IMG/VR virus record: IMGVR_UViG_3300023179_000156
Coordinates: 1-51,141 of that record
Origin: a virus
Taxonomy: Duplodnaviria > Caudoviricetes
Length of the DNA stretch: 51,141 nt
Direction: 5' to 3' (one strand)
The notes beneath the pieces were generated by a model. It did no database searches. It was not told the DNA's origin and saw nothing but the letters and a program-made list of their open reading frames with translations. Within the stretch, counting starts at the first letter, position 1. Each line of letters starts with the position of its first letter. Shown one piece after another: positions 1 through 51,141 of the stretch. The position numbers and the translations under genes were made by a program.

Positions 1-1002
1 GCTGCGGCCGCTGGCTGCGGGACGGTGTTCCGCAACCAGGAAGACCTCCGGTGGTGCCGTGACCACGGCGTCGAGAGCCGCGCCCTCAACGAGGGCAGCA
101 ACTCGGCCGGCGGTGCGCTGGTTCCCGAGGAGTTCGCCAACCGCGTGATCCGGCTGGTTGAGACCTACGGCACCTTCCCCGGCGCCGCCGAGAACGTCTC
201 GATGAACCGAGACACGATGGTCGTGCCGAAGCGCCTGTCCGGCACCACGGCCTACTTCATCGGCGAGGGGTCGAGCGTGACCGAGAGCGAGCCGACCTAC
301 GGCAACGTGTCGCTCGTCGCCAAGAAGTTGGGCGTGTCCTGCCGTATGTCGACCGAGGTGGTCGAGGATGCCCTGGTGTCGCTGGCCGACAGCGTGGCCG
401 CTGAATTTGCGACCTCGCTGGCCTACAAGATCGACACCTGCGGCTGGCTCGGCTCGGGGACGTCCGAGTTCGGCGGCATCAACGGCATCGTGAACAAGAT
501 CAACGACGGCACGCACACCGCCTCCGTTGTGTCGGCCATCACGGGCAACACGGCGTTCGAGACCCTCGACATCGAGGACTTCCTCGCCGTGATCGGCAAG
601 TTGCCGCTCTACGCCCGCCAGGGCGCTGCGTGGTACGTCTCGCCCGCCGGCTACGCCGCGTCCATCAGCCGCCTGAAGTACGCGGCTGGCGGCAACACGG
701 TCGACAACCTCGGCCGCGATGCCGGCGAGTCGTTCCTCGGCTATCCGGTGCGGATGGTTCATGTCCTCAACAGCACGCTCGGCGCCGACGCCAACAAGGT
801 GAAGGTGCTGTTCGGCAACATGAGCCTGTCCAGCATCTACGCCCGCCGTCGTGACTTCTCGGTGCGGTTGTTCGATCAGGTCTACGCGACCACGGATCAA
901 CTGCTGCTCCAGGGGACCATGCGGTTCGACATCAACCACCACAGCCTCGGCAGCAACTCGGAGGTCGGCCCTGTGGTCGCACTCCGGTCGGCCGCTTCGT
1001 GA
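1..1002 (+). CDS. Major capsid protein, HK97 fold (5' end outside window)
   Basis: 'ALNEGSNSAGGALVPEEF', 'AYFIGEG', 'LGYPV', 'VLFGNM' and 'MRFDI' motifs typical of HK97-family capsids; first gene of the head cluster. Confidence 0.92.
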   Translation, partial: AAAAGCGTVFRNQEDLRWCRDHGVESRALNEGSNSAGGALVPEEFANRVIRLVETYGTFPGAAENVSMNRDTMVVPKRLSGTTAYFIGEGSSVTESEPTYGNVSLVAKKLGVSCRMSTEVVEDALVSLADSVAAEFATSLAYKIDTCGWLGSGTSEFGGINGIVNKINDGTHTASVVSAITGNTAFETLDIEDFLAVIGKLPLYARQGAAWYVSPAGYAASISRLKYAAGGNTVDNLGRDAGESFLGYPVRMVHVLNSTLGADANKVKVLFGNMSLSSIYARRRDFSVRLFDQVYATTDQLLLQGTMRFDINHHSLGSNSEVGPVVALRSAAS

Positions 1003-1020
1003 TAAAGGAGCAAAAAGCAA

Positions 1021-1464
1021 ATGATTCATTCTCAAAACCATAAGGTTGTCGCCGAACTTCCGTCGGCTGCTGTCGGTGCGACCGCGACCGCGACCCTGAC
1101 GATCGACACCATCGGGTACGATCACGCCAGCGTCTCGGTTGTCCGGGCCAGCAACGCCAGCACGGTGTTTGCCAACGCCGTGAAGGTCGAGGAGTCGGAC
1201 GACAATTCGTCCTACTCGAACGTCACGGCGCTCGTTGGTGGTGGCACTGGCGGCTTCTCGATCCCCGCCGTGACCGCGGCCGGGACGGCTTCCGCTGCCA
1301 TCCTCAAGTTGGACATCGACACGAAGGCGAAGAAGCGCTACCTGAAGGTGTCCTACACCCCGGGCGCTTCGGCCACCGTGGCGATCGTGGCTCGCCTTGG
1401 GCGAGGCGAAGAGTCGCCGGTCACTGTGGCCGACGCTGGCGTCATCGGTCGAGTTGTTGGCTAG
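1021..1464 (+). CDS. Putative capsid-associated/decoration protein
   Basis: AGGAG RBS; beta-rich 147 aa directly after the capsid gene; function from synteny only. Confidence 0.55.
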   Translation: MIHSQNHKVVAELPSAAVGATATATLTIDTIGYDHASVSVVRASNASTVFANAVKVEESDDNSSYSNVTALVGGGTGGFSIPAVTAAGTASAAILKLDIDTKAKKRYLKVSYTPGASATVAIVARLGRGEESPVTVADAGVIGRVVG

Positions 1465-1537
1465 TCCCGTACAAGCGGGACGGCCATGACGGCCGACAAA
1501 GGCGCAAGGATGCGCGCCCGCTCCTTAAAAGGAGCGC

Positions 1538-2269
1538 ATGATGCTGGTTCGCGTTGGTCGATGTGAAGCCGAGGTGAAAGTGGCCGCCCTGATGAGCGTG
1601 CCACGCCTCGGCTTCACGGACAATTTCTTCTGCATTTCCCAGGCGCTCGCGCCTCACGGCATCGCCCCGATCAAGTTCACCGGCGCGTTTTTCGGCCAGT
1701 GCCTGCAAAGGACGATGGAGCAAGTCATCGACACGCACGACGTCGTGCTGACGATCGACTACGACACGATATTCACCGCGAAGACCGTCGATGCGCTGCT
1801 AACGCTTCTCATGTTCTCTGGGTACGACGCCATCGCTCCACTCCAGACCAAGCGGGAGGCGAACACGGTGATGTTCGCCCTCCCCGGCGTCACCCCGGAC
1901 GAGAAAACGACCGTCGAGGGCGACTGGTTCTCGAAGCACGTTCAGCAGGTTGAAACGGCGCACTTCGGCTGCACGTTCATCCGCACGGAAGCCATCAAGA
2001 AGATGGCGAAGCCGTGGTTTCTGGCAGAGGCGAACGCCGAAGGCACGTTCACGGGCGGCCACATCGACGAGGACATCTACTTCTGGAAGAAGTTCTCTGG
2101 CGCAGGAAACCGACTCGGCATCGCGACCCACATCAGCGTCGGCCACGCTGAACTGATGATCACATGGCCGTCGCGAACCGTGGAGTGCGGGAAGGTGCAG
2201 CAGCACACCACGGAGTTCTGGAATAACGACAAGACGCCTCCAGAGGGCGCGTGGGGGTTCGTGAAGTGA
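1538..2269 (+). CDS. GT-A fold glycosyltransferase-like protein
   Basis: DxD-type 'LTIDYD', 'HFGCTFIR', 'KPWF', 'EDIYFW' and 'VGH' pattern of GT2-like enzymes. Confidence 0.7.
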   Translation: MMLVRVGRCEAEVKVAALMSVPRLGFTDNFFCISQALAPHGIAPIKFTGAFFGQCLQRTMEQVIDTHDVVLTIDYDTIFTAKTVDALLTLLMFSGYDAIAPLQTKREANTVMFALPGVTPDEKTTVEGDWFSKHVQQVETAHFGCTFIRTEAIKKMAKPWFLAEANAEGTFTGGHIDEDIYFWKKFSGAGNRLGIATHISVGHAELMITWPSRTVECGKVQQHTTEFWNNDKTPPEGAWGFVK

Positions 2270-2460
2270 AAATCAAGATCGTCAAGGAGTTCGGCGGCTA
2301 CCGGGTCGGCCAAGAATTCGACTGGGGAGACGGCATGGCGCGTGTGTTTTTGGCCCGCGGCCTTGTCTGCAGGGTAGAGGACCGCGACGAAGAGACCGCC
2401 GCGGTCGAACTTCGCGCAGAAAAAGCAATTCAGCCACAGGGCAAGAAGAGGGGCAAATGA
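2266..2460 (+). CDS. Small head-cluster hypothetical protein
   Basis: GTG overlaps the upstream stop; stop overlaps the next ATG. Confidence 0.6.
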   Translation: MKIKIVKEFGGYRVGQEFDWGDGMARVFLARGLVCRVEDRDEETAAVELRAEKAIQPQGKKRGK

Positions 2461-3101
2461 CCGTCTCGATTGTCTACGGATCTCCGCAGCATCCGGAATC
2501 CGGAATCACGCCCTACCGCAGCCTCGTCCGCAGCGTCGCGCCGGTTGTCGAGCCCGTGACGCTCGCGGAGGCGAAGGTTCAGTGTCGCGTGGATACCGGA
2601 GACGAGGACGCCTACATCACCGCTCTGATTGCCACGGCAAGGGAGTACGTCGAGGGCATCCTGGACATCTCCATGATTACGACCGTGTGGGAGGCCCGGT
2701 ACGACACGTTTCCAATGTGGGAAATCATCCTCCCTCGCCCGCCGATGCAGAATGCAAGCGTGACGCTCGTGTACCGGGACGAAGGCGGCGCGAGCCAAAC
2801 GATTACAAGCGGCGCCGGCGCATTTCAGGCGGACTTCTACGCCACGCCCGGAAGGATTTTTCCGATCTACGGCAGTGTTTGGCCCGCAGCCCGTGGAGAC
2901 GAAAACAGCGTGATGGTCCGCTGGTCCGCCGGGTACGGCGCTTCCGGGGCGGCGGTTCCAAGCATTCTGAAGCACCTGATTCTTCTGCTCGTCGCCCACT
3001 GGTACGAGTCGCGACAGCCCGTGGCGGCTGGAGGGCAGATGCCGATACCGACCACATTTGAGACGCTCCTGGCCGCCTCCGGGTGGGGCGGATACCGATG
3101 A
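2457..3101 (+). CDS. Head-tail connector (gp6-like)
   Basis: 'EPVTLAEAK..CRVD..EDAYI..LI..ARE' and 'ILLLVAHWYE.R' motifs. Confidence 0.9.
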   Translation: MTVSIVYGSPQHPESGITPYRSLVRSVAPVVEPVTLAEAKVQCRVDTGDEDAYITALIATAREYVEGILDISMITTVWEARYDTFPMWEIILPRPPMQNASVTLVYRDEGGASQTITSGAGAFQADFYATPGRIFPIYGSVWPAARGDENSVMVRWSAGYGASGAAVPSILKHLILLLVAHWYESRQPVAAGGQMPIPTTFETLLAASGWGGYR

Positions 3102-3583
3102 CGATGCTTGCGCAGGTCGTTGCCAACGTGTCTGCCCGCATCTTGGATTCGGCGGGGCTGTCTTCTTCCGTCACGGAACGCCAGATCGGGTTCTCGTTTG
3201 ACGTCGGCGACTGCGACAAGGCGTGGGGTGACAGGCGCACGTTCGCATCTGGGTACGACGAGGTCGACTTTTCGTCCATTGGCATCAGCGCAGTGAAACT
3301 CCTGTGCCTGAAGAACCTGTCGAAGACGAATCAAATCGCCCTCTCGGCTGGCTGGACAGGAAGCCAGTTCAGCGTTTTTCGCCAAGACACAACCAGTTGG
3401 AACTTCAGCCCGATGATCAACCTCGGGAGCCTAACGCTGCGCGGATACCCAATTCGCGAGGGCGGCGCAATCCTTTTGTCGTGTCCAAACTCCGACGGAT
3501 TTGCCACCACCTCCGGCGGCAGCATCCTCCGCATTGGCGGGACAACTGGCCAAGAATACGAAATCTACGTCATGGGGACCTGA
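3098..3583 (+). CDS. Hypothetical virion protein
   Basis: ATGA coupling with upstream gene; loosely similar to the next ORF ('VKLL.LKN', 'ILRI.G...YEI'). Confidence 0.6.
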   Translation: MTMLAQVVANVSARILDSAGLSSSVTERQIGFSFDVGDCDKAWGDRRTFASGYDEVDFSSIGISAVKLLCLKNLSKTNQIALSAGWTGSQFSVFRQDTTSWNFSPMINLGSLTLRGYPIREGGAILLSCPNSDGFATTSGGSILRIGGTTGQEYEIYVMGT

Positions 3584-3586
3584 ACG

Positions 3587-4126
3587 ATGCCGCTCACAGC
3601 ACAGATCACGCTCTCAGTACTGGCCCACGAGGCTTCCAGCGGCGACTTGTCGCGGACGCTTCGCGTCACGCCCGCAAACTACGCCCTCGGGATCACAGAC
3701 GGCACGGGAGCCAATCAGGCGCAGGTGGCATGGAGCGCTTCGCGGTCGGGGTCGGCCACGACGACCACCGACTTCGACTTGTCGGCGCTTGCGGACACAC
3801 GCGACGGTGCGGCCGTCTCGGTCGCGTTCACGGCCGTGAAGTTCCTCTACATCAGAAACGCGAGCGCCACGAACCCGCTCTGGGTCGGCACGAATGCAGC
3901 GATCCCGGTCGGGTCGTTTGCGACGAACCACTGGGCCGGGACTCCGATTAGCAGGGGGGCGACAACCACTGGGGCGCTCGTCGTACTTCAGGGCGGAATC
4001 GTCGCCATCTCCATGCCGACCGATTCGGGAGTTGCCGTCTCGGGGACGAGCAAAATCCTGCGAATCACAGGGATCGTTGACCACGCCTACGACATCGTCC
4101 TCGTTGGCGAAGGCACGGTCACATGA
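3587..4126 (+). CDS. Hypothetical virion protein
   Basis: Operon position; 'VKFLYIRN', 'ILRITG...YDI' shared with previous ORF. Confidence 0.6.
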   Translation: MPLTAQITLSVLAHEASSGDLSRTLRVTPANYALGITDGTGANQAQVAWSASRSGSATTTTDFDLSALADTRDGAAVSVAFTAVKFLYIRNASATNPLWVGTNAAIPVGSFATNHWAGTPISRGATTTGALVVLQGGIVAISMPTDSGVAVSGTSKILRITGIVDHAYDIVLVGEGTVT

Positions 4127-4437
4127 TCATCGGCCGCATGAAAGAGCGGGTCACGATTCAGTCCCCGACGGAGGTTCGGACCTCGGTTGGCGGGACAACG
4201 CTGACATGGGCCACGCTGGAAACTGTGTGGGCCAGCGTCGACGGCCTGTCGACGCGAGACATTTTGCAGGCACAGCAGGCAAATCTCGTGGCAACCCACA
4301 GGATCAGGATTCGGTATCGCTCCGACGTCACTCACACGCAGAGAATCGTGTGGCGAGGCAGGACGATGGAAATCGCCAGCGTTGTTGAGCGAGACAACCG
4401 CACGGCGCTCGAGATTTTGGCCAGAGAGGTGCAATGA
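4123..4437 (+). CDS. Head-tail adaptor / head closure (SPP1 gp16-like)
   Basis: 'G.MKERVTIQ', 'TVWASV', 'THRIRIRYR.DV' motifs. Confidence 0.88.
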   Translation: MIIGRMKERVTIQSPTEVRTSVGGTTLTWATLETVWASVDGLSTRDILQAQQANLVATHRIRIRYRSDVTHTQRIVWRGRTMEIASVVERDNRTALEILAREVQ

Positions 4438-5156
4438 TGGCAATCGACAACTTCGGCCGAGCGCAGGCGTTCATCCGCATCGGCGTCGACGGCATCCAGC
4501 CAGTTCTCGACACGCTGGAGAACGTGGCCGGCGTTCTGTCTGCCGGCGAGTCTCTGGAGCGAGTCTTGGGGAGGGCCGCGCGGCCGATACGAGATACCTA
4601 CCGGGCCGCAGCCATGCGGCACGACGCCACGGGCAACCTCGCCAAAAGCACCACCATCAAGACGAAGACATACCGCCCCGGAGTATCGGTTGCCATCGCC
4701 GGCCCGCGGCACACCGGCAGCGTCGGCGCCACCGGATCCCAGGCCAGCGGGAATCACAGTTGGCTTGTGGAATTTGGGTCAAACGGCCGCCGCCGTCCGT
4801 CGACTCGCGGCACCCGCAAGACCTACGTCAACGTCCATCAAGTGATCAACCGCAGGATGACGGCCGTCGCCAGACTTGAGGACAGCGACAAGTTCGCAAA
4901 ACGCTCGAAGGGGTACTACTTCCTCATGTCTTCGTGGCGCGAGCCAACGAGGCAGGCAAGGGCTGGGAGGGGTTATACGCACGACTTTCTTCCGGACGGG
5001 GGTGTTTTCACGCTGCAACCAGGGGAAACCTACGGCGCCATGCCTGGGTATCACCTCATGGAGAACACCATCTCGGCCCGCCGGTCGCAGGCCCAGACGA
5101 TCATCCGCAACGGGCTGATCGACGCCATCAACACGGCCATTGCGGGGTCACTCTGA
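4434..5156 (+). CDS. Neck protein, HK97 gp10-like
   Basis: 'TGNLAKS' and 'HSWLVEFGS' motifs; synteny. Confidence 0.75.
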   Translation: MMAIDNFGRAQAFIRIGVDGIQPVLDTLENVAGVLSAGESLERVLGRAARPIRDTYRAAAMRHDATGNLAKSTTIKTKTYRPGVSVAIAGPRHTGSVGATGSQASGNHSWLVEFGSNGRRRPSTRGTRKTYVNVHQVINRRMTAVARLEDSDKFAKRSKGYYFLMSSWREPTRQARAGRGYTHDFLPDGGVFTLQPGETYGAMPGYHLMENTISARRSQAQTIIRNGLIDAINTAIAGSL

Positions 5157-5584
5157 TGCTACTTCTGCCGGAAAAGCACATCTACGCCAAGTTGGCCTCG
5201 TCTCCAGGCGTGGCGCGGCTGGTCGGCTTCCAGATCTACCCGATCGCCGTGCCAAAGGGCGCCGCGATGCCGTTTGTGATCTACAAGCGGGCGAACGTGA
5301 GGCGTGATGGCACTCTCGGAAACGCGCCGCTGTTCATGCCGGAGGTTTCGCTCCAGGTCGCATCCTGGGCCTTGACCTACGAGGGCGCCAAAGACCTCGC
5401 CGACGAGGTGCGGCTGGCCCTGGATGGCCACACAGGCACACTACTGGGAGTTACAATACACGATATGAGGCTAGTCTCCGAAGTGGACGACTTCCTCGAC
5501 CCCACGGCAGTTGGGGCGCAACTGCCGCCGGCATACGAAGTCAGGCAACTGTTTCAGGTTCGCTGGTCAGAGGCGACCGGCTAA
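5156..5584 (+). CDS. Tail terminator / completion protein (DUF3168-like)
   Basis: 'LVGFQIYP..VP.GA.MPFVIY' and 'A..LADEVR.ALDG' motifs. Confidence 0.8.
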   Translation: MLLLPEKHIYAKLASSPGVARLVGFQIYPIAVPKGAAMPFVIYKRANVRRDGTLGNAPLFMPEVSLQVASWALTYEGAKDLADEVRLALDGHTGTLLGVTIHDMRLVSEVDDFLDPTAVGAQLPPAYEVRQLFQVRWSEATG

Positions 5585-5611
5585 CACAATCGCGCAAGGA
5601 GGCGCACGAGA

Positions 5612-5947
5612 ATGTCAACGTCGGCACAGGGAATGACGTTCACCTTCGGTGGCAGCAACGTCACCGTCACCTCGGTCCAGGTCAATGATCAGCAAGACCT
5701 CCTTGACGCGACGCACCTCGGCATCCCGGCGAACGGCCGCCGCGTGTTCGTCGGCGGATTCGCCACTGACCGCGAGGTGCAGATCGACTACTACAACTCG
5801 ACGATCCTCACCGCCGGCCAGTCTGGCACGCTCATCATCTCCGGCCCTATGTCGTTCAGCGGTCCAGCAACCGTCTCGTCCGCGTCGCTTGGCGGCTCGG
5901 TCGGCGATTTCATCAGGGGGTCGGCGACGTTCAAGTTCGCCGGCTAG
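5612..5947 (+). CDS. Short tail tube-like protein 1
   Basis: Position after the terminator gene; 'SAQG.TFTF', 'D.THL', 'SVGDFI' pattern. Confidence 0.6.
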   Translation: MSTSAQGMTFTFGGSNVTVTSVQVNDQQDLLDATHLGIPANGRRVFVGGFATDREVQIDYYNSTILTAGQSGTLIISGPMSFSGPATVSSASLGGSVGDFIRGSATFKFAG

Positions 5948-5970
5948 TGACCGCGAGCCTGGAGTAGCCA

Positions 5971-6336
5971 GTGGCCGTCTCCTCGCAAGGCTCGACGTTC
6001 ACGTTCAACGGAAACGTCATGACGGTGACGAGCGTCTCCGTTCGCGCGCCGAAGGCGGAATACGTCGACATGACGTCATTCGACGTCCCGGTGGGGAAAA
6101 AGCGACTGATCGCCACCGGCGACATCGCCACCCCTGCGTCGATGGAAGTCGAGGGCTTTGGGATCGTAGATCCAAAGACCATTGCAGGCACGCAGGGCGA
6201 CATCAGGTTTCAGACCCAGGCCGGCGACATCGTGCTTCAGAAGGCTGTGTGCGATGACGCCTCGGTGTCTGCGAGCGTCGGAGATTTCTTGCGTCTTAGG
6301 ATGACCTTTATTCTTTGTGACTACTTGGTGGACTAA
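5971..6336 (+). CDS. Short tail tube-like protein 2 (paralog of previous)
   Basis: Shares 'S.QG.TFTF.G...VTSV.V' and 'SVGDF.R' with 5612-5947. Confidence 0.55.
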   Translation: MAVSSQGSTFTFNGNVMTVTSVSVRAPKAEYVDMTSFDVPVGKKRLIATGDIATPASMEVEGFGIVDPKTIAGTQGDIRFQTQAGDIVLQKAVCDDASVSASVGDFLRLRMTFILCDYLVD

Positions 6337-6338
6337 AC

Positions 6339-6713
6339 ATGGCTTTGAGCAAAGCGAAGATTCTGGCGGCGAGGGACGTTCGGTTGAGCGACGCGATCAA
6401 GGTTCCGGAGTGGGGCGGCGAGGTGTACCTCAAGACGCTCTCCGGCCTTGAGCGCGACGCGTTCGAGGAGTCCTACGCGGAGCAGAAGATGAAGTCGTTC
6501 CGCGTTCGCTTCCTCCTGCTGACGCTGTGCGACGACTCCGGCGAGCGGCTGTTTTCTGACTCCGACACTGAACTCCTCGGCAAGAAGTCCAGCGTGGTCA
6601 TCAACCGCTTGTTTGAGAAGGCGTGGAGCCACAACGCCCTGACGTCGGAGGCTGTGGAAAGCCTGGGAAAAGATTCACCGACCGACCAGAGCGGAGGTTC
6701 TACTTCCGCCTAG
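6339..6713 (+). CDS. Tail assembly chaperone (gpG-like)
   Basis: 'VPEWGG.VY.K.LSG.ERD.FE' motif; lies upstream of the tape measure gene. Confidence 0.88.
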   Translation: MALSKAKILAARDVRLSDAIKVPEWGGEVYLKTLSGLERDAFEESYAEQKMKSFRVRFLLLTLCDDSGERLFSDSDTELLGKKSSVVINRLFEKAWSHNALTSEAVESLGKDSPTDQSGGSTSA

Positions 6714-6970
6714 CGCTGGCCCTAGGCATGACAGTCAAGCGGCTCCTGACGGAGTGCGACTCCGAGGAGTTGAGCGAGTGGTATGCCTACGACCAGCGGT
6801 GGCCTCTGCCAGACTCGTGGTGGCAGACGGCGCGGCTGTGTCGGACGGTGATGGCGGCGAGCGGGAACTACAAGAGGGTGCCAGAGGAAAACATCTTCAT
6901 TCCGTCGCAGGTGAAGCCGCACCAGACGGCGGAAGAGATGTTTGCGGAACTGCAGAAACTTCAAGGATGA
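6665..6970 (+). CDS. -1 frameshift extension of tail chaperone (gpGT-like); slippery site G GGA AAA at 6665-6671
   Basis: X XXY YYZ heptamer in frame with 6339 ORF; -1 frame open to 6970 (RFTDRPERRFYFRLALALGMTV...). Confidence 0.88.
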   Translation, partial: GKRFTDRPERRFYFRLALALGMTVKRLLTECDSEELSEWYAYDQRWPLPDSWWQTARLCRTVMAASGNYKRVPEENIFIPSQVKPHQTAEEMFAELQKLQG

Positions 6971-6973
6971 GGC

Positions 6974-9900
6974 ATGGCCCTTCTCGGCAAAATCTCTGCC
7001 GTTCTGACTGCGAACACGCAGGACTTTACTCGCCGCATTGGCGAGTCCCGGCGTGAACTGCAGGACTTTGCGCGCCAGGCCCGCGGCGTCCAGTTCAATC
7101 TCAACACGAGGGCGCTCGACGGCACGCTGACCCAGTTGCAGCGATTCCAGCGGACGCTGCGCGAGATACAACAACTCCAAGCCAGGGGCGTCGACGCCGG
7201 CCTGCCGAATGCCGGCCGATTGCGCGACCAGTTTCGCGCGTTTGAGGACATTGGCAAGCCTCTGACGAGCGTCAAAAACCAGATTGAGGGGCTGTCTTCT
7301 GCCATTCAGGCTGAACTGTACCCAGAACTGGAGAAGATTCAGGCTGGATTTCGCAACCTATACCGCGACCTCGACACCGGCGCGGCGACGTTCGACAGGT
7401 CGGCCAAAAGAATAGAGAACCTGCAGCAGCGGCTCTTGGCATTGTCGCGCGCCACTGCCGTTGCAAAGGACATCGGCGGCCTGTCGAAGCAACTTGAGGC
7501 ATCGTCGGCCGGCTCCTCGTTCTTCGCGCCATCCGCCAAGGAAGCGCTGAAGAAGACTATTGCGCTCCGTGGAGAAGCAGAAAACATACCCGCCCGTTTC
7601 CGCGGCGGGCAGTTCGCCGACCTTGCGGTTGCCGCCGAGGAGAACGCCGCAAGAGTCGAAAAGGCTGTGGCGCGGGTCGCAAGAGCGCAACTACGCGCCG
7701 GGCGTCCCGGCGGCGAAACGCCGCGCAACCTGGAGTTTCGCGGTCGCGCCCAGCAGGAACTTGACGCAGCCGTTCGCGAGCAGAGCGCCATCAACGCGCT
7801 GTTCGACAGGGATATTCGCAGCGCCACGATCAAGCAGGTCGTGTCTCCGGACGCCGTCTCGCAGGTCGAGCAACTGACGGAAAAGTTCGGCAAACTGTCC
7901 GCCCGGCTCCGCGAGGGCGGCGATCAGCGATTTGACGGTCTGATTGCGTCCGTTGGCCGTGTAGTCGAGCGGCTGAATCAGGGCGAGACTTCCGCCAAGA
8001 AGACCAAACTGGCGATCGAAGCGCTCGCCGGGGCTGAAGCCACAAAGTCGTTCTCGGCCGCTGGTTTCGGCAAGGCCGACGCCTTGATCCGAACGGATTC
8101 CGAGCGGGCCATCGAACAGATCCGCCGCGACGCGCAGAAGCAGCGCAACAACATCATCGGCGACAACCCGAGCCTCGGCAGGCGCCGCCGCGCGTACATC
8201 GAAGGCGTGAATCTTCGCGAGGACATCGCTCTGTCGCGAGAAGAGTTCAACCGCACTGCGGCCGGCCGCGTCAATGACCTGTCGTCGCGCGTCAATGGCA
8301 TCAAGGACGCCGGCCTGACGAGCCAGTTCGACAACATTCGGAAGTTGGCTGCTGACGCAAACGTCAGCCTGAAGGCGGCGTTCGACGGTCGGAATACTGC
8401 CGCCGGCGCTAGGGCGCTTGACGACTACAAGGCAAAGTTCCCCGCCCTGATCGCAGAGATCGACAAGTTTGAGTCGAAACTAAAGTCGGCCGAAACGGCT
8501 CGCAAGCGGTTCGACCAGTTCCTGTCCATCTCCGGAAGCCGCAGCGACAAACTCGGCGCCGACCTGGAGCGAGCAGCCAGCGATATTTCAGTTGCGAGAC
8601 AGTTCGCCGGCAACTTTGAGTCCGGGAACACCTCCGGCCGGCGCAACGTGGCCGCCGGCATAGAGAAGCAACTTTCCGCCTATCAAAAAGCGGCAGAACT
8701 CCAGCAGAGGATCTTTGACCGCCCGCAGGCGTTCAAGAACGAAGAGGCCAGGGCGAAGGCGCTTGAGCGCGTCACGAAGGTCATCGAGGCCCAAAGACGC
8801 GCACTGCGAGACCTTGTTGTCCAGGAGAGCAAGCGAGACGGGTCGCGCGGCATCACTGGCGCGCAGTTTGATGCGGCCGCCAACAAAGCCGCCAAGAACA
8901 GAGGGTCATTCGGCGTCGGCGGCGCCGCCGTGGCGCAACTTGCGTTCCAGCAGGGTCTCTTTGCTATCGACGACCTGATTTCCGCTACAGGCGGCCTTGA
9001 ATACAAACTCCGCGCTGTTGGCAATAACATCACGCAACTCGGACTGTTGCTCGGCCAATCCGGCCTGATCCCCGGACTGTCGGCAACGACGGGCCTGTTC
9101 CTCGGCCTGTCGGCCGTAATCGGCGGTCAGGTCATTACGTCGATCCTAAAGTATGCAACCGGCTCGGAGTTGGCTGACGACAAGGCGAAAGCCCTGAATG
9201 ACTCCCTGTCCAGGCAGAAGTCGCTTGTCGAGGGTCTTGCGCAAGCGTTTGAGTCACTCGGCGACTCCATTGCCCGCAAGGCGTTTTCTTCGGCTGGGCA
9301 GTCTACGAGGGCATTCACAAAAGAACTCGCCAACATAGACAGGAAGCAAAAAGAACTCCGCGAGGAGCGCGTCTCATTCCTCGACCCAGGCGTGCAGGAG
9401 GAGAGGGCGAAGCAGGCCACGCTCAAGCGCCGGCTTGACGCGACATCTGACGGCGGGCAGCGAGTGGCGATCCTCCGCGAGATAGAAGAATCTCGCCGAA
9501 GGGAGCGAGCCGCCATCCGCGCGAGGGCCAGCGCGCCGGCCCCGTCGCCAGAAGATGTGCGAAAGTCTGTCGTCGACAGAATACGCGACTCCGAATTTGC
9601 GAGGCTTTCGGAAGAAAAGGGCGGGCTTTTCCCGGTGCGCCTCGTCGACTGGCGGGCGCGGAGGGAGGCGGAGGCAAGGCGCGAAAAGGCGAGACAGGAT
9701 CTGGACGCCGCAGGCGCCGACCCGCTTTCGCTGTCTCGCATTGTTGAGCAAAGAATTCGCGAGAGGCAGGAGATGGCGACTCGCGACATCGGCGCGTTCG
9801 ACCTCTTCACCGGCGATGCGATTGAGATAACGAACGCAAGAGAAGACGTTGCTGCGCTCACCACTCTGCTTGAGTCGCTGCGCCTACCGGCAAGCCTGCA

Positions 9901-11341
9901 GGCCGACAAGGCAATTCAAAACATCTTCAAGTCAGCAAACGCCGCAGCCACGGCAATCGAAGAGTCGCAGCGACAGGTTGCTGACGCAATAAAGTCAGGC
10001 GTGCCGACAGCGCTCTCGCTACAGGGATTGCTAGACAGGCTCGCAGGAGAAATCGACTCCGCACAAAATGAAATCCAGTCGGCGCAGAAGGACTATGCCG
10101 AGAGCGGATTGACTCAGGACGATGCCGCGCTTCGCGACGAAAGAATTCAAAGTGCCAGAGGGCGCATTGAGCGCAGCCGCGAGCAGAGACTGCAGGCGCA
10201 GGCAAGGGCTACGGAACTGGAACAGCGCCGCATCATTGACCCGCAGTCGACGCTCGACGCCAGAAGGCAACGAGCGGAGGCCAACCTCCAAGCCTCCGGC
10301 GCGGAGTCCGGGATCCTCGCCCGCAGGCTGCGCGAACTTGACGCAATGCGCGCGAAGGTGGAGTCCGAAGTCGCCGCGAGGCCGGATAGCGTTTTTGTCC
10401 GCAGGCGCGCCGACAAAGAATTGGCGGCGATCAACAACGAAGCCGCCGCGATCGAGGTCGCAACTCTCGGCCTCAAGCGCTTTACGGAAGCCCTGGCTCG
10501 CGCGACGGCCGAGGCCGAGAGCAACCTGCAGGCCGCGCGGCAGCGAGATGACGACGTTCGCCGGCAGAGCCTTGCCCCTGGGCGCGGCGCAGCCTTGCCA
10601 ACGCAGGATGACAGGGATCGCGCCAGGAAGAACCTCGAAGAACAGCAGGCAGCCAACAGGGGGGTGGAAGAGGCAGTTGCTAGTGAGCGAGATAGACTTG
10701 AGCGGCTTGCGCAAGATGTCAACAATCCTCTTCTATTGACGTTCAAGCGCCTTCGCGAGATCGACGAGCAGTTGTCCTCGGGGGCCGGCACGCCGCTAGA
10801 AAGGCAGCGACTCATTCAAGAGAGACGCCGCCTCCAGGATCAGGTAGACAGCCAGATTGAGGAGTCGCCTGCTGTTCGCGATGCCAGGGACAACAGCACA
10901 AGAATCGAGCAGCGGCAGTCTGCCGAGGATCGCGGCCGCGAACTGGCGATGACGCCTGCGCAGCGTGCGGCCAGGGAGTCTGCCCAGCAGGCACGAGACC
11001 TCGTCGCTGAAATGAATCGCATCAACGCACCGCAAGCCGTGCAGAACGAAAAGATGAGCCAGTTGGCACTTGAGAGGGCGCAGCAGGTTGCACCGCTCGT
11101 GATGGGATTCCGCGAGGAGCGGCTCAACGCGCTGCTCCAGGGTCCGTCGCGGGCGGCACTCAACGTGGCCGACGTCAACACGATGGAGGGCCAGCGGGAA
11201 CTCAACCGCCTCCTCCGCGGAGACGACCCCAACAGGGACGTCAACCTCGTCGAACTCCAGAAGCAGTCGGAACTGCTGCAAGGCGTCATCGACGCCATCA
11301 AGGAAGAGGGCGGCCAGAACGTCGTCGAAATCAGGGGGTAA
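6974..11341 (+). CDS. Tail tape measure protein
   Basis: 1455 aa, Ala/Arg/Glu-rich and helical; central hydrophobic segment; follows the chaperone pair. Confidence 0.9.
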   Translation: MALLGKISAVLTANTQDFTRRIGESRRELQDFARQARGVQFNLNTRALDGTLTQLQRFQRTLREIQQLQARGVDAGLPNAGRLRDQFRAFEDIGKPLTSVKNQIEGLSSAIQAELYPELEKIQAGFRNLYRDLDTGAATFDRSAKRIENLQQRLLALSRATAVAKDIGGLSKQLEASSAGSSFFAPSAKEALKKTIALRGEAENIPARFRGGQFADLAVAAEENAARVEKAVARVARAQLRAGRPGGETPRNLEFRGRAQQELDAAVREQSAINALFDRDIRSATIKQVVSPDAVSQVEQLTEKFGKLSARLREGGDQRFDGLIASVGRVVERLNQGETSAKKTKLAIEALAGAEATKSFSAAGFGKADALIRTDSERAIEQIRRDAQKQRNNIIGDNPSLGRRRRAYIEGVNLREDIALSREEFNRTAAGRVNDLSSRVNGIKDAGLTSQFDNIRKLAADANVSLKAAFDGRNTAAGARALDDYKAKFPALIAEIDKFESKLKSAETARKRFDQFLSISGSRSDKLGADLERAASDISVARQFAGNFESGNTSGRRNVAAGIEKQLSAYQKAAELQQRIFDRPQAFKNEEARAKALERVTKVIEAQRRALRDLVVQESKRDGSRGITGAQFDAAANKAAKNRGSFGVGGAAVAQLAFQQGLFAIDDLISATGGLEYKLRAVGNNITQLGLLLGQSGLIPGLSATTGLFLGLSAVIGGQVITSILKYATGSELADDKAKALNDSLSRQKSLVEGLAQAFESLGDSIARKAFSSAGQSTRAFTKELANIDRKQKELREERVSFLDPGVQEERAKQATLKRRLDATSDGGQRVAILREIEESRRRERAAIRARASAPAPSPEDVRKSVVDRIRDSEFARLSEEKGGLFPVRLVDWRARREAEARREKARQDLDAAGADPLSLSRIVEQRIRERQEMATRDIGAFDLFTGDAIEITNAREDVAALTTLLESLRLPASLQADKAIQNIFKSANAAATAIEESQRQVADAIKSGVPTALSLQGLLDRLAGEIDSAQNEIQSAQKDYAESGLTQDDAALRDERIQSARGRIERSREQRLQAQARATELEQRRIIDPQSTLDARRQRAEANLQASGAESGILARRLRELDAMRAKVESEVAARPDSVFVRRRADKELAAINNEAAAIEVATLGLKRFTEALARATAEAESNLQAARQRDDDVRRQSLAPGRGAALPTQDDRDRARKNLEEQQAANRGVEEAVASERDRLERLAQDVNNPLLLTFKRLREIDEQLSSGAGTPLERQRLIQERRRLQDQVDSQIEESPAVRDARDNSTRIEQRQSAEDRGRELAMTPAQRAARESAQQARDLVAEMNRINAPQAVQNEKMSQLALERAQQVAPLVMGFREERLNALLQGPSRAALNVADVNTMEGQRELNRLLRGDDPNRDVNLVELQKQSELLQGVIDAIKEEGGQNVVEIRG

Positions 11342-11343
11342 TC

Positions 11344-11712
11344 ATGCCAGACATTTCATACGGTATCTCGCTGACAATCAACAAGGACAACCTCGTCAAT
11401 CAGGTGTCGGCGACGAACATCGCCGCCACGATGGACGTCGCCGGCCTCAAGAGCGTGACGTATACGCTGACCACGAACGCGACGTCGATTTCGACGGCTA
11501 ACCTGTCGAGCGTCGGCGTGGCGTTTCTGCGGAACCTGTCGACGGCCACGGCCTCGACCGCCCAGATCGGCATCGAGGCTGGCGGGTCATTCGTGTCTTT
11601 CTCCACGCTCAAGGCTGGTGAGCCGCAGTTGTTTCGCCTGTCTGCCGGCACCGACTACAAGGCAGTTGGGAAGTCAGGCACGCGGCTCCGCGTCGACATC
11701 ACCGAGGGCTGA
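11344..11712 (+). CDS. Hypothetical tail protein
   Basis: Synteny after tape measure gene. Confidence 0.55.
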   Translation: MPDISYGISLTINKDNLVNQVSATNIAATMDVAGLKSVTYTLTTNATSISTANLSSVGVAFLRNLSTATASTAQIGIEAGGSFVSFSTLKAGEPQLFRLSAGTDYKAVGKSGTRLRVDITEG

Positions 11713-11717
11713 CCAGG

Positions 11718-12809
11718 ATGTATATCAAAAACCCAACCGCCGGCGTCAAAGCCGTCGCGGAGATCACGCAAGGGACGTCGAACGAGCGCTCCGCAGACGG
11801 CGGCGAGTTGGCCGACGTTTCGGTGCGTACCTGGAGGCTGCTGCTTGAGTCTCCGTCGTCCTCCTATAGCGTCCAGCAGGCCGTCGGCGTCTTCATCGGT
11901 GACCCGCACCCGGTAAATACCGACCTGCCGTGCGTATCTTTTTCGGAGAAGCCCGACGGCGAGTCGCGTGTCACCAGGATCGTCACGGCGACGTACCGCA
12001 CGACGCCGGGGAGCGGGGGAGACAACGGTCAAGATCCAAACAAGCAGCAACCAAACATTCGGCCTGCGAAGTTCACGATTACTTCTGGCTTGATGGAGAT
12101 GCCAACGACAGAGTGGATTGACCTCGACAATGTGTTCAATAATAGAGGCGAGCCCAATTTCGTTCCTGCAACGAACCCAGTCGGCGATATGTACGACGGA
12201 ATCTCTGTTCCTTCGCCAGTGATCACTGTTTCTATTGAGCAGTTTGACAACTATCCAACGCTAGGACTTGAGGAGACCGGGCAAGTCAACAAAGACGACT
12301 TTGAGTTTCTTGGCCTGTCGGTTTGGCGGTATACCTGTATGCTTCGCGGCATCAACGTGCGTCCAGCCGTCGAGGCGTTCGGCGATCTCGTTTATCGAGG
12401 TTTCGTTAGGACTTTTGAGTTTGTAATCAGGCCCCGCGGGGGGTGGAAAATAAAACAAGTTATCGAGGGATTCAACATCAAGAACGACGGACTCGGCAGA
12501 AACGACGTATATCAAGATGGGCTTGCGCTTGTTCACAAGAACGGCCGCGTGCAGGAACCGCCGAACGGCCAGAAAACGCTTGTCAAACCCGGCGAAAAAG
12601 TTCGGGCCGTGATTCCTATCCACTCTCTTGACGGCGGGTGGATGCAGCGCCCAAGCGCCCAGCCTGTGGCGCTCAATATTGACGGAACGCCGAGAAATGT
12701 TGACACGCAAATCCCAAAAGTGTTGACCAAGCAGTACATCACATCGCGCCCGGTGACGTTCGGCAACAACTTCGTCAACTTCGGCGTCCGCGTCGAGGAC
12801 ATCATCTGA
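11718..12809 (+). CDS. Putative distal tail / tail tip protein
   Basis: 363 aa after tape measure gene; function from synteny. Confidence 0.55.
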   Translation: MYIKNPTAGVKAVAEITQGTSNERSADGGELADVSVRTWRLLLESPSSSYSVQQAVGVFIGDPHPVNTDLPCVSFSEKPDGESRVTRIVTATYRTTPGSGGDNGQDPNKQQPNIRPAKFTITSGLMEMPTTEWIDLDNVFNNRGEPNFVPATNPVGDMYDGISVPSPVITVSIEQFDNYPTLGLEETGQVNKDDFEFLGLSVWRYTCMLRGINVRPAVEAFGDLVYRGFVRTFEFVIRPRGGWKIKQVIEGFNIKNDGLGRNDVYQDGLALVHKNGRVQEPPNGQKTLVKPGEKVRAVIPIHSLDGGWMQRPSAQPVALNIDGTPRNVDTQIPKVLTKQYITSRPVTFGNNFVNFGVRVEDII

Positions 12810-13159
12810 TGGCCGAGAAAGGCTACCAGTTCGGCCCCGTCCTGACCGACCGCATCATCTCGGTGGTGAGGCGCGTCGACGGGGAGCCGTACACGGCAAG
12901 CCGCATCCCACGACCGACGCGGTTCGAGGAGATGCCGACAGTTGGCGGCAGCATCCGCATCGGCAAGACAACCGCGCTGTGGTCAAAAAACACGCTCGCC
13001 ACCATCACGCTGTACGAAAGCGGCACGCCGCCAAATGAGACGGCAGGCGGCGGCACGCTTGAAAACTGTGTGAACAAGTTTGCCAACATACCCGCAAACA
13101 AGTGGGTCATGCTCGCGTCATTAAACGGACACTTTTACGTCATCGCTGCGGAGTGCTAG
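12809..13159 (+). CDS. Hypothetical tail protein
   Basis: Coupled ORF in tail operon. Confidence 0.55.
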   Translation: MAEKGYQFGPVLTDRIISVVRRVDGEPYTASRIPRPTRFEEMPTVGGSIRIGKTTALWSKNTLATITLYESGTPPNETAGGGTLENCVNKFANIPANKWVMLASLNGHFYVIAAEC

Positions 13160-15640
13160 ATGGTGGAACTCATTGCTGCAATAGCGGCAGAGCCAATGTC
13201 AGCGCTTGGTGTAGGCATTTTGCTTGTGGCTGCTGGAATGTATCCGCTTGGATTCATGCTTGGGTCAGATTGCAGCAAATGTTGCGGTACGTGCGATCAA
13301 TGCGAAGAGGGCGAACTTCCCGACACTGTGACCGTCACGTTCGACGGCTTTTCAGACAAGACACGAAGCCATGATTTGTGCAAACTAAACTTTTCATCAT
13401 GCTACGGCAGCGGTGCGGACGGGCGTGTGTTAGAACCGGGTGGCGATCAGGAAACCGACGCAGGACCGATTAGCGAGGTTTCCCTAACCGATCATGGAAG
13501 CGGCTACGCAAAGTTTGGCCGCGTTGCCCCTACGTTGACTGCGACCGGCGCAGGAGAAGGCGCGGAGATTTTATTGACGCTAACGCAGTCGCAAAACGCA
13601 TGCGGACTCGATTATTGGAAAATCACAAGTGCTTCTGTCACTGGAGGAACTGGATATTCGGACAACGAGCAGTTGTCAGTGTCTACAGCGGATGGAGACA
13701 CAACGGAAGCATCTGCGGAAATAAGGCTGCGCACGCAGCGCGTGGAGCCCGAACTGATTGTTCAAGACTCGAACGGCTCTGCCGACTTCTCGCTGTCGCT
13801 TACGCAGAACGCAGGGACGCCGGAATCGTGGCGTGTAAATAGCGTAACGATCAATGATGGAGGATCGGGGTACTCATGGGGAGAGGAACTTTACATTGTC
13901 GGAAAGACTGCTGACGACAAAACAAGCGGATACGTCGGGATTTCGATTCTGTTGCGGACTGACATCGTCGAACCGACGCTGGCGGCCAGCGTGACTAGCG
14001 AAACGGGAACTGGCGCTGCGCTGTCTGTGAATCTGTCGCCGGACACGACAGGGGACGGCAAGCCGGTGTTCACCGTCTCCTCGCTGACGGTAGACGATGG
14101 AGGATCAGGCTACGCGGTCGGCGATTCAGTGAACATTTCTGTCACGGACGGAATGGATGACTGGGGCTATTTCGATGCAACTGTCGATGCAGTTGACGAG
14201 GCTGGAGTCATACAGTCCATCGCAATCAACTGGGGCGGATGGTACAGCAAAGACCTTGGAGTGATAACGGATTTTGAGTGGGGTGACGGCTACTACTACG
14301 CCAACTCCTACTACCGCGACAACGGCACTCCATCCAGCATAGAGGTCGTAAATGGCGGCATTTACTATCGCGAGGATGCAGACGCGCCGCCATACGTCGC
14401 AACCGTCACCGTCACTATCTCGCAAGAATACCCCAGCGCCGGCGCAGGCGCGGAAATCACGGCCACGGTCGATGATGACCCCGAGAGCCCAAACTTCGGC
14501 AAGATAGCCAGCCTAGAAATTGCCAATGGCGGCAACGGCTATCTCGCATGGATTTGGCTTGCAAACGACTGCTGCGGATGGCAACTCAACGGGATGCCGA
14601 TTGTGCTAAAGCGCAACAGGCTAGGGAGGTCAAATTACGAATGCACCTACTCGCACGAAATATGCGGTGGCTGGGGATATGAAGTAGGCAACTACTCTGT
14701 GACGCATACAGCCGGGCTAATGCAAGTAGGAGTCGAATACAGAGGTCCGTCGCTGCCGCCGGTTGTGTTCATAAACAGAAACGTCACCAACAGCAGCGAT
14801 GGCAATTATCCTACTAGGTGCGCGGTTTCAATGACGGCCTCCGAGCCAATCGCTGACTGCGACCAGTTCTCGTTCGCTGCGTCCAACCTAACGGGCATTA
14901 CGGCAACGGTTAGTCATGGCGGCGAATACGATCCATACTTTGCTGGCAGGCAGGGAAGCGGCGCACAACTGGTTCCAAATGCAGACAACTGCAAGCAATG
15001 CTGCCAAGGCGCAGATGACATTCCCGACGAACTAGAAGTATACGTTGAGCAGAATTGGTTTGGTTTTTCTAACCTGTCTGGAACGTACATTCTGCCTCGC
15101 GTCGGAGATCAACTAAACTACAATGCTCCGTTCCGTACTGTTTGGCTTTTGACAGCAGGCTCTCCACACTCAAACGAAAATCCATTTGGCCCTCTAGTGC
15201 TATCAATTGAGATTCGCCCAGATGTATGCTCGGTCGGATACTTTGGTTCGTCCCCCGGCACGCCGGGGTGCGACAACTGCGTAAAAAAATGCGGCATCAG
15301 AGCAGCATGTTCACGCCCAGATGGCTCCGGGCCATACGGACTGTTTGAGGAAGATATGCGATTCTGCTTCAGATATGACCCGTCGCTCACGGAGTCTGAA
15401 AAAGCCTCGCAATACTGTGCAGTCCTGTGCATGGACGTTCCACTGTGCAGTCCACCGTCTGGCATGGAGTTCAACTTTTTTGCTCCATACGGCTCTGAAA
15501 ATCTCTCAAATGCAGGAAACAACTACCTCTGCGCGCAGAACATCAAGCCAACGTACAGGGCAGGCGATCCAGTTCTCGGGCCGTACACCGGGCCAGTGCG
15601 ACCTAATCACCTCAACACGTTCAAGATGACAGTGCAATGA
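13160..15640 (+). CDS. Putative tail fibre / receptor-binding protein
   Basis: 826 aa; repeated 'I.(N/D)GGSGY' beta motifs; Cys-rich segments; visibly lower GC than flanks. Confidence 0.6.
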   Translation: MVELIAAIAAEPMSALGVGILLVAAGMYPLGFMLGSDCSKCCGTCDQCEEGELPDTVTVTFDGFSDKTRSHDLCKLNFSSCYGSGADGRVLEPGGDQETDAGPISEVSLTDHGSGYAKFGRVAPTLTATGAGEGAEILLTLTQSQNACGLDYWKITSASVTGGTGYSDNEQLSVSTADGDTTEASAEIRLRTQRVEPELIVQDSNGSADFSLSLTQNAGTPESWRVNSVTINDGGSGYSWGEELYIVGKTADDKTSGYVGISILLRTDIVEPTLAASVTSETGTGAALSVNLSPDTTGDGKPVFTVSSLTVDDGGSGYAVGDSVNISVTDGMDDWGYFDATVDAVDEAGVIQSIAINWGGWYSKDLGVITDFEWGDGYYYANSYYRDNGTPSSIEVVNGGIYYREDADAPPYVATVTVTISQEYPSAGAGAEITATVDDDPESPNFGKIASLEIANGGNGYLAWIWLANDCCGWQLNGMPIVLKRNRLGRSNYECTYSHEICGGWGYEVGNYSVTHTAGLMQVGVEYRGPSLPPVVFINRNVTNSSDGNYPTRCAVSMTASEPIADCDQFSFAASNLTGITATVSHGGEYDPYFAGRQGSGAQLVPNADNCKQCCQGADDIPDELEVYVEQNWFGFSNLSGTYILPRVGDQLNYNAPFRTVWLLTAGSPHSNENPFGPLVLSIEIRPDVCSVGYFGSSPGTPGCDNCVKKCGIRAACSRPDGSGPYGLFEEDMRFCFRYDPSLTESEKASQYCAVLCMDVPLCSPPSGMEFNFFAPYGSENLSNAGNNYLCAQNIKPTYRAGDPVLGPYTGPVRPNHLNTFKMTVQ

Positions 15641-15960
15641 AAGTCTGCGATTTCAACAACCCGACACAGACGTGCCAGACGTGCGGCTACTACGCGAAGC
15701 GGCTCCCCACCTATCGAGAGTGCCGCCCGGTGCCAAAAAAAGTGTGGCGGCCTATTGCGGTCGGCGATGCTGTCGAGCAGATGCTAACCAGCGTCGGAAT
15801 AACCAAGGAGCGCGTCGAGCAATGGACGCGAACATCCGGCAAGTCTGGAGGATGCGGGTGCGCGTCTCGCCAGAGGTGGCTCAATGAATTGGGCTTCAAG
15901 GTGCAGTGGTGGGTGAGGCGGCAACTTGAGAAGACTAGGGACTTTTACTATCCGCCATGA
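15637..15960 (+). CDS. Cys-rich hypothetical protein
   Basis: CxxC and 'CGC..RQ.WLN' motifs; ATGA coupling. Confidence 0.65.
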   Translation: MKVCDFNNPTQTCQTCGYYAKRLPTYRECRPVPKKVWRPIAVGDAVEQMLTSVGITKERVEQWTRTSGKSGGCGCASRQRWLNELGFKVQWWVRRQLEKTRDFYYPP

Positions 15961-16107
15961 AAGGAGCAGGAGACCACGAAGGGGCGGGTGTCGGCGGTCG
16001 TTGGGGCTCCGTGCCGGTGTCCAGAGCGACAAAGCGCGCTCAATAAATTAGGCAAGATCATTGGAATCGGCGTGGACAACCCGTAGGCTACATGGCACCA
16101 TATCGGC

Positions 16108-16392
16108 ATGGCCGGCGACCACCACTTCACGATCCACGGCGTCAAATGGCTGCTCCGCTTCACGCGGCTGCGTGGCGAGGCGGCCGGGTGGGCGTATCTG
16201 CCGGACGCGAAGAATCCGAAGATGCCGCGGAAGATCCTGATCGACGAGCGGCTCAAGGGCCGCGCACGCCTGGAGACGATCCTGCATGAGTGCATCCATG
16301 TCTCGTTCCCAACGGCCAGCGAAGAACACGTTACCGAAGCCGCCCGCGACATCAGCCGCGTCCTCTGGAGCCTCCGCGACGAGTCTGCTTGA
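16108..16392 (+). CDS. Small HExxH (metallopeptidase-like) protein
   Basis: 'LETILHECIH' motif. Confidence 0.6.
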   Translation: MAGDHHFTIHGVKWLLRFTRLRGEAAGWAYLPDAKNPKMPRKILIDERLKGRARLETILHECIHVSFPTASEEHVTEAARDISRVLWSLRDESA

Positions 16393-16621
16393 CGCCGTCG
16401 TCGCCACGCTCCCAGACACCTACCACGGCATCGGCTACTGGATCGACAACGTCGCCCCCGAGGCCAGGGCGGAACTGGAAGAGATCAAGCGGCAGTACCG
16501 CGCGGGCGCGATCAAGACGCCGCGGCGAACTCTGGCAAAGGCCATCTCCAAGAATCTCCGCGAGCGCGGCATCTCCCAGATCGGATTCCCTGGGGTCGAG
16601 ACATGGCTGCAAAGGGGCTGA
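16298..16621 (+). CDS. Hypothetical protein (start uncertain, overlaps previous gene)
   Basis: Protein-like C-terminal region; only in-frame starts lie inside the upstream ORF. Confidence 0.5.
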   Translation: MSRSQRPAKNTLPKPPATSAASSGASATSLLDAVVATLPDTYHGIGYWIDNVAPEARAELEEIKRQYRAGAIKTPRRTLAKAISKNLRERGISQIGFPGVETWLQRG

Positions 16622-17760
16622 AGGCGGCGATCATCTCGTCGCTGCCTGCGGAGACGCCGTCAGCGGACTCCGAACAGGTCACGCAGCGACAGGACGGCGA
16701 CACGCTGGAGGCGAAAAGCACCTCGCGGCGGATCAAGACCGTCGAGGATCTCCTGCGGCATGTCGGCGCGGACATGACGGCCTACGAGGTCGCCTCTTCT
16801 GAAGCGACCAAGTGGGAGTGCGGCGACGGCAACGGCGGTTCGATCGAACTCCACCGCGTCTTCGTCAGGCTCAAGCCCAAGGCTGGGCCTGGGGTCCGCG
16901 AGTGCGTCGAGGCGATGATCAAGGCGGCGGCGAAAGGCCTGCGCCGCAAGGCTGTTCCGAAGCCGGCGAAGCGCGATGGCCTCTGGCAAGTGGTGGTTGT
17001 CGCTGACGCCCACTTCGGCAAATACGCTTGGCGCGGAACCACCGGGGCCGAGGACTACGACCTCTACATCGCCGAGACGGTCGTGCGGCAGGCGGCAGGC
17101 GAACTGCTGGCCGTCGGGGACTCCATGAAGCCGGCCCGCCGGACGATCGCGTTCCTGGGCGACCTCCTGCACTACGACAACCCGAAGGGGCAGACAACCT
17201 CCGGAACGCAACTGGAGCGGGACGGACGCTTGCAGAAGATGCTTGAGATCGGCTGGGACTGCTTGCTGGAGATCGTCGAGCGGTCGGCCTCGACAGCGCC
17301 GACCGACGTTCTGGTCGTCAACGGCAACCACGACGAAACCTTGAGTTGGGCCTTTCAGCGCGTGCTGATGGAGCGGTTTCGCAACGACGGCCGCGTGACG
17401 GTGTCTGGCGCGTTCACGGGGCGGCAGTACGCGACGCACGGCAAGAACCTGATCGGATTCTGCCACGGCCACAAGGCCAAGAGAAAACTGGGCCAGATCA
17501 TGGCGTTGGAGCAGCCGCGGCACTGGAGCAACGCCGTCTGCCGCGAGTGGCACACCGGCCACTATCACTCGCAGGCCGCGGAGTGGCAGCGGCCCATCGA
17601 AACGATCGACGGCGTGATCGTCAGGACGGCGCCGGCCCTCTGCCCGCCGGATGACTGGCACGCCGAGAACGGGTTCGTTGGCTCTCGTCGGGCGATGGAG
17701 ACGTTCCTGTACCGCCCAGAGGGCGGGCTGGTGTCGATGCACGTTGCCGGGGGTGACTAA
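16603..17760 (+). CDS. Calcineurin-like metallophosphoesterase
   Basis: DxH (ADAHFG), GD (LGDLLH), GNHD, HGH and GHYH motifs in canonical order. Confidence 0.85.
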   Translation: MAAKGLKAAIISSLPAETPSADSEQVTQRQDGDTLEAKSTSRRIKTVEDLLRHVGADMTAYEVASSEATKWECGDGNGGSIELHRVFVRLKPKAGPGVRECVEAMIKAAAKGLRRKAVPKPAKRDGLWQVVVVADAHFGKYAWRGTTGAEDYDLYIAETVVRQAAGELLAVGDSMKPARRTIAFLGDLLHYDNPKGQTTSGTQLERDGRLQKMLEIGWDCLLEIVERSASTAPTDVLVVNGNHDETLSWAFQRVLMERFRNDGRVTVSGAFTGRQYATHGKNLIGFCHGHKAKRKLGQIMALEQPRHWSNAVCREWHTGHYHSQAAEWQRPIETIDGVIVRTAPALCPPDDWHAENGFVGSRRAMETFLYRPEGGLVSMHVAGGD

Positions 17761-18264
17761 ATGGCTACCCTGCACCACAACACCGCCGTCGATTGGCTGC
17801 GCGTGGCCGCCAAGGAGGCCGCCGCCGGCAGCGATGACACGCACACGCAGAATGGCGCCGTGCTGGTGCCGCGCGCCGCCGCCTACGTTTGCGTCGGCGT
17901 CAACCGGGTGCCTTCCGGCGTGTGGGCGGCGCCAGACAGGCTGGCGCGGCCGGAGAAATATCAGTGGATTGAACACGCGGAGCGGGCGGCGATTTACAGG
18001 GCCGCGCGGATCGGCACTCCGACGGCCGGCGCCACCCTCTACTGCCCGTGGTTCGCCTGCATGGACTGTGCCAGGGCGATCATTCTGGCAGGAATCGTCG
18101 AGGTCGTCGGCCATGTCCGGCCGCGGGCGGCGACGCCAGAGCGATGGACGTCCCAGATAGTCAAGGCCGAGTCCATGCTCCGCGAGGCGCGCGTTGGGAT
18201 GCGGTGGATTGCGGAGCCGCTGGGCGTGACCATTCGATTCGACGGACAGGAGATGGAACTATGA
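17761..18264 (+). CDS. dCMP deaminase family protein
   Basis: HAE and 'PWFACMDC' Zn-binding motifs. Confidence 0.88.
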   Translation: MATLHHNTAVDWLRVAAKEAAAGSDDTHTQNGAVLVPRAAAYVCVGVNRVPSGVWAAPDRLARPEKYQWIEHAERAAIYRAARIGTPTAGATLYCPWFACMDCARAIILAGIVEVVGHVRPRAATPERWTSQIVKAESMLREARVGMRWIAEPLGVTIRFDGQEMEL

Positions 18265-18809
18265 TCATCGGACTCTGCGGTGCGGCCGGGGCTGGAAAAA
18301 ACACGGTCGCGGAGCGGCTGTGCCTGGAACACAAGTTCGTGCCGCTGGCGTTCGCCGACCCGCTCTATGCCGCCGTCTCGGCGATCACCGGGCTGTCCGT
18401 CGAGCAGTTGCAGGACCGCTCCAGGAAGGAAAACGCGCTGGGCTGGATCAGTTGCTCGCCCAGAAGACTCCTGCAAACCCTCGGCACCGACTGGGGCCGG
18501 AACATGATCCACCCTGAAATCTGGGTCATGGCGACGATGCAGCGGGCAGATGCCGCCGGAGGCGACATCTGCATCACCGATGTACGATTCGCCAACGAGG
18601 CCGCGGCGATCAAGGCACGCGGCGGCGTCGTGTGGCGCGTGGTACGCCCCGGCTTCGGCGTCCTGGACGGCGAGGCCGCTGGTCACGAGAGCGAGCGCGG
18701 CGTTCCGCTGGAATACGTCGACAATGAGATCGTCAACGCCAGTGACATCATGTCGCTGTGGGCCGGCGTCGATGCCGCCATCCGGCGTCTTGAGGCAGTT
18801 ACAATATAG
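18261..18809 (+). CDS. Deoxynucleoside monophosphate kinase
   Basis: 'IIGLCGAAGAGKNT', 'FADPL', 'PRRLLQTLGTDWGR', 'ITDVRFANE', 'HESE' motifs. Confidence 0.9.
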   Translation: MIIGLCGAAGAGKNTVAERLCLEHKFVPLAFADPLYAAVSAITGLSVEQLQDRSRKENALGWISCSPRRLLQTLGTDWGRNMIHPEIWVMATMQRADAAGGDICITDVRFANEAAAIKARGGVVWRVVRPGFGVLDGEAAGHESERGVPLEYVDNEIVNASDIMSLWAGVDAAIRRLEAVTI

Positions 18810-18843
18810 GAAGGCATTTTTATGTCTCTCCAAGGATGGAATC

Positions 18844-19143
18844 GTGACAGCGAAGGAACTCAAGCAGGGCGTCATCGACACGCTCATTCGTGTCGCTGAC
18901 AGGCTCGGCGTCCCGTGCGCCATACTCGCACTCATCTTGTTTTTTGGACGCGAGGCCGCTGTCGCCATACACGCGACAGTGCTTGAGCCGATCGTGGAGA
19001 GCCACATCCAGTTTCTTGACACGACGTCAGAGACGCTCAAGGAAATCGGACAGGTGCAGCGCCAGCAGGCCGACGCGCTCCAGGAGTTGTCTCGGGGGCA
19101 GAAAGACTTGCACGAGACGGTGGTAAACGCCGTGAGGAACTAG
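18844..19143 (+). CDS. Small membrane protein (holin-like candidate)
   Basis: One hydrophobic helix followed by a coiled coil; GTG start with RBS. Confidence 0.45.
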   Translation: MTAKELKQGVIDTLIRVADRLGVPCAILALILFFGREAAVAIHATVLEPIVESHIQFLDTTSETLKEIGQVQRQQADALQELSRGQKDLHETVVNAVRN

Positions 19144-19146
19144 CCG

Positions 19147-19464
19147 ATGGCGTCCTCCTACGACCAGACTCCAGGCAACCTCCCCATCTCGTTCACGCGC
19201 GGCGACACCATGTCGGCACTGGTCGATTTCAGCATCGACCTCACGGGGTACTCGTTCTCCGGGTCGCTGGTTTCTGTGATCACCGGCAGCGAGGTCGTTC
19301 CACTGACTGTCTCTGTCGTTTCTGCCAGCAACGGTCAGGTCAACGTATCACTGACGCCACAGCAGACGGCCGCGCTTGCTCGCGGCACTTACGCCTGGAA
19401 GTTCGTCTGGACGCAGGGGCTTGCTGTCCGCACGGCCCTCACCGGGTTCGTGGAGGCGCTGTGA
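19147..19464 (+). CDS. Hypothetical virion protein
   Basis: 'RGDT...DLTGYSF' beta-sandwich-like sequence before fibre genes. Confidence 0.55.
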   Translation: MASSYDQTPGNLPISFTRGDTMSALVDFSIDLTGYSFSGSLVSVITGSEVVPLTVSVVSASNGQVNVSLTPQQTAALARGTYAWKFVWTQGLAVRTALTGFVEAL

Positions 19465-20588
19465 TGGCATCGATCAACGCGAACGTCACAAATCAGCAGA
19501 TCACGGCCAGCGTCGGCGAGACGCAGATTGATGTGAGCGTGTCTGGCGGCGTCGGCCCGACGGGCACGCCCGGCCCCGCCGCCACAATCACCGTCGGCAC
19601 CGTGACAACCGGTTCGCCGGGCTCGTCCGCGAGCGTGGTGAACGCTGGCACGACCTCGGCCGCGGTGCTGAACTTCACGATCCCGGCGGGGGCCACGGGC
19701 GCGACGGGCAGCACGGGACCGGCCGGCCCGGCGGGACCGCAAGGCCCGGCCGGCCCGGCCGGGACGACCGCGTGGGCTGACCTCACCGGGAAGCCGTCCA
19801 CGTTCGCGCCGTCTGCTCACACCCATGGCAACATCACGAACGACGGGCGACTGGGAACTACGAGCGGCCTAATCGTGGTCACTGGTCAGGGCGGCGCGAT
19901 CACAAGTGCTGCGACGATCACGGCAGCGGCCGTCTCGGTGTCGGATGAGTTCGAGCAAATATCCAACGACCCAGCCAACGTGTCAGAGGCGTTGATTGGC
20001 ATCGAGGCTGCGTTGGTAAACAAATCCGACAGCGCCCACGTTCACGGCAACATCACGAACGATGGGCAGTTGACGGGCGGGCAATACCAAAACGTCCTAA
20101 TCGTCGGAGAAGATGGATACATCGTCGCCACCGACACAATCGACGCTTCCGTAGTACACATAGACGGACTGTCCGATGTTGTATACACCGGCTCTTACAA
20201 CGACCTCGCCGACACTCCCGCCGCATTCGTGCTGCCAACCGCTTCAGCCACGGTGTCTGGCGGCGTCAAGATTGGCTCTGGCGTCACGATCACGAACGGC
20301 GTGATTTCGGTCGCCACCAACTACGCAGCGACCAGCCACACGCACGGCAACCTGACAAACGACGGGAAGATTGGCTCGACGAGCGGCCAGATTGTCGTGA
20401 CCACGACGGGTGGCGTTCTCACGACGGCCGCGACGATCAGCGCCTCGCAGGTCAGCGGCCTTGCGGCGTCCGCCACGACTGACGCGACGAACGCGAGCAA
20501 CATCAGCACCGGCACGCTCGCCATCGCTCGCCTGCCAGTTCGCGCCCGCGCCGCAATCAACGTCTTCAACTGGTCTTCCTTCCGTTAG
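19464..20588 (+). CDS. Fibre protein with collagen-like Gly-X-Y segment
   Basis: GATGATGSTGPAGPAGPQGPAG; 'W.DL.GKP'; three 'H.HGN(I/L)TNDG' repeats; 'GGVKIGSG'. Confidence 0.75.
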   Translation: MASINANVTNQQITASVGETQIDVSVSGGVGPTGTPGPAATITVGTVTTGSPGSSASVVNAGTTSAAVLNFTIPAGATGATGSTGPAGPAGPQGPAGPAGTTAWADLTGKPSTFAPSAHTHGNITNDGRLGTTSGLIVVTGQGGAITSAATITAAAVSVSDEFEQISNDPANVSEALIGIEAALVNKSDSAHVHGNITNDGQLTGGQYQNVLIVGEDGYIVATDTIDASVVHIDGLSDVVYTGSYNDLADTPAAFVLPTASATVSGGVKIGSGVTITNGVISVATNYAATSHTHGNLTNDGKIGSTSGQIVVTTTGGVLTTAATISASQVSGLAASATTDATNASNISTGTLAIARLPVRARAAINVFNWSSFR

Positions 20589-20597
20589 GAGTTCATC

Positions 20598-20981
20598 ATG
20601 GCCGATTCGCCAGCCTTCGCAGCCACGCCGCGCATCGCGGCCGTCAACATCGCCACCGCGAACACCAACCGCGACGGCACCGGCACGATCGGAACGCTCA
20701 TCACGGGAGCAACAAACGGTACGCAAGTGCGCGAGATCGTGGTCAAGGCCCGCGTTACGACGACGGCAGGCATGGTGCGCGTCTTCCTGTACGACGGCAC
20801 CACCTACTACCTGTACGACGAGATCTCGATGCTCGCCGCGACGCCGTCCGGCACTGTGCAGGCCACTCGAGCCAACGTCACTTACGCCAACCTCATCCTG
20901 CCGTCCTCGTCGTGGAGCGTGCGCGTCAGCACGCACAACGCGGAAAGCGCGGACGTTACGGCCCTCGGAGCCGACCTGTGA
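20598..20981 (+). CDS. Hypothetical fibre-associated protein
   Basis: AGGAG RBS; position in fibre cluster. Confidence 0.6.
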   Translation: MADSPAFAATPRIAAVNIATANTNRDGTGTIGTLITGATNGTQVREIVVKARVTTTAGMVRVFLYDGTTYYLYDEISMLAATPSGTVQATRANVTYANLILPSSSWSVRVSTHNAESADVTALGADL

Positions 20982-21883
20982 ACACGGGCCTTCTACCGCT
21001 GGCTCGCCCTCCGCTCGTCGGCGCGACCGTGCTTGAGTTCCGGCGGCTCTCTGCGCCGCCTGGAGCCCTCAGTATCAGCGGAGGCGTCTGGCAATACACG
21101 CTGCCGGAGGGGTTTGCGTTCGCCATGATTGAGGCCGTCGGGGGCGGCGGTGGTGGCGGGGCCGGCCGCACGGCGCTTGCTGGAAACGATCGCGGCGGTG
21201 GCGGTGGCGGCGGCGGTGCTGCCCGCAGCGTGAACGTGATCTCGTCTGCGATGCTTGTCTCACGCGACCTGTTGGTTAGCGTCGGCAGCGGCGGCGGTGG
21301 TGCTGGTTCGTCGGCGACTGCCGGAACGGCCGGCGGAGAATCAACCGCTCGTTACCTGCGCGAGGCCAACATAGGCGCTGGCGGCGACATCAATCTCTGC
21401 CGCGCCGGCGGTGGTGCAGCCGGTGGCGCTGGCACGACGACCGCCGGCTCTGGCGGCGGTGCTGGCACTGGCACGTTCGGCGGCAGTGCTGGCGGGTTTA
21501 GTTCTTTGACGGCCGCTGCCAGTGCTGGCTCTGACACGACCTCTGGCGCGAGCGGCGGCGGCGGCGGCGGAGCGGTGGACGCGAGCAACAACCAACGCGC
21601 GGGTAGCGCCGGCGGCCGCATCTCTTCGCTGTCGCTATCGGTTGGCGGCGCGGCCGGCACGGTTGGCGGTGGTAACGGCGGCAGTGGCGCGTTGTCCGGC
21701 GCACCCCCGGCGACTATCACCGGCCACGGCGGCGGTGGCGGTGGCGGCAACGCCAGCGGCACAGGCGGCAGCGGAGGCGCTGGAGCGTTCCCCGGCGGCG
21801 GCGGTGGCGGTGGCGGCGGCGGCACCACGTTCGGCCCCGGCGGCACCGGCGGCGATGGAGTAGTACGGATTTATCTGTGGTGA
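20978..21883 (+). CDS. Glycine-rich fibre-tip domain protein
   Basis: Poly-Gly runs; 'GGGGGGG...GG.GVVRI' terminus. Confidence 0.7.
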   Translation: MNTGLLPLARPPLVGATVLEFRRLSAPPGALSISGGVWQYTLPEGFAFAMIEAVGGGGGGGAGRTALAGNDRGGGGGGGGAARSVNVISSAMLVSRDLLVSVGSGGGGAGSSATAGTAGGESTARYLREANIGAGGDINLCRAGGGAAGGAGTTTAGSGGGAGTGTFGGSAGGFSSLTAAASAGSDTTSGASGGGGGGAVDASNNQRAGSAGGRISSLSLSVGGAAGTVGGGNGGSGALSGAPPATITGHGGGGGGGNASGTGGSGGAGAFPGGGGGGGGGGTTFGPGGTGGDGVVRIYLW

Positions 21884-21888
21884 CACTC

Positions 21889-22287
21889 ATGCAACCTCTC
21901 GCAATCCTCGACTCGCAGGGCCGCGTGGTGACGTTCGTGCGGCCCGACGTTCCCGCGTCGTGGTCGCCGCCCGAGGGCTGCACAGCAATTCCGGCCGACC
22001 AACTCCCGCAAGGCTGGGCGATGGCCCCTGACGAGTCGCCCGTTCCCGATACCGTCTCGGCGAGGCAGGCCCGCCTGTGGCTGGTCAGGCACGGCGTCAG
22101 CCTCGCGGCCGTGGACGCGGCCATCGCGTCCATCCCCGACACGCTGGCCCGCGAGTCCTGCCGCGTCGAGTGGGAGTATGGAACCGAGGTTCACCGGGAC
22201 AGCGAATGGCTGGCGACGCTTGGCCCGGCTCTCGGGCTCAATGGCGCGGCACTGGATGCGGCGTTCCGTGAGGCGTCGAGGCTCTGA
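21889..22287 (+). CDS. Putative fibre assembly protein
   Basis: 'VP.TVSARQARL.L...EWEY.TE..R' motif after the Gly-rich gene. Confidence 0.6.
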   Translation: MQPLAILDSQGRVVTFVRPDVPASWSPPEGCTAIPADQLPQGWAMAPDESPVPDTVSARQARLWLVRHGVSLAAVDAAIASIPDTLARESCRVEWEYGTEVHRDSEWLATLGPALGLNGAALDAAFREASRL

Positions 22288-22595
22288 TGTTCGGCTGGCT
22301 GGCACGACGGGCCGACGACCTGTTCGGCCGCAGCGGGGCGTGGGCTCGCGTGCGGCGGGAGCATCTCCAGCGTGAGGCGGCGTGTGCGGCGTGCGGGAGG
22401 TCCGTCGACCTAGAGGTGCATCACATCCATCCGTACCACAAGCGGCCGGAACTGGAGTTGGACGATGGGAACCTGATAACCATGTGCCGCGACTGCCACC
22501 TGTCAGTGGCCCACGCCTACGACTGGAAGTCGCACCGGCCGCAAGTTCGCGACCTCGCCCGCGCGATTCGGTCGGCTACAGTAGTGCGCGGCTAA
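22287..22595 (+). CDS. HNH endonuclease
   Basis: CxxC...'LEVHHI'...'NLITMCRDCH'. Confidence 0.88.
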   Translation: MFGWLARRADDLFGRSGAWARVRREHLQREAACAACGRSVDLEVHHIHPYHKRPELELDDGNLITMCRDCHLSVAHAYDWKSHRPQVRDLARAIRSATVVRG

Positions 22596-23449
22596 CTGAC
22601 TTTTGGGAGGACGTCGGGGGCGCTGGCCCGCACGACGATCCTTGGGTCGAGATACTTGCGTGTGGTCTTGGGGTCGGAGTGATCAAGGATCGCCTGCGCG
22701 GACAGTCCGGCGGCCTCCGCGTATGACGCAGTGGTTTTCCGAATCTTGTGGAACTTGCACGTTCTGTCGGCCGGGAGGCCGGCGCGGCGGATGATGATGC
22801 CCAGGCGAGTCCAGAGATAGGACTTCATGCGCGGGAATGGAAACACCAGATCTTCGGCGGCTCGACCGCAGCGGATCTGATCCAGCGCCTCTTTGGTCTC
22901 TTGGCTGACGGCCCGCAGAATGTCTCGTCGACCGCCCTTGCGGTTCTCTGCGGAATAAAGAATCGTCGCCTCGCGAATGTCCCGCCACATCAGGGTCTTG
23001 ACGGCACCAACCCTTTCGCCAGTGTCGTAGCACACTAGCAAAAACGCGCGCCACCAGAGGGCCGCCGGGATGCCGTCATAGACTGCTGTCTCCATGCCGG
23101 CCGACTGCATAATCAGCCGCATCTCGTCGGACGTCCACGCCTCCGGCACGCGCTCCGGCACTTTGACGAGGCCGATCGTCGGCCACATATCAACCATACG
23201 CCTACGCGCCGCCAGTTCCCACATGGCGCGAAGTTGGCTCCGGTCCTTGGCGGCCGTGGCCGGCTTGCGCTCGCGGACGCGCTTGGCCAGAAACCGGGCT
23301 ACCTTGAGTTCCTCAAGGTCTGCGAGCGTCGGCTCGTGGCCGAGAGACTTGCCGAACTCCGAGATCGTGATTTTGTAGAGCGTCTCGGTGTGTTTGCAGA
23401 TGCCTTTGAGCGGGATGTAGATCTCTTGCAGAAAGTCAGTGAGTTTCAT
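22592..23449 (-). CDS. Tyrosine recombinase / phage integrase
   Basis: R (YDTGER), K (ENRKG), HxxR (FHKIR), LDH and Y (TTRKY) catalytic residues. Confidence 0.9.
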   Translation of the reverse strand: MKLTDFLQEIYIPLKGICKHTETLYKITISEFGKSLGHEPTLADLEELKVARFLAKRVRERKPATAAKDRSQLRAMWELAARRRMVDMWPTIGLVKVPERVPEAWTSDEMRLIMQSAGMETAVYDGIPAALWWRAFLLVCYDTGERVGAVKTLMWRDIREATILYSAENRKGGRRDILRAVSQETKEALDQIRCGRAAEDLVFPFPRMKSYLWTRLGIIIRRAGLPADRTCKFHKIRKTTASYAEAAGLSAQAILDHSDPKTTRKYLDPRIVVRASAPDVLPKVS

Positions 23450-23491
23450 TGGCGGCCTTTGTTGGAAATCAGATATGCCACCTCCGTGCGA

Positions 23492-23695
23492 CTATGCAAG
23501 TCTCCGAAGTCGTTTCGGAGTCACGACGAACACTTTTTGAATCTCAATCAAGGGCCACTCGGCACGGTTGGTCATAGACCAGACGGCACGCGCCTTCGAC
23601 GCTGCGCCTGATGCAGTCTTTGCGAAAACAGCAATCTCATCGGAATCCTCAGCCTTGCCGTCGACCCAGTCGATTATGACGGTCCATCGCCTCAT
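23492..23695 (-). CDS. Small hypothetical protein
   Basis: AAGGAGG RBS before ATG 23695. Confidence 0.55.
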   Translation of the reverse strand: MRRWTVIIDWVDGKAEDSDEIAVFAKTASGAASKARAVWSMTNRAEWPLIEIQKVFVVTPKRLRRLA

Positions 23696-23780
23696 TTCGC
23701 GGCCCTCCTTGGACGTCTTTAGAGTGTTGCCGCCTCCACTCCAATTGTCAAGGACAGCGTCCCCTGCCCAGAATACCATC

Positions 23781-24296
23781 ATGAAAGACGAGGCTATCGG
23801 CGCGTGGGAGGCGGCGGCCCTGATGGGCGTCCACTGGTCGCGCGTCCGGAGAATGGCTGACGCCGGGGCTCTTTCCATCCGCGTGGTGTGCGGCCACGAG
23901 GGGCGGGAGTTTGCCGTTTATTCCAGGGACGAGTGCGAGCAGAACTACCGGGACTACGTCGCCAACCGTCAGGGCGGCCGGCGGCCGCGGACGGCCGTCC
24001 ACGAGCGGCCGGCGGCGATCAAATTGCTGGCCGCCAAGGGCGTGCCAAAGATCCAGTTCGGAGACGCCATCGGCGCCTACGAGGCGGCGAAAATACTAGG
24101 TGTCTACTGGACGCTGGTGCCGCGGCTGGCCAAAGACGGCAAAATCGTCGGCCGGATCCTGCACTCCGGCAGGGCCGGACAGTCCCGGCTGTGGGTGCTG
24201 TCGCGGCAGTCCTGCGAGGCCCGCGCCGCCGAAGCGTCCCGCCTGGAGCAGTCCGGGCGGAAGTTGGGCAGGCCCAGGAGTTTTGTTGACAGGTAG
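23781..24296 (+). CDS. Tandem HTH (excisionase-like) DNA-binding protein
   Basis: Two repeats of 'AIGA(W/Y)EAA...GV.W..V.R.A..G'; divergent from the integrase. Confidence 0.7.
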   Translation: MKDEAIGAWEAAALMGVHWSRVRRMADAGALSIRVVCGHEGREFAVYSRDECEQNYRDYVANRQGGRRPRTAVHERPAAIKLLAAKGVPKIQFGDAIGAYEAAKILGVYWTLVPRLAKDGKIVGRILHSGRAGQSRLWVLSRQSCEARAAEASRLEQSGRKLGRPRSFVDR

Positions 24297-24313
24297 CCAT
24301 ATACCGCTATCCT
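24286..24313 (+). promoter_or_regulatory. Sigma70-type promoter candidate
   Basis: TTGACA-16 nt-TATCCT upstream of the helicase gene. Confidence 0.5.
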
Positions 24314-24334
24314 CCACGAACCACGGAGGGAGCG

Positions 24335-25711
24335 ATGCTCTGGCAACATCAGCGGGACGCGATTGCGTGGGCCGCCGGCAGGCTGTGCGTTCTGCTGCAC
24401 ATGGGGATGGGGACCGGGAAGTCCCGCTGTCTTCTGGAGATCCTCAATGGCGAGGGGCTGAAGAAAGTCCTGATCTGCTGCCCGAAGGCCGTGGTGCCGG
24501 CCTGGGGCAAGCAAGGCGGGCTGTGGCTGCAGGATTACCGGATCCTGTTGCTCACCAAGGGGTCTTCCAAGCAGAAAGAGCAACTCGTGGCGTCGGCCTT
24601 GGCCGACTCCACGCCGCTGATCGTGGTCACCAACTACGAATCGGCCTGGAGGATCCCACTGCTGGAAAAGACCTCGTGGGACGCCATCTGCTACGACGAG
24701 TGCCACAAACTGAAGTCACCTAGCGGCACGACGAGCCGGTGGGCGGCGCGGATGGGGAAAAAGAACCCCGCGGCCAAGCGAATCGGCTTGTCGGGGACGC
24801 TTCTGGCTCACTCGCCACTCGATGCCTTCGGGGTCTACCGGGCCATCGAATCTCCGGAGTGCCAGACATTCGGCCAGTCGTTCACAGCGTTTCGATCGCG
24901 GTACGCTGTCACTCGCCCAGGTTACCCAGGCTGGGTAGTTGGCTACAGAAACACAGATGAGTTTGGCACGAAGATTGCACAAACGACGTTTCATCGTCGT
25001 TCGGAAGACGTTTTGGATCTGCCCGACATCATGCACGAACAGGTGGACGTCGAACTCTCGCCCAAGGAAGCGGCCCTGTACCGCGACCTGGAGAAAGACT
25101 TCTGTGCCACGGTCGAGGGCCGCGAGATCACGCCGGCCAACGTCCTGGTGCATCTGATCCGGCTGCTGGAAGTCTGCGGCGGCAGTATTCATGTCGACGG
25201 CTCCCGGCAGGCCACAAAAATTGATGACACTCCCAGCAAGGCGGCGGCGCTGGCTGATATTCTGGACTGTTTGGACCCATCCGAGCCGCTCGTCGTGTTT
25301 CATCGCTACAAGGCAGACGGCGAGGCCGCCGCCGCGGCGTGCGTCGCCGCCGGCCGGACGGTGAGCGTCCTCAACGGGCAGCGCAACGAGTTGGCCGATT
25401 GGCAGGCCGGGAAGACAACCGTTCTGGTCGCCAATCAAGCCAGCGGTGGCGTCGGCATCGACCTGACTCGCGCCGCATACGGCGTCTTTTACAGCCTGGG
25501 CCACAGTTTGAGCGACTACCTGCAGGCGATTGCGCGGCTGCATCGACCTGGGCAGACAAAGAAAACGCACTTCTACAGTCTGGTGGCCACTGTTGACGGC
25601 AATCAGACAGTCGATGGATCGGTCTACAAGGCGTTGGATAGCAGGCAGGAGGTCATAGATGCAATCATCAGAGGCTACAGTGGCACACACAGGACTGTCG
25701 GGGCTGCTTGA
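24335..25711 (+). CDS. SNF2-family (SF2) helicase
   Basis: 'MGTGKS', 'DECH', 'LSGT', 'GVGIDL', 'QAIARLHRPGQ' motifs. Confidence 0.92.
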   Translation: MLWQHQRDAIAWAAGRLCVLLHMGMGTGKSRCLLEILNGEGLKKVLICCPKAVVPAWGKQGGLWLQDYRILLLTKGSSKQKEQLVASALADSTPLIVVTNYESAWRIPLLEKTSWDAICYDECHKLKSPSGTTSRWAARMGKKNPAAKRIGLSGTLLAHSPLDAFGVYRAIESPECQTFGQSFTAFRSRYAVTRPGYPGWVVGYRNTDEFGTKIAQTTFHRRSEDVLDLPDIMHEQVDVELSPKEAALYRDLEKDFCATVEGREITPANVLVHLIRLLEVCGGSIHVDGSRQATKIDDTPSKAAALADILDCLDPSEPLVVFHRYKADGEAAAAACVAAGRTVSVLNGQRNELADWQAGKTTVLVANQASGGVGIDLTRAAYGVFYSLGHSLSDYLQAIARLHRPGQTKKTHFYSLVATVDGNQTVDGSVYKALDSRQEVIDAIIRGYSGTHRTVGAA

Positions 25712-26108
25712 AGAAATCACGCAACTCGACCGGCAGATTGGCACGGTATCTGCACAACTCGACGAAATGAAGAAGCGTCGCGAGAGTCTGGAGCGGATCG
25801 CGGTGGAAGACATGACAGTTCAACGGCTCGACGGAGTTCGGGTCGCAGGGAGGAGTTGGCGGGTGGAGGAGTCCCTTCATCTGTCGGTGCCGAAGGATCG
25901 GCGCGACGCGGTGCTGGAGGCAGCGCGAGCCGTCGGGATCGAGGATGCGATCACGACGGTGGCGACCACGACGCTCAAGTCGTGGCTCGTCGAGCGAGCA
26001 AAGGAGGCCGGCAGGGAGGCCGGCTCCTCGTTTGCCGCCGGGACGCCGTTCGACGGCCTCGTCGGCGAATACACGGAGATGAAGTTGCGTCATGTCACGG
26101 TTGGCTGA
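25659..26108 (+). CDS. Hypothetical replication-module protein
   Basis: AGGAGG RBS; N-terminal coiled coil. Confidence 0.6.
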   Translation: MQSSEATVAHTGLSGLLEEITQLDRQIGTVSAQLDEMKKRRESLERIAVEDMTVQRLDGVRVAGRSWRVEESLHLSVPKDRRDAVLEAARAVGIEDAITTVATTTLKSWLVERAKEAGREAGSSFAAGTPFDGLVGEYTEMKLRHVTVG

Positions 26109-26145
26109 CGCTGGTTCGATGGTTTAGAGGCTACAGGAGGCCAAA

Positions 26146-26925
26146 ATGGCTACTGCAGAGTTGGCGGTGAAGACGGTCGACTATCCGGCGCTGGCGCCGG
26201 ACTCGCGGCAGATGGCGATCATCGCTGCGAACCTGGAAGGCGAGCAGATGCACGAGACGGATCTCGTGCGGGTCAAGACGCCCCTCGGCGGCGCGACCCA
26301 GTGGACGATCGACGTCGACGGCAATCTCACCACGACCGACGAGATCGTCGGCCTGCTGGTGGGCGTCGGCAAGAAGGGAGTGTTGTGGCCCGAAGAAGAT
26401 CCGAGCGATGCGCGGCCCGTGATCGTGACGAACGATCTGCAGATCGGCTACCGCGTGTCGGATGACATCGGGACTTCGATCCGGCCGGAGTCGCTGGAGA
26501 AGTATCGGATCGGCGACCGGAAGTATGACTGGGTCTCGCTGTCCAACGGGCCGGAGTTCGGCTACGGCAGCGGGCGCGGCGGCACCGGCAAGCGGTGCAA
26601 GGAGGCCCGCGTTCTGGCGATTCTGCGTCAGGGCGAAACGTGGCCGATTCTCGTGACGGTCGGCCCCGGAAGCCTGCGGAACATCATCCCGTTCCTCAAG
26701 CGGCTCCCTGTGTTTCCGCACGAGGCCGTGGTCGGCCTCAAGTTGGTGAAGGCCAAGGGGCGCGGCGGCCAGCCGTACTCCCAGATCGTGCCGCGGCTCG
26801 TCGGCACGATCACGCCCGAGCAGGGCGAGGTCGCCAAGCGCGTGTACGCGGATCCCGTCCGCGCGATGTTCACCGCCCCGCCGATCGCGGCGGCCGTCGA
26901 GGCCGACGATCTCGGCGAGGAGTAG
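26146..26925 (+). CDS. Putative ssDNA-binding/annealing protein
   Basis: AGGAGG RBS; acidic C-terminal tail (EADDLGEE); position in replication module. Confidence 0.5.
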   Translation: MATAELAVKTVDYPALAPDSRQMAIIAANLEGEQMHETDLVRVKTPLGGATQWTIDVDGNLTTTDEIVGLLVGVGKKGVLWPEEDPSDARPVIVTNDLQIGYRVSDDIGTSIRPESLEKYRIGDRKYDWVSLSNGPEFGYGSGRGGTGKRCKEARVLAILRQGETWPILVTVGPGSLRNIIPFLKRLPVFPHEAVVGLKLVKAKGRGGQPYSQIVPRLVGTITPEQGEVAKRVYADPVRAMFTAPPIAAAVEADDLGEE

Positions 26926-27059
26926 TCAAAGCGGCTGGACCGGCGGCCCAAACCCACGGATTCGTGGGCCGGTCGCCCAGCCAGCGGTGGCGTCGTAACG
27001 CTGGAAGTTGTCTGAACTGCAGGGCGCCCTTCTCCCGCCACTGCAGCAGACGGCCATCG

Positions 27060-27100
27060 GCGCCGCCGGGGAGCAAAAGCCCCCGGCGGCGCTTCTTTCT
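27060..27100 (+). terminator. Intrinsic terminator-like hairpin
   Basis: GCGCCGCCGGGG / CCCCGGCGGCGC stem followed by TTCTTTCT. Confidence 0.6.
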
Positions 27101-27115
27101 CGCATGGAGGCAGAT

Positions 27116-28840
27116 ATGGAAGATTTCTTCAAGGCTGCGGCGTCCTATGCCGCGATGGGCTGGCGCTGTCTGCGGATCAACGGGCTGCGGGCGGACGGCA
27201 AGACCTGCACCTGCTTGTACGGGACCGCCTGCGGAACCCCTGGCAAGCATCCGGTGGACTCACGGTGGCAGGCCGTGGCCACTGCGGACGAGGAGACCCT
27301 CGCCGATTGGTTCGACAGCGCGATCAACACCAATATCGGCGTCGCGCTGGGGCGGGAGTCCGGCATCGTCGACATCGAGTGGGATGACGAGACCGGCAAG
27401 CAGACGGCAGAAAAGTTCGGCCTGCACTTGGTCGAGACGCCGACCTACATCTCGCACCGCAGCGAACACCGGATCTTCAAGTTCGATGACCGGCTCCCGG
27501 AGCAGGCCGTCATCAAGATCGGCGGCCTGGAGGTCAGGATCGGCGGCGGCGGCAAGGGGGCGCAGTCGGTGTTTCCGCCGTCCGTCCACGCGTCCGGGGT
27601 CCGGTATCGGTGGAAGTACGGGTTCTCGCCCGACGAGGTCGCCGTCGCCGAGATCCCGCCGGAACTCATGCAGGCCATCGTCAAGGCCACGGGCCGTGAC
27701 GAGGCCGCCAAGCCGCCGGCCAGCGAGATCCTCCACAAGAAGGCGGACTCTGGGTCGAGGCACCTGACGATGGTGCGATACATCGCGTCGAAGTGCGTGC
27801 GGATGCTGGACCCCCACGACCCACGCGAGCAGCAGGAGACGCTGATCGAGTCCAAGGCCATCAACTTGATGCAGTGCGTGCCTCCGCTGCCAGACATCGA
27901 GGTCGAGAACATCTGGCGCGGCCAGATCCGCTGGGCCATCAAGGTACGAGCCGAGGGCGGCGGGCCGGAGTTCCTGAAAAAGCGGCTGGAGGAACGAATC
28001 GAGTCCGGCGGCGTGGATGACCCGGCCGAGGCCGAGGAGCCGGTCGACTGCCCGTTCACACTCAACGGGCTGGAGTACCGGGACGGAGAATGGTTCCCCG
28101 GCCGGTGGCGTCTCAAGGTGGTTCACTCGGATCCGGTGTCGTTCGTGCTTTCGATCCCGGTGTTCTGCAAGGGCGATACCAAGATGGTCGACGTCACGAT
28201 GGACGCCGAGACCTACAGGTCATCGGCCAAGGTTGCCTGTGCCGTGCTGGAGGCCACCCACACGGTCATTTTGGACGCCGTCCCCGAGGAATGGGGCGTG
28301 ATCTGGTGCGGCTCGGCCGCCAAGACCAAGGGGCCGCGGGCCGGCCAGCCGGCGATTCGTGGCCTGAAGGCCAAACTCATGGACGAGGCGGTCCAGGAGG
28401 ACGCCACGGCCGAGAACCTCCGGTATTCCGCCGTGGCCGGCTGGATGCTCGACGCCCTCTGCATGACGCCGGAGCCCGGTGAGGAGGAGGAGGAGGACGG
28501 CGAGCCTGACGCGTCTGGGAGGCCCGCCTGGGTCCGCAGCAAGGAAGGGGTCTGGGAACTGTGGTTTGGCTGGTCCCGCGTCTGGGAGGACGTAGACAGG
28601 CGCCAGAGGCGTCTAGAGGAGGGCGACAAACTCAAGATCAAGAAGATGCTCCTGGCCGCGACAGGCGAGGCGGCGTTCCCTGTGGGCCGCTACGCCGGCG
28701 ACGGCGGCTCGACGCGGCGGTACATCCGGTTCACCGGGAAGCACATCCGGGCGCTGGAGAAGATCGCGGCGGGGGATTCCCTAATTACTACAAGCGAAAC
28801 GCGGGTGAGCAGCGCCGAAAGTGCGCGGAAAAGCGGTTAA
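27116..28840 (+). CDS. Bifunctional primase-polymerase (Prim-Pol) domain protein
   Basis: 'C.C...C..PGKHP', 'NIGVALG..SGIVDIEWD', 'VFPPSVHASG..YRW' motifs. Confidence 0.85.
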   Translation: MEDFFKAAASYAAMGWRCLRINGLRADGKTCTCLYGTACGTPGKHPVDSRWQAVATADEETLADWFDSAINTNIGVALGRESGIVDIEWDDETGKQTAEKFGLHLVETPTYISHRSEHRIFKFDDRLPEQAVIKIGGLEVRIGGGGKGAQSVFPPSVHASGVRYRWKYGFSPDEVAVAEIPPELMQAIVKATGRDEAAKPPASEILHKKADSGSRHLTMVRYIASKCVRMLDPHDPREQQETLIESKAINLMQCVPPLPDIEVENIWRGQIRWAIKVRAEGGGPEFLKKRLEERIESGGVDDPAEAEEPVDCPFTLNGLEYRDGEWFPGRWRLKVVHSDPVSFVLSIPVFCKGDTKMVDVTMDAETYRSSAKVACAVLEATHTVILDAVPEEWGVIWCGSAAKTKGPRAGQPAIRGLKAKLMDEAVQEDATAENLRYSAVAGWMLDALCMTPEPGEEEEEDGEPDASGRPAWVRSKEGVWELWFGWSRVWEDVDRRQRRLEEGDKLKIKKMLLAATGEAAFPVGRYAGDGGSTRRYIRFTGKHIRALEKIAAGDSLITTSETRVSSAESARKSG

Positions 28841-28925
28841 GTGGTTTTTGTCGTCGCAAGTCCATGCTACGCATGGACTTGCGACATACCACAAATCCCA
28901 ATTTCTCAATGCTGGAAAGTGGAAC

Positions 28926-30572
28926 ATGGCAGAAAAGACGGCCAAACTGATTGGATCTGCGGGGTCTGGGAAGACTACGGAACTTCTGCAGGTCATGGAC
29001 GGTGCCAAGAACGCCCTCGGCGGTAGCCCGTTTGCGATCGGGTTCGCCAGTTTCACGCGGGCCGCCCGCGCCGAGGCAGTCGCTCGGGCCAGTGCCTCAT
29101 GGGGCGTCCCTCCGGAGGTGCTGGCCAAGGACGGGTGGTTCAAGACCTGCCACGGCGTCGCCCACCGGCAGTTGGCCGTGGCCAAGGGGCAACTGATCGA
29201 CGATACCAGGGCGAGCCAGACATGGCTGGCGGACGCCCTCAAGGTGGACATACGGACGATCATCGACGATGACAGCGGCTACGCCGTGTATGCCGGCGAC
29301 AGGGCGGCGGCCTCGGCCCTGAACTGCTGGGAAGTCAGCCGCGCCCGTATCGAGCCGCTCAAGAAGACCATTGAGCGTATGATGCGGTCTGGGCAGGACG
29401 TCCCGCCGTTTGCCCAGTGCAAGCAGTTCATCCAGCGGTACGAGCAGGCCAAGCGGCTGGAGGGCCGCTGCGACTTCAGCGACCTGCTGGCCCGCTACGC
29501 CGGCATCCACTTTGAGGCGGACGGGCTGTACGAGGTCGATCCGGAGGGCGAACTGCCCTGTGGGGTTCGGGCCTGGATCTTCGACGAGGCCCAGGACGCC
29601 TCGGCCCTTGTGGACCGCGTCTGCAAGCGGTTGGCGGACGGCCCTGACGTCAAGTGGGTCTACATCGCCGGGGACCCGTTCCAGGCCGTGTTTTCCTTTG
29701 GCGGCTCCGACGCCAGACACTTCCTGTCCTGGGAGGCGGACAAGACGCGGATCATGCCGAAGTCATACCGCTGCCCGGCGCCGATTCTGGCTCTCGGCGA
29801 GCGCTGCCTGCGGCAGATGCACGAAGGGTATTTCGACCGCGGGGTGGCCCCGGCAGACCATGACGGCAAGATTTCTCGGGCGGGCGGGCCGTCTGCGGTC
29901 GTTCCTAGCCTGGACCCCAAGCGCCCGACGCTGATTCTGGCCCGCTGCAACTTCACGCTTGATGACTGGGCGGAAGCCCTTCGCAAGCGAAAGATGCCGT
30001 TCGCCAAACTCAAATCCAAGGACAACACCGCCGCCCTGCGGGGCATCAAAGCCCTGTGGGACCTGGAGCATGGCGAGGCGGTGTCTGGCGGCGACTTTGC
30101 CTGCGCCATCCAGGAACTTCCGTCCCGCGGCAAGGACGGGACGCTCCTCGACCGCGGCACGAAGACCCTGTGGCAGAACGAACTCACGGTTCGCCGCTGG
30201 GACGTCGTGTTTCCGACCGACCTGGAAGACACCGGCATGACGCAGGCCATGATCGACCGGGTGAATGGCGGAACATGGGGGGATCTGGTGACCGGGGGGG
30301 ATCGCTGGCGGAACTCGGCCGTCAAATGGGGCGCCGAATTGGCGACACAGCCACAAATCAGGCTCGGCACAATTCATGCTGCAAAGGGCATGGAGGCCGA
30401 CGTTGTCGTAATGTCGACCACCACCACGCGACGGATCGACGAGGCCCAGCGGGCCGACCGGGAGCAGCACGACGAGGAGCGACGCATCGAGTACGTCGGC
30501 GTGACCAGGGCCAGACACGAACTGATTGTGTCCTCGGAGCCGGTGGATTACCGGATGAACCTGAAACTATGA
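28926..30572 (+). CDS. UvrD/Rep-like SF1 helicase
   Basis: 'GSAGSGKT', 'FTRAA', 'DEAQD', 'GDPFQ', 'SYRCP', 'TIHAAKGME', 'YVGVTRAR' motifs. Confidence 0.92.
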   Translation: MAEKTAKLIGSAGSGKTTELLQVMDGAKNALGGSPFAIGFASFTRAARAEAVARASASWGVPPEVLAKDGWFKTCHGVAHRQLAVAKGQLIDDTRASQTWLADALKVDIRTIIDDDSGYAVYAGDRAAASALNCWEVSRARIEPLKKTIERMMRSGQDVPPFAQCKQFIQRYEQAKRLEGRCDFSDLLARYAGIHFEADGLYEVDPEGELPCGVRAWIFDEAQDASALVDRVCKRLADGPDVKWVYIAGDPFQAVFSFGGSDARHFLSWEADKTRIMPKSYRCPAPILALGERCLRQMHEGYFDRGVAPADHDGKISRAGGPSAVVPSLDPKRPTLILARCNFTLDDWAEALRKRKMPFAKLKSKDNTAALRGIKALWDLEHGEAVSGGDFACAIQELPSRGKDGTLLDRGTKTLWQNELTVRRWDVVFPTDLEDTGMTQAMIDRVNGGTWGDLVTGGDRWRNSAVKWGAELATQPQIRLGTIHAAKGMEADVVVMSTTTTRRIDEAQRADREQHDEERRIEYVGVTRARHELIVSSEPVDYRMNLKL

Positions 30573-31024
30573 ACCTGCTTTTCGACACCTCGCCGGAAGA
30601 AGTTCCGGACCAGAAGAAAAAAAAGACCGCCCGCAAGAAGCCGGCCACGGAGCCGGCTCGGCCAGCGCAAGTCACGGAAATCAGGCCCGTTGAGATCATC
30701 GGCCGCTCGGACGGAGACTACACCTGCGACTGCGGGTCTACCTATTTTGACATCCTGGACGATTTTCGAGGGAAGTGGCTGATTGAGTGCTGCTTCTGCG
30801 GCTTCAAGATGGACGTTCTGGCCGTCAGGACGCTCAGGCCGGCTGTTCCAGAGTTTGTTTTCTTCGACGGTCGTCACTCCGGCATGACACTTGCACAAGT
30901 GTCAGAAACCGAACAAGGAATGGCATACATCAAGTGGTGTGCAGAAAAGCACAAGAGCGGATCGGTGAAAGAGGCTTGCAAGGAATGGCTTGTCTCTGTA
31001 GGCTACACGGCCACACAACGCTGA
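30569..31024 (+). CDS. Zn-finger-containing hypothetical protein
   Basis: CDCG and CCFC motifs; C-terminal 'FDGRHSG.TL..V......YIKW'. Confidence 0.6.
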   Translation: MNLLFDTSPEEVPDQKKKKTARKKPATEPARPAQVTEIRPVEIIGRSDGDYTCDCGSTYFDILDDFRGKWLIECCFCGFKMDVLAVRTLRPAVPEFVFFDGRHSGMTLAQVSETEQGMAYIKWCAEKHKSGSVKEACKEWLVSVGYTATQR

Positions 31025-31036
31025 ACGGAGTCAGCC

Positions 31037-31207
31037 ATGCTCGTAGTGACAAGGAAAGCGGGCGAGAAAGTCCTCATCCCAAGCAAGGGGATCGAGGTCG
31101 CCATCGTGAAAGTCCTGCCAAACGGATCGGTCCGCGTTGGCATCAAGGCGCCGGCAGAAGTCGGTGTCTACAGGGAAGAACTCCTGACGAGCAAGAAAAA
31201 TGCTTGA
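31037..31207 (+). CDS. csrA: Carbon storage regulator CsrA/RsmA homolog (56 aa, absent from ORF track)
   Basis: MLVVTRKAGEKVLIPSKGIEVAIVKVLPNGSVRVGIKAPAEVGVYREEL matches the CsrA pattern ML.L.R..GE....V.IGI.AP..V...R.E. Confidence 0.9.
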   Translation: MLVVTRKAGEKVLIPSKGIEVAIVKVLPNGSVRVGIKAPAEVGVYREELLTSKKNA

Positions 31208-31290
31208 CCTCTGGCTGAACGCGGCGGCTGTTCTGGCGCTGGCCGGCGCGGCGATCTATGTGACGATCCTCCCGTACACAACATGGTTCG

Positions 31291-31671
31291 ATGAATAAAA
31301 CCGAGAGACAACGGGCAATGCGGGCCATCGAGGGCTCGCCCGCAAGAGAGTCGATGATCCGATGGAACAAATCGCAGGCCGCCAAAGACGCATGGCGGCG
31401 GTACTACAACTCGGAGCATGGTCGCGAGAGGCATCTCGCCGCAAGAAGGAAAGGGACGCCGCAATATGAGAAGCGACACGCCTTGCGTGCAGAGTATCGC
31501 GCTGCCGCAGCAAACAACCGCCGCCGATGGTCCGCCGCTGACGAGCAGCGGCTGCGAGACTTCGTCGCCGCCGGAGAGAAAGAGGCGCGAATCGCCACCA
31601 TCCTCGGCCGGAGCCTGTCGGGGATCATGCACAAAAAGCGAAAGATGGGCCTCACGGTGGCGACCTGCTGA
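31291..31671 (+). CDS. Hypothetical protein with C-terminal HTH-like motif
   Basis: 'RRWSAADEQRL...IATILGRS'. Confidence 0.55.
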   Translation: MNKTERQRAMRAIEGSPARESMIRWNKSQAAKDAWRRYYNSEHGRERHLAARRKGTPQYEKRHALRAEYRAAAANNRRRWSAADEQRLRDFVAAGEKEARIATILGRSLSGIMHKKRKMGLTVATC

Positions 31672-31878
31672 CAAGAACCTTCCGTGCGACCTGGAGTACG
31701 TTGTCGTTGGCCAGTTTCTTGGCGACGGACTCTACAGAAACTTTGTCGGCTGGTTGAGGGACGGCGTCTGGTACGCCTACATACCGCACAACGAGCCGCA
31801 GCACGACTTCATGGCGGAAATGGGGGACGTCTGCGAGTTCGACTTCTGGATGCCTGTCAGCGACCCAGGGGATGAAAG

Positions 31879-32595
31879 ATGAACATCATCACCGGGGACT
31901 GCCTGGAAGTCATGCGGCGGCTGGCCGACGAAAGCGTCGACCTTATCCTGACCGACCCGCCCTACAACATCGGCGTCGACTACGGCGCAGGAAAGAAAGC
32001 CGACCTACGCGATGACTACGCCGAGTGGTGTCGCGAGTGGATCTCCCAGTGCCACCGGATCCTGTCGTCAACTGGGTCCCTATGGATCATCAGCGGCCAG
32101 GAGTACGGCGCCGAGATCGACCTGGGGATTCTGGCCGCCGGCTTCGCGATCAGGAACCGAATCACTTGGCACGAGACGTTCGGCGTCTATTGCCACAACA
32201 AGTTCGGACGCACGAGCCGGCCGATTTTCTACGCTGTCAAAGACCCCAAGAACTTCACGTTCAACAAGGATGCCGTGACCGTGCCGTCCGACCGCCAGAC
32301 CAAGTACGGCGACAAGCGCGCAGCAGCCGGCGGCAAGATCATGGGGGACGTTTGGACGATCAGTCGCGTGTGCGGGACTTTCAAAGAGCGAGTGAAGGGC
32401 GTCCCGACGCAACTTCCGTCCGAACTGGTGCGCCGCATCGTCGGCGTGTCGAGCAATCCCGGCGACACGGTCCTCGATATTTTCGCAGGCTCCGGCACGG
32501 TTTGTGCAGTTGCACAGGAAATGGGCCGGCATGGTGTCGGCATCGAACTCAATCCCGAATACGCGGAGATCGCACATGGACGCGGATCGGTCTGA
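31879..32595 (+). CDS. DNA amino-methyltransferase (N6A/N4C, beta class)
   Basis: DPPY motif before 'VLDIFAGSGT' SAM-binding motif. Confidence 0.92.
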   Translation: MNIITGDCLEVMRRLADESVDLILTDPPYNIGVDYGAGKKADLRDDYAEWCREWISQCHRILSSTGSLWIISGQEYGAEIDLGILAAGFAIRNRITWHETFGVYCHNKFGRTSRPIFYAVKDPKNFTFNKDAVTVPSDRQTKYGDKRAAAGGKIMGDVWTISRVCGTFKERVKGVPTQLPSELVRRIVGVSSNPGDTVLDIFAGSGTVCAVAQEMGRHGVGIELNPEYAEIAHGRGSV

Positions 32596-32794
32596 CTTCA
32601 GCGAAGAAGTGACGCTCGACAATGTCCTGCTCGCGATCGAGTCAACTCGCGGCGCTTTCGCGTTTGCGACCACGGCGATCGGCAAGGACAAGGGCGGGTC
32701 TGGCGTGGCGTTTGCCGGCAGGATGCTGGACGAGGCGCTTTCTGTCTTTCACGAGCAACTGGTTCAGTTCTTCAAAAAAAAGATGCAGGAGTAG
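32576..32794 (+). CDS. Hypothetical protein
   Basis: GGAG RBS; operon context. Confidence 0.5.
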   Translation: MDADRSDFSEEVTLDNVLLAIESTRGAFAFATTAIGKDKGGSGVAFAGRMLDEALSVFHEQLVQFFKKKMQE

Positions 32795-32799
32795 CACAG

Positions 32800-33000
32800 A
32801 TGCGCGCAACGCTGACGTTCCAGATCCCGGACGAAATCCAAGAGTTCAACGCCGCCATGGGCGGAGAGCAGTTGGCCGACCTGATGCGCCGCATTCAAGT
32901 TGCGTGCCAGGACGCCATTGATCACCCAGAGTCCGACGATGGCGAAATTCGCCTCGCCGAAGAGATCCTCGACGAAATCAGCGAGGCCGACATTGAGTGA
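32800..33000 (+). CDS. Hypothetical protein
   Basis: AGGAG RBS; acidic 66 aa. Confidence 0.6.
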   Translation: MRATLTFQIPDEIQEFNAAMGGEQLADLMRRIQVACQDAIDHPESDDGEIRLAEEILDEISEADIE

Positions 33001-33136
33001 GGACGCTAGCGATATTGGCTGTGTGCTTTCTGGCCGGAGTCGCCGTCGCGGCAGCGGTGTGCTGGAGCGAATCGCCGCCGAAGCCGGCCAGTTTTTTTGA
33101 ACCGCAACGCGGCGCAACATCCCAAAGTGACTGACC

Positions 33137-33517
33137 ATGCCGTGCAACAGTGACCATCTGCAATCGACGCGACTGGAGGTCGAGTGCAGCCGCATGTACC
33201 TCCTGCTCGATGAGTTGGACGGGAAAGGGCCTCCGGACCCGCAGTCTGGGGGCTGGGATGGCTACGACAAAAGGGCGTACAGCAAGCGGATAGATCGAGA
33301 ACTGGCCGACGAACTGACGGCGGAACTGTGCGAGCGAGTAAAGAAGATCAAAGACCTCACGAAACACTCGCTCGAACTGCAAGTGTGGGCCAGAGACCAC
33401 AGGATCGCCGACGCGAAGCGGAAGAAGCGAGAGGCTGCGGCGAAGCAGAAAGCAGCCGTTCGCAAGGAAGCGATGGCGAAGTTGACGCCGAAAGAGCGAA
33501 AGGCGCTGGGGTTGTGA
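33137..33517 (+). CDS. Hypothetical protein, paralog of 34924-35286
   Basis: Both start MPCNSDHLQ and end AKLTP.ERK.LGL. Confidence 0.8.
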   Translation: MPCNSDHLQSTRLEVECSRMYLLLDELDGKGPPDPQSGGWDGYDKRAYSKRIDRELADELTAELCERVKKIKDLTKHSLELQVWARDHRIADAKRKKREAAAKQKAAVRKEAMAKLTPKERKALGL

Positions 33518-33543
33518 GAACACGGCATCGCGGGAGAAGTGAA

Positions 33544-33813
33544 ATGGACGTTGTGACACGCATCAGCCGCTGGTTGGAAGAAGAGGACGCAGACGACGCA
33601 GGCAAGACGCTCCGCGACGCCCGCGAGGAGATTATCTCGCTGCGAGCGAAGGTCGCAGACTCAACGGAGTCTCTGATGAAGGCCATAAAAATCATCTCCG
33701 AAACTTCGCGCCGCGCTGGCTATTGCGAGGGAACGCTGATGATGATCCGCATCGGGCATCCCTGTCCTGAGTCGGCGGCTGCTGCGGCGCTTAAGGAAAT
33801 CGGTCGTGACTGA
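33544..33813 (+). CDS. Hypothetical protein
   Basis: GGAG RBS; 'MD.V.R...L..AR.EI..LR' phage small-protein pattern. Confidence 0.55.
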   Translation: MDVVTRISRWLEEEDADDAGKTLRDAREEIISLRAKVADSTESLMKAIKIISETSRRAGYCEGTLMMIRIGHPCPESAAAAALKEIGRD

Positions 33814-33979
33814 AGAATCGAAACCGTCGGCCGAGCAACTCAAGCCGCCGTCCTACTACCGCGACCCGAGGCCGACGTTGACCGACGAGGAGCGGGAGGC
33901 GATTGCCTACTACATCGGGACGGGCGGGCCGGATCGGGTGGACGCCGCGCTCCGCGACCTACTGGAGCGGTTGAACTGA
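33806..33979 (+). CDS. Hypothetical protein (LTDEEREAI...LRDLLERL), paralog of 34607-34834
   Basis: 57-aa ORF not in track; shared motifs with 34607 ORF. Confidence 0.65.
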   Translation: MTEESKPSAEQLKPPSYYRDPRPTLTDEEREAIAYYIGTGGPDRVDAALRDLLERLN

Positions 33980-34026
33980 GAATGCCAGCGATCAGCGGCT
34001 CCGTCCGCTGCATCGCGTGGTTCTGT
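33977..34026 (-). mobile_element. attC-like site A (short, degenerate R box)
   Basis: + strand AAT-6-GATCAGCGG...T CCGCTGCATC-5-GTT; two unpaired bases. Confidence 0.7.
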
Positions 34027-34043
34027 GATCGCAGGAGAGAGGC

Positions 34044-34274
34044 ATGAAATCTGTGTGCGGCAGGTGCGGGAGCGAAGGCGAAACCGGGTGGTACGCCTCG
34101 TCTAGGTCGATGCCGTACAGCGGCGAGACCGTTGTCGCGTGGGATCAGCAGCGGGGCATTCCAAGAGTGTTGAAGTGGGACAACGGAAAATGGTTGACGG
34201 CCAAGGGGAAGACGATTCGTTGCTGGAGAATCACGCATTGGTTTCCGGTGTCGGGGCCAGCGGGTTACGCATAG
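34044..34274 (+). CDS. Cassette gene, DUF551-like hypothetical protein
   Basis: 'W.....MP' and 'ITHWFP' motifs; between sites A and B. Confidence 0.6.
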   Translation: MKSVCGRCGSEGETGWYASSRSMPYSGETVVAWDQQRGIPRVLKWDNGKWLTAKGKTIRCWRITHWFPVSGPAGYA

Positions 34275-34276
34275 CC

Positions 34277-34367
34277 ACAGAACGCCCGCGATCACCAGCG
34301 GCGAGGAGAAGACGATGACTGAAACGAACGACACTGCCGAGCCGACTGGTGCATCAGGTGGTTCTCA
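34277..34367 (-). mobile_element. attC-like site B (contains RBS and ATG 34315)
   Basis: AAC-6-GATCACCAG CGGC...GCCG A CTGGTGCATC-5-GTT. Confidence 0.85.
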
Positions 34368-34566
34368 CCGGCTTGCGTTTGTTGCTGATGCCGCGAGGTT
34401 GGCTGCACTCATGTCCTGCCTACTGACTACTCAAGTGCGGTGGAACCTTGACAACTGGCGCACCCATTGGCCCTTTGCGTGGGTGAACGTCAGCGGCGTG
34501 ACGCAAGTTGAGGTGTATGTGCCGCCCAGAGGAATGGCAATCGTCCGGCTGAACTGGATGGAGTGA
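34315..34566 (+). CDS. Cassette gene, hypothetical protein starting inside site B
   Basis: AGGAG and ATG in loop; stop TGA within next R box. Confidence 0.6.
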   Translation: MTETNDTAEPTGASGGSHRLAFVADAARLAALMSCLLTTQVRWNLDNWRTHWPFAWVNVSGVTQVEVYVPPRGMAIVRLNWME

Positions 34567-34642
34567 GAACACGGAAGATCAACGGCGGCCACCGGAGGAC
34601 TCAACCATGACACATGACGTAGCAGGGCCGTCCGTTGCTCAC
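34564..34642 (-). mobile_element. attC-like site C (apparent 12-bp deletion in right arm)
   Basis: Nearly identical to site F but lacks ATCGGCTGGTTC. Confidence 0.75.
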
Positions 34643-34834
34643 AATACGTCAATGGCTGTGGCCAGACTGTCGGCGGCGAACACATGGCTACAGGAGGAAA
34701 TCAAGCGGCTGCGGCTGACCGACGCGGAGCGGGAGGCGATTGCGGATGCAGCCGGCAGGTACGTCGAAGGAATAACGCCGAAGGCAAAAGAGCACGCCTC
34801 CACGCTGCGCGGCCTGCTGGAACGGCTAGGCTGA
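34607..34834 (+). CDS. Cassette gene, hypothetical protein starting inside site C
   Basis: GGAGG and ATG in loop; 'LTDAEREAI...LRGLLERL'. Confidence 0.7.
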   Translation: MTHDVAGPSVAHNTSMAVARLSAANTWLQEEIKRLRLTDAEREAIADAAGRYVEGITPKAKEHASTLRGLLERLG

Positions 34835-34920
34835 GAACGCCAAAGATCAGCGGCTCCCGGCCACTGATTCACCAACTTGAACGGCGGATACCGGGAGTCC
34901 GCTGCATCGCGTGGTTCGCA
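34832..34920 (-). mobile_element. attC-like site D
   Basis: AAC-6-GATCAGCGG CTCCCGG...CCGGGAG T CCGCTGCATC-5-GTT. Confidence 0.88.
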
Positions 34921-34923
34921 AAT

Positions 34924-35286
34924 ATGCCGTGCAACTCTGACCACCTTCAGGCGACACACCTTGAGTCGGAGATGAGCAAGGTCGCGTGCCTTCTTGACGA
35001 GTTGAATGGAAAGAAGCGGATAAACCAAGACCACTGGCGCGGCTATCACCCTAGCGTCTACAGCCAGCGATTCAATGCAGACGAGATGACGGCCGAACTA
35101 TGCTCGCGCCTCCAGGGAATGGACGTTTCAAAATGCAGCCTTGAGATGCAGATTTGGTGGCGCGACCATCAGGCGGCAGACAAGGCGCGAGCCGAGAAAG
35201 CGATCAAGAAGGCCAAGACCGAGAAGCAGAAGAAAGCGGCACTTGCGAAACTTACTCCGCATGAGCGGAAACTGCTGGGGCTTTGA
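34924..35286 (+). CDS. Cassette gene, paralog of 33137-33517
   Basis: End-to-end similarity to the 33137 ORF. Confidence 0.8.
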   Translation: MPCNSDHLQATHLESEMSKVACLLDELNGKKRINQDHWRGYHPSVYSQRFNADEMTAELCSRLQGMDVSKCSLEMQIWWRDHQAADKARAEKAIKKAKTEKQKKAALAKLTPHERKLLGL

Positions 35287-35290
35287 CGTT

Positions 35291-35379
35291 TGCGAACACG
35301 GCAGATCAACGGCGGCCACCGGAGGATTCACCATGACGAAAGACGTAGCGGGGCCGTCCGTTGCATCGGCTGGTTCTGT
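35291..35379 (-). mobile_element. attC-like site E (RBS and ATG 35333 for a 28-aa peptide)
   Basis: AAC-6-GATCAACGG CGGCC...GGCCG T CCGTTGCATC-5-GTT. Confidence 0.88.
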
Positions 35380-35517
35380 AGAATGCGGACAATCCCCTCA
35401 AGGGGCTTGTAAATCCTGAATGGACAGGTCTTCGGGAGTTGATCGCCCGATGTTCCCGCCACACCTCTGTTGCTGCGGCACAAGTGCAATCGGGCGGGCC
35501 ATCGAACAGAGGAAATC

Positions 35518-35796
35518 ATGAGCGAGCCACGTTGGATACCAGTGACTGAACGCTTGCCCGAAGAGGAGCAGGACGTTCTTTTTGTTGTGGACGACGGCGT
35601 GAGGGTTGAAGGGCTGATGTTCTCTGGCTGGTACGAGAAGGGTAATTTCTGGGAACACGCACCGGATGGCGAGCAATACGCCAACAACATTGGAGGATAC
35701 GAAGGCGTTCACTTCTGGTCGCCAATACCAAGCCGGTCGGAACTGTTCAAAGACAAGCCGCCAAGGAACGGACGGCATCGGTGGGCGGAGAAGTGA
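35518..35796 (+). CDS. Cassette gene, DUF551-like hypothetical protein
   Basis: 'WIPVTERLPE...VLF' and 'V.FWSPIP' motifs. Confidence 0.7.
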   Translation: MSEPRWIPVTERLPEEEQDVLFVVDDGVRVEGLMFSGWYEKGNFWEHAPDGEQYANNIGGYEGVHFWSPIPSRSELFKDKPPRNGRHRWAEK

Positions 35797-35803
35797 CTTT
35801 CCT

Positions 35804-35892
35804 ACAGAACACGGAAGATCAACGGCGGCCACCGGAGGATTCACCATGACACATGACGTAGCAGGGCCGTCCGTTGCATCGGCTGGTTCTCT
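35804..35892 (-). mobile_element. attC-like site F (RBS and ATG 35846)
   Basis: Same architecture as site E, near-identical sequence. Confidence 0.88.
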
Positions 35893-36115
35893 ATCTACCG
35901 GCTGGATTGTTGAGACTCACAAGACGTGGAACGGCGAGCCGAACTGGTGGAGAAACGGACACGGGTGGATGAAGACCCTCCGTCAGGCGACGGTGTTCGT
36001 AAAAAAGAACTCCGCGATCAGTAAATGCGTTCAGTTGGGAAGCGGAGTTTGCACGGTGCGGGAAATCAGTTTTTCGACAGGGCGGGCCGTTTACCCGCCG
36101 TCGCGAACGGAATAG
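35846..36115 (+). CDS. Cassette gene, hypothetical protein starting inside site F
   Basis: MTHDVAGPSVASAGS N-terminus encoded by the site; stop overlaps next R box. Confidence 0.65.
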   Translation: MTHDVAGPSVASAGSLSTGWIVETHKTWNGEPNWWRNGHGWMKTLRQATVFVKKNSAISKCVQLGSGVCTVREISFSTGRAVYPPSRTE

Positions 36116-36204
36116 AGAACACGCGAGATGAGCGGCATCGCCACGGAGGACGATGATATGACGAAAGACGCTGCGGCGATGTCCGCTCCATCGGCTGGTT
36201 CTCT
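36114..36204 (-). mobile_element. attC-like site G (RBS and ATG 36158)
   Basis: AAC-6-GATGAGCGG CATCGCC...GGCGATG T CCGCTCCATC-5-GTT. Confidence 0.88.
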
Positions 36205-37003
36205 CCCGCTGGATCAGATCATCTGCGGGGATAACTGCGAAGTGATGCGACAGATGCCGAGCGAGTCGATTGACCTCGTGGTGACTTCACCGCCTTACGA
36301 CGACCTTCGCACCTACGGCGGCCACTCGTGGGACTTCTACGGGGTGGCGTGGAATCTCAAGCGGCTGCTGAAGCCGGGCGGGGTGATTGTGTGGGTGGTG
36401 AACGATGCGACGAAGGACGGGAGCGAGACTGGCAGCTCAATGCGGCAGGCGCTGCACTTCCAAGGGATCGGGCTGAACCTGCACGACACGATGATTTATC
36501 ACAGAACAGGACCATACCCGGACACGGTTAGGTATTGGGCTTCTTTTGAATACATGCTCATTCTGAGCAACGGGAAGCCGCGTTCAGTCAATCTGATTCG
36601 AGACAAAAAGAACGCGACCGGAGGAACAAAGGCGACAAGGCCGAAACTCAACCGCCAAAAGAATGGCGCGATGCCGGACTATCAAGGCAGGGAGCGGACT
36701 AGGCACGCTTTTGGTGTCAGGGAAAACGTCTGGAGGATTAACGCCGGAGGCGGTGTTAGCACGAAAGACGCAGTAGCGTTTCAGCATCCCGCGATCTTTC
36801 CAGAAGCCCTGGCCCGCGACCACATACTCTCGTGGAGCAACCCTGGCGACGTGGTGCTTGACCCGTTCAGCGGCAGCGGCACCACGGCGAAGATGGCCCG
36901 AGAGGCAGGGCGGCGGTTCATCGGGATCGAGGTGAATCCGGAGTACGTGGAGATCAGCAGGAAACGGCTGGCACAGCAGGCGCTGCCGATGGGCGTGGCG
37001 TAG
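36158..37003 (+). CDS. Cassette-borne DNA amino-methyltransferase (SPPY, beta class)
   Basis: 'TSPPY', 'HPAIFP', 'VLDPFSGSGTT' motifs. Confidence 0.92.
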   Translation: MTKDAAAMSAPSAGSLPLDQIICGDNCEVMRQMPSESIDLVVTSPPYDDLRTYGGHSWDFYGVAWNLKRLLKPGGVIVWVVNDATKDGSETGSSMRQALHFQGIGLNLHDTMIYHRTGPYPDTVRYWASFEYMLILSNGKPRSVNLIRDKKNATGGTKATRPKLNRQKNGAMPDYQGRERTRHAFGVRENVWRINAGGGVSTKDAVAFQHPAIFPEALARDHILSWSNPGDVVLDPFSGSGTTAKMAREAGRRFIGIEVNPEYVEISRKRLAQQALPMGVA

Positions 37004-37006
37004 TGG

Positions 37007-37102
37007 AGAGAACCATGATTATGCGGAATCCTCGCCGCCTAATTCGGCAGAAACCCGCGTTTCGCGGCCGAACGGCGCGGGGATGACGGTGTTATGCGGA
37101 AT
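37007..37102 (-). mobile_element. Terminal atypical site H (attI-like candidate)
   Basis: R box complementary to the MTase cassette start; 11-bp direct repeat TTATGCGGAAT at 37019 and 37092; no attC L boxes. Confidence 0.55.
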
Positions 37103-37138
37103 AGGTCGCTTTGCTCGCAGCCGAGCCCAGAGGAATAA

Positions 37139-37402
37139 ATGTCCATCAGAGACGCGTTCGACGAGTCCGGCTTGACAATGGCGGAGTTCGTCATCGGCAC
37201 TGTTTCGCTGTTTCTGATCTGTGCCACCGTCATCGCGGGGGCCGCGTGGATTTGCAGGGAGATCGCGACCGCAAATGACGGAAGAATCTCGCGGTCTCCG
37301 TTTGCGGTGACATTTGAACACGACGGACACAGGTTCGTTCGCGCTCCGGGAGGATCCATGTTGCACCATCCAGATTGCCCATGTCACAAAAAGGAGAAAT
37401 GA
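37139..37402 (+). CDS. Membrane-anchored hypothetical protein
   Basis: TM helix; 'EHDGH.F' and 'HHPDCPC' terminus. Confidence 0.65.
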   Translation: MSIRDAFDESGLTMAEFVIGTVSLFLICATVIAGAAWICREIATANDGRISRSPFAVTFEHDGHRFVRAPGGSMLHHPDCPCHKKEK

Positions 37403-37725
37403 TGCGTAAGTCCATCGACGTTCCGCTTCTGTTCAAACTCTGGCACACGGAACTCAAGAACGACGAACTGGCGTCCAGGATCGGCGTCGCGAGGGGCCAC
37501 CTGTGGTATCTGCGGCAGAAATACGGGCTCCCCGAGCGGAAAAAGCGCCGCACGCGGCCTCCATCGGACGACCCGACTCCGGAGGAGATAGCAGAGCGCT
37601 GTGCCGAAGTGAGGCGCGGATGGTCTGCAGAGGAGGAAGCGAGGAGACTGTGCGGCAAGCCGGCCCGCTGGAGGCCGCCCCAGTACCACAAGTTCGACCC
37701 AAAAACCATGACTTTTTCGTGTTGA
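37399..37725 (+). CDS. HTH-like hypothetical protein with 'PTPEEI..RCAEVRRGW' motif
   Basis: AGGAG RBS; motif shared with 39489 ORF. Confidence 0.65.
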   Translation: MMRKSIDVPLLFKLWHTELKNDELASRIGVARGHLWYLRQKYGLPERKKRRTRPPSDDPTPEEIAERCAEVRRGWSAEEEARRLCGKPARWRPPQYHKFDPKTMTFSC

Positions 37726-37758
37726 CACAGAGGCTACAGGGCCACACACTAGGGCTTC

Positions 37759-38037
37759 ATGCTTGAGAGAACAATCGTCGCGAAGGTGATCGCAACGGCG
37801 AAGTCGCTGGGGTGGTTCGCTGTCAAAATCCACGGCAACGCCTACCAGATGGCTGGGCTCCCGGACGTCCTGTGCATCAAGGGCGGGCGGGCAGTGTGGA
37901 TGGAGGCGAAGGTTCCAGGAAACGAGCCGAGCCCGATCCAAGCGCGCCGCATGAAGGAACTGGCCGCGGCCGGGTGTCCGTGTGCCGTGGTGTTTTCGGA
38001 CAAGGACGCGAGAAAGTTCCTGGAGGAGTGCGTGTAA
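37759..38037 (+). CDS. VRR-NUC / PD-(D/E)xK nuclease
   Basis: 'E..I...V', 'GLPD', 'MEAK', 'SPIQ' motifs. Confidence 0.85.
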   Translation: MLERTIVAKVIATAKSLGWFAVKIHGNAYQMAGLPDVLCIKGGRAVWMEAKVPGNEPSPIQARRMKELAAAGCPCAVVFSDKDARKFLEECV

Positions 38038-38661
38038 ATGGAGGAATCTTTCCTGGAGCCCCTGCAGAAAAGCCTCGTCCGCGGCCCCTGCCGCGTCGCC
38101 GTTGACATCGGCGCCAACGACGGCGAGTGGACGCTGTGGCTGGCCGAGAGGTTTGACCACGTTCTGGCCCTGGAGCCAGACCCCCGCGCGGCAAAGAAAC
38201 TGCGCGGCGCCCTGCCGGCCAATGCCACGCTGATCGAGGCCGCCTGCTGCCCGGAGGCCGGTGTTGCCGACTTCTACTTGCGCGAAAACCCAGACCAGTC
38301 ATCCATTCTGCCAGAGCATCCGATCGGCTGCGCTGACCAGCGCGAAGCCCCAGTGCAGTCAAAGTCGACCGTCAACGCCATGACGATGGACGGGATTCTT
38401 GACGCCGCGCGCAGTCTTTTTGGCTGCGACGAGATCGACTTCGTGAAACTGGACATCGAGGGCGCAGAGCATTTGGCCATGAACAGCGCCACGCCGTCCC
38501 TGTTCAGAAACACTCGCTGGCTCGTGGAGGTTCACGACAACCGGGTCGAGGTCGGCGCGGCTGTTCGCAGGCTGGGCCACGAAGACCTGCAGATCGTCAA
38601 TCATCCGCATCCAGGCGCCCACCCAAACCACCTCTGGATCCTTGTCAATGAATCCCGATGA
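38038..38661 (+). CDS. FkbM-family SAM methyltransferase
   Basis: 'VDIGANDG', 'LEP', 'IDFVKLDIEGAE', 'VEVH' motifs. Confidence 0.88.
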   Translation: MEESFLEPLQKSLVRGPCRVAVDIGANDGEWTLWLAERFDHVLALEPDPRAAKKLRGALPANATLIEAACCPEAGVADFYLRENPDQSSILPEHPIGCADQREAPVQSKSTVNAMTMDGILDAARSLFGCDEIDFVKLDIEGAEHLAMNSATPSLFRNTRWLVEVHDNRVEVGAAVRRLGHEDLQIVNHPHPGAHPNHLWILVNESR

Positions 38662-39505
38662 CTACTGGAAGATCGAGCCGGCGTACCAAAAGCAGTACGA
38701 CAAGTTCGTGGACATGGGGCGTGCTGTCGCGGCGGACGCCAAACTCTGCGTGCTTTCCATCGCCCGCAACGCGATGCCGTGCCTGGAAAATACGCTTCCA
38801 CTGCTGGAGCAGGCCGTCGCGCCATTTCGCGAGGTCAAGTATTACGTCTATGAGAACGACTCCACGGACGGGACTGATCAAGTCCTTGACGAGTTCGCGT
38901 CGAATCGCCCGTGGGTGACAGTTGAACACGCGTCCCTCGGGAGGCCGGACCTACGGGGCTTTGAGGAGGACAGGACGATCGCCCTGGCCGAATACCGCAA
39001 CCGCTGCCGGCTGTGGGCAGCGGCCAACGCCGCAGGCTTTGGGTTTTTCGCCGTCCTTGATACAGACCCGATGGGCGGGTTTTCCCCAGGCGGCCTGCTC
39101 AACAGCGTCGGCTGGCTGTCGCACTATGCCAGCGACACGAGGAAAACACCCGCTGGAATGGCCAGCCTGTCGCTTTACGCCGAACTGGGAGACGAAGGGG
39201 AACTGCGGCTTGCGCAGTACGACGCTTGGGCGGCGAGGCTGAATTGGTGGGACGACCGGCGAGACAATAGGTGGTTTCACGCGTTGCTTCCGCCAGTCGG
39301 CAGCGAGCCGATTCCGATGAACTCTGCATTCGGCGGCCTGACGGTCTACCGCCGCGAAGCGTTCCTGGCCGCCGGCGTCGAGTACGTCGGCGGCGATTGC
39401 GAACACGTTGCCATGCACCGCGCCATGCACCGCGCCGGATTCCAGATGTATCTCAACCCTGGGTGCCGGTACGCCGCCGTGATTCCCAATGCCGTCTCCT
39501 CGTAA
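38648..39505 (+). CDS. GT-A glycosyltransferase-like protein
   Basis: 'YENDSTDGT', 'LAEYRN', 'VLDTD', 'SAFGGL.VY', 'DCEHV' motifs. Confidence 0.8.
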   Translation: MNPDDYWKIEPAYQKQYDKFVDMGRAVAADAKLCVLSIARNAMPCLENTLPLLEQAVAPFREVKYYVYENDSTDGTDQVLDEFASNRPWVTVEHASLGRPDLRGFEEDRTIALAEYRNRCRLWAAANAAGFGFFAVLDTDPMGGFSPGGLLNSVGWLSHYASDTRKTPAGMASLSLYAELGDEGELRLAQYDAWAARLNWWDDRRDNRWFHALLPPVGSEPIPMNSAFGGLTVYRREAFLAAGVEYVGGDCEHVAMHRAMHRAGFQMYLNPGCRYAAVIPNAVSS

Positions 39506-39896
39506 GTCTGCCGAGGAGATCCAGGCCAACAAGGAACTGGCCAACCAGAAGCGAAAACTGCGGAGACTGTGGTCGTATAGCGACCTGTCGTTCGGCGAAG
39601 TCTGCGAGGAAATTGGCATGGATGCCGCGAGTCTCATTGCATACGCCAAGTCCATTGGGCTCCAGGACAGGGTTGAGCCGCTGGTGTTCATTCCGACTCC
39701 GGAGCAGATCCGTGTGGCGGCCGCCGAGATCAGGGCCGGGTGGACCGAAGCCGAGCGCGAATGCCGGCTCGGCGCTGGGGTATTCGCTAGAATGAATAAT
39801 GCGACGGAGCCACACAACGATGACAGCAGAACTGCGTCTTGTGATGGCCGGAAAAGAGGCCAGACTTTTCCTGAAAATCGACGATCGCGAGATTGA
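39489..39896 (+). CDS. Hypothetical protein ('PTPEQI..AAAEIRAGW')
   Basis: Motif shared with 37399 ORF. Confidence 0.55.
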   Translation: MPSPRKSAEEIQANKELANQKRKLRRLWSYSDLSFGEVCEEIGMDAASLIAYAKSIGLQDRVEPLVFIPTPEQIRVAAAEIRAGWTEAERECRLGAGVFARMNNATEPHNDDSRTASCDGRKRGQTFPENRRSRD

Positions 39897-40008
39897 AGAC
39901 GAGTTGTGGGCTTTTGACCGCAAACTCACCAATGCACAGATACAAGAAATCGCCGCCTGCGTGTTTCACGACGCATATTCGGTGATCCAGTACACAGCGC
40001 ATGACTGA
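39820..40008 (+). CDS. Hypothetical protein
   Basis: ORF in tightly packed operon. Confidence 0.45.
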   Translation: MTAELRLVMAGKEARLFLKIDDREIEDELWAFDRKLTNAQIQEIAACVFHDAYSVIQYTAHD

Positions 40009-40186
40009 CGAGCCGCGATACATCAACGCGCTCACCTACGGTGACGACTCGCCGCCGATTATGAATCTCGTTCCAGAGGCGCCGCCAAGCCACTGGGGCA
40101 AGTTGACAAGCCAGCCGAGAACAATGTCTCCGCAGTACCTCAAGTTTCTCAAAGGCAAGGAGCCGAAAAATGACCGAGCCGACTGA
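40001..40186 (+). CDS. Hypothetical protein
   Basis: ORF in tightly packed operon. Confidence 0.45.
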   Translation: MTDEPRYINALTYGDDSPPIMNLVPEAPPSHWGKLTSQPRTMSPQYLKFLKGKEPKNDRAD

Positions 40187-40451
40187 AGATATTTACGGCG
40201 CGAATCTGCCGATTTTTGAAAAACTGAAGTTGCTCGCCGAGTGGGCGCCGCTTCTCGGCAGGCTGCAGGCAATTGCCTCGGCCAAGACCCCATACGACCA
40301 GTCGCTGGCCGTGATTTCCGCCATCCAGTGGGCGGCTGGCAAGTCGAACACCGAACTTGACGACGAGGCGCTCTTCCACCTTGAGGCAGTCCTCCGGACA
40401 TCCGAAGGCAAGGCGCTCTTCGACTGGGCGGCATCAAAGGTGACGGCGTGA
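40170..40451 (+). CDS. Hypothetical protein
   Basis: AAGGAG RBS. Confidence 0.6.
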   Translation: MTEPTEDIYGANLPIFEKLKLLAEWAPLLGRLQAIASAKTPYDQSLAVISAIQWAAGKSNTELDDEALFHLEAVLRTSEGKALFDWAASKVTA

Positions 40452-40681
40452 CAATGATGCAGTACCTGACCGCTGCGGCGGCACTGCTTGTGGCAGCGTG
40501 GCCGGACCTAAAGTTCCTTCCGCGAGTGCTTCCGGCTCCGAAGTCGCCCGACTACCAGCAGGCCGTGGCCAGCCTCGCGTCCGTGCGGCTCCGCTTGAGG
40601 TCAACGGACTGCCTCGGCGATGAGCAGAGGAGCGCCATCAACGTGCTGACGCTGGCGCTGGTTGATGGGAGCGACAAATGA
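40448..40681 (+). CDS. Small membrane protein
   Basis: N-terminal hydrophobic helix; coupled to neighbours. Confidence 0.55.
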   Translation: MTMMQYLTAAAALLVAAWPDLKFLPRVLPAPKSPDYQQAVASLASVRLRLRSTDCLGDEQRSAINVLTLALVDGSDK

Positions 40682-41163
40682 CGAACTCTCACATGAGGTG
40701 GATTGTCGTGCTGATGCTGCTTTTCTTCTCGTGGAAGGGCGTCAACCTTGACCTCGAATGGCCACCGATCAATCACGAAGTTTCGTCGCCGAAGCCGGCC
40801 GACGAGTTCCTCGGGTGGGCCGCGCCGGTCAGGACGATCGCCGCCAAGATGCTCCCCGCAGACAGGCTGTACCTGTCGAATCTCTATGAAGCCATGTCGT
40901 TCATCCTTTTGCGCGACTTCGATCGAGATCAGCCGATCATCAAGACCACGGATGACTTCGTGACGTTTCACGCCGGGACGCTGCGGCTGGCTATTGAAAA
41001 GTCGAATGTCGGAAAGTACCCCGGCCTAGCGGAAGCCATCGACCAGACTTTTTTGGCCGCCCTTGGCGCCGACCAGAAAGCGCTCGACGACAAGACAAAG
41101 CCCCGGCTGATTGCCGCCTGCGGCGCACTTTCTTGGACGATTGGCATCGGGCGAGATGAGTGA
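40678..41163 (+). CDS. Membrane-anchored/exported hypothetical protein
   Basis: N-terminal hydrophobic segment. Confidence 0.6.
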   Translation: MTNSHMRWIVVLMLLFFSWKGVNLDLEWPPINHEVSSPKPADEFLGWAAPVRTIAAKMLPADRLYLSNLYEAMSFILLRDFDRDQPIIKTTDDFVTFHAGTLRLAIEKSNVGKYPGLAEAIDQTFLAALGADQKALDDKTKPRLIAACGALSWTIGIGRDE

Positions 41164-42157
41164 CAACTTCAATCCACTCGACGCCTATTCCGGCGGCCTC
41201 GCTGGCTGCAGGCCAGACCCCCGCGCCGACGAAGAACTCGTCGACTCCATCATCCGCCGCGGCGGCGACCCAGATGGCGGAAGTGTTGCCTACAGTTGGG
41301 AGTTTTCTGAAGCCGGCAAAGGCAAACTGACGCTGCTGTTCCCGGCAGTCCAGTCTGTGTTTCCTGGCTGCTGGCCTGGGCCGACGCAACTCACTGGAGA
41401 CTGCGTCGCGCGTGCCGCGGCAAACTGCCTGCTGACGTCGCTGGGCATGGAGATCGCCAGCAACAAGCCAGACGAAAAGACCGGCAAACTGGAAGGCGCA
41501 CCGCAACTCCCAGAGGACGGCATCAAAGACTCGGTGGTCGCGTCGGTGTCGCTGTGGGCGTGGCGCGGGTATGACAGCGACGGGTGGATTTGCTCGAAGG
41601 CGGCGCAGGTTGCCACGACAAAGGGCTTTTTGATTCGGAAGCCCTACCCAGAGTTCGGAATCGACCTCACGCAATACACAGAAAAGACCATCCGCCTGGG
41701 CGGATCTCGCCAGCCGAGCCAGAAATGGCTCGACGAGTCTTCGCAATACATCGCCCGCACCGCCACGGTCCTGTCCGGCCGCGAGCAGGTCCGCGACTTT
41801 CTGTTCCAGGGTTACGGCGTTTTCAACTGCAGTTCGATGGCCTTTGAGCGGACCAGAAACGAAGACGGATTTTCCCGTCAGGTCGGCATTTGGCATCACG
41901 CGCAAAGTTTTCTCGGGTATGACGATCGGCCGGAAACGCACCAGAAGTACGGCCAAGCGCTCGCCTTGTGGAACAACTCGTGGGCGGCCTGGAACTCCGG
42001 CCCCCGCAAGATCATGGGGACGTCGATCGAGATCCCGCACGGCTCGTACTGGGCGCTGGCCTCGACGATCGACAAGGCCCAGTGCATCGCCCTGTCGAGC
42101 GTGGCGGGCTGGCCGCGTCGGCAGCACACGACTTTTGGAGCAGTCGGCAACGTATGA
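41156..42157 (+). CDS. Papain-like (C1-type) cysteine peptidase
   Basis: 'Q..GDCV' catalytic Cys region, 'HAQ...GYD' His region and 'NSW' Asn motif. Confidence 0.7.
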   Translation: MSDNFNPLDAYSGGLAGCRPDPRADEELVDSIIRRGGDPDGGSVAYSWEFSEAGKGKLTLLFPAVQSVFPGCWPGPTQLTGDCVARAAANCLLTSLGMEIASNKPDEKTGKLEGAPQLPEDGIKDSVVASVSLWAWRGYDSDGWICSKAAQVATTKGFLIRKPYPEFGIDLTQYTEKTIRLGGSRQPSQKWLDESSQYIARTATVLSGREQVRDFLFQGYGVFNCSSMAFERTRNEDGFSRQVGIWHHAQSFLGYDDRPETHQKYGQALALWNNSWAAWNSGPRKIMGTSIEIPHGSYWALASTIDKAQCIALSSVAGWPRRQHTTFGAVGNV

Positions 42158-42417
42158 CCCGCGCTCTTGTGTTTGTCACGGTGGCCCTGTTGCCGGGATG
42201 CGTCGCCTTGCCTCGCAGGGGGCAAGACCTGCAGCCGTTCGTCGCCGCCGCCGGCCGCTACTCGCTCATGCAGTCTGGCACGACCAAGCCATCGCCGTCT
42301 GGACGCTGCGAAAATTGCCGCGGCGCCGGAAAAATTGGCGACGGAACCGTGTTCGTTGTTTGCCCTATTTGCCGCGGATCCGGGACCGACTGCGGCCCAG
42401 CAGGCTGCAAAAAGTAA
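42154..42417 (+). CDS. Lipoprotein with CxxCxGxG zinc-finger
   Basis: Signal peptide with LPGC lipobox; CENCRGAG and CPICRGSG. Confidence 0.65.
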   Translation: MTRALVFVTVALLPGCVALPRRGQDLQPFVAAAGRYSLMQSGTTKPSPSGRCENCRGAGKIGDGTVFVVCPICRGSGTDCGPAGCKK

Positions 42418-42740
42418 TGCTCTACACACCGCTGAAGTCCTTCGTAGCCAAGCGCGGCGGCCTCCGGCTTGCGGCGCACTCACGCACCAGAGACCGGCTG
42501 ATCGAGATGGCCGTCGAGGAGTGGCCGGCCAACTGCGACCCCGACAAACTTTTCGATGTCCTCAAGGCCCGCATGTCCATCCGGGTTCGCAAAGAGTACG
42601 GCAGCGTCTTGGCCATGTTTCTCATCAGCGTGCTGGTGAACGCCATCGCCAAACTGGTGGTGGAGTGGTGGTTTTCCAGGGACTCGCACCGAGTTTTGAT
42701 GCTCGGGTGGCGGCACAATGCTACCGGCCGGCAAGTTTGA
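42417..42740 (+). CDS. Hypothetical membrane protein
   Basis: TAATG coupling; C-terminal hydrophobic helix. Confidence 0.55.
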   Translation: MLYTPLKSFVAKRGGLRLAAHSRTRDRLIEMAVEEWPANCDPDKLFDVLKARMSIRVRKEYGSVLAMFLISVLVNAIAKLVVEWWFSRDSHRVLMLGWRHNATGRQV

Positions 42741-43269
42741 CGTAGTGCTGCTCGATCCGCCGTGGTCGTACTACGGCCAGCAGTCCAAGTGGGGCGCTGC
42801 GGCCAAGTTCTACGACACGATGCCTGACGAAGCCTTGCTGGCACTTGATGTTCCATCGCTGCTCAAGCCAACTTCTGTTGTGTTCTGTTGGGCCACGAGC
42901 CCCCGCCTAGATTTTGCGATTCGTACTCTTGGGTCGTGGGGGCTGCACTACCGCGGCGTGTCTTTTGTGTGGGTGAAAACGTCAAAGTCAGGAAAGCCGT
43001 TTGGCGCTAGGGGCGTCCGCCCGTCGATCGTGAAGCCGACAACCGAGTTCGTCCTTGCGGCCTCGATGGCGCCAAAAGGCCGGCCAATGCCTGTGTCCGA
43101 CGAGTCTGTGCCGCAGGTTGTGCTTGCCGCGCCTGGGAGGCACAGCGAAAAGCCGGACGAAGTGCAGGCCAGGATCGAGCGGCTGTATCCGTCAGCCAAG
43201 CGCCTTGAAATGTTCGCCCGTCGTTGCCGCGAAGGGTGGCAAGCCTGGGGGAACGAAATCCATGCCTAA
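42718..43269 (+). CDS. MT-A70 family adenine methyltransferase
   Basis: 'DPPW', 'WVK', 'HSEKP', 'EMFAR', 'WGNE' motifs. Confidence 0.9.
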   Translation: MLPAGKFDVVLLDPPWSYYGQQSKWGAAAKFYDTMPDEALLALDVPSLLKPTSVVFCWATSPRLDFAIRTLGSWGLHYRGVSFVWVKTSKSGKPFGARGVRPSIVKPTTEFVLAASMAPKGRPMPVSDESVPQVVLAAPGRHSEKPDEVQARIERLYPSAKRLEMFARRCREGWQAWGNEIHA

Positions 43270-43549
43270 ACGGATCCAGACATTCCGCCCCCGACCGGCC
43301 CAGCCCAGGCCGACAGCCGCGGAGCGCGGGTACTGCTCTGCCGCGTGGCGCAGGACAAGGCTGGCCGTGATCGCAAGGGACGAAGGCAAGTGCCAACTGT
43401 GCGGGATCTTGGTGACCGGCCGCGAGGCGCACGTCGACCATATCATCGAGAAGCCGCGCGGCACCGACGCGATGCACAACCTGCGATTGCTCTGCCAACC
43501 GTGTCATAGCAAGCGGCACGCTCAAGACTCTCTCGGCCACGGCGGCTGA
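43262..43549 (+). CDS. HNH endonuclease (packaging-associated type)
   Basis: 'RGY...W...R...RD...CQLC...VDHI...NLRLLC..CH'. Confidence 0.88.
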   Translation: MPKRIQTFRPRPAQPRPTAAERGYCSAAWRRTRLAVIARDEGKCQLCGILVTGREAHVDHIIEKPRGTDAMHNLRLLCQPCHSKRHAQDSLGHGG

Positions 43550-43666
43550 CCGCACGCGATTCGCTTTCGGATGGCAAGCGCGGCCTCTGCGGCCTCCTGT
43601 TTCCTAACGATTCGCATGGCAACGAGGTCGCGCAGCCAGTTGGCGATGTTGTATCGCGTCAACCTG

Positions 43667-44074
43667 TTATCCCCAACGGGATCGGGCCATTCTTTTTCCA
43701 TTGTCGCTCATCGCCTTCTTGTCAGAGTGGAGGCGCGTGATCCCTTGCGCCAGGATATTGTTCTTCACGGCCCGCAGTTGATACTCCGGCAGGTATCGCC
43801 TCCGGCCGATTTTCTCTCCGAGGCCGGTTCGCTCCAGCACTCGCAAGACGGTCGACCGCGAGCAGCCGAGAATGTCGGCCGCCTGCTGGAGCGTCATCTG
43901 TTTGCCACGAACGGGGATTGGCGTCTTTGCCACGGACGGGGCATAGAGGTCCGCCGAGACAAACGCCTTATTGCCCAGGTACACCACGCCCCCGAGTCTC
44001 GCGGCGTTACTGATTACAGTCCGCCGCGAGACTCCCGATTGCTTGGCTACAGCGTCGGCATCGAGCAGGTTCAT
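43667..44074 (-). CDS. Tandem HTH DNA-binding protein
   Basis: 'VAKQSGVSRRTV' and 'MTLQQAADILGCSRSTV'. Confidence 0.7.
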   Translation of the reverse strand: MNLLDADAVAKQSGVSRRTVISNAARLGGVVYLGNKAFVSADLYAPSVAKTPIPVRGKQMTLQQAADILGCSRSTVLRVLERTGLGEKIGRRRYLPEYQLRAVKNNILAQGITRLHSDKKAMSDNGKRMARSRWG

Positions 44075-44373
44075 AATCGCCTCCCGAGCCACCAGGACAC
44101 GCTGGAATCCTCATCTTCGAGTCCTGCAACTTCCAGCAAAAACCGAATCGTTTCACGGTCGCGGGCGTCAATCCGCTCGTCTTTGGAGAGCCGCCGAGCG
44201 TCCGCCGCTGGAAGTCCGTTCTCAATCCACTGCTGCCCGCGCACCTCGATGGCGACTCCAGTCACGGGCAGGATCGCGTCGATTGCGCCCTCCCAGCGAT
44301 ACTGATCCTGCTTGCCGATCGGAATGTACCCGCGCTCGCCCATTAGCATGATCGAGTCCTTGACAGCGCTCAT
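44071..44373 (-). CDS. Hypothetical protein
   Basis: ATGA-coupled chain on minus strand. Confidence 0.55.
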   Translation of the reverse strand: MSAVKDSIMLMGERGYIPIGKQDQYRWEGAIDAILPVTGVAIEVRGQQWIENGLPAADARRLSKDERIDARDRETIRFLLEVAGLEDEDSSVSWWLGRRL

Positions 44374-44606
44374 GACTTCACAGCCTTTCTGATAATCCGG
44401 TTGAGGTACGAAACGTCGACACGATCGTTCAGCCGCGGCACCTTCACGCCCATTCGTCGCAGGTCCGAGGCGTACACCAGCATGGCCGCCTCTGTTGTTC
44501 CGAGACGCTTGGCAATCTCGGCGCCGGACTCGCCGGCAACGTACCCGTCCATGTACCTACGAATGAACGTCGCATACGGCCGCTCATTCGGCGCAAACTT
44601 TTTCAT
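44370..44606 (-). CDS. Small HTH-like protein
   Basis: 'SGAEIAKRLG' motif; coupled. Confidence 0.55.
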   Translation of the reverse strand: MKKFAPNERPYATFIRRYMDGYVAGESGAEIAKRLGTTEAAMLVYASDLRRMGVKVPRLNDRVDVSYLNRIIRKAVKS

Positions 44607-44911
44607 CGCTTCTTGCTCCTGATTTTGCCACGGATCTTGTACGGACGGCACACGATCTCTGGAGCGGCCTTGTTTTTCCGCCTGCCCTCGACATGGAGCA
44701 GCACGGCGCCGTCCTTGTTCCTTGCCTCGATGTAAACCCGCGACCCACACTTTGTCGCCCGCACGAACGTGCATACCCCACGCGCCGCGAGCGGCAGTCT
44801 CCTGCCATCGTCTGTTTTCCAGTACGGGCCGCCGCTCACGCGGAACCTGTCTCCACGCCGCAGCACAACGCGCTGCGACACGCGGTACTCGTCTAGCGCT
44901 TCTTTTTGCAC
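44603..44911 (-). CDS. Hypothetical protein
   Basis: GTG with GGAGG RBS. Confidence 0.55.
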   Translation of the reverse strand: MQKEALDEYRVSQRVVLRRGDRFRVSGGPYWKTDDGRRLPLAARGVCTFVRATKCGSRVYIEARNKDGAVLLHVEGRRKNKAAPEIVCRPYKIRGKIRSKKR

Positions 44912-45087
44912 GCGCAGTCCTCCACGATCCCAAACGCAAACGCCTTGTCCAACTTCATAACGGCCGACATAAAACTCTTGGCACGCTTTGGGACGCCGAA
45001 GTGACTTACTGCAAGTTCCAGACCATCCATGATTGCGATAGCCTCTTTTTTCGTCAGACGGACAATCTTCTGTTTTGCGACTTTCAT
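44893..45087 (-). CDS. Hypothetical protein
   Basis: AGGAG RBS. Confidence 0.5.
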   Translation of the reverse strand: MKVAKQKIVRLTKKEAIAIMDGLELAVSHFGVPKRAKSFMSAVMKLDKAFAFGIVEDCACKKKR

Positions 45088-45263
45088 TTCGCGGTCTCCT
45101 TCCTGGTAAAGAAAATGGCAATCCTTGTCGGCACCACCACGCGGTCGTTGCACTCGCCGCAGCATCGGTCGCCTTTCTTTGTGGCGATCGGCTCCGGATT
45201 GTGGCCACCTGCCCAGCCGTTTGCGTCGGGCAGGATTTCGCTCTCACACAGACAGCACTTCAT
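45084..45263 (-). CDS. Small Zn-binding hypothetical protein
   Basis: 'CCLC...GHNPEP...CCGECN..VVP.R'. Confidence 0.6.
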   Translation of the reverse strand: MKCCLCESEILPDANGWAGGHNPEPIATKKGDRCCGECNDRVVVPTRIAIFFTRKETAK

Positions 45264-45603
45264 GCTCAACCTCCAGTTTCGTGGGCGGCTCGCCCATCCA
45301 GCGCTCCGGCCGGATGTTCTTGAACCAGTCCTGCATCGACGGAATGAATCCGCAGTCCTCTCGAACGTGCTGCTCGCCAATGAATCGCACCGGCACGACG
45401 CGACCGGCCGAGTTGGTGATCGTGTGGCCGAATAGTTTCTCGGCCATGAAAACCCCCTCGGCATGGTGCCGCAGCGCTCGATGCCGAAAGTCCGCCATGA
45501 TCTTCTTCGATTCGTCGAACCAATCGTGGATCGGAAGGTAGTCATCTACCTCGCCGCCCCACTTCTTTTGCGAACTCACGGCATGGTGATACGAATGCGC
45601 CAT
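45244..45603 (-). CDS. Hypothetical protein (DUF6915-like)
   Basis: 'HAVSS..KWGG...DY..IH.W.D.SK....RHRALRHH.EG...EQHV.ED.G'. Confidence 0.7.
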   Translation of the reverse strand: MAHSYHHAVSSQKKWGGEVDDYLPIHDWFDESKKIMADFRHRALRHHAEGVFMAEKLFGHTITNSAGRVVPVRFIGEQHVREDCGFIPSMQDWFKNIRPERWMGEPPTKLEVEHEVLSV

Positions 45604-45606
45604 GGC

Positions 45607-46053
45607 TCAATACTCCTCGTCGTAGGTTTCGACGGACTCGATACGCTGGTTGAACGTCAGCGCGATGCTGTCAGCCTCCGCGTCGATGCGAAACGTGCCA
45701 TACGAGCCTTCGTTGATCTCCCAGCCAGGATGCCACGACCCAAGAAGCGAGTAGCAGACTTCTTCCACAAGTTCGTCGAGCGTGCAGTTCCTGACCTTGC
45801 GCTCCGGTCCACTCTGCGACCAATCCGTGACTTCGTGCGGGCTGTCATCGACCTCGGCTTTTCCGTCGGCCGGAGGCGTATAGGCGATCCCCTCGATGTT
45901 TCCGCTGTCGCCGTAGCCGTCGAACTCGATTTCGACCGACTTGACCCCCGCTTCCCGCAGGGCCTGCATCATCTTGCCCCTTGCGGACTCGTGCCGCTTT
46001 TTCTGTTCATCGCGGTACTGCCGCATGACGACCTCGAACTCGTTGCTTTTCAT
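45607..46053 (-). CDS. Hypothetical protein (DUF6878-like)
   Basis: 'FDGYGDSG' and 'GWEINEG.YG' motifs. Confidence 0.7.
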   Translation of the reverse strand: MKSNEFEVVMRQYRDEQKKRHESARGKMMQALREAGVKSVEIEFDGYGDSGNIEGIAYTPPADGKAEVDDSPHEVTDWSQSGPERKVRNCTLDELVEEVCYSLLGSWHPGWEINEGSYGTFRIDAEADSIALTFNQRIESVETYDEEY

Positions 46054-46080
46054 CTGTCGGGTCTCCTGTTGGTGAAGTGA

Positions 46081-46551
46081 CTAAACTGCAACTGCCGTGC
46101 CAACCGGCCAGACATATTCCAGATTGTCTGGCTCGCTCCAACCGAACCGGGCGTAGTGTTCTGGCAGTTTGCGGAGCAGGTTGCTTCTGTGCGAGGAATG
46201 AAATTCCTCGCACCCCAGCCACTCCGGCCGGCCAGACTCGTCTTTGCCGAACCGCAGAAGGGTGTTTGCGGCGTCGTAGAACTGCTCCTGCAGTGTGTCC
46301 CTGTAGCCTCTGCGGCGCCACTCGTCGCAGATTGCGATTGCATACACACACAACGAATACTCGTGTCCTTTCCACATACGGGTCGCCGGGTGGTTTCGCC
46401 AACTGCTTGGCTTGTCACGCAGGGGTCCACCGACCGGGACGCCGAGGGCCTGCAGAATCTGCTTGCACTCGACGCGCTGCTTGCCGAGTCGGCGGTAGTC
46501 CAGGCAGCGGGCCGAGTCGACGAAGTTGTTGTAAGGCAGAAAGGTTTGCAT
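46081..46551 (-). CDS. Pyrimidine-dimer DNA glycosylase-like (MSMEG_6728 type)
   Basis: 'MQTFLPY', 'RLGKQRVE', 'W.NHPA..MW.G', 'HSSHRSNLLRK', 'Y.WP' motifs. Confidence 0.8.
   Translation of the reverse strand: MQTFLPYNNFVDSARCLDYRRLGKQRVECKQILQALGVPVGGPLRDKPSSWRNHPATRMWKGHEYSLCVYAIAICDEWRRRGYRDTLQEQFYDAANTLLRFGKDESGRPEWLGCEEFHSSHRSNLLRKLPEHYARFGWSEPDNLEYVWPVGTAVAV
46087..46102 (-). promoter_or_regulatory. Sigma54 (-24/-12) promoter candidate
   Basis: TGGCACG-GCAG-TTGCA, 33 nt before ATG 46053. Confidence 0.7.
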
Positions 46552-46821
46552 TTAGTTGTCCTCCGGGCTGAAAGTCGCCCACTGCGCGACAGCCTTCCAA
46601 TCAACGTGGCGCATGATGGCTCTGCCGACCAACTGCTGCACGATTGCCGGCGTATCGAGCATGACGGGAGAAAGGGCGTCAATGATGGCTGATCTTATAA
46701 AGTCGTTCGTGGCCCGCCCTTTTTGGCATCTGGCGCGAAGCAAGCGACGAAGTTCAGTCCGATCTTTCGATGAATCGAGAAACGCGATGATGTCGCCAGT
46801 GAAACTGTCCGCGGTGTTCAT
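46552..46821 (-). CDS. Hypothetical protein
   Basis: AAGGAGG RBS. Confidence 0.6.
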   Translation of the reverse strand: MNTADSFTGDIIAFLDSSKDRTELRRLLRARCQKGRATNDFIRSAIIDALSPVMLDTPAIVQQLVGRAIMRHVDWKAVAQWATFSPEDN

Positions 46822-47036
46822 GATTCGGCCTCCTTGTCAAAACGAAAGTGCAAGTCGCGTGCCACAATGACTCCAAACCGCCGGCCGCCTGCCTCATGCT
46901 CCGACTCGACCACCGACGCGACATGCGCGGCCGGAATGAATGTCTCTTTCGCGTCGGCTTTCGGCTCGCTGCCGAGGATGGCCCATACGCCCGCCTCGTC
47001 GCGCTTGCGGATCCAGGCTGGGATGATAGTTGTCAT
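46818..47036 (-). CDS. Hypothetical protein
   Basis: ATGA coupling at both ends. Confidence 0.5.
   Translation of the reverse strand: MTTIIPAWIRKRDEAGVWAILGSEPKADAKETFIPAAHVASVVESEHEAGGRRFGVIVARDLHFRFDKEAES
46849..46864 (-). promoter_or_regulatory. Sigma54 promoter candidate
   Basis: TGGCACG-CGAC-TTGCA before ATG 46821. Confidence 0.7.
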
Positions 47037-47287
47037 GCGCGGCCCTCGGCTTTTGCGATGGCAGCGGCAAGCATGGACGGCTCCTCGCCGCCGCTGTCTC
47101 GCCACTCCCTGCCGCTTCTGGTTTCATTGAAGTAATCCATCGCCGCGCGGCAGGCGGCAAGCAGTTCGCGGCCGGCCGCCATCGCCAGTGCGTCATCGTC
47201 CGACAGCCCGACGGCAAGAGCCTTTTTGCCCCGCATGATCGAACACGCTCCGTCCTTTTCTCGATACACGCTCAATTCGCTTTTCAT
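47033..47287 (-). CDS. Hypothetical protein
   Basis: AAGGAG RBS; 'ELLAAC...AAIAKAEG' phage motif. Confidence 0.65.
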   Translation of the reverse strand: MKSELSVYREKDGACSIMRGKKALAVGLSDDDALAMAAGRELLAACRAAMDYFNETRSGREWRDSGGEEPSMLAAAIAKAEGRA

Positions 47288-47311
47288 CGCTCGGGTCTCC
47301 TTGTGTTTGCG

Positions 47312-47689
47312 TCACTCGGGCTGCAGTTCCTCGAAAATCCGCTCGGCGTTGCGCCAGTACCACTCGGCCACCTTCTCGTAGATGTAGAAGTAGATGGCCG
47401 CCCCGCCGTTGCTCTCGCGCGGGTTCTCGCCGACGCCGGCGTTTTCGTAGGCCGCTTCAAGTTCGCTCCCGTGCAGGAACCAGGCCGCCTCGATCTGGCT
47501 TGTGTAGATAGGAACGGCACCGTCGACGATTTCGTGAACGCTGCCGCTGTAGTCGAGGTCGCCGAGCAGTGGGATTTTGTCGGGCGAGTTGTCTTTGATG
47601 TAGTCGCGGAGCAGGTCGTTCACCTGCTCAAGAGCGGTTTCCACGCAATCGGGGAGGACGTCATCGACCTCGATGTTTCGCTTTGTCAT
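47312..47689 (-). CDS. Acidic hypothetical protein (Ocr/DNA-mimic-like candidate)
   Basis: Asp/Glu-rich; 'HEIVDGAVPIYT' resembles the Ocr 'IH..AD.AVP.Y' motif. Confidence 0.5.
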   Translation of the reverse strand: MTKRNIEVDDVLPDCVETALEQVNDLLRDYIKDNSPDKIPLLGDLDYSGSVHEIVDGAVPIYTSQIEAAWFLHGSELEAAYENAGVGENPRESNGGAAIYFYIYEKVAEWYWRNAERIFEELQPE

Positions 47690-47711
47690 GGCGGGGGCTC
47701 CTTGTTGGTGA

Positions 47712-47888
47712 TTAGTGCAAGTCTTGTGCCAGGAACGCTGGCATGGCAGGCGCTTCGTAGAGCGTTTGCCCCAGCGCCTGCTCTTTGGTTTCGTATCCGC
47801 TGGTGTGGCAATACTCGCCGTCCTCGCATCGCTCCATCCGCACCCATGAGCCCAGCGATTCGCTGTAGTAGGCAGTCGTGTTTTTCAT
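47712..47888 (-). CDS. Hypothetical protein
   Basis: AAGGAG RBS before ATG 47888. Confidence 0.5.
   Translation of the reverse strand: MKNTTAYYSESLGSWVRMERCEDGEYCHTSGYETKEQALGQTLYEAPAMPAFLAQDLH
47716..47731 (-). promoter_or_regulatory. Sigma54 promoter candidate
   Basis: TGGCACA-AGAC-TTGCA before ATG 47689. Confidence 0.65.
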
Positions 47889-47922
47889 TTGTGCGCGTCT
47901 CCTTGTGATGAACTTGAAATAG

Positions 47923-47938
47923 TGCAACTGCCGTGCCG
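47923..47938 (-). promoter_or_regulatory. Sigma54 promoter candidate
   Basis: CGGCACG-GCAG-TTGCA before ATG 47888. Confidence 0.6.
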
Positions 47939-48015
47939 GACGGGTCCTTGTCACGGACGGGTCCTTATCACGGACGGGTCCTTATCACGGACGGGTCCTT
48001 ATCACGGACGGGTCC
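47937..48015. repeat. 17-bp tandem repeat CGGACGGGTCCTT(A/G)TCA, about 4.6 copies
   Basis: Read directly from sequence. Confidence 0.95.
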
Positions 48016-48057
48016 ACTTGCGGCGGACGGGTCTATATATAGACGGCCCCTCATGGC

Positions 48058-48178
<121 letters not shown>

Positions 48179-48292
48179 ACGCGAAGCAACCCCCGTGCCG
48201 TTCGGCCGACTAAATTCCGGCGCCGGGCGCGCCGATACCCATGGCTACCGGGCGACACAAGCAATCGACCGGCACCAACGGAGACCCCCGCC

Positions 48293-48511
48293 ATGGCGCG
48301 AGACCCCCTAGCCTTGACCGTAGCAGCCGCGGCGTTGTTCGCGGCCCTCAATCAAGCCCCGCCGCCCCCCGTGGCCGCCCCGGCCCCGTGGCCGGCCCCC
48401 GTGGCCGCCCCGCCCCCGTGGCAGGCGCCCGTACCACACGCCCCCGGCCCCGTCCGGCGGACGATCGCCGCGGCGATCGACGCGGCCGACCGGATTCTAC
48501 CCTACCGATAG
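48293..48511 (+). CDS. Small Pro-rich protein with N-terminal hydrophobic segment
   Basis: GGAG RBS; PVAAP repeats. Confidence 0.45.
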   Translation: MARDPLALTVAAAALFAALNQAPPPPVAAPAPWPAPVAAPPPWQAPVPHAPGPVRRTIAAAIDAADRILPYR

Positions 48512-48674
48512 GGGGAGCCGGCGCCCGTGAAAATCGACGATACCAAGTGTCCAATTTGCGTTTTCCGGCCGCCAGAAAAATTTTTGGTTGCACGACTTGA
48601 CCGTTCGGGATATGTTTCCCGTGACGGCCGACAAGGCTACCGGCCGACACAATCATGAATGGAGACACGCGACA

Positions 48675-48824
48675 ATGATCGATTGCGAATGGTACGGGGT
48701 CGACGACGGGGACGGACTCGAAGTATGCGACGCGCTGCAGGCGCTCGCCGCGGAATTCGGGGCGCTGCAGGCGGCGCCGACCGTGGCGGACATGGAAGCG
48801 CTGGCCCGTGCGATCGGGGAGTGA
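48675..48824 (+). CDS. Small acidic hypothetical protein
   Basis: GGAG upstream; 49 aa. Confidence 0.45.
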   Translation: MIDCEWYGVDDGDGLEVCDALQALAAEFGALQAAPTVADMEALARAIGE

Positions 48825-48919
48825 GGCTACAGGGTGCCAGTATTCTCCCGCCGGGGTTTGACGGGGCGCCCGCCCCGGCCCCGCGCGGGAGGGTTTCGAG
48901 GGTTTCGGGAGAATTCAAA

Positions 48920-49600
48920 ATGGCAAAGTTCGATGCGTGGGAAGTGGCGGAGTCGGTCGTGGCGGTGGGCGACATGAATACGCTACTTTACGGCCCCCCC
49001 GGCACGGGCAAGAGTTATGCGGCGCAGTCGCGCTACTCCGGCACCGTCCGGAACGTGACGCTAACCCCGGACACGCCGGCCGCGGAATTGCGGGGACACT
49101 ACCATCCCCGCGGCGGCGAATTTGTTTGGGTCGACGGTCCGATCGTGGCCGCGATGCGCGAGGGCGCGCGGGTGGTCGTGAACGAAGTAGACCATGCCGG
49201 CGGCGATACGCTGTCTTTTATGCTCGCCGCGCTCGACAACCGCGAGTCGTGCCGGATTACGCTCCCAAGCGGGGAGACCGTGACGCCGGCGCCGGGGTTT
49301 CATGTCGTGGGGACCATGAATGGCCGGCCGGATGACTTGCTCCCCGCCCTCCGCGATCGGTTCGCGGCGGCGGTGGAAATCTTGGAGCCGCACCCCGCGG
49401 CAATCGAGGCGCTCCCGGCGGATCTCCACAACGCCGCCCGCGGCACCGTGACCGCGACCGGCGACGATCGGATTACGCTCCGGTCGTGGCTGGCGTTCGC
49501 GCGGCTTCGCGTGGCCGTCGGGCCGGAGACCGCCGCGGCGGCGACTTTCGGCGCTAACTGGCGCGCCGTCCTCGATTCGCTCGCCGTGGCCGCGGAGTAG
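48920..49600 (+). CDS. MoxR/CbbQ-like AAA+ ATPase
   Basis: 'GPPGTGKS', 'VVVNEVD', 'F.VVGTMN', 'ALRDRF' motifs. Confidence 0.85.
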   Translation: MAKFDAWEVAESVVAVGDMNTLLYGPPGTGKSYAAQSRYSGTVRNVTLTPDTPAAELRGHYHPRGGEFVWVDGPIVAAMREGARVVVNEVDHAGGDTLSFMLAALDNRESCRITLPSGETVTPAPGFHVVGTMNGRPDDLLPALRDRFAAAVEILEPHPAAIEALPADLHNAARGTVTATGDDRITLRSWLAFARLRVAVGPETAAAATFGANWRAVLDSLAVAAE

Positions 49601-49682
49601 CGCTGCAGGCCGGGGGCGCCCGCCGTGGGCGCCCCCGGCGGTTCGATCCATCCATCCATCCATTCACCGGAGACCCCGTACC

Positions 49683-50957
49683 ATGAAAATCCCCGATACC
49701 AACCGCCCCGTGCCGGCCGCGATCGACGGCCGCCGTTGGACCGTCGCCGGCACTCCCGGAGACCTCGCCGGCGCGACCGATACTAGGAAAGCCGTGCTGC
49801 ACGCGCCGCTCGCAGACACGCCGACGGCGCGGATGGTCCGCAATCATGAATTGGTTCACGCGCGGATCACGCCGCGGATGGCCGCGGCGACCGTATGCAA
49901 GCGGCAACGGGTGAGCATGGAAGCGCTGCAGTGGTCCGAAGACAACCGAATCGGTAATTTTCTGTGGTATCGGGAGATAGTAGACGCGGACGCGATCACG
50001 ACGGCGGAAGCCGATACGATCGCGCAAGTGTGCGGGGGTTCGGAGCGCACGATCGCCGGCGCGCTACTGGTCCATTGGTTCTTAGGTGAGCAACGGGCGC
50101 GGCTGTCGGATGCTTTCGAGCGGCGCGGAGTTGACCCCGTGACGATCGAGACAATCGAGAGCCGGTTGGAGTCTATCGTCAAGGCGGCGGCGGCGACCGC
50201 GGCGCCGCGGCGGCGGCGGCGCCGGGCCGGAGACCGCCGGATATTCGACTCCGTGGCGGGGTTCAAGAAATACACTGTCCCGCTTGCGCGCGCCTTCGAT
50301 TTTGAGTTCCCCGAAGGCGGCGGCGGCGAAGCCGGCGGAACCCGCCGCGATCATGACACGCAAGCGGCGGCGCAGCGGCTGCGCACGGTCAAGGCTACTG
50401 GGTCGTGGGCGCCCGTGACCGATGTATTTCGTCCGGCCCTCGATCGGGCAATCAAGCCCCGCCGCGCCCCCGGCCGGCGGTTCGCGGACTGTGGCGTGAT
50501 ACCGTCCGCCGTCCATCGGCTCCCGGTGGACGGTTCAATCTTCGCCACCAAGCGTAAGGTCAAGGGCGGCACCGTGCTGTGCGATGCGAGCGGGAGCATG
50601 GATTATTGCGACGAAGATATCGAGCGGCTGATTCTAGACGCCCCCGGCGCCACAATCGCTTTCTATGCGGGGTCTAGTCCGCGAATGTCGGGCCGAATCG
50701 TGATCGGCGCCGCGGGCGGGCGGGCGGCTACCGTGCGCGACGTTCGCCGCGCGCTCCCCGGCCGGGATAACTTGATCGACGGGCCGGCGCTGCGCTGGCT
50801 GGCCCGCCAGCCGGGGCCGCGATTTTGGGTGAGCGACGAGGGCGTGGGCGGCGTGACCGATTTCGGCCGCGGGTCCGATTCGCACGCCGAGTGTGTCGCG
50901 ATCTGCAGGGCCGCGGGCATCAAAATCATTCCGCGGATCGGCGCGCTCCGCCGTTGA
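49683..50957 (+). CDS. VWA (MIDAS) domain protein with N-terminal HExxH
   Basis: 'NHELVH', 'LCDASGSM', 'DGPAL' and 'VSDE'; paired with the AAA+ ATPase. Confidence 0.75.
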   Translation: MKIPDTNRPVPAAIDGRRWTVAGTPGDLAGATDTRKAVLHAPLADTPTARMVRNHELVHARITPRMAAATVCKRQRVSMEALQWSEDNRIGNFLWYREIVDADAITTAEADTIAQVCGGSERTIAGALLVHWFLGEQRARLSDAFERRGVDPVTIETIESRLESIVKAAAATAAPRRRRRRAGDRRIFDSVAGFKKYTVPLARAFDFEFPEGGGGEAGGTRRDHDTQAAAQRLRTVKATGSWAPVTDVFRPALDRAIKPRRAPGRRFADCGVIPSAVHRLPVDGSIFATKRKVKGGTVLCDASGSMDYCDEDIERLILDAPGATIAFYAGSSPRMSGRIVIGAAGGRAATVRDVRRALPGRDNLIDGPALRWLARQPGPRFWVSDEGVGGVTDFGRGSDSHAECVAICRAAGIKIIPRIGALRR

Positions 50958-50992
50958 CCGTGGCCGGCCGGGGCGCCCGATCGGCGCCCCGG

Positions 50993-51141
50993 CCGGCTTG
51001 ATGCTGGGGCCGGCTCGCCCAGGTCACCGGCTCGATGCTGGAGCCGGCTCGCCCAGGTCACCGGCTCGATGCTGGGGCCGGCTCGCCCAGGTCACCGGCT
51101 CGATGCTGGGGCCGGCTCGCCCAGGTCACCGGCTCGATGCT
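50993..51141. repeat. 34-bp (2 x 17-bp) tandem repeat, at least 4.4 copies, runs off the window
   Basis: CCGGCTCGATGCTGGGG + CCGGCTCGCCCAGGTCA units at 50993, 51027, 51061, 51095 and 51129. Confidence 0.95.

What the first reader, a model, noticed from the sequence alone, without database searches (positions are those of the whole stretch)
33977..37102. Phage-borne integron-like cassette array: seven attC-type sites with complementary cassette ends
Seen: seven 50-91 bp imperfect palindromes separate small genes (33977, 34277, 34564, 34832, 35291, 35804, 36114). On the + strand each intact site reads AAC-6 nt-7-nt box...8-nt box-5 nt-GTT, with two unpaired bases in the right arm. Each intervening segment starts with a sequence that is the reverse complement of its own end, and this sequence differs per segment: GTTCTGTG/CACAGAAC, GTTCTCAC/GTGAGAAC, GTTCGCAAA/TTTGCGAAC, GTTCTGTAG/CTACAGAAC, GTTCTCTAT/ATAGAGAAC, GTTCTCTCC/GGAGAGAAC. 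Established: this geometry (R''-5-L''...L'-6-R', extrahelical bases, cassette-specific R'/R'' pairing) is the signature of integron cassettes recombined at G|TT. Inference: the phage shuffles or acquires its own accessory genes (DUF551-like proteins, a DNA MTase) as mobile cassettes.
Basis: partly seen in the sequence, partly recalled or inferred. Interest (0 to 1): 0.95.

Follow-up and report, generated by a model that had tools for sequence, protein, structure and literature searches.

The report
Backwards integron cassette array in phage
A lake-water phage, probably of planctomycete bacteria, keeps seven small accessory genes as integron-type swappable cassettes, with the entry site but no integrase of its own, and with every gene written on the opposite strand to bacterial cassettes, so that the folded recombination site often supplies the gene's start codon.

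Summary
Seven hairpin sites lie at 33980-36201, all on the + strand and nowhere else in the 51-kb phage genome. Six are intact and one has lost its right end.

The sites belong to the attC family of Pirellulales (Planctomycetota) chromosomal integrons. They share the roughly 84-nt length, the AAC...GTT cores, a 6/5-nt unpaired spacer and T-N6-C extrahelical bases. A model built only from sites beside true intI genes in two Stieleria species finds 6 of the 7.

Bases beyond AAC/GTT pair across each gene unit, not within a site, as in integron cassettes. A conserved site resembling host attI junctions follows the last cassette. The phage has no intI, so host IntI acting in trans is inferred, not shown.

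The + strand is the attC bottom strand, so all genes are inverted relative to host cassettes. Of 104 distinct phage sites, 80 carry an ATG in the loop that opens the downstream gene, against 0 of 23 in host integrons. Relatives differ in cassette content between conserved flanks, and cassette homology ends at the AAC.

Phage CALINs are published (Qi et al. 2023). The attI, the inversion and the embedded starts were not found in print. This scan has noted similar inverted phage arrays on other DNA.

The parts
33518..33527 (+). Remnant of a site's left end (GAAC plus a 6-nt spacer) directly after the stop of gene 33137-33517. There is no hairpin behind it.
   Evidence: Read. The letters equal the left end of site 5. 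The gene is a paralog of cassette gene 34924-35286 and sits at the same place in relatives L053, L054 and L061.
33806..33979 (+). 57-aa gene upstream of site 1. It is a paralog of cassette gene 34607-34834 and has no intact site of its own.
   Evidence: ORF. Direct repeats D5 and D7 link it and the start of site 1 to 34707-34857.
33980..34023 (+). attC-type site 1, a short form (44 nt, no long loop). Its left core is AAT instead of AAC.
   Evidence: R1 gives 44.0 bits, E 3.8e-10. The host-only model R2 gives E 6e-07. Fold z -3.26.
34044..34274 (+). Cassette 1 gene, 76 aa, no family hit. It starts after its site.
   Evidence: ORF. No Pfam or PHROG hit. Ends GTTCTGTG/CACAGAAC.
34280..34364 (+). 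attC-type site 2 (85 nt).
   Evidence: R1 77.4 bits. R2 E 2.6e-10.
34315..34566 (+). Cassette 2 gene, 83 aa, unknown. Its ATG lies in the loop of site 2.
   Evidence: ORF. No family hit.
34567..34641 (+). attC-type site 3, truncated. The left arm, loop and most of the right arm are kept; the last 12 nt, including the GTT, are replaced.
   Evidence: R1 44.1 bits. R2 gives only a partial hit, E 0.28. Sequence.
34607..34834 (+). Cassette 3 gene, 75 aa. It starts in the loop of site 3 and is fused through the decayed right arm.
   Evidence: ORF. Paralog of 33806-33979.
34835..34917 (+). attC-type site 4 (83 nt, no ATG in the loop).
   Evidence: R1 78.0 bits. R2 58.5 bits, E 1.3e-14, its best hit in the window.
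34924..35286 (+). Cassette 4 gene, 120 aa, phrog_11759 (unknown function).
   Evidence: PHROG E 2.1e-30. A 90% identical protein lies behind a site in L087, a phage whose helicase is only 43% identical. Nucleotide homology there ends at the AAC on both sides.
35294..35376 (+). attC-type site 5 (83 nt).
   Evidence: R1 84.9 bits. R2 E 5.9e-11. Fold z -3.13.
35518..35796 (+). Cassette 5 gene, 92 aa, DUF551. It has its own start. The ATG in the loop of site 5 opens only a 28-aa frame (35333-35419).
   Evidence: Pfam PF04448, E 6.4e-06. ORFs.
35807..35889 (+). attC-type site 6 (83 nt).
   Evidence: R1 86.6 bits. R2 E 4.6e-09.
35846..36115 (+). Cassette 6 gene, 89 aa, unknown. Its ATG lies in the loop of site 6.
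   Evidence: ORF frame. No family hit.
36117..36201 (+). attC-type site 7 (85 nt).
   Evidence: R1 79.0 bits. R2 E 1.5e-09. Fold z -2.87.
36158..37003 (+). Cassette 7 gene, a 281-aa N6/N4 DNA methyltransferase. The only in-frame ATG, GTG or TTG starts upstream of the domain lie inside site 7.
   Evidence: Pfam PF01555, E 1e-41; phrog_67, E 5.2e-62. Sequence.
37005..37013 (+). Terminal R-box half (GGAGAGAAC), complementary to the GTTCTCTCC that follows site 7. It is the last cassette junction.
37014..37102 (+). attI-like terminal site. A 5-nt spacer is followed by an 11-nt box (37019-37029), which is repeated directly at 37092-37102, with a G+C-rich imperfect hairpin between the copies.
   Evidence: The same kind of junction follows the last cassette in about 29 further distinct viral-contig junctions. 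It resembles the junctions between the last cassette and intI in Stieleria: in L229, 13 of the first 14 nt after the AAC match the commonest phage type.
22592..23449 (-). The only recombinase gene found: a 285-aa Xer-like tyrosine recombinase. It is not an integron integrase and is probably not part of the system.
   Evidence: PF00589 E 1.8e-09. NCBIfam gives weak Xer hits only and no TIGR02249 hit. Homologs occur in 47 of 56 relatives' loci, 32 of which have no site in the locus held.

Best explanation
The stretch 33980-37102 is an integron platform without its integrase, carried inside a tailed phage genome. It consists of seven cassettes followed by an attI-type site.

Each cassette, read on the + strand, runs from the C of one NAAC to the AA of the next. 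It holds an attC hairpin site, then GTT plus 4-6 cassette-specific bases, then one small gene, then the complement of those bases. The + strand corresponds to the attC bottom strand, the strand that integron integrases fold and cut.

The sites are of the type used by chromosomal integrons of Pirellulales planctomycetes, the likely hosts. The most likely mechanism is that the host's IntI, acting in trans during infection or lysogeny, excises cassettes as circles at AA|C and inserts them at the phage's attI-type site. In this way phages of this group exchange accessory genes.

Unlike bacterial cassettes, the genes lie on the bottom strand. They are therefore transcribed with the phage's + strand genes, and the loop of the attC usually carries the ribosome-binding site and start codon of its own gene.

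What is shown: the site anatomy and covariation, family membership, cassette-specific end pairing, inverted polarity, the attI-like terminal site, variable content among relatives, and homology breakpoints at the AAC.

What is inferred: that IntI is the enzyme, that recombination still goes on, that the loop ATGs are used, and the identity of the host.
For: 1. Structure. On the + strand each site has AAC/GTT cores, a 6/5-nt unpaired spacer, and T and C bulges six bases apart on the 3' arm. Larouche and Roy 2011 (PMC3053210; abstract and passages) give T-N6-G as the usual pattern of folded attC bottom strands, with both extrahelical bases on the same side, and show that T-N6-C sites are recombined by IntI1, IntI3, IntI2*179E and SonIntIA.

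2. Family.
Of the 80 rows shown, 74 bear planctomycete names.
- In five of five places where a TIGR02249 match lies beside R1 sites, the sites lie 5' of intI on intI's own strand. This is the layout expected if R1's strand is the bottom strand. Four of these matches exceed the 265-bit cut-off (400, 396, 362 and 316 bits) and one is a fragment (lineage).
- In the Stieleria magnilauensis array the cassette ORFs lie on the opposite strand.
- Host sites share the 83-85-nt length mode.
- Model R2, built from 26 intI-adjacent sites only, finds 6 of the 7 window sites, + strand only, E 1.3e-14 to 6e-07.

3. Cassette logic.
- Flanks pair across units, not within sites.
- The complementary run after GTT averages 4.73 in phage units (n=88), 4.14 in genome units (n=279) and 5.13 in intI-adjacent units (n=15). 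Non-cognate pairs average 0.9-1.7.

4. attI. A conserved site follows the last cassette and resembles the host junctions next to intI.

5. Dynamics.
- The array fills a gap between flanks that are 77-88% identical in L053, L054 and L061. These relatives hold one, no and one site there. L056 holds 15.
- A 302-bp unit is 99% identical in L039 and L056 with unrelated neighbors. The shared stretch begins inside the upstream site and ends at the downstream GAAC. Cassette 4 and L087 show the same pattern.
- A contig of run X4 joins 35805 to 34566 with no mismatch.

6. Inversion.
- An ATG in the loop opens at least 60 codons in 80 of 104 phage sites, 30 of 390 genome-locus sites and 0 of 23 intI-adjacent sites.
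- Pfam and PHROG hits for cassettes 4, 5 and 7 are on the + strand.
- 51 of 52 R1 hits in helicase relatives are co-oriented with the helicase.
Against: - No integron integrase is present in this roughly 90%-complete genome. None was found in viral contigs with the Stieleria IntI as query, but that search reaches close relatives only.
- No recombination event was seen directly. The runs are held as contigs, and the one back-joint has 34 ambiguous bases, so it could also come from homologous recombination between the near-identical sites 3 and 6, or from a tandem duplication.
- Any recombination inside the sites, including homologous recombination, would preserve the end pairing, so the pairing shows past or present selection rather than current activity.
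- The left part of the array is decaying: a truncated site 3, a short site 1 with AAT, and a bare remnant at 33518.
- The closest relatives by helicase (L053 and L061) have one site and no attI-like site in the gap.
- The R boxes read GTTC(T)..., not the GTTRRRY consensus. The host sites deviate in the same way.
- The test of whether a gene keeps its upstream rather than its downstream site is not significant: 6 against 4 of 10 pairs, p 0.32.
- The host is inferred. Head-protein relatives in Pirellulales are only 43-44% identical, and 7 of 301 genomes match at E 1e-20.
- R2's training sites were located with R1, so the two models are not fully independent.
Confidence: 0.75

Rival explanations
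1. Fossil array. The sites are genuine attC sites by descent, but they no longer recombine site-specifically in phages. The differences between relatives arise by ordinary homologous recombination between the repeated 83-nt sites and by deletion.
For: There is no intI in the phage. Sites 3, 5 and 6 are 92-97% alike and could support homologous exchange. The X4 joint lies within 34 shared bases. Decay is visible at the left end. Homologous exchange inside sites keeps the end pairing intact, which is a point of logic rather than a call.
Against: End pairing in phage units is as good as in intI-adjacent host units: 4.73 against 5.13, with the mode at 5 in both, and 32 distinct 5-mers among 88 units. 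The fourth base covaries across units. Without selection in a folded circle these features should decay. An attI-type site is kept at the array end in about 30 distinct junctions. Sites in different phages are diverse, yet homology still ends at the AAC.
Confidence: 0.15
2. The phage's own 285-aa Xer-like tyrosine recombinase (22592-23449), or host XerCD, is the enzyme that acts on the hairpins and the terminal site, not an integron integrase.
For: It is the only recombinase found in the genome. Folded single-stranded Xer substrates are known from filamentous phages (recalled).
Against: Homologs sit at the same place in 47 of 56 relatives' loci, and 32 of these have no site in the locus held. 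The enzyme therefore looks like the family's integrase or resolvase. The same site family and the same kind of terminal junction lie next to true intI genes in hosts. There is no TIGR02249 signal.
Confidence: 0.07
3. The hairpins are RNA-level elements of the phage operon only (translation-start or processing hairpins), and the likeness to attC is convergent.
For: The hairpins also fold as RNA with the ribosome-binding site and AUG in the loop. Of 104 phage sites, 80 carry a start codon in the loop.
Against: The same family occurs in host arrays where the genes are on the other strand and the loops hold no starts (0 of 23). Pairing of flanks across the gene, and covariation of the fourth base across the unit, have no RNA explanation that I can see. 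No Rfam family matches. An added RNA role in phages is not excluded and is part of the best explanation.
Confidence: 0.03

Closest known systems
CALINs (clusters of attC sites lacking an integron integrase) in phage genomes: Qi, Rajabal, Ghaly, Tetu, Gillings 2023, PMC9892861 (outline, section 3.4 and passages read)
   Same: A phage genome carries two or more attC sites with cassettes and no intI. DNA methyltransferases are among the cargo. The idea that phages draw on the cassette pool is the same.
   Different: The published cases are 17 CALINs among 10,705 NCBI phage genomes, each with a minimum of two sites. In the text I read there are no planctomycete phages, no attI in the CALIN phages, and no mention of inverted genes or of start codons inside attC (0 hits for 'planctomyc', 'opposite' and 'start codon'). 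The two arrays they describe as typical are co-oriented like bacterial arrays. Their supplementary tables, which list all 17, were not available to me. Here the array has seven sites plus an attI-type site, sits in a family-wide hot spot (up to 15 sites in a relative), and is wholly inverted.
Sedentary chromosomal integrons, here those of Stieleria magnilauensis and S. bergensis (Pirellulaceae) found here
   Same: The same attC family (length, cores, spacer, T-N6-C bulges). The same cassette-specific R-box pairing. The same kind of junction between the last cassette and the attI region.
   Different: The hosts have intI next to attI, their cassette genes lie on the top strand, and their attC loops hold no starts (0 of 23). 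The phage has no intI, has its genes on the bottom strand, carries starts in the loops, and has many short sites: 29 of 133 phage sites are under 75 nt, against 9 of 399 in genome loci.
Classical attC sites of mobile integrons, as characterised by Larouche and Roy 2011, PMC3053210 (abstract and passages)
   Same: A folded bottom strand with two extrahelical bases on one side, six apart. A T-N6-C pattern is accepted by several IntIs. The crossover is in the R box.
   Different: The R box reads GTTC(T/G)... rather than GTTRRRY. C is the invariant second bulge; the paper calls C rare and names blaVIM-2 as the only example. No recombination has been tested.
Intergenic stem-loop 'linker' repeats that flank shuffled small genes in other phages (promoter-early stem-loops of T4-type phages; start-associated sequences of cluster K mycobacteriophages).
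   Same: Repeated hairpins between small accessory genes in a hypervariable region, close to translation starts.
   Different: As far as I recall, those elements have no AAC/GTT cores, no fixed bulges, no pairing of flanks across the gene, and no counterpart beside an integrase in host chromosomes.

Membership tests
Integron attC recombination site | Imperfect inverted repeat with conserved AAC ... GTT cores (R''/R') | tested here: met
   Six of seven sites have AAC...GTT (site 1 has AAT; site 3 lost its GTT). The cores are invariant in 42 aligned sites. The bases after GTT do not follow the RRRY consensus, and the host sites deviate likewise.
Integron attC recombination site | Folded bottom strand with two extrahelical bases on the same side, typically T-N6-G (T-N6-C is functional), per PMC3053210 | tested here: met
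   A T bulge (occasionally A or C), then a 6-nt box, then a C bulge (invariant), all on the 3' arm of the + strand.
Integron attC recombination site | Unpaired central spacer between the R and L boxes, and a variable terminal loop | tested here: met
There are 6 nt on the 5' side and 5 nt on the 3' side in all intact sites. The loop is variable in sequence, and sites measure 43-50 or 82-85 nt overall.
Integron attC recombination site | Composite R box: the bases beyond GTT belong to the next cassette and pair with that cassette's own far end | tested here: met
   Cognate run 4.73 against 1.70 non-cognate. The fourth base covaries across units (Fisher 5e-15) and not within sites (p 0.57).
Integron attC recombination site | The family occurs in arrays next to an integron integrase gene and attI | tested here: met
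   Met for the family. In five of five cases, R1 sites lie in arrays 5' of TIGR02249 matches on the same strand. The host-only model R2 finds 6 of the 7 window sites. It is not met in the window itself (see the integron rows).
Integron attC recombination site | Detected by the curated attC covariance model (IntegronFinder) or by HattCI | not testable with these tools
   Neither model is on hand. Rfam has no match.
Integron attC recombination site | Recombined by an IntI, with the bottom strand preferred | not testable with these tools
   This needs an attC x attI assay.
Complete integron | intI gene (tyrosine recombinase with the IntI-specific insertion) adjacent to the array | tested here: not met
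   No TIGR02249 match in the whole genome at E 0.01. The only recombinase is Xer-like and lies 10.5 kb away.
Complete integron | attI site at the integrase-proximal end of the array | tested here: inconclusive
   A conserved non-hairpin site follows the last cassette at the end where attI is expected from the polarity. It resembles three host junctions next to intI (13 of the first 14 nt for the commonest phage type against L229). Function was not tested, and only three host junctions were compared.
CALIN (cluster of attC sites lacking an integrase) | Two or more attC sites with no intI nearby | tested here: met
   Seven sites and no intI in 51 kb. Definition as quoted in PMC9892861.
Canonical cassette polarity | The cassette ORF lies on the top strand, with its attC downstream of it | tested here: not met
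   All seven genes lie on the bottom (+) strand, with their attC upstream. The host arrays are canonical.

The most novel reading that the evidence does not exclude
Phages of Planctomycetota, and by this scan's earlier unchecked notes possibly phages of other phyla, keep a private, mirror-image integron. It consists of an attI-type site plus cassettes whose genes are written on the attC bottom strand, and it has no integrase. By borrowing the host's IntI, these phages trade accessory and probably anti-defence genes among themselves as a separate pool of phage-format cassettes. The attC hairpin has been co-opted as a portable translation-start module, so that any cassette is expressed wherever it lands in the phage operon.
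Probability: 0.5. Interest if true: 0.85.

Novelty: new variant of a known kind. Interest (0 to 1): 0.72.

Why it matters
Integrons are known as bacterial gene-capture devices, and phage-borne attC clusters have been reported only as rare, small finds.

The platform is built from the host's attC type and is re-engineered in three ways. It has no integrase, the genes are inverted, and the start codons sit inside the recombination site.

If host IntI serves it, this is a route by which phages shuffle accessory genes such as methyltransferases at cassette resolution. It would also be a second cassette format that standard surveys, which assume top-strand genes, would mis-annotate. And it offers a natural case of a DNA recombination site that also works as an mRNA translation signal.

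All of this is directly testable with an attC x attI assay and with long reads.

Tried and rejected
- **Rfam.** An E-value scan of 33000-37600 gave only three chance-level matches below their gathering scores.
- **Named phage records.** blastn of 31800-38700 and of one site found no relative of the array. Only methyltransferase fragments matched.
- **Chance palindromes or terminators.** Rejected by the covariation and the strand and place specificity. Terminator-like sites are at background level (8 found against 6.1 expected) and no sigma-70-like promoter was found.
- **Longest open frame per strand as a test of gene orientation.** It points the expected way but is noisy in this G+C-rich DNA: the site strand is longer in 57 phage units against 26, while the opposite strand is longer in 193 genome units against 73. 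I rely on the start-codon count and on the family hits instead.
- **Does a gene keep its upstream or its downstream site?** Only 10 usable homologous pairs were available: 6 against 4, p 0.32, not significant. A DNA-level version gave 4 against 1 of 8. The direction rests on two alignments, the bulge geometry and the host intI orientation.
- **The phage's Xer-like recombinase as the cassette enzyme.** It shows no association with arrays.
- **IntI in phages.** The Stieleria IntI query found no relative in viral contigs. That search reaches close relatives only, so this is no evidence of absence.
- **Sequencing runs.**
  - No RNA holder was listed, so nothing can be said on expression.
  - All four runs laid are contigs, so parts without cover (for example cassettes 4 and 6 in X4) are not evidence of absence.
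  - Most joints in X1 have sides under 40 letters at 90% likeness and probably come from other phages that share sites.
- **Literature.** Three full-text searches found no paper on planctomycete phage integron arrays, inverted phage cassettes, or start codons inside attC.

Full report
**What the window is.** The window is the whole record, one 51,141-base virus contig estimated about 90% complete. It encodes a major head protein (25-1002), tail proteins, an exonuclease, an SNF2 helicase, a Prim-Pol, a UvrD-type helicase, two DNA methyltransferases and a VRR-NUC-type endonuclease. The finding lies between the replication genes and a conserved block on the right, inside the phage.

**The observation.**
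- Six are intact by a strict pattern that demands complementary boxes. All are on the + strand and all lie in this region.
- Each reads NAAC, 6 nt, a 3-bp and a 6-bp paired block, a distal stem, a loop, the distal stem, an unpaired T, the 6-nt box complement, an unpaired C, the 3-bp complement, 5 nt, GTTN.
- As single strands, four of the seven fold better than shuffles at z below -2.6 on the + strand. The other three reach about -1.1 to -1.5.
- More telling is the covariation. On 42 non-identical sites from this window and viral contigs, 95.9% of cells pair (shuffles 82.5%, 0 of 500 as high; slid controls 22-48%). Nine of 14 pairs of the upper helix change on both sides. The box pairing was part of my selection. 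The distal stem was not, and it covaries too.
- A covariance model of these sites (R1) finds exactly the seven sites in the window with filters off, all on +, plus one junk hit at E 0.88.

**The cassette rule.**
- In 41 non-identical units from arrays in the window and viral contigs, the bases after GTTN of one site are complementary to the bases before NAAC of the next site for 3.98 nt on average. Non-cognate pairs give 1.51, and the two flanks of the same site give 1.61 (0 of 10,000 permutations).
- With model-based site calls, 104 units give a mode of 4.
- A second core type, TAAC/GTTA, makes the point sharply. The fourth base matches across the gene unit in 78 C-G and 17 A-T cases against 5 discordant (Fisher 5e-15 on the four main cells). 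Within a site the two ends are independent (p 0.57).
- So the conserved part is only AAC/GTT, and everything beyond belongs to the gene unit. This is the composite R box of integron cassettes.

**What the sites are.**
- A scan of viral contigs with a pattern from sites 5 and 6 gave 51 stretches. A scan with the phage's helicase gave 56 relatives. R1 finds 121 and 52 sites in them.
- In all, 62 sources including the window hold 180 hits. L056 has up to 15, and L033 and L039 have 8 each.
Of the 80 rows shown, 74 bear planctomycete names, 3 bear other names and 3 bear none.
- In Stieleria magnilauensis, S. bergensis and Neorhodopirellula pilleata there are TIGR02249 integron-integrase matches above the 265-bit cut-off (396, 316, 400, 362 and 315 bits; no control genome passes it). 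The 315-bit match (a second one in N. pilleata) has no R1 site beside it in the listing.
- In five of five cases where R1 sites lie near such a match (four of these five matches, and a fragment in Thalassoglobus neptunius), the sites form an array 5' of intI on intI's strand.
- In the S. magnilauensis array, 14 sites are spaced by ORFs that lie on the opposite strand. That is the classical layout if R1's strand is the bottom strand.
- The host sites have the same anatomy, the same 84-nt length mode and the same cassette rule, TAAC/GTTA included. They covary strongly: 94.2% paired against 69.0%, with 13 of 16 upper-helix pairs changing on both sides.
- A model made only from 26 of these intI-adjacent sites (R2) finds six of the seven window sites on the + strand at E 1.3e-14 to 6e-07. 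The truncated site is found only weakly (E 0.28), and nothing else scores below E 0.02. R2's sites were located with R1, so this test is reciprocal rather than fully independent.
- The bulge pattern T-N6-C on the 3' arm of the + strand matches what Larouche and Roy describe for folded attC bottom strands. T-N6-G is usual, T-N6-C is recombined well, and both bulges lie on one side (PMC3053210, passages).

**Polarity.** Three lines agree that the + strand is the bottom strand and that each site belongs to the gene downstream of it.
1. The bulges are on the 3' arm of the + strand.
2. The host arrays show R1's strand to be intI's strand.
3. Homology breakpoints fit.
   - A 302-bp unit is 99% identical in L039 and L056 with unrelated neighbors. 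The shared stretch starts inside the upstream site, just after its left spacer, and ends at the GAAC of the downstream site.
   - Cassette 4 of the window and a unit of L087, a phage whose helicase is 43% identical, share the upstream site and the gene (protein 90% identical). They diverge at the AAC on both sides. In L087 this cassette is the last one before the terminal site.

A statistical version of the third line is not significant (6 against 4 of 10 pairs, p 0.32).

On the + strand the cassettes are therefore 33983-34282, 34283-34569, 34570-34837, 34838-35296, 35297-35809, 35810-36119 and 36120-37012.

**Inverted genes with starts inside attC.**
- All seven genes are on the + strand. Family hits for cassettes 4 (phrog_11759), 5 (DUF551) and 7 (N6_N4 methyltransferase) confirm it.
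- In four cassettes (2, 3, 6 and 7) the gene starts at an ATG in the attC loop. The methyltransferase has no other possible start.
- Across distinct long sites, an ATG in the loop opens at least 60 codons in 80 of 104 phage sites (67 with a Shine-Dalgarno-like 4-mer). The figures are 30 of 390 in bacterial-genome loci and 0 of 23 in the three intI-adjacent arrays (Fisher 6e-45 for phage against genome loci). Some of the 30 may be prophages; this was not checked.
- The hairpins also fold as RNA with these signals in the loop. Whether that matters for translation is untested.

**The terminal site.**
- After the last cassette the + strand reads the complement of that cassette's specific bases, then AAC, then a non-hairpin site: a 5-nt spacer and an 11-nt box repeated 73 nt further on.
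- About 30 distinct viral junctions have the same arrangement. Most have an inverted pair of boxes and a third copy.
- The junctions between the last cassette and intI in the three Stieleria arrays have the same form. For S. bergensis, 13 of the first 14 nt match the commonest phage type, and a second phage type resembles the second S. magnilauensis integron.
- By position and sequence this is an attI-type site. Its function is untested.

**Dynamics.**
- Against relatives with helicases 89-97% identical (L053, L054, L061), the flanks align at 77-88%. The stretch between about 33517 and 37294-37393 is replaced by 1.1-1.9 kb of other genes, holding one, no and one site.
- L056 (helicase 86%) has 15 sites there.
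- In a freshwater run of another study (X4), a 372-nt contig joins 35805 to 34566 without mismatch. That places the DUF551 cassette directly before cassette 3. It could be another order, a duplication or a circle. The joint is ambiguous over 34 shared bases.
- In the probable source run, contig depth at the sites is 350-570, against about 25 in the genes. The sites are therefore shared by many genomes of that community.

**The enzyme.**
- The genome has no integron integrase.
- Its one recombinase is a Xer-like protein. It is a syntenic core gene of the phage family, found in 47 of 56 loci, 32 of which have no sites.
- I therefore infer that host IntI acts in trans.
- End pairing in phage cassettes is as good as in host cassettes. 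That argues the folded circular form is still under selection, but it does not prove current activity.
- The host is inferred from the site family and from head-protein relatives in Pirellulales: 43-44% identity in 2 genomes, and 7 of 301 genomes at E 1e-20.

**What is known.**
- Qi et al. 2023 (PMC9892861) screened 10,705 NCBI phage genomes. They found 3 complete integrons, one In0 and 17 CALINs, showed that IntI1 recombines five of six phage attC sites, and noted methyltransferase cassettes.
- The kind is therefore known.
- In three full-text searches and in that paper's text I did not find any of the following: an attI-type site in an intI-less phage array, wholesale inversion of the genes, start codons inside attC, or planctomycete phages.
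- Earlier notes of this scan describe similar inverted phage arrays on other genomes. I did not test those.

**Verdict.** This is a genuine integron-type cassette array of the Pirellulales attC family inside a phage. It has an attI-type site, no integrase and mirror-image gene polarity. Confidence is about 0.85 for the identity and about 0.6 that host IntI still moves the cassettes. It is a new variant of a known kind.

Noticed in passing
window 33137-33979: Two genes upstream of the array (33137-33517 and 33806-33979) are paralogs of cassette genes 4 and 3. The first is followed by a bare site remnant (33518-33527) and sits at the same place in relatives L053, L054 and L061. It looks like a former cassette fixed in the backbone.
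   Followed up: partly
L006, L010, L015, L018, L019, L031, L038, L044, L056, L067, L071 (viral contigs); L228, L229 (host): A second core type, TAAC/GTTA, coexists with GAAC/GTTC in the same arrays of phages and hosts. The variant base follows the cassette, not the site.
   Followed up: yes
window 33980-34023; many viral loci: Short sites of 43-52 nt that lack the long loop are common in phage arrays (28 of 133 distinct sites; 29 counting one of 62 nt) and rare in bacterial-genome loci (9 of 399). Site 1 looks like site 4 with its inner 39 nt deleted.
   Followed up: partly
window 36158-37013; L002, L025, L032: Homologs of the cassette methyltransferase (about 68% identical) lie behind a site in three other viral contigs. 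In L002 and L025 the homolog is again the last cassette, with the same specific end bases before the terminal site. This cassette may be a long-term resident at the entry-proximal position rather than a recent arrival.
   Followed up: partly
window 33966-34126, 34771-34931, 35737-35897 (run X1): Contig depth at the sites is 350-570, against about 25 in the genes between them. The assembler's contigs break at the sites. The site family is therefore highly repeated in that lake-water community.
   Followed up: no
window 31879-32595 and 36158-37003: The phage carries two N6_N4 DNA methyltransferases, one in the conserved backbone and one as a cassette. An FkbM-type methyltransferase lies at 38038-38661.
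   Followed up: no
L087 about 20125-20200; L011: A third type of terminal site (a spacer followed by a roughly 30-nt palindrome) follows the last cassette in two viral contigs. The window's terminal region shares part of it (37040-37055).
   Followed up: no
L123, L160 (Candidatus Kuenenia MAG contigs); L137, L156 (Chitinophagaceae MAG contigs); L143 (Bdellovibrionaceae MAG contig): The same site pattern occurs on contigs binned to anammox planctomycetes and, rarely, to other phyla. These may be phage contigs mis-binned into MAGs, or signs of a wider host range. Not examined.
   Followed up: no

What the first reader, a model, noticed from the sequence alone, without database searches (positions are those of the whole stretch)
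34277..36204. All cargo genes are inverted relative to attC polarity and several start inside their own attC
Seen: the 5-nt spacer, 8-nt box and extra bases put the canonical attC top strand on the minus strand, yet every cargo ORF is on +. In sites B, C, E, F and G a Shine-Dalgarno and ATG (34315, 34607, 35333, 35846, 36158) lie in the hairpin loop. The arm encodes shared N-termini (MTHDVAGPSVASAGS, MTKDVAGPSVASAGS, MTKDAAAMSAPSAGS), and upstream stops often fall in the R box (TGAGAAC, TAGAGAAC). Established: ordinary cassettes have the ORF ending at, and co-oriented with, attC. Inference: with this polarity each attC belongs to the gene it initiates, so it doubles as a portable translation-start module read through from the phage operon, with no need for a Pc promoter.
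Basis: partly seen in the sequence, partly recalled or inferred. Interest (0 to 1): 0.88.

Follow-up and report, generated by a model that had tools for sequence, protein, structure and literature searches.

The report
Phage gene cassettes starting inside hairpins
This lake-water phage carries a row of integron-type swappable gene cassettes written backwards, so each folded recombination site sits in front of its gene and, in about half of the cases, holds that gene's ribosome-binding site, start codon and first ~15 codons.

Summary
The window, a whole IMG/VR phage record, has exactly seven attC-type hairpin sites (33977-36204), all on the + strand, the coding strand.

Three lines of evidence make + the attC bottom strand. 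The two extra bases lie on the arm opposite the AAC. Homologous attC arrays in Novipirellula point that strand towards a true integron integrase. In 259 related phage sites, shared sequence breaks at the AAC box, so the hairpin moves with the downstream gene.

The cassette is therefore reversed relative to classical integrons. The box after each gene is complementary to the box before it: 6 of 6 in the window, 129 of 171 in relatives.

Loop start codons with a Shine-Dalgarno open the gene frame in 122 of 133 relatives, against 10 and 15 in the other frames. Here that holds for B, C, F and G. E's loop start opens only 28 codons. A and D have none.

No integron integrase was found in the phage. 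Translation, transcription and the enzyme are untested.

Phage attC clusters are published (Qi 2023). I did not find this reversed, start-bearing layout in print. Earlier notes of this scan report it on other phage DNA.

The parts
33977..34026 (+). Site A: short attC-type hairpin. The 5' box is TGAGAAT (AAT instead of AAC). No loop start. It contains the stop codon of gene 33806-33979.
   Evidence: DNA fold -13.9 kcal/mol, z -3.3; 47.9 bits, E 5.5e-13, not in the training set
34044..34274 (+). Cassette gene after site A (76 aa), with its own SD and ATG 18 nt after the site.
   Evidence: no Pfam or PHROG hit
34277..34367 (+). Site B: 5' box ACAGAAC, complementary to A's 3' box GTTCTGT. SD GAGGAG and ATG 34315 lie in the loop.
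   Evidence: (74.7 bits)
34315..34566 (+). Gene B (83 aa). It starts in B's loop, and its TGA stop lies in C's 5' box TGAGAAC.
   Evidence: (291-nt contigs 34280-34570 with no differences in runs X1 and X3)
34564..34638 (+). Site C: same type as E and F, but the last 12 nt (3' spacer and GTT box) are lost. ATG 34607 lies in the loop.
   Evidence: weak fold, z -0.7; 48.8 bits, not in the training set
34607..34834 (+). Gene C/Q2 (75 aa), a paralog of 33806-33979. Its TGA stop lies in D's 5' box.
   Evidence: repeat families D5, D7
34832..34920 (+). Site D: hairpin whose loop has no start.
   Evidence: (-20.1 kcal/mol, z -2.8); (78.5 bits)
34924..35286 (+). Gene P2 (120 aa, phrog_11759). Its ATG lies 4 nt after D's 3' box, with no evident SD.
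   Evidence: E 2.1e-30
35291..35379 (+). Site E: 5' box TGCGAAC, complementary to D's GTTCGCA. The loop ATG 35333 opens only 28 codons (to 35419).
   Evidence: -22.7 kcal/mol, z -3.4; 82.3 bits
35518..35796 (+). DUF551 gene (92 aa) of cassette E, with its own SD and ATG.
   Evidence: PF04448, E 6.4e-06, 27.4 bits against cut-off 22
35804..35892 (+). Site F: 5' box ACAGAAC, complementary to E's GTTCTGT. SD GGAGGA and ATG 35846 lie in the loop.
   Evidence: 87.3 bits; RNA fold -31.4 kcal/mol
35846..36115 (+). Gene F (89 aa). It starts in F's loop, and its TAG stop overlaps G's 5' box.
36114..36204 (+). Site G: 5' box AGAGAAC, complementary to F's GTTCTCT. SD GGAGGA and ATG 36158 lie in the loop.
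   Evidence: (-21.9 kcal/mol, z -2.9); (76.4 bits)
36158..37003 (+). N6/N4 DNA methyltransferase (281 aa). The family matches begin at residue 20 (PHROG) or 38 (Pfam). The only ATGs upstream of that lie inside site G.
   Evidence: PF01555, E 1e-41, residues 38-268; phrog_67, residues 20-278
37007..37013 (+). Terminal box AGAGAAC, the exact complement of G's 3' box. It marks the end of the methyltransferase cassette. No hairpin of the family follows, so this is the side where an attI would lie.
   Evidence: sequence; no site beyond 36208

Best explanation
The region is an integrase-less array of integron-type gene cassettes in a tailed phage. The genes are written on the attC bottom strand.

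Read on the coding strand, one cassette is: C, a 6-nt spacer, the hairpin, the GTT box, the gene, and a box ending in AA. The hairpin therefore precedes its own gene and moves with it. The crossover lies between the second A and the C of the 5' box. The stop codon, often inside that box, stays with the upstream gene.

In about half of such cassettes the variable loop has evolved into a translation-initiation region. The SD and ATG sit in the apical loop, and the conserved 3' arm and GTT box are read in one fixed frame as the last residues of a ~15-residue leader (S-x-A-S-x-G-S). Each cassette is then a complete unit from SD to stop that needs only transcription from the surrounding phage operon.

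Shown here: the anatomy, the polarity, the complementary cassette ends, the breakpoints, the frame statistics, and homology to attC sites of real integrons.

Inferred:
- A host integron integrase (Pirellulaceae-like, by attC likeness) moves the cassettes.
- The loop ATGs are used.
- Transcription reads through the array.
- Rarer crossovers at the GTT box swap leaders in frame.
For: Family. A motif finder gives 259 sites in 88 loci, never on both strands of one locus.

Cassette ends. The 3' box of site n complements the 5' box of site n+1 at 4 of 4 variable bases in 129 of 171 neighbours (mean 3.61). The mean is 2.17 within a site and 2.06 at random. In the window it is 6 of 6.

Breakpoints.
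- 29 pairs share the upstream gene only. Their median hairpin identity is 0.66, and the likeness stops at the AAC box.
- 43 pairs share the downstream gene only. Their median is 0.87, and the likeness starts right after the AAC.
- By families the count is 16 of 27 against 2 of 18.

Polarity. The extra bases lie opposite the AAC, six pairs apart (rule from PMC5027507). In Novipirellula, 20 sites at 1232499-1249824 on one strand run towards intI at 1251272-1252207. The model scores 75-87 bits on + and 12-16 on minus.

Coding strand. GC3-based calls give 94 sense and 19 antisense in phage cassettes, against 4 and 19 in bacterial arrays. The open-frame method gives 32 and 6 against 0 and 13. In the window three genes on + have family hits.

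Starts.
- 122 of 133 loop SD+ATG open 50 or more codons, against 10 and 15 in the shifted frames.
- 119 of 122 use one frame.
- 64 of 91 such ORFs stop within 12 nt of the next AAC.
- Folded as RNA, the start region has a mean unpaired probability of 0.55, against 0.04 and 0.12 for the arms.
- Homologous bacterial arrays have such a start in 1 of 62 sites, against 122 of 248 in phages.
Against: - No integron integrase was found in the window or in 5 related virus records. The enzyme is unknown, and no recombination was observed.
- 11 of 27 downstream-gene families occur with more than one hairpin family. 8 of 19 multi-member protein families carry more than one leader type. Hairpin and gene are therefore not always one unit.
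- The GC3 method of 157 phage cassettes antisense, 31 ambiguous and 13 without a call.
- In the window only four of seven sites (B, C, F, G) give a productive loop start. E's start is abortive.
- There are no transcript, ribosome or protein data.
- The first extra base is C, not the usual G.
- The sites were gathered with a pattern taken from this window, and related phages share ancestry. The counts are therefore not independent events, and the p-values overstate the case.
- The host is unknown. The major head protein finds only 29-33% identical matches, in 7 of 301 Planctomycetota genomes.
Confidence: 0.8

Rival explanations
1. Classical polarity: each gene belongs with the hairpin that follows it, as in ordinary integron cassettes. 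On this reading the loop starts are a side effect of the next gene abutting the previous cassette's attC.
For: In the window, gene 33806-33979 with site A resembles gene 34607-34834 with site D across the stop codon and through the whole site (family D5). In 11 of 27 downstream-gene families the hairpin differs.
Against: Only 2 of 18 upstream-gene families keep one hairpin family. In all 25 distinct pairs printed for 'same upstream, different downstream', the likeness ends at the AAC box. The extra bases and the position of intI in Novipirellula put the crossover arm on the 5' side of the coding strand. C-termini of the same gene family as 34607-34834 precede at least five different hairpin types in relatives.
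Confidence: 0.05
2. The hairpins are RNA elements only: intercistronic processing sites, translational operators or CsrA targets, spread by duplication. On this reading they are not recombination sites.
For: Their RNA folds are stable (-30 to -42 kcal/mol for B, F and G) and display the SD and AUG in the loop. The phage encodes CsrA, and 4 of 5 array-bearing records examined do. No recombinase for the sites is known.
Against: An RNA-only element gives no reason for complementary cassette ends (129 of 171) or for breakpoints exactly at the AAC box. It also gives no reason for homology to 71 sites in bacterial attC arrays, one of them next to intI. No Rfam family matches. A second role at the RNA level is not excluded and is part of the best explanation.
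Confidence: 0.04
3. The cassettes are shuffled by homologous recombination between the conserved 20-35 nt of the sites, like the PeSL motifs of T4-type phages. No site-specific enzyme is involved.
For: Two rearranged contigs in other samples join the window's cassettes within 34 nt that sites C and F share. B's end joins F in run X3, and the DUF551 gene's end joins C in run X4. The arms are highly conserved.
Against: Homologous exchange would break anywhere in the shared arms. It would not break at the 3-nt AAC while the adjacent spacers differ. It would not create complementary ends either. Bacterial relatives of the sites belong to true integrons.
Confidence: 0.07
4. The sites are recombined by the phage's own small Xer-like tyrosine recombinase (22592-23449, minus strand), not by a host integron integrase.
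For: Homologs occur in 5 of 5 related array-bearing records: four at E 1.6e-47 or better, one weak at 2.3e-9. No IntI is present in the phages.
Against: Its likeness to the Novipirellula IntI is limited to 36 residues around the catalytic motif (E 0.012). It is well below every curated Xer or IntI cut-off. The five records were chosen through the same site pattern and may be one lineage, so the co-occurrence is weak evidence. A role as lysogeny integrase or dimer resolvase is the ordinary reading.
Confidence: 0.1

Closest known systems
Integron gene cassettes and attC sites (IntI, attI, Pc). Rules taken from Nivina et al. 2016, PMC5027507 (abstract and passages read).
   Same: - Boxes ending AAC and starting GTT.
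- Unpaired central spacer of 5-6 nt.
- Two extrahelical bases six pairs apart, on the arm opposite the AAC.
- Variable terminal loop.
- Length 50-92 nt in the window, against 57-141 published.
- Complementary cassette ends.
- Direct sequence and structure homology to attC arrays of Pirellulaceae integrons.
   Different: - The genes lie on the bottom strand, so the hairpin precedes its gene instead of following it.
- The loop holds the SD and ATG, and the arm is coding.
- There is no IntI, no recognised attI and no Pc in the phage.
- The first extrahelical base is C, not G.
Clusters of attC sites lacking an integrase (CALINs) in phage genomes: Qi, Rajabal, Ghaly, Tetu and Gillings 2023, PMC9892861 (abstract, sections 2.1 and 3.4 read).
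   Same: Arrays of attC sites without IntI in phages. DNA methyltransferases among the cargo (five in their set). Their phage attCs were recombined by IntI1, bottom strand best.
   Different: Their set is 17 CALINs from 10,705 NCBI phage genomes. The text I read calls the co-oriented cassettes of two phages 'most typical of bacterial arrays'. It does not mention genes on the bottom strand or starts inside attC. No INPHARED phage holds the present site family.
ORF-11/ORF-18 translation-initiation region inside attI1 of class 1 integrons, as reviewed in PMC8876359 (passages read).
   Same: A recombination site that carries an SD and ATG and so helps translation of the adjoining cassette.
   Different: There the element is the fixed attI of the platform. 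It makes a short separate peptide and acts by translational coupling on the first cassette only. Here the mobile attC of every cassette supplies the gene's own start and N-terminus.
PeSL (promoter-early stem-loop) motifs of T4-type phages: PMC2839356 and PMC4122927 (search listing and start of abstracts only).
   Same: Repeated intergenic stem-loop motifs that flank small accessory genes in phage hyperplastic regions. They are associated with gain, loss and swapping of those genes, and they carry expression signals.
   Different: PeSLs are described as promoter-terminator motifs acting through homologous recombination. They have no AAC/GTT boxes, complementary cassette ends or attC homology.

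Membership tests
attC recombination site (integron) | Imperfect hairpin bounded by inverse boxes, 5'-...AAC and GTT...-3' | tested here: met
   Five of the window's seven sites have both boxes. A has AAT, and C has lost the GTT box. In alignment A1 (107 sequences) the AAC and GTT columns are 90% or more conserved and pair in 103-106 of 107 rows.
attC recombination site (integron) | Unpaired central spacer of 5-6 nt on each arm | tested here: met
   6 nt on the 5' arm and 5 nt on the 3' arm in all full sites. The rule is from PMC5027507.
attC recombination site (integron) | Two or three extrahelical bases on one arm, first and last separated by a 6-bp stem. The furthest is T, the first usually G. 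| tested here: met
   T and C on the 3' arm, separated by exactly six pairs, in the window's full-length sites and in the alignment. The first base is C rather than the usual G. The homologous Pirellulaceae attCs also have C.
attC recombination site (integron) | Structure conserved while sequence varies (compensatory changes) | tested here: met
   9 of 19 pairs have changes on both sides. 119 cells show double changes, against 55.8 in shuffles, and 0 of 500 shuffles reach this. 89.8% of cells are paired, against 26-46% when the partner is slid. The outer stem was fixed by the search pattern, so the signal comes mostly from the inner stem.
attC recombination site (integron) | Cassette ends complementary, because the R box is split by the crossover | tested here: met
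   6 of 6 in the window. 129 of 171 in phage relatives. 31 of 56 in bacterial relatives.
attC recombination site (integron) | Recombined by an integron integrase as folded single strand | not testable with these tools
   No assay was possible. Qi et al. 2023 showed it for 5 of 6 other phage attCs.
Complete integron | intI gene and attI beside the array | tested here: not met
   TIGR02249 finds nothing in the window at E up to 10, nor in 5 related virus records. The only tyrosine recombinase is Xer-like and scores 31-43 bits against cut-offs of 220-335.
CALIN (cluster of attC sites lacking an integrase) | Two or more attC sites close together with no intI nearby | tested here: met
   Seven sites within 2.2 kb and no IntI in the record. 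I did not run IntegronFinder, the program that defines the class.
Classical integron gene cassette | ORF on the attC top strand, followed by its own attC, so that a promoter on the attI side (Pc) expresses it | tested here: not met
   The ORFs lie on the bottom strand. The hairpin stays with the downstream gene. The side where attI would lie is downstream of the genes.

The most novel reading that the evidence does not exclude
Phages maintain their own pool of 'mirror-image' integron cassettes. These use the host's integron integrase but are isolated from the host in expression. A phage cassette captured by a bacterial integron would be antisense to Pc, and a bacterial cassette captured by the phage would be antisense to the phage operon.

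In this pool the attC hairpin has three jobs: recombination site, ribosome-loading loop, and a fixed-frame N-terminal leader. The single reading frame of the GTT box (119 of 122) lets rarer top-strand crossovers swap leaders between proteins in frame.

The GGA-bearing loops might also place all such cassettes under the phage-encoded CsrA.
Probability: 0.3. Interest if true: 0.9.

Novelty: new variant of a known kind. Interest (0 to 1): 0.78.

Why it matters
Integron biology rests on the rule that bottom-strand selection inserts promoterless genes in the one orientation that Pc can express. Here a large natural pool of cassettes obeys the same recombination geometry but carries its genes the other way round.

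In this pool the 'variable terminal structure' of attC has become a translation start. That has four consequences:
- Integron-type cassette exchange becomes a general way for phages to swap small early or accessory genes, methyltransferases included.
- attC sites can evolve coding and regulatory roles.
- It bears on the open question of how cassettes and their attC sites arise together.
- attC finders that assume the ORF comes before the site will mis-assign these cassettes.

It also offers compact natural 'plug-in' units that run from SD to stop.

Tried and rejected
- Host assignment. The major head protein was searched in 301 Planctomycetota genomes and gave only 29-33% identical hits, in 7 of them. 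The host stays unknown.
- Cultured relatives. A distant blastn of 33100-37100 against 50,697 phage records matched only the methyltransferase, in 15 records and never over more than 3% of the query.
- Pfam on ten long ORFs of the Novipirellula arrays, five per strand, meant to fix the bacterial coding strand. It gave only an IS110 transposase and a sub-threshold HEAT match, so I relied on the position of intI and on GC3 and open-frame calls.
- The open-frame method alone left 119 of 157 phage cassettes and 32 of 45 bacterial cassettes ambiguous.
- Rfam: three sub-threshold chance matches, none on a site.
- The promoter and terminator scan found 0 promoter-like sites, and no more terminator-like sites than shuffles give. 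The scan covers sigma-70 consensus only.
- RNA evidence: no RNA holder was listed.
- Read laying used contigs only. Many of the short joints in run X1 (sides of 20-37 nt) lie in repeated site sequence, and I do not count them.
- The genome-contig scan returned mostly chance single matches. Only loci with full flanking boxes were kept: L130, L131, L139, L151, L174, L189, L200, L209, L214, L225, L240, L241.
- Literature searches for a prior description of genes on the attC bottom strand or of starts inside attC found none in the library searched. Subscription journals and supplementary files were not visible.
- Earlier notes of this scan report the same layout in other phages. I used them as leads only.
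Full report
WHAT THE WINDOW IS. The window is a whole IMG/VR virus record of 51,141 bases, rated about 90% complete. It is a tailed phage. It has a major head protein (phrog_10, E 2.5e-39), a 1455-aa ORF of tape-measure size, an SNF2 helicase, a Prim-Pol, two N6/N4 DNA methyltransferases, a CsrA homolog and a small tyrosine recombinase.

THE OBSERVATION. Between 33977 and 36204 lie seven copies of an imperfect hairpin, all on the + strand.
- Each copy reads: a 7-nt box ending AAC, a 6-nt spacer, a stem, a variable loop, the returning stem, a 5-nt spacer, and a box starting GTT. The returning stem carries two unmatched bases, T and then C six pairs later.
- As single-stranded DNA, five of the seven fold better than nearly all shuffles, with z between -2.8 and -3.4 for A, D, E and G. 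B and F give the same fold with weaker z. C, which has lost its last 12 nt, folds poorly.
- A covariance model built from relatives finds exactly these seven sites and no others in the window. A and C, which were not in the training alignment, score 47.9 and 48.8 bits. The reverse strands of the same places score 12-16 bits.
- The loop ATGs at 34315, 34607, 35333, 35846 and 36158 each follow GGAGGA or GAGGAG by 6-8 nt.
- Two details need correction. E's loop ATG opens only 28 codons, and the DUF551 gene of that cassette (PF04448) has its own start at 35518. Sites A and D have no loop start.

A LARGE FAMILY.
Of the 146 matches, 122 have the family length of 62-66 nt and the flanking boxes.
- A looser motif finder then located 259 sites in 88 loci. 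They form arrays of up to 14 sites, never on both strands of one locus, typically 200-500 nt apart.
- In an alignment of 107 sites the inner stem covaries by type. 119 cells have both sides changed, against 56 in shuffles, and 89.8% of cells are paired, against 26-46% when the partners are slid.
- No record of the cultured-phage collection holds the family, and no Rfam family matches it.

THE SITES ARE RECOMBINATION SITES.
- The boxes come in classes, for example TGAGAAC with GTTCTCA, ACAGAAC with GTTCTGT, GCATAAC with GTTATGC.
- Within one site the two boxes match no better than chance (mean 2.17 of 4 variable bases, against 2.06 at random).
- The 3' box of one site does match the 5' box of the next: mean 3.61, and 4 of 4 in 129 of 171 neighbours. 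In the window the match is perfect in 6 of 6 testable pairs, the last partner being AGAGAAC at 37007-37013, just after the methyltransferase stop.
- This is the signature of cassettes that were once circles with a fully paired box and were opened by a crossover inside it.

THE BACTERIAL COUNTERPART.
- The same pattern in bacterial genomes gave mostly chance hits. It also gave true arrays in Novipirellula herctigrandis, Rubripirellula and other Pirellulaceae or Planctomycetota, and in Blastocatellia and other Acidobacteriota MAGs.
- The phage-derived model finds 71 sites in eight such loci.
- Novipirellula and a Rubripirellula MAG encode integron integrases above the curated cut-off: 384 and 393 bits against 265.
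- In Novipirellula, 20 sites at 1232499-1249824 all lie on the strand that looks like the phage + strand, and intI follows at 1251272-1252207. Read on the other strand, the array leaves intI as a classical integron does.

POLARITY. Nivina et al. [quoted passage not shown] They also state that the first and last must be six pairs apart, that the spacer is 5-6 nt, and that the bottom-strand AAC is where strands are exchanged. On the phage + strand the AAC is on the 5' arm and the extra bases are on the 3' arm, six pairs apart. The + strand is therefore the bottom strand. The Novipirellula arrangement says the same independently.

WHICH HAIRPIN GOES WITH WHICH GENE. I compared all site pairs that share 150 nt on one side only.
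- 29 pairs have the same upstream gene and a different downstream gene. Their hairpin identity is at a median of 0.66, and the likeness ends at the AAC box in every distinct pair printed.
- 43 pairs have the same downstream gene and a different upstream gene. Their median is 0.87, 53% reach 0.85 or more, and many are identical from the base after the AAC onward.
- Counted by families, downstream-gene families keep one hairpin family in 16 of 27 cases and upstream-gene families in 2 of 18 (p 0.0017; families are not fully independent).
- The unit is therefore hairpin plus the gene after it, with the crossover in the 5' box, as the bottom-strand rule predicts.
- The exceptions break at the GTT box: 11 of 27 downstream families, and 8 of 19 protein families with more than one leader. 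There the adjacent spacers differ. This fits rarer top-strand crossovers, but homologous exchange is not excluded.

CODING STRAND.
- In the window the + strand genes include a methyltransferase (PF01555, E 1e-41), DUF551 and phrog_11759.
- Across the family a GC3-based call gives 94 sense, 19 antisense, 31 ambiguous and 13 none for 157 phage cassettes. For 45 cassettes of the homologous bacterial arrays it gives 4 sense, 19 antisense, 6 ambiguous and 16 none.
- A cruder open-frame call gives 32 and 6 against 0 and 13.
- The phage cassettes are thus reversed relative to their bacterial counterparts.

STARTS IN THE LOOP.
- Of 190 long sites with 250 nt of downstream sequence, 133 have an ATG in the loop preceded by an SD-like motif. 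In 122 of these the ATG frame stays open for 50 or more codons, against 10 and 15 for the two shifted frames. After removing duplicates the figures are 109, 9 and 13 of 120.
- 119 of the 122 read the 3' arm and GTT box in one frame, which gives leaders that end S-x-A-S-x-G-S.
- Of 91 such ORFs that have a next site, 64 stop within 12 nt of its AAC. 28 of them stop in TGAGAAC and 11 in TAAC.
- In the window's methyltransferase the family matches begin at residue 20 (PHROG) or 38 (Pfam), and the only ATGs before that are inside site G.
- The leader type of sites C, E and F heads 11 different protein bodies in 12 sites, and G's type heads 4 in 5.
- Folded as RNA, the arms are paired (unpaired probability 0.04 and 0.12) while the SD-to-AUG stretch averages 0.55.
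- In the bacterial arrays only 1 of 62 sites has such a start, against 122 of 248 in the phages.
- The other half of the phage cassettes start 5-40 nt after the site, often with their own SD.

POPULATION VARIANTS. Assembled contigs of other lake and freshwater samples hold single cassettes of this window at full identity. Cassette B appears as a 291-nt contig in run X3. Two contigs show other orders: B's end joined to F in X3, and the DUF551 gene's end joined to C in X4. Both joints fall within 34 nt shared by sites C and F, so they show shuffling but not its mechanism.

WHAT IS NOT SHOWN.
- No integron integrase is present in this phage or in five related records.
- The phage's 285-aa tyrosine recombinase has homologs in all five records. 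It is only remotely like IntI (E 0.012 over 36 residues) and Xer-like at best.
- The host is unknown.
- No transcript or protein data exist.
- Read-through transcription is consistent with the lack of sigma-70-like promoters and + strand terminators in 30500-38500, but that scan is weak evidence.

COMPARISON WITH WHAT IS KNOWN.
- Integrase-less attC clusters in phages are published, and their attCs were shown to be IntI1 substrates. That study found 17 CALINs in 10,705 genomes, with five methyltransferases among the cargo (Qi et al. 2023).
- A start region inside attI1 (ORF-11) is known to aid the first cassette.
- Five searches for genes on the attC bottom strand or starts inside attC found nothing.
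- Earlier notes of this scan describe the same layout in other, unrelated phages. I treat those as leads, and the tests above were made on this family independently.

VERDICT. It is a new variant of a known kind: reversed, start-bearing integron cassettes in phages.

Noticed in passing
window 31037-31207 (+); related records G002, G003, G005: The phage encodes a CsrA homolog (PF02599, 53 bits against cut-off 27). 4 of 5 array-bearing virus records examined have one. The loop-start hairpins present a GGA-containing SD in an apical loop, the kind of target CsrA binds (the binding motif is recalled, not tested here). The records may be one lineage.
   Followed up: partly
window 22592-23449 (-): A small (285 aa) Xer-like tyrosine recombinase has homologs in 5 of 5 related array-bearing records. 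It is not IntI-like. It could be the lysogeny integrase or a dimer resolvase, or it could act on the hairpins.
   Followed up: partly
window 33137-33979: Left of site A lie paralogs of two cassette genes (33137-33517 of P2, 33806-33979 of Q2) without full sites. After 33137-33517 only a box-plus-spacer remnant (about 33515-33527) remains. They look like former cassettes whose sites have decayed.
   Followed up: partly
IMG/VR loci, e.g. L004, L013, L030, L042: One box class is GCATAAC with GTTATGC. On the coding strand the 5' box holds a TAA stop that ends one base before the crossover, and its complement in the 3' box holds an ATG. One palindromic box can thus supply both a stop and a possible start. 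11 of 91 loop-start ORFs end in such a TAAC.
   Followed up: partly
window 34920-34926 and relatives: Cassettes whose hairpin has no loop start often begin 2-10 nt after the GTT box with no visible SD (23 ATG starts without an SD motif). Once the hairpin folds, the previous gene's stop in the 5' box and this ATG lie at the base of the same stem, which suggests translational coupling across the hairpin.
   Followed up: no
L200 4745-6007 (Novipirellula array): An IS110-family transposase (PF02371, E 2.4e-28) sits inside one bacterial cassette array.
   Followed up: no
Novipirellula herctigrandis contig 1, about 8.42-8.57 Mb (L200, L240): Further long attC arrays lie about 7 Mb from the intI-linked array in the same genome. 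They are integrase-less clusters of the same attC family.
   Followed up: no
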